NCBI GenBank assembly: GCA_005222975.1 | Contig: NJBI01000079.1 | Span: forward strand, 1-13,034 | Length of the DNA: 13,034 nucleotides | Reading direction: 5' to 3' | Source: Promethearchaeota archaeon Loki_b31 | GTDB taxonomy: Archaea > Asgardarchaeota > Lokiarchaeia > Sigyniarchaeales > SOKP01 | Shown: positions 1 through 13,034 of the stretch, piece by piece | Position numbering within the stretch: the stretch's first letter is position 1 | How the letters are laid out: each line of letters starts with the position of its first letter | Made by a program: the position numbers and the translations under genes | The notes under the pieces: model-generated | What the model was told of the DNA's origin: nothing | Seen by the model: only the letters and a program-made list of their open reading frames with translations | Database searches by the model: none

Positions 1-82
1 ACACACCAAGGATAATCGTTAATGGAATCATCCCCACAATGTAACCCGAAACTTGCTTTTTAGGTAATTTATTAATCGACAT
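1..82 (-). CDS. N-terminus (partial, runs off left edge) of a probable membrane transporter, likely MFS/GPH sugar-cation symporter-like
   Basis: Hand translation of the minus strand from ATG at 82-80 gives MSINKLPKKQVSGYIVGMIPLTIILGV..., open to the edge. A short basic N-terminus followed by a G-Y-x-x-G hydrophobic helix resembles the first TM segment of GPH/MelB-type MFS transporters. It is divergent from the sulfatase. Only 27 codons are visible. Confidence 0.5.
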   Translation of the reverse strand, partial: MSINKLPKKQVSGYIVGMIPLTIILGV

Positions 83-202
83 TTTTTTTAAAAGATTTGT
101 TTTTTAATATAACTTTAATGTTAAACTTTAAAAAGATTTTTTTTGATTTCTAGTTATATATTAATTAATTCTTCCCAGTTTTATTAAAACTTAAAATTTG
201 TG

Positions 203-1780
203 ATGGAAATTAAGAAAAGATTAAACTTTTTATTTTTTATAACCGACCAACAACGATTTGATCACTTAAGTTGTTATAACAACAAGATAGTCTTAAAAAC
301 ACCAAATATCGATAGTATTGCTAAAGAGGGCGTTAAATTCACTAACTTTTATTGTAATAACCCAATCTGCATGCCTAATCGAAGCACGATATATACTGGG
401 CAATATCCCTCAGTGCACGGTGTTACAACAAATGGACGCAATTTACCTCAAGGTACAAATACCTTTGTTGATATTCTACTTGAATCTGGGACTTACTATA
501 CAGCAAGTTTTGGAAAAATACATTTGAATTACTTTGGTGCCCCTTCTGGCCAATTTAAAAACGCTGTTGAAAGTCAAGAATTTGCCCAACATAGAGATTA
601 TCCTAAATTAACTAACTACTCACCTTATTTTGGGTTGGAGGAGGTGAAAATAGTTTCAGGGCACGGGCCGCTATGTGGGCACCCAGATTACATAAATTGG
701 GTAAAGAAAAAAATAGAAAACAATCCCTCGTTAGGAAAGCCGCTCAGGATTAAGTTAAGTAATCCGGATAATTTAATTCAAACAAAACTTAATATCTCTT
801 TTAACACTTCTGATCCTTTAGTGAAATTACAAGTGCTAAAACATAAAACACCTGAGGAACTTTATTCTACAACATTTGTTAAAGAAAACACAATCAAATT
901 CTTAGAAAGATTTTCAAATGGTTCTTGTTCCAAAGAAAATTTTCTCGTTTTTTGCTCATTTCCTGACCCTCATCATCCTTTCGCACCGCCTGGAAAATAT
1001 TTCGATATGTATAAGCCAGAAGATATAATATTACCTAAAACATTTAACGATGACCATAAAAATAGTTCAGAATTTAATAGAAAACATTATAATACTCTTT
1101 TATCAAGTGAAGGAACTGCAAAAGGGATTTTTCCAATACCAAAAGATTTAACAGAAGAAGGGGCTAAAAATGTAATTGCTGCTTCCTATGGAATGGAAAA
1201 AATGGTTGATGATGCCGTAGGGGAGGTTTTAGATGCTTTAAATAAATTTGACTTGGCAGAAAATACAGTTGTTATATATACTACAGATCATGGCGATTTA
1301 GGTGGAGACCATAGGTTCTTCTTTAAAGGACCATTCTTGTATCAAGGATTAATCAAAATACCCTTTTTAATAAAAGTCCCTAACGGGTTAACAAACGAAG
1401 AATGTAATTCATTAGCTAGTTCAATTGACATTCCTGAGACAATCTTAGAATTAGCTGGAATCCCAATCCCAGCTTTTATGCAAGGAAAAAGTTTAATTCC
1501 AATATTAAATAACACTAAAGAAAAAATTAATGATGATATACTTATTGAAATGAATGATGACCACAATCATGAAAGAACGAGAACCTTAATTACAGACGAA
1601 TGGAGAATCACACTTTTTAGTGATCATGGAGAATTATACAATTTAAAGAATGATATCAATGAAATAAATAATGTGTGGAACGATAAGACTCTTAAAGACA
1701 TTAAACTCGATCTTCTTTTAAAATTGTTTAAGAAAACTAACAACCTAAGTAACCCCGTCATGAGAGATTGTGGTTTTTAA
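203..1780 (+). CDS. Cys-type (formylglycine-dependent) sulfatase, arylsulfatase/choline-sulfatase-like, cytoplasmic
   Basis: Motifs seen: FFITDQQR metal site, CxPxR signature CMPNRSTIYTG, GKIH, DPHHP, TTDHGD and FKG. No signal peptide. ATG at 203 is preferred over the GTG at 200. Confidence 0.93.
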   Translation: MEIKKRLNFLFFITDQQRFDHLSCYNNKIVLKTPNIDSIAKEGVKFTNFYCNNPICMPNRSTIYTGQYPSVHGVTTNGRNLPQGTNTFVDILLESGTYYTASFGKIHLNYFGAPSGQFKNAVESQEFAQHRDYPKLTNYSPYFGLEEVKIVSGHGPLCGHPDYINWVKKKIENNPSLGKPLRIKLSNPDNLIQTKLNISFNTSDPLVKLQVLKHKTPEELYSTTFVKENTIKFLERFSNGSCSKENFLVFCSFPDPHHPFAPPGKYFDMYKPEDIILPKTFNDDHKNSSEFNRKHYNTLLSSEGTAKGIFPIPKDLTEEGAKNVIAASYGMEKMVDDAVGEVLDALNKFDLAENTVVIYTTDHGDLGGDHRFFFKGPFLYQGLIKIPFLIKVPNGLTNEECNSLASSIDIPETILELAGIPIPAFMQGKSLIPILNNTKEKINDDILIEMNDDHNHERTRTLITDEWRITLFSDHGELYNLKNDINEINNVWNDKTLKDIKLDLLLKLFKKTNNLSNPVMRDCGF

Positions 1781-1813
1781 TTTAAGGATTGACAGATTAA
1801 TATTGATTTGCTA

Positions 1814-1844
1814 TGCAAGACTCTCCTTGCAAAAAGTTTTAAAA
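1814..1844 (+). promoter_or_regulatory. Palindrome TGCAAG-N6-CTTGCA abutting a BRE/TATA-like element (AAAAAG-TTTTAAAA) upstream of the GH94-like gene
   Basis: Perfect 6-bp inverted repeat at 1814-1819/1826-1831, followed directly by aaaaagttttaaaa (1831-1844), which has the archaeal purine-rich BRE plus TATA layout. Confidence 0.35.
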
Positions 1845-1919
1845 TAATTCTCTCAAAACTATTAAATTCTACTTAATTTCTCTAAAATAGATTTATTTGA
1901 ATTAGGAAAGATTATAAAG

Positions 1920-4592
1920 ATGAGTAAAAAAGAGTTTGGTTCTGGTTATTTTGGAGAATGGATTGAAGACGAGTTTGGATTACCCGCATATCGTTATACT
2001 TGCGACCAAATAAACGATCCAAAAGCACTCACTCCAATGAATGAAGAGTGGCGTTCAAAAACAGAACACCTTCATCAAGTTGGCAACGATAGATTGGTAG
2101 CTGTTGCATCAAATTACGGTTATATCCAAGTAAGACAAGACGAGGGAGGTCCTAAGTATTTAAATGAGTTTGATCCAAAGCGAGGACAATATGCCGGTGG
2201 TTTCGGATACCTTACTGATGGAGATAGTTTTTTAAGTACATACTATCCTGGTAATGCAGATTCCTTCGAAAGGATATTTGGAATTGGGTACATACAGAAA
2301 AAAGTAATAGGGCACGGTTATAATGTTAACCAAATTATTTTTGCGCCATTTGGTGATGACCCTATTTTAATTTCTCAAATTACAATAACAAATAATCGAG
2401 ATATGCCAGTAGATCTACGCTGGATTGAGTATTGGGGTTGCTGTATGTATCAATTCTCTTCGTCTGCATTTGCGGCACTACTTTCAAAAAAACCTAGTAA
2501 ACATCCAAGAGATATTCGTCACCATTTTAGTAATAAATTTAAACATAAGTTTGAAGAGATTCCTAATCGTGTAGGACTTCAAGAAAATAAATATTTAGAA
2601 GATCAAAAAGAGACGTTTGATCCAACTAACCTTAAACCCACATTTGTAGATTATTTCCCTCCTAAAACATTTTTAGTTTCTTTAGATTCGAAAGCTGACA
2701 CATTAAGCACCAATAGTAAGGACTATTTTGGTCAAGGTGGTGTTGAAACACCAGATGGTCTAAATAGCAAGTTAAAAAATGATATTGATTCTATAGGTGA
2801 TGAAAGTGCTATGTTTCTGGAGCGAAATGTGCAATTAAACACAGGAGAAAGTCGGACTTTATCATTTTTATATGGTTATGTTCCTGATGGATTTGAATTA
2901 GAATCCTTAATTAACAAATACAAACAAATTTACCATAAATTATTTGAAGATTCATGCCAACAATGGAAAAAGAATAGAATCGAATTACAAATTAAAGACG
3001 AACCATGGGTTAATCGCGAAATTTTTTGGCATTATTATTATTTAAGAAGTGCTATGACTTATGACAGCTATTTTAAAGAACATATTCTCTCTCAAGGTCA
3101 TGTTTACCAATACATTATTGGTTTTCAAGGAGCTGCCCGTGATCCCTTGCAACACGCACTTCCGTTTATTTACAGCAACCCGGATATAGTAAAAAATATT
3201 ATAAGGTATACCTTAAAAACAACTCGTAAGAATGGTGAGATACCCTATGGTATTACGGGAAGTGGACAAATATTACCAGTCCCCTTTAAGCCTAGCGATC
3301 AAGAAATGTGGTTACTATGGTTAATAAGCGAATATGTTCTTGGAACTCGTGATGTTGAATTTCTTGATGAAAAAGTTTCCAGATATCCCGTTTATGGATC
3401 TAGAGCAGAAATTGTTAAAGTTCGAGATGTAATAGCACGCTGTTTTCGTCATTTAGTTAAAAAGACGGGGTTTGGATGCCACGGTCTTCAGCGATTATCC
3501 AACGGCGATTGGAACGATGGAGTTGTTATTGGATACATTCCTCCTGAAAAACATAAAGAAATTCAAAAAGAAGCAGAAAGCGTTTTAAATGCTGCAATGG
3601 CTATATACACGCTTGAAATATACTCAGAAATGTTAAAATCCGTAGGTGAACGCGATTTAGCGAATGAAGCACTTAAATATTCTCAATCTCAACGAGAAGC
3701 AGTTAAAGCTCAATGGACTGGAAAATGGTTTAGACGAGCATGGCTTACAGAAGATTTGGGATGGGTTGGTGAAGATCAAATGTGGTTAGAACCTCAACCT
3801 TGGGCTATCATAGGAAATGCTTTAGATCGCGAACAAAAGAAGATTTTAGTTCAATTTATCGATGAACTAGTTCGCAAACCCTCAAAAATTGGCGCTAGGC
3901 TTCATAGCAAGGGTATTGATAGTAAAAGAAATAAAGGACAAGGAGCAAATGCGGGTATTTGGCCCGCAATCAATGGTACATTAATTTGGGCCCTCTCTTT
4001 AGTAAATGGAGAGATGGGATGGGACGAATGGAAAAAAAACTCGCTCGCTTATCATGCTGAGAATTATCCCGATGTTTGGTATGGGATTTGGAGCGGTCCA
4101 GACACCTATAACTCGGATTTATCTAAGTATCCAGGTCAAACTGTTTTTAACGAAGCTTTAATTACTGGCGAACAAGATCCATCTGATGTAGAGGAACTTC
4201 TAGGGCATATGGCAACTTCATGGACTGATTTTCCAGTCTTTAATTTACATCCTCACGCATGGCCATTATATGACACAACTCGCTTAATTGGTATAAATTT
4301 CACGCGAAATGGAGTGAAATTAAATCCTACTTTGCCTAAAGACGACTATAAGTTTAGTACACCCCTTATTGGATTAGAAAAGACTAAAAATGGATATTTA
4401 GGTTGGTACAATCCCGTGAAATTAAGTACATGGGAAATATCATTAAAACTAAGTGAAGAGGAACTCGATCAAATCGATTCTATTCTAATAAATGGAAATG
4501 AAGCTAAGTTTACAATAAAAAAAAGTCAGCTGCTTTGGAGAGGTGAAAATAAACCAGGTAAGCCCCTCCGCTGGGAAATAAAAAAGAAATAA
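1920..4592 (+). CDS. GH94-like (cellobiose/chitobiose phosphorylase-related) glycoside phosphorylase or hydrolase with an (alpha/alpha)6 barrel
   Basis: 890 aa. GH94-type motifs appear in the expected order: ARDPLQH, SDQEMWLLW, NGDWNDG (catalytic Asp motif), AESV, WNGxWF-like WTGKWFRRAW, LEPQPWAII and NAGIW. The N-terminal half is beta-rich. Confidence 0.8.
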   Translation: MSKKEFGSGYFGEWIEDEFGLPAYRYTCDQINDPKALTPMNEEWRSKTEHLHQVGNDRLVAVASNYGYIQVRQDEGGPKYLNEFDPKRGQYAGGFGYLTDGDSFLSTYYPGNADSFERIFGIGYIQKKVIGHGYNVNQIIFAPFGDDPILISQITITNNRDMPVDLRWIEYWGCCMYQFSSSAFAALLSKKPSKHPRDIRHHFSNKFKHKFEEIPNRVGLQENKYLEDQKETFDPTNLKPTFVDYFPPKTFLVSLDSKADTLSTNSKDYFGQGGVETPDGLNSKLKNDIDSIGDESAMFLERNVQLNTGESRTLSFLYGYVPDGFELESLINKYKQIYHKLFEDSCQQWKKNRIELQIKDEPWVNREIFWHYYYLRSAMTYDSYFKEHILSQGHVYQYIIGFQGAARDPLQHALPFIYSNPDIVKNIIRYTLKTTRKNGEIPYGITGSGQILPVPFKPSDQEMWLLWLISEYVLGTRDVEFLDEKVSRYPVYGSRAEIVKVRDVIARCFRHLVKKTGFGCHGLQRLSNGDWNDGVVIGYIPPEKHKEIQKEAESVLNAAMAIYTLEIYSEMLKSVGERDLANEALKYSQSQREAVKAQWTGKWFRRAWLTEDLGWVGEDQMWLEPQPWAIIGNALDREQKKILVQFIDELVRKPSKIGARLHSKGIDSKRNKGQGANAGIWPAINGTLIWALSLVNGEMGWDEWKKNSLAYHAENYPDVWYGIWSGPDTYNSDLSKYPGQTVFNEALITGEQDPSDVEELLGHMATSWTDFPVFNLHPHAWPLYDTTRLIGINFTRNGVKLNPTLPKDDYKFSTPLIGLEKTKNGYLGWYNPVKLSTWEISLKLSEEELDQIDSILINGNEAKFTIKKSQLLWRGENKPGKPLRWEIKKK

Positions 4593-4620
4593 GCAAAAAT
4601 CCTTTATTCATACCATGAAT

Positions 4621-5790
4621 CTAATGGGGTAAAGGGGGAACTTCAGAATCATTCCATAAATCTGCCGTTGGATAATCCCACCATTTTGAGGGAATGTTGG
4701 AATAATTTCCATATTTTTCTAATCCTTTTTCAAAAGCTTTAATGTTCTTTCGAGAAGCCCTGATTACTTTAGGTTGAGGATAAAAATACGCTCCAAATCC
4801 TCCATCTTTCGTACCTAAATTTCGAACCATATGCCAAACTTCTCGCTCAACTTCTTCGGGCGTTCCATGAGTATAAATAGATTGTATGTTAACGCAACCC
4901 CAGAACATTATTTTTCCCCGATATTGCTTTAATTCGTTATATCCACTCATTCTAGGGCTATCAAATTCGATAGAATCTAAACCACAGTCAATGAGTACAG
5001 GTATAAGGCGGTCTACCTTGCCGCAACAGTGAAGATGTAACTCTGCTCCTAATTCATGTGCTGCGTCTACGATTCTTTTATATATTGGTTCGTAAAATTT
5101 TTTAAAAATACGAGGGTTAAAGAATGGTCCGTTTTGTTCTCCTAAATCGTCAGATAGCCAAAAACCGTCAGGTTCTAACCCATACTTAAACGCCATTTTT
5201 ATTTCTTCCACATGATAATCAGTTACATAATTTAACAATTTTTTTAGCTCTTGGGGATTCCTAACATGATCCATCAGATAATTGGAAAAACCCCTCAAAG
5301 CAGAAACTACGTGAGATGGTCCGAATGATTCGAAAATGACCATGTTATACAACTCATCACTAAGCATTTTTTTTAGATTTAAAGCAGCTTTATACCGACT
5401 TCTATCTGATGCTTCTAAACTATATTGCTCCAAATGGTCATCTAACTTTTTTAAATCAGGTAGCGAAGGTCTACCTGGATGCCCCATATTTCTATCATTT
5501 CCTTTCATAGACCATATAATGCCCCATTCGTCCACCTCTTCGTGAGGAATTCTTTTCCAATTAGTACCTTCAAATTCGGGTTGATCTTTCGTCCAATCTG
5601 GTCTTTCCCAACTATTAGGATTTTTATTATGGGGGAATAATCCAATTTCATTTTCTGCAAAACCCGGATTCCAATCTTTTGAGTGAATAAGTGGCAGAGG
5701 AGCGACATCACCAGATACAATATTAAAAATTGGAACTTTATCTGGGCGATTAAAATGGATTGCTGCTCTCACACGTTCTTTTGAATTCAT
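4621..5790 (-). CDS. Uroporphyrinogen decarboxylase (URO-D)/MtaA-CmuA methyltransferase superfamily protein
   Basis: MNSKERVRAAIHFNRPDKVP N-terminus, DEWG, ALRGFSNYL, SDDLGEQNGPFFNP, HLHCCG, WGCVNIQ and GTPEEVEREV are typical of URO-D-like TIM barrels. It is not assignable to true HemE. Confidence 0.88.
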   Translation of the reverse strand: MNSKERVRAAIHFNRPDKVPIFNIVSGDVAPLPLIHSKDWNPGFAENEIGLFPHNKNPNSWERPDWTKDQPEFEGTNWKRIPHEEVDEWGIIWSMKGNDRNMGHPGRPSLPDLKKLDDHLEQYSLEASDRSRYKAALNLKKMLSDELYNMVIFESFGPSHVVSALRGFSNYLMDHVRNPQELKKLLNYVTDYHVEEIKMAFKYGLEPDGFWLSDDLGEQNGPFFNPRIFKKFYEPIYKRIVDAAHELGAELHLHCCGKVDRLIPVLIDCGLDSIEFDSPRMSGYNELKQYRGKIMFWGCVNIQSIYTHGTPEEVEREVWHMVRNLGTKDGGFGAYFYPQPKVIRASRKNIKAFEKGLEKYGNYSNIPSKWWDYPTADLWNDSEVPPLPH

Positions 5791-5930
5791 ATTAGCTACT
5801 TAATAATTAATTCTAATTAAAAGATAAATATTTCTTTTTATATAAAAATATTTAGTTGCCATGATATATTAGCGTTTGAATTAAAAAATAGAAAGAATAT
5901 TATTTTAAATAAATAATATTGGTTGTATAT

Positions 5931-6062
5931 TTAGAGTCCTTTTTCTTTCCTTGCTTCTTCCGTTAATTCTGGAGTACTATCATAACTAGATGCGATTTTA
6001 GACTTTACACACTCTTCACAATATTTTAACCATATCTCTTTTTCGGAGTCTTTACTATCCAT
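5931..6062 (-). CDS. Putative 43-aa small protein with a CxxC motif (or a gene remnant)
   Basis: Hand translation: MDSKDSEKEIWLKYCEECVKSKIASSYDSTPELTEEARKEKGL*. It starts with ATG, ends with TAA, has protein-like E/K-rich composition and higher GC than its flanks, and is too short for the ORF track. Confidence 0.45.
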   Translation of the reverse strand: MDSKDSEKEIWLKYCEECVKSKIASSYDSTPELTEEARKEKGL

Positions 6063-6233
6063 GTCAGCATCAACAAGTTAAGTATTAAAACTCATGAAAT
6101 TAACGTTAATTATCTATTATAAAGTTTATTAAAATTGAATTTTTTATACGCTAAAGGACAACAAATTACCGACATAAATAAAAAGTAAAACTCTACTCGT
6201 CAGCAACAATTATGAATTTTTTTTTAAGGTTTT

Positions 6234-6303
6234 AGAGAGGGGGAGGGGGGTCGTTAAAAGTAAAAGTAAAAGTAAAAATAAACTAAAATTAAATAAATTA
6301 AAC
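6234..6303. repeat. Purine/G tract (AGAGA-G5-A-G6) followed by tandem TAAAAG x3 decaying into TAAA(A)-type units
   Basis: G5 at 6239-6243, G6 at 6245-6250, TAAAAG at 6255-6272 (3 exact copies), then TAAAAA, TAAAC, TAAAAT and further degenerate units. Confidence 0.6.
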
Positions 6304-6422
6304 GCTAATAAGCCATTCAAAAAAGCAATTGGATATTAACATATAGGCTATTTCTAAAAACTTATAATTTTTAAAACAAACTTAGAATCATACAATATAA
6401 TACTTTGTTGAGATTAAAAATC

Positions 6423-7823
6423 ATGGTTGAAAAATGTGACATTTTGGTCGTAGGCGCTGGAACTGCAGGAATGTATCTCAGTTGGCTATTATCTAAAAAG
6501 GGTTATTCAGTTGTAACCATAGAAAAAGATGAGAGGGAAAAAGTAGGTAAAAGGTTAGATGTTATCCACTTTGAGACCGATAGAATTAAAAAAGCTGGCA
6601 TACCGCCGTTTAAAGTAGGAGATCCTGACTGTATTGAAATTCGAGAACATTCAACGCAAGTAACGACGGATTTTACAACAGAAGTTAAAATCAAAGCGCT
6701 TCAAACTATTGTATGTCTTACACCATTTTTAAATAGAATGTATAAGGTGTTAGAAGCAGATGGTGTAAAGCTTGTTTTTTCTTGCAAATTTTTAGAATTA
6801 GTTTTTGACGACGGAAAAATTGTAGGGGTTTTAGTCGAAAAAAATGGGGAACAAATTGAATACTATGCTCGATTAGTTGTCGATGCATCAGGTACGGGTG
6901 CTTCAATCAGAACATCCTTGCCTCAAGACTACGGAATTGAGACTTTTAAATTGGACCCAAGTAGTGTGATGTACGTACTTCTACAATACATTAAGTGGTT
7001 AAACCCAGAAGAAAAACATCCATTACCCGACACAGGATATCAATACTACCTGTTATGGTTCGGTCCGTGTCAGATTGAAAATGGTGCCATTCTGGGAATT
7101 GGGCAACCTGGTTCTTACGAAAATGCTAGAAAAGCAAGAGAAGAGTTCCTTGTAAAAGCTCACTTACCTCCTTATGAAATTGTAAAAGAAGAACAAGGTT
7201 TTACTCCTTATAGAAGACCTCCTTATACTCTTGTAGGTGATGGATTATTCTGCATAGGAGATGCTGCAGCAATCACTTATCCATTTTCGGGGCACGGAGT
7301 TACCGCTACTTGGAATTTGTGCATGATTGCAGCAGAAACTATTGAAAGTACGCTTAAAGAAGAAGGATATATTTCTAAAGATAGGTTATGGGACATTAAT
7401 GTAAAGTATTTTAGAGATCAGGGTGCGAAATTTGCGAGCTTATTAATGCAATTATCTGGTATTCTAAACTTTTCAGCAAAAGAATGGGATTACGTCTTAA
7501 AATCGGGATTACTTTACAAAACTGGGGACGAAGACGAAATTCCTGAACCTAATAAAGAGTACGAAGAAGACATGAGTCTAGGCGAAATACTTAAATTTCT
7601 GTTTAAATTAATTGGCGGCATGCTAAAGAGACAATTATCCTTAAAACACGTGAAAAAATTGCTATCAGCTAATTCACTTGCTGGAAAAATTAAAAAACAT
7701 TACGAAACCTTTCCAGAGGATCCGAACGAATTCGATCAATGGGTTAAGAAAGCAGACCAACTATGGAAGCAAAAACGGGTAGCAATCAAAAAATTAGAAA
7801 CTTTTTCTATTGAGTACATCTAA
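6423..7823 (+). CDS. NAD(P)/FAD-dependent oxidoreductase, geranylgeranyl reductase-like family
   Basis: N-terminal Rossmann motif DILVVGAGTAG with TIEK, DG motif LVVDASG and GD motif IGDAA..TYPFSGHG. ATG at 6423 (MVEKCDILVVG) is a more plausible start than the TTG at 6405. Confidence 0.85.
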   Translation: MVEKCDILVVGAGTAGMYLSWLLSKKGYSVVTIEKDEREKVGKRLDVIHFETDRIKKAGIPPFKVGDPDCIEIREHSTQVTTDFTTEVKIKALQTIVCLTPFLNRMYKVLEADGVKLVFSCKFLELVFDDGKIVGVLVEKNGEQIEYYARLVVDASGTGASIRTSLPQDYGIETFKLDPSSVMYVLLQYIKWLNPEEKHPLPDTGYQYYLLWFGPCQIENGAILGIGQPGSYENARKAREEFLVKAHLPPYEIVKEEQGFTPYRRPPYTLVGDGLFCIGDAAAITYPFSGHGVTATWNLCMIAAETIESTLKEEGYISKDRLWDINVKYFRDQGAKFASLLMQLSGILNFSAKEWDYVLKSGLLYKTGDEDEIPEPNKEYEEDMSLGEILKFLFKLIGGMLKRQLSLKHVKKLLSANSLAGKIKKHYETFPEDPNEFDQWVKKADQLWKQKRVAIKKLETFSIEYI

Positions 7824-7983
7824 AGGTTGAAATTAAAAATAAAAAAAAGTAGTATTCTATTAATATTGTTTCAGGAAGTTAGGAAGCCAATTTTTTTAGG
7901 TTTATAGAATAATTATTAAAAAGTAATGTTGACAGATTACTTAAACACAAGATTTAAAAACATTTAGAATCTAACTATATAAC

Positions 7984-8856
7984 ATGGTTGAATCTAATAA
8001 AGAAGATCAAGTTTTTGAACTAAAAGATGGTCGCAAGCTTGGATATGCTGAAACTGGAGATTTAAACGGCGAACCTATCTTTCATTTCCATGGACATCCC
8101 AGATCTCGTATTGAAATTAGACTTTTTGGTGAAAAACCAAAAGAACATGGAGTTCATTTGATAGCGGTTGATCGCCCGGGAATTGGGCTTTCTGATTTCC
8201 AGCCTGAACGAACCCTTTTAGATTGGCCAGACGATATTATCGAACTAGCTGATCATTTAGGACTAGATAAATTCGTTGTCGAGGGGATATCGGGTGGAGG
8301 TCCTTACGCAGCTGCTTGTGCGTATAAAATCTCTGAAAGGTTAAAATGTTGTGGTATAATTGCCGGGATGGGATTAATTAATTGGAGTAGAAAGGGAATG
8401 ATGCTATCGAATCGTATTTCCTTTTTTATCTCGCGAAGACTTCCATTCCTTATAAAAACGATAGTAAAAGCAGAAAAGAAAGCGTTTGAAGACCAAAAAT
8501 CAATAGAAGATTTTGCTAAAAAACTTCCAGAGCCAGACAGAATATTATTTCAAGATCCTCAAATATTAAATATTTTTATAGAAGAAACCAAAGAAGCTTT
8601 CCGTCCCGGATTAGATGGTGTGGTAATGGAAGAAAAAATATATGCAAAACCATGGGGATTTGATTTAAAGGATATCTCTTCAGATCTGCAGGTATATTTA
8701 TGGCATGGTGAGATGGATGTGTTCGTTCCGAGTTCATTTGGACGGAAGATGTGTGAGTTAATCCCAAATTGTAAGGGATATTTCTTTCCGAATGAAGGTC
8801 ATCTTTCCGTAGGTTATAATCATGCCGATGAAATTCTTGAAACTTTAAAATCTTAA
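7984..8856 (+). CDS. Alpha/beta-fold serine hydrolase
   Basis: LKDGRKLGYAE.G, FHG.P.SR, DRPGIGLSD, nucleophile elbow GISGG, WHGEMD (acid) and NEGH (His). Confidence 0.92.
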   Translation: MVESNKEDQVFELKDGRKLGYAETGDLNGEPIFHFHGHPRSRIEIRLFGEKPKEHGVHLIAVDRPGIGLSDFQPERTLLDWPDDIIELADHLGLDKFVVEGISGGGPYAAACAYKISERLKCCGIIAGMGLINWSRKGMMLSNRISFFISRRLPFLIKTIVKAEKKAFEDQKSIEDFAKKLPEPDRILFQDPQILNIFIEETKEAFRPGLDGVVMEEKIYAKPWGFDLKDISSDLQVYLWHGEMDVFVPSSFGRKMCELIPNCKGYFFPNEGHLSVGYNHADEILETLKS

Positions 8857-8880
8857 AATCAATTTTTTTATTTATTTTAA

Positions 8881-8983
8881 CTTGAGTGTTATTGTGAAAC
8901 GATGTGCAAAAATCCGGCATAAAGCGATAACACCAAGAATCCTATAAAAACAATTAAACCTATATAAAACCTATTTCGATAGG
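8881..8983 (+). other. Structured intergenic element between convergent genes: a long stem-loop (8881-8937) plus a CCTAT-TTCG-ATAGG hairpin (8970-8983); possible ncRNA, 3'UTR element or terminator
   Basis: CTTG(A)GTGTTATTG (8881-8894) pairs with CGATAACACCAAG (8925-8937), giving 13 bp with one bulge and one G-U. Inner stem is TGTGC/GCATA. The G-U pairs favour the + strand. Confidence 0.4.
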
Positions 8984-9024
8984 CATAATAAAAAATAAAA
9001 TAAGAAATAATTTTTGTTTATGTA

Positions 9025-9771
9025 TTAACTAATATCCGAGCCGCATAAGGGACAGAATTTTCCTAATCCGGATAATTTGGTTCCACAATTTGGGCAAAAA
9101 CTACTTGCTACTTTGTTTATGCTAATTGATCGAGACTCCGGTAAGTTCACTTGTATCGGTGATGTTTTCGGAACATCATATAATAACAAGGTATTCAATT
9201 TTGCTAATTTAAAATATCCTATAATTTGATATATAAATCCAATTATTGCAGTGATTATTAAAAATCCTAACGCATTCAATAAAGCAGCCGTTTTTAACTT
9301 ATCGCACCCGTCAATTAATTCATGAGAAATGCTACCTGGAAACATACTCCTATTTTCTTCAAAGAATCGCTTCAAGTTTTTCCATGCTTTCATTTCAGCA
9401 ACCACGCTGGTTATTCCAAATGTTAAACCAGCTAAAATAAGAATTACGCTTATAGAAACGGTTATCCAAAAAGAATCGAAATCAGACGGTATAAAGAAAA
9501 AGAAAACCAAGTTTATAACTCCTATCATTAGCACGATTGTACCACATATTCTTAAAATGAAAGCCCTAACATATTTCGAACGAAATTCCTCTAAATATTC
9601 GTTATTTAATTTAAGATTTGCCTTTTTGATATTTCCTAAAGCAATAAATATAAAGATTAACGCTATTAAGCTCGTCACACCAGTAACTATACTTAAAACG
9701 GTACAAATTGCTACAATTTGCATATTTTTCCCAAATTCGTAGAAATCTTTTCTAACATCCATATTTGACAT
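9025..9771 (-). CDS. Multi-pass membrane protein with C-terminal double zinc ribbon (DUF973/DUF996-like archaeal architecture)
   Basis: Several hydrophobic segments separated by amphipathic helices, a P/S-rich linker and C-terminal FCPNCG...FCPLCG. Confidence 0.8.
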   Translation of the reverse strand: MSNMDVRKDFYEFGKNMQIVAICTVLSIVTGVTSLIALIFIFIALGNIKKANLKLNNEYLEEFRSKYVRAFILRICGTIVLMIGVINLVFFFFIPSDFDSFWITVSISVILILAGLTFGITSVVAEMKAWKNLKRFFEENRSMFPGSISHELIDGCDKLKTAALLNALGFLIITAIIGFIYQIIGYFKLAKLNTLLLYDVPKTSPIQVNLPESRSISINKVASSFCPNCGTKLSGLGKFCPLCGSDIS

Positions 9772-9914
9772 TTTTATAAATCCATTTTTTGATATATTTA
9801 CTTAATATATTTTTTGTCATTTAATATCATTATAGGAGTCCATTAATTGCTTTGAGAATATTTTTATATATAATTAAATTGAGATATAAGTTTAAATTTT
9901 AGATTCGAGAATTT

Positions 9915-10745
9915 CTAAAAGAAGCGTTGGATATATTCAATACTTTCTGGTAAATCTTCCACTTTATGCAGTTCCATAATCATTGCGCCTTTATAATTAA
10001 ACTTTTTTGCTAATTCAAATACCAATTGAAAATCTACTGAGCCTTTTCCAAGAGTAGGATGAATATCTAAATCATTCTTAAAATGTTCAACTAAATGGAT
10101 ATTTTTAATACGATTATGTAATTTATTCCATATCTCTTCAATATTATCCTTACAAGATGCAGTATGACCTGTATCCCACGCTAAGAAGATATCCCCTCGA
10201 TTAATATCGGAAAAGAATTTATTAAACTCGTCATGATTCAGAAAAAAGCCAGCATTTCTCGGCATATTCTCTAAAGATGTAATTAATTGGAAGCTTTTTA
10301 TTTTTTCTAGTAAAAAATTAACTGCGTCTATAAGGCGATTATTAACGCCATTATACCACTGGTGTAAAAATTGCGCATTTCCTGGATGAATAGTAAAAAT
10401 TTCTGCTCCAATTGCCTTGCTTACTTCAGCTGATTTTATGTAACATTCTATTGTAGCGTTTAAAATCCATGGATTATGAGTGCACAAGCTTAAATACGCA
10501 TAAGGTGCATGGAATTGTTTTTTGATAGAAGGAAATGAATTGCATAAATCGATAAACGCTTGTTTTTCTTCAGAAACTAAGATTTCAGGAGGATCCAAGA
10601 TTAATTCACAGATTTTTATGTCATTTCTTTCAGCGAAATTAAAAGTTCTCTCAATTGCATTGAGCAACAATTCTTTTGAACTTTTAAATTTTCCGCGATT
10701 AATATTATCGTAAATAAAGGCTATAGAGCCAAGTCCAAGTTTCAT
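9915..10745 (-). CDS. Sugar phosphate isomerase/epimerase / AP-endonuclease-2 family TIM-barrel metalloenzyme
   Basis: Motifs in order: QFHAP, TIHPG, SLENMP, WDTGH, IHL, DIH..LGKG.VDF and IMEL. Confidence 0.88.
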   Translation of the reverse strand: MKLGLGSIAFIYDNINRGKFKSSKELLLNAIERTFNFAERNDIKICELILDPPEILVSEEKQAFIDLCNSFPSIKKQFHAPYAYLSLCTHNPWILNATIECYIKSAEVSKAIGAEIFTIHPGNAQFLHQWYNGVNNRLIDAVNFLLEKIKSFQLITSLENMPRNAGFFLNHDEFNKFFSDINRGDIFLAWDTGHTASCKDNIEEIWNKLHNRIKNIHLVEHFKNDLDIHPTLGKGSVDFQLVFELAKKFNYKGAMIMELHKVEDLPESIEYIQRFF

Positions 10746-11015
10746 TTAAATCAAAAATTTGATGAGTTTATTTATTTAAAAATTCGATAATATTTATCAT
10801 TAATTTTGATTAAAAAATTATGCGTTTATTAATTCTTAATAGAAATAGATTTATACCTATAAATAATCATTTTTTTCAAACACTATTGAGTCAAATTACG
10901 AGAAAAAGTTAAATACTCAAATAAATACAATTGATTAAAGAGGTATTCAAATTAGTAAAAAAACCCCAATATCATTTAATTTAGAAAATATAGAAATTAT
11001 AAGAAGTAATTTTGC

Positions 11016-12383
11016 ATGTCTAACAATACAGAAGTTAATTTATTGGATAATTATACCTTTTTTGTAATACCAAGTTGGGGAAATTTACTCGACTATCCAA
11101 CTTTAGGTAAATATGCTAACCATAAAGTATCGAAAATAACCCAAGATCTAGTTATATTTTTTGGGGGATCTGAATGTGCGGTTTCAACGGAGAGAGGAAC
11201 TATATATTATCTTTTTGGTATAGGATATTATTATACTAAATTTGAGCTTCAAAGTGGAAGTTATATTATCGACAATAGACAATTAACGGGTTTGATCCTG
11301 TCAGATTTCTTATACGATCATTTAGCAACATCAAAAAATATTACACTAGAAAACGATCGCGATGTAATCGTTAGTGAGAACTTATTTAAGTTACCAATAG
11401 ATTTGTCTTATCAATCTGAAACTAAGCGTACATTTATTCAAGGAACGCTTATGAGAAATTTATTTATTCCATATAAAGATATCTTTTTAGAATTGATGGA
11501 AACTTTGAAAAAACCCCAATCTTTCCAAATAGATAAAACTAGTCCCATGCTTTTAAGCACGCACTGGGATTTCTACAATCAAATTTTAATTTCTTCTGAA
11601 ATGGATCATGAATTGAAAGCAAATTATACGAGCCCAACAGCTGGATTAAACGGAATTAAAATTGGTGCTAAAAACCACTTAAAAAGCTATTTTTCACAGC
11701 GGGATTTACAATACATTCAGGAATCGACTTTAAAATTGAAAAGGGTCTATTCTATGATGGAATACGATCCTATGTATTTGTTCTCAATAATCAGAAATGC
11801 TTCTGCTTTGTTGAGATCAGAAATAGTATCTACTAACTTTCAAAAAAGTGATAAAAACAATAAAAAAATACTAAAAGAATCAATTTTTATCTCTGCTGAA
11901 CCCCAGATTAATTCATTCGTCAATTGGCCAGAACAATTTAGAAGAAAAACAAAAGACGAATTGGAAAAATCGGTCGTACAAGTAGCTAATAAGATTTATC
12001 AACCTAACGAAGTTGACAAAAGTGCGTTACCTTTCAAGGAATACAGGAACGAGCAATACCAATTTGAAATTAGAACAATGAAGAGACCTATTGTTGAGTT
12101 AAAACCACTCCCTAACATGCCAACTAGTAACTCGTTAGATATTCTTTTAACTGTAAAGGATATCGTAAATAAAGATTACGATGTTAGATCTATAGGGAAG
12201 GCGCTTGAAATCGCACGAGATTACATCAAAAGTATGCTCTTACATTCAAATATTTTATGGGATATGAGTAAATTTGCCAATATCTTTCAACACACAGAAC
12301 CAAATTTAGGGTTGAGCCCCAAAGAGAAATTCGAATTGATAGAAAAAATCAATAAATGGATTAACCTAATAAAAAAAAGATAA
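11016..12383 (+). CDS. Uncharacterised 455-aa protein: N-terminal alpha/beta region, K/E/P-rich linker and C-terminal ~90-aa helical bundle
   Basis: Long ATG-initiated ORF with codon usage like its neighbours and no recognisable catalytic motif. Its stop lies 23 nt before the next ATG. Confidence 0.8.
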   Translation: MSNNTEVNLLDNYTFFVIPSWGNLLDYPTLGKYANHKVSKITQDLVIFFGGSECAVSTERGTIYYLFGIGYYYTKFELQSGSYIIDNRQLTGLILSDFLYDHLATSKNITLENDRDVIVSENLFKLPIDLSYQSETKRTFIQGTLMRNLFIPYKDIFLELMETLKKPQSFQIDKTSPMLLSTHWDFYNQILISSEMDHELKANYTSPTAGLNGIKIGAKNHLKSYFSQRDLQYIQESTLKLKRVYSMMEYDPMYLFSIIRNASALLRSEIVSTNFQKSDKNNKKILKESIFISAEPQINSFVNWPEQFRRKTKDELEKSVVQVANKIYQPNEVDKSALPFKEYRNEQYQFEIRTMKRPIVELKPLPNMPTSNSLDILLTVKDIVNKDYDVRSIGKALEIARDYIKSMLLHSNILWDMSKFANIFQHTEPNLGLSPKEKFELIEKINKWINLIKKR

Positions 12384-12406
12384 TTATTTTAAACTGGTTT
12401 CCTACT

Positions 12407-13034
12407 ATGGTAAATTATAAGTCTATTATTAAGAGTTTGCAAAAACATTATTCTGACGCAACCGAAGTAGTAGTCGTTGGTAACAAAGGGAAGGTTATTT
12501 ATTCCACTAGTAATTGGAGCGTGTCGAAAGATATTAAGGCCGTCTTATTTAGTTGGGGTAGTGGTAGTGCTCAATTTGTGAATATGAACGGTATCAGATA
12601 TTCAGTACTTCAAATGTCACCCGAAAGATTTATAGCAACTAACAGAAAGAAAAAAGGACACTTAGTTGGAGCATCAATCCTTGGTAGTGACATATCTCTC
12701 ATAGCTCACATAAAACCTAAAGCTAAAGGGTGGATGCACATGGCGTATCCCGCAGTTACGAGAGCAGCAGCTATGATGATAAAAGGATCAAAGTCACAAT
12801 TTGTTGAAACGGAAGTAGATGTTTCCGTTGAAAACGAACTTATCGCAAAAAGCAGTAGTATGGTAAAACCTACGATCGATCCATATCTCAAAGCTGAAGT
12901 GGAAGGATTTTTAGAATGGATTAACAATCCTCAAGGCTTAACTTCTTATCTCCTTCATTCATTACAAGAAAACGATCCATATAGAATCTCCAAACTTGCG
13001 GAGATTTATAATGAATTATATAGGATTTTTTACA
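12407..13034 (+). CDS. Asgard-type profilin domain protein with C-terminal extension (partial, runs off right edge; at least 209 aa)
   Basis: Hand translation: MVNYKSIIKSLQKHYSDATEVVVVGNKGKVIYSTSNWSVSKDIKAVLFSWGSGSAQFVNMNGIRYSVLQMSPERFIATNRKKKGHLVGASILGSDISLIAHIKPKAKGWMHMAYPAVTRAAAMMIKGSKSQFVETEVDVSVENELIAKSSSMVKPTIDPYLKAEVEGFLEWINNPQGLTSYLLHSLQENDPYRISKLAEIYNELYRIFY. There is no stop in 209 codons. Residues 1-126 follow the pattern I recall for Loki/Odin profilins: helix, hhhG.xGKhI..T.NW, helix, GI[KR]Y, ER.h.TN...KGHh, LIA.h.P and a final helix. Confidence 0.8.
   Translation, partial: MVNYKSIIKSLQKHYSDATEVVVVGNKGKVIYSTSNWSVSKDIKAVLFSWGSGSAQFVNMNGIRYSVLQMSPERFIATNRKKKGHLVGASILGSDISLIAHIKPKAKGWMHMAYPAVTRAAAMMIKGSKSQFVETEVDVSVENELIAKSSSMVKPTIDPYLKAEVEGFLEWINNPQGLTSYLLHSLQENDPYRISKLAEIYNELYRIFY

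Follow-up and report, generated by a model that had tools for sequence, protein, structure and literature searches.

The open reading frame that runs off the end of the window, by which we mean the whole 13,034-base stretch of DNA analysed here, encodes a member of the Asgard profilin superfamily. Its N-terminal domain has the seven-stranded profilin fold and is followed by a linker and by a second, C-terminal domain, a three-helix module of ~55 aa that is an autonomous unit. The gene is an extra paralogue, present in the genome beside a canonical Loki profilin and two further two-domain copies. The distribution of its C-terminal module, which is also carried by Ras-like GTPases, suggests a docking or targeting function.

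The window is an entire contig (C62) of a 3.52-Mb genome assembled in 99 contigs with 31.5% GC. As the sequence-only reading had described, the frame opens with an ATG at position 12407 and leaves the contig after 209 codons without a stop, and its translation contains every motif quoted in that reading (VVVVGNKGKVIYSTSNW, GIRY, PERFIATNRKKKGHL, LIAHIKP, IDPYLKAEVEGFLEWINNPQGLTSYL and DPYRISKLAEIYNELYRIF). At this GC content about 7.7% of random codons are stops, and the probability of a 209-codon open frame, calculated from the base composition, is ~5e-8, so the frame does not owe its length to chance. A search among the other contigs of the genome found no overlap with the end of the window. 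The complete version of the gene was recovered from another assembly: the database protein P0002 is 100% identical to the window ORF, has 210 aa and ends in ...RIFYT, and its gene sits within a 60.9-kb contig (L001) where the gene order is that of the window and all 209 shared codons match. Because these sequences are identical and the complete protein has 210 aa, the window ORF lacks only its last codon and the stop (Table 1). The gene had been called hidden; it is indeed cut by the contig end, but with just one codon and the stop gone it is less hidden than was supposed.

Table 1. Positions in the window of the profilin paralogue, its domains and the upstream gene.
Feature	Position	Strand	Basis or remark
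455-aa gene	11016..12383	+	frequent same-strand neighbour of the orthogroup
Four-helix bundle at the C-terminus of this gene's product (residues 369-455)	12120..12380	+	AF2 pLDDT 80-93
Intergenic spacer, 23 nt	12384..12406	+	ORF coordinates
Two-domain profilin paralogue, coding sequence (codons 1-209 of 210)	12407..13033	+	ORF list, P0002, L001
Profilin-fold domain, residues 1-127, pI 10.3	12407..12787	+	PDB matches, AF2, Foldseek, hhalign
Variable acidic Ser/Glu-rich linker, residues 128-155	12788..12871	+	predicted disordered, indels, pI 4.25
C-terminal three-helix module, residues 156-209(210)	12872..13033	+	AF2 helices, conservation

The identity of the N-terminal domain rests on sequence, profile and fold comparisons that agree with one another. 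When the paralogue was compared with all PDB chains by phmmer, four matches were obtained, all of them Asgard profilins from Loki, Odin and Thor (5zzb, 5zza, 5yed/5yee and 7pbh), with 5zzb as the best (E 9e-10), and a profile made from 24 orthologues retrieved the same four profilins at E 1e-10 (hmmsearch). By hhalign, the orthologue alignment (A1) matched an alignment of 15 canonical single-domain Asgard profilins with 99.8% probability (E 2e-28, 121 columns). The AF2 model computed from A1 has a mean pLDDT of 81, and its N domain (pLDDT 82-92) contains a helix at residues 4-14, strands at 18-24, 30-33, 57-60, 63-70, 74-78, 85-90 and 97-102, and a helix at 109-125. The predicted domain is therefore a seven-stranded antiparallel sheet between N- and C-terminal helices, the topology by which the profilin fold has been defined (PMC8410842). 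In a Foldseek search with this model, Loki and Odin profilins occupied ranks 1-5 (E ~1e-10, TM 0.77-0.81) and ranks 1-40 were exclusively profilins; the first Roadblock protein appeared at rank 41 (E 9e-4, rmsd 6.4). Similarly, in an ESM Atlas shape search a eukaryotic profilin cluster was matched with a TM of 0.86, versus 0.64 for a Roadblock cluster.

A Pfam scan of the query gave no Profilin (PF00235) match at E-values up to 1, which by the gathering cut-off of 25 bits places it outside the family, and the canonical Loki-type profilin of the same genome likewise gave no PF00235 match. The two other two-domain paralogues, on contigs C88 and C50, score below the threshold (20.6 and 20.0 bits), and a two-domain relative, P0452, which is 36% identical to the query over a span covering both domains, exceeds it with 26.0 bits and is labelled 'profilin family protein' at NCBI. 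We also considered membership of the Roadblock/LC7/MglB family and rejected it, in view of the seven strands of the model, the lack of a match to Pfam Robl_LC7 (PF03259) in the query, and the Foldseek rank and Atlas TM given above. The sequence-only reading had proposed a profilin domain from motifs of Loki profilins, and had named a better fit to a Roadblock or longin fold as the result that would speak against it. Since the strong sequence, fold and hhalign matches are all profilins, a Roadblock or longin identity is unsupported, and the motifs named in that reading correspond to genuine homology.

Characterised single-domain profilins fill ~120-150 aa. The protein encoded here departs from that architecture, as it has 210 aa, a linker and a second domain that is predicted to fold. 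In the AF2 model, residues 127-145 have a pLDDT below 50 and are predicted to be disordered, and the C module consists of helices at 162-172, 177-185 and 191-209 (pLDDT 80-88); because the pTM of the two-domain model is 0.58, the placement of the domains relative to each other is undefined. The serine- and glutamate-rich linker that had been read from the letters is recovered as an acidic stretch, and the extra helical domain as three helices that are conserved as strongly as the N domain. Among the 24 orthologues the mean pairwise identity is 0.74 in the N domain, 0.43 in the linker, which also carries indels, and 0.72 in the C domain, and in the codons of the C domain, compared with three diverged orthologous loci, synonymous differences equal or exceed the non-synonymous ones. 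By these patterns, both domains are under similar purifying selection.

A trivial explanation for this architecture would be an assembly or sequencing artefact, in which a single-domain profilin has been joined to downstream sequence by loss of a stop near codon 127-130. The position of the gene at a contig edge invites that suspicion. An independent assembly, however, contains the identical, uninterrupted gene inside a contig (L001), and a word-indexed search yielded 338 homologues, with lengths of 188-226 aa for nearly all of the 120 listed. More than 300 homologues of ~200-226 aa, from many samples, have the two domains in a single frame. An artefact is therefore refuted as the origin of the fusion, and the purifying selection on the C module points the same way. 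We consider the probability of an artefact to be negligible.

Where else does the C module occur? An exhaustive search of 1.84 billion representatives returned 127 relatives, and the HMM of the C module was positive in 45; a profile search restricted to longer proteins found at least 681 carriers, of which those with names come almost all from Promethearchaeota/Lokiarchaeota MAGs. The module is found in two-domain proteins of ~205-225 aa like the one described here, behind far longer Lys- or Pro-rich linkers (P0123, P0130, P0132, P0136), as the C-terminal part of Pfam-Ras GTPases (P0209, P0214, P0216) and of zinc-ribbon proteins (P0219), and alone in short ORFs; in P0133 the order is inverted, with the C module at the N-terminus, followed by a Pro-rich linker and then the profilin-like domain. 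An HMM scan of all frames of the window's own genome detected four C modules, three in the two-domain proteins (C62, C88 and C50) and a free one in C93. The latter is a 53-aa ORF with its own ATG that contains only the C module (L016:1883-2044, minus strand; HMM E 1e-12), and it could act as a competitor or an adaptor for the interactions of the other C modules. No relative of the C module was found among described families when the C-terminal region was searched separately: 29 modules gave no match in Pfam, a profile search of the PDB had as its best result a chance match of 16 residues to Pcc1 (E 0.011), and neither NCBIfam nor an ESM Atlas feature search produced a relative. A comparison with the family of the upstream 455-aa protein by hhalign gave 0.5%. 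The sequence-only reading had suggested that the extra domain could dimerise, tether or autoinhibit the protein, or possibly replace polyproline-based recruitment. Because Ras-like GTPases also carry the module at their C-terminus and a free-standing form exists, we favour a role in tethering or docking. In several proteins of other genomes (P0133, P0154, P0185, P0231, P0209, P0214), Ras-family GTPases are linked by Pro-rich stretches such as PPLPPPSLHPPPPPK to a profilin-like domain in some cases and to the C module in others. The presence of polyproline beside a profilin fold in the Ras fusions recalls the profilin-polyproline recruitment of eukaryotes.

The genome contains seven profilin-like domains. 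One of them, encoded on C37 (C37:3439-3840, in L013), is a clear orthologue of Loki profilin-1/-2 (E 2e-58 to 5yed), and its coexistence with the two-domain genes on C62, C88 and C50 bears out the proposal that the window gene is a multidomain paralogue. The two-domain copies on C88 (15216-15821, plus strand) and C50 (5430-6059, plus strand) are acidic proteins with sub-threshold Pfam Profilin scores, and two short single-domain profilin-like copies lie on C70 (5562-5948, plus strand) and C94 (24533-24904, minus strand). Actin is represented by a lokiactin gene (C75:68705-69817), by a second actin-family gene and by a 186-aa C-terminal half of actin. In an unrooted tree of 58 profilin-like domains, obtained by a quick search from which rows with fewer than 95 HMM positions, among them C88 and C50, were excluded, the query groups with two-domain forms in a clade with good support, apart from a clade of canonical single-domain profilins and from a third made up of the forms fused to TrmB, GTPase or coiled-coil segments.

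We sampled 301 genomes across the phylum to follow the two-domain form. Each of the 68 genomes sampled from the window's family, and each of the seven from its sister family in the same order, has a full-length, two-domain match; outside that order, the matches in the 301 genomes are confined to residues ~3-124 and lie in ORFs of ~125-140 aa, and no two-domain form was found there. The profilin fold is a promiscuous module in this lineage. Proteins P0179, P0222, P0236 and P0232 combine a profilin-like domain with a Sir2, leucine-rich repeat or leucine carboxyl methyltransferase domain, and in the window's genome the 186-aa actin ORF is directly followed by the gene for a 413-aa protein that begins with a profilin-like domain and also has a TrmB-type wHTH (PF01978, E 1e-10) (C46:50158-52052, minus strand, equivalent to L012:5156-7050, minus strand). 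The 186-aa ORF covers only PF00022 positions 217-407 (E 9e-58), the C-terminal half of actin, and no N-terminal actin half to go with it was found in the genome. An unrelated metagenome contig (L014) carries a 333-aa actin-family gene, a 67-aa ORF and then P0195, another profilin-like protein with TrmB; the pairing is absent at a third locus, L015. The profilin-like+TrmB protein may be a transcription regulator that senses actin.

Conservation throughout the superfamily is concentrated where strand 2 ends (N-W), in helix 2 and in strands 4-6, the last of which contribute G62, K/R64, Y65, L68, Q69, E73, R74, A77, T78, N79, G84 and H85. The resulting beta4-beta6 motif, G-I-[KR]-Y-x-[VI]-[LV]-[QE]...E-R-x-[IV]-[AG]-T-N...K-G-H, is common to the paralogue and to the Loki and Odin profilins that have been co-crystallised with actin, and we take this conserved cluster to be the actin-contacting face of profilin-actin complexes. 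Members that carry a TrmB, Sir2, LRR or methyltransferase fusion retain the motif too, and for that reason it may be structural and not actin-specific. What distinguishes the orthogroup is its charge: the pI of the N domain is 10.3 in the protein described here and 9.9-10.5 in 24 of 24 orthologues, compared with 4.7 and 5.2 in the two-domain paralogues and 6.6 in the canonical profilin encoded alongside them. Both the linker and the C module are acidic. The orthogroup is furthermore without a segment of 6-7 residues that is present after helix 2 in Loki profilin-1/2.

The gene immediately upstream codes for a 455-aa protein. Tight same-strand pairing of the two genes, with gaps of 8-50 nt, was found in L001, L005, L008/L009 and 21 genomes, the latter out of about 33 family-level genomes in which both genes could be placed by coordinate comparison, and the two genes lie side by side in three independent contexts that differ in all their remaining neighbours. 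The genes are apart in L006/L007, in several genomes of the family (about a third) and in the sister family, where both still exist; a 459-aa gene without Pfam match near the L006/L007 orthologue was considered and proved not to be a homologue of the 455-aa protein. From the short gap and the recurrent pairing, co-transcription of the two genes in the window is probable. The 455-aa protein has 358 homologues (55-94% identical among the matches listed), with longer paralogues in related genomes encoded by open frames of ~620-750 aa, and no match in Pfam, NCBIfam, PDB sequences or the Atlas. Its model (pLDDT 72) begins with an acidic part rich in beta strands, continues with an alpha/beta region and a disordered segment, and ends in a four-helix bundle. 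Foldseek returned nothing above noise for the N-terminal and middle domains. For the bundle, the best Foldseek match was the C-terminal domain of the ESCRT-I protein Vps28 (2j9w), with a probability of 1.0 but an E-value of 0.08 and a TM of 0.70, and the same domain (2j9u) was also the best match in VIA-align, with a Z of 11.3 (rmsd 2.2 over 87 residues; next match Z 8.8), a value below the safe level of the tool for helical bundles and within the range of generic ones. We treat the predicted resemblance to the Vps28 C-terminal domain as a lead only. The rest of the window (200-10745) looks ordinary and codes for a sulfatase, a GH94-like phosphorylase, a URO-D-like protein, an FAD-dependent oxidoreductase, an alpha/beta hydrolase, a DUF973 membrane protein with a zinc ribbon and a xylose-isomerase-like TIM barrel.

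We propose that the profilin domain would bind an actin-family protein through its beta4-beta6 face, and that its high positive charge (pI ~10) probably adds affinity for an acidic partner, for example anionic lipids, or alters the target. The C module would act as a protein-protein docking or targeting unit and bring the profilin domain to a hub that it would share with the Ras-like GTPases bearing the same module, with the probably co-transcribed 455-aa protein as a likely working partner of the orthogroup. Taken as a whole, this picture of actin binding, docking to a partner or hub shared with GTPases and co-operation with the 455-aa protein is the one that we favour, with modest confidence. 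A link to actin within the superfamily receives circumstantial support from the profilin-like+TrmB gene, which adjoins an actin-family gene in two independent loci.

Apart from the artefact considered above, two other readings deserve attention. The domain could have a profilin fold and a Roadblock/MglB-like function, regulating or scaffolding small Ras-like GTPases instead of actin, and the C module would mark the components of one GTPase signalling system. Two members carry the JGI name 'regulator of Ras-like GTPase activity (Roadblock/LC7/MglB)'; the Pfam-Ras GTPases P0154, P0185 and P0231 have a related profilin-like domain fused directly to them; the C module is common to Ras GTPases and the paralogue; and profilin, Roadblock and longin proteins, all of which have expanded in Asgard archaea, are built on a common core fold (PMC10933270; bioRxiv 10.1101/2020.10.19.343400). 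The strong sequence and fold matches, however, are all to profilins and none to Roadblock proteins, and the extra strands of the model replace the half of the Roadblock central helix that serves for dimerisation (topology as in PMC10933270). Moreover, the fusion to GTPases fits GTPase-controlled actin regulation equally well, and we regard a Roadblock-like function as unlikely.

The second of these readings places the protein outside actin biology, as a generic interaction or sensor module whose basic domain binds anionic lipids or another acidic ligand and which, together with the 455-aa protein, forms a membrane adaptor. The basic pI sets all 24 orthologues apart from the two-domain paralogues and the canonical profilin of the genome; profilin-like domains precede TrmB, Sir2, LRR and LCM domains in the manner of sensor domains; PIP2 binding, though not polyproline binding, has been reported for Loki and Odin profilins (PMC8410842); and the bundle of the 455-aa neighbour resembles the Vps28 C-terminal domain. 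Against this, neither a lipid-binding motif nor a transmembrane segment was identified, the likeness to Vps28 falls under the level considered safe for helical bundles, and charge by itself is weak evidence. We find such an adaptor distinctly unlikely, and return to docking of an actin-binding profilin as the preferred reading. Its boldest form, which we put forward as speculative and doubtful, would make the C module a new Asgard docking domain that couples profilin-type actin regulators to Ras-like GTPases, with free mini-proteins as competitors, and would thereby give Lokiarchaeales a GTPase-to-actin circuit in which the basic orthogroup and its 455-aa partner form the membrane-proximal arm. 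If true, such a circuit would have arisen independently of, or before, the eukaryotic Rho/formin/profilin logic.

Profilin is among the few actin regulators common to Asgard archaea and eukaryotes, and it has been studied so far as single-domain forms. Our results show that one Asgard order has turned the profilin fold into a modular toolkit, with seven copies in this genome, with fusions in its relatives to Ras GTPases and to TrmB, Sir2, LRR and methyltransferase domains, and with a previously undescribed C-terminal module common to profilin-like proteins and Ras-like GTPases. The literature searched here describes single-domain Asgard profilins, their N-terminal extensions and the expansion of Roadblock, longin and profilin proteins (PMC10933270; PMC8410842; bioRxiv 10.1101/2020.10.19.343400), and in our full-text searches neither a C-terminal profilin domain nor its sharing with GTPases was described. 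The superfamily assignment itself is known beforehand for at least one two-domain relative, given the database label mentioned above. Since cultured relatives exist, these proteins can be tested.

How does the paralogue compare with known systems? Judged from its sequence, it varies a known actin regulator in a lineage-specific way. With the Loki and Odin profilins it has in common the fold, sequence homology, the beta4-beta6 motif and the phylum. The known Asgard profilins, in contrast, are single-domain proteins of ~120-136 aa, to which the paralogue adds a linker and a C module predicted to be folded; it is also far more basic than the canonical profilin of its genome (pI 10.3 versus 6.6) and is without the segment that follows helix 2 in Loki profilin-1/2. 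The Heimdall and Thor profilins (6YRR, 7PBH; PMC8410842) are likewise Asgard profilins in which an appended segment modulates function, and they are detectable relatives of the paralogue in sequence and fold searches. Their extension, however, is a disordered N-terminal tail of ~20 residues, whereas that of the paralogue is a folded C-terminal domain also present in other proteins. The Asgard Roadblock/LC7/MglB proteins (9JUE, 9JQ8; PMC10933270) have a related alpha/beta core, have expanded in Asgard archaea and are linked or fused to small GTPases (PMC10933270). Roadblock proteins have five strands and dimerise through a central helix, whereas the paralogue has the seven-stranded profilin topology and matches Roadblock proteins weakly.

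A last parallel is offered by the eukaryotic small GTPases, in which C-terminal targeting depends on a hypervariable region plus a CAAX box. Both these tails and the C module are short C-terminal elements that follow a flexible, often Pro-rich linker, and by analogy the C module is plausibly used for localisation. Unlike these tails, it is a folded three-helix domain without a cysteine lipidation motif, is shared with profilin-like proteins and also occurs free-standing.
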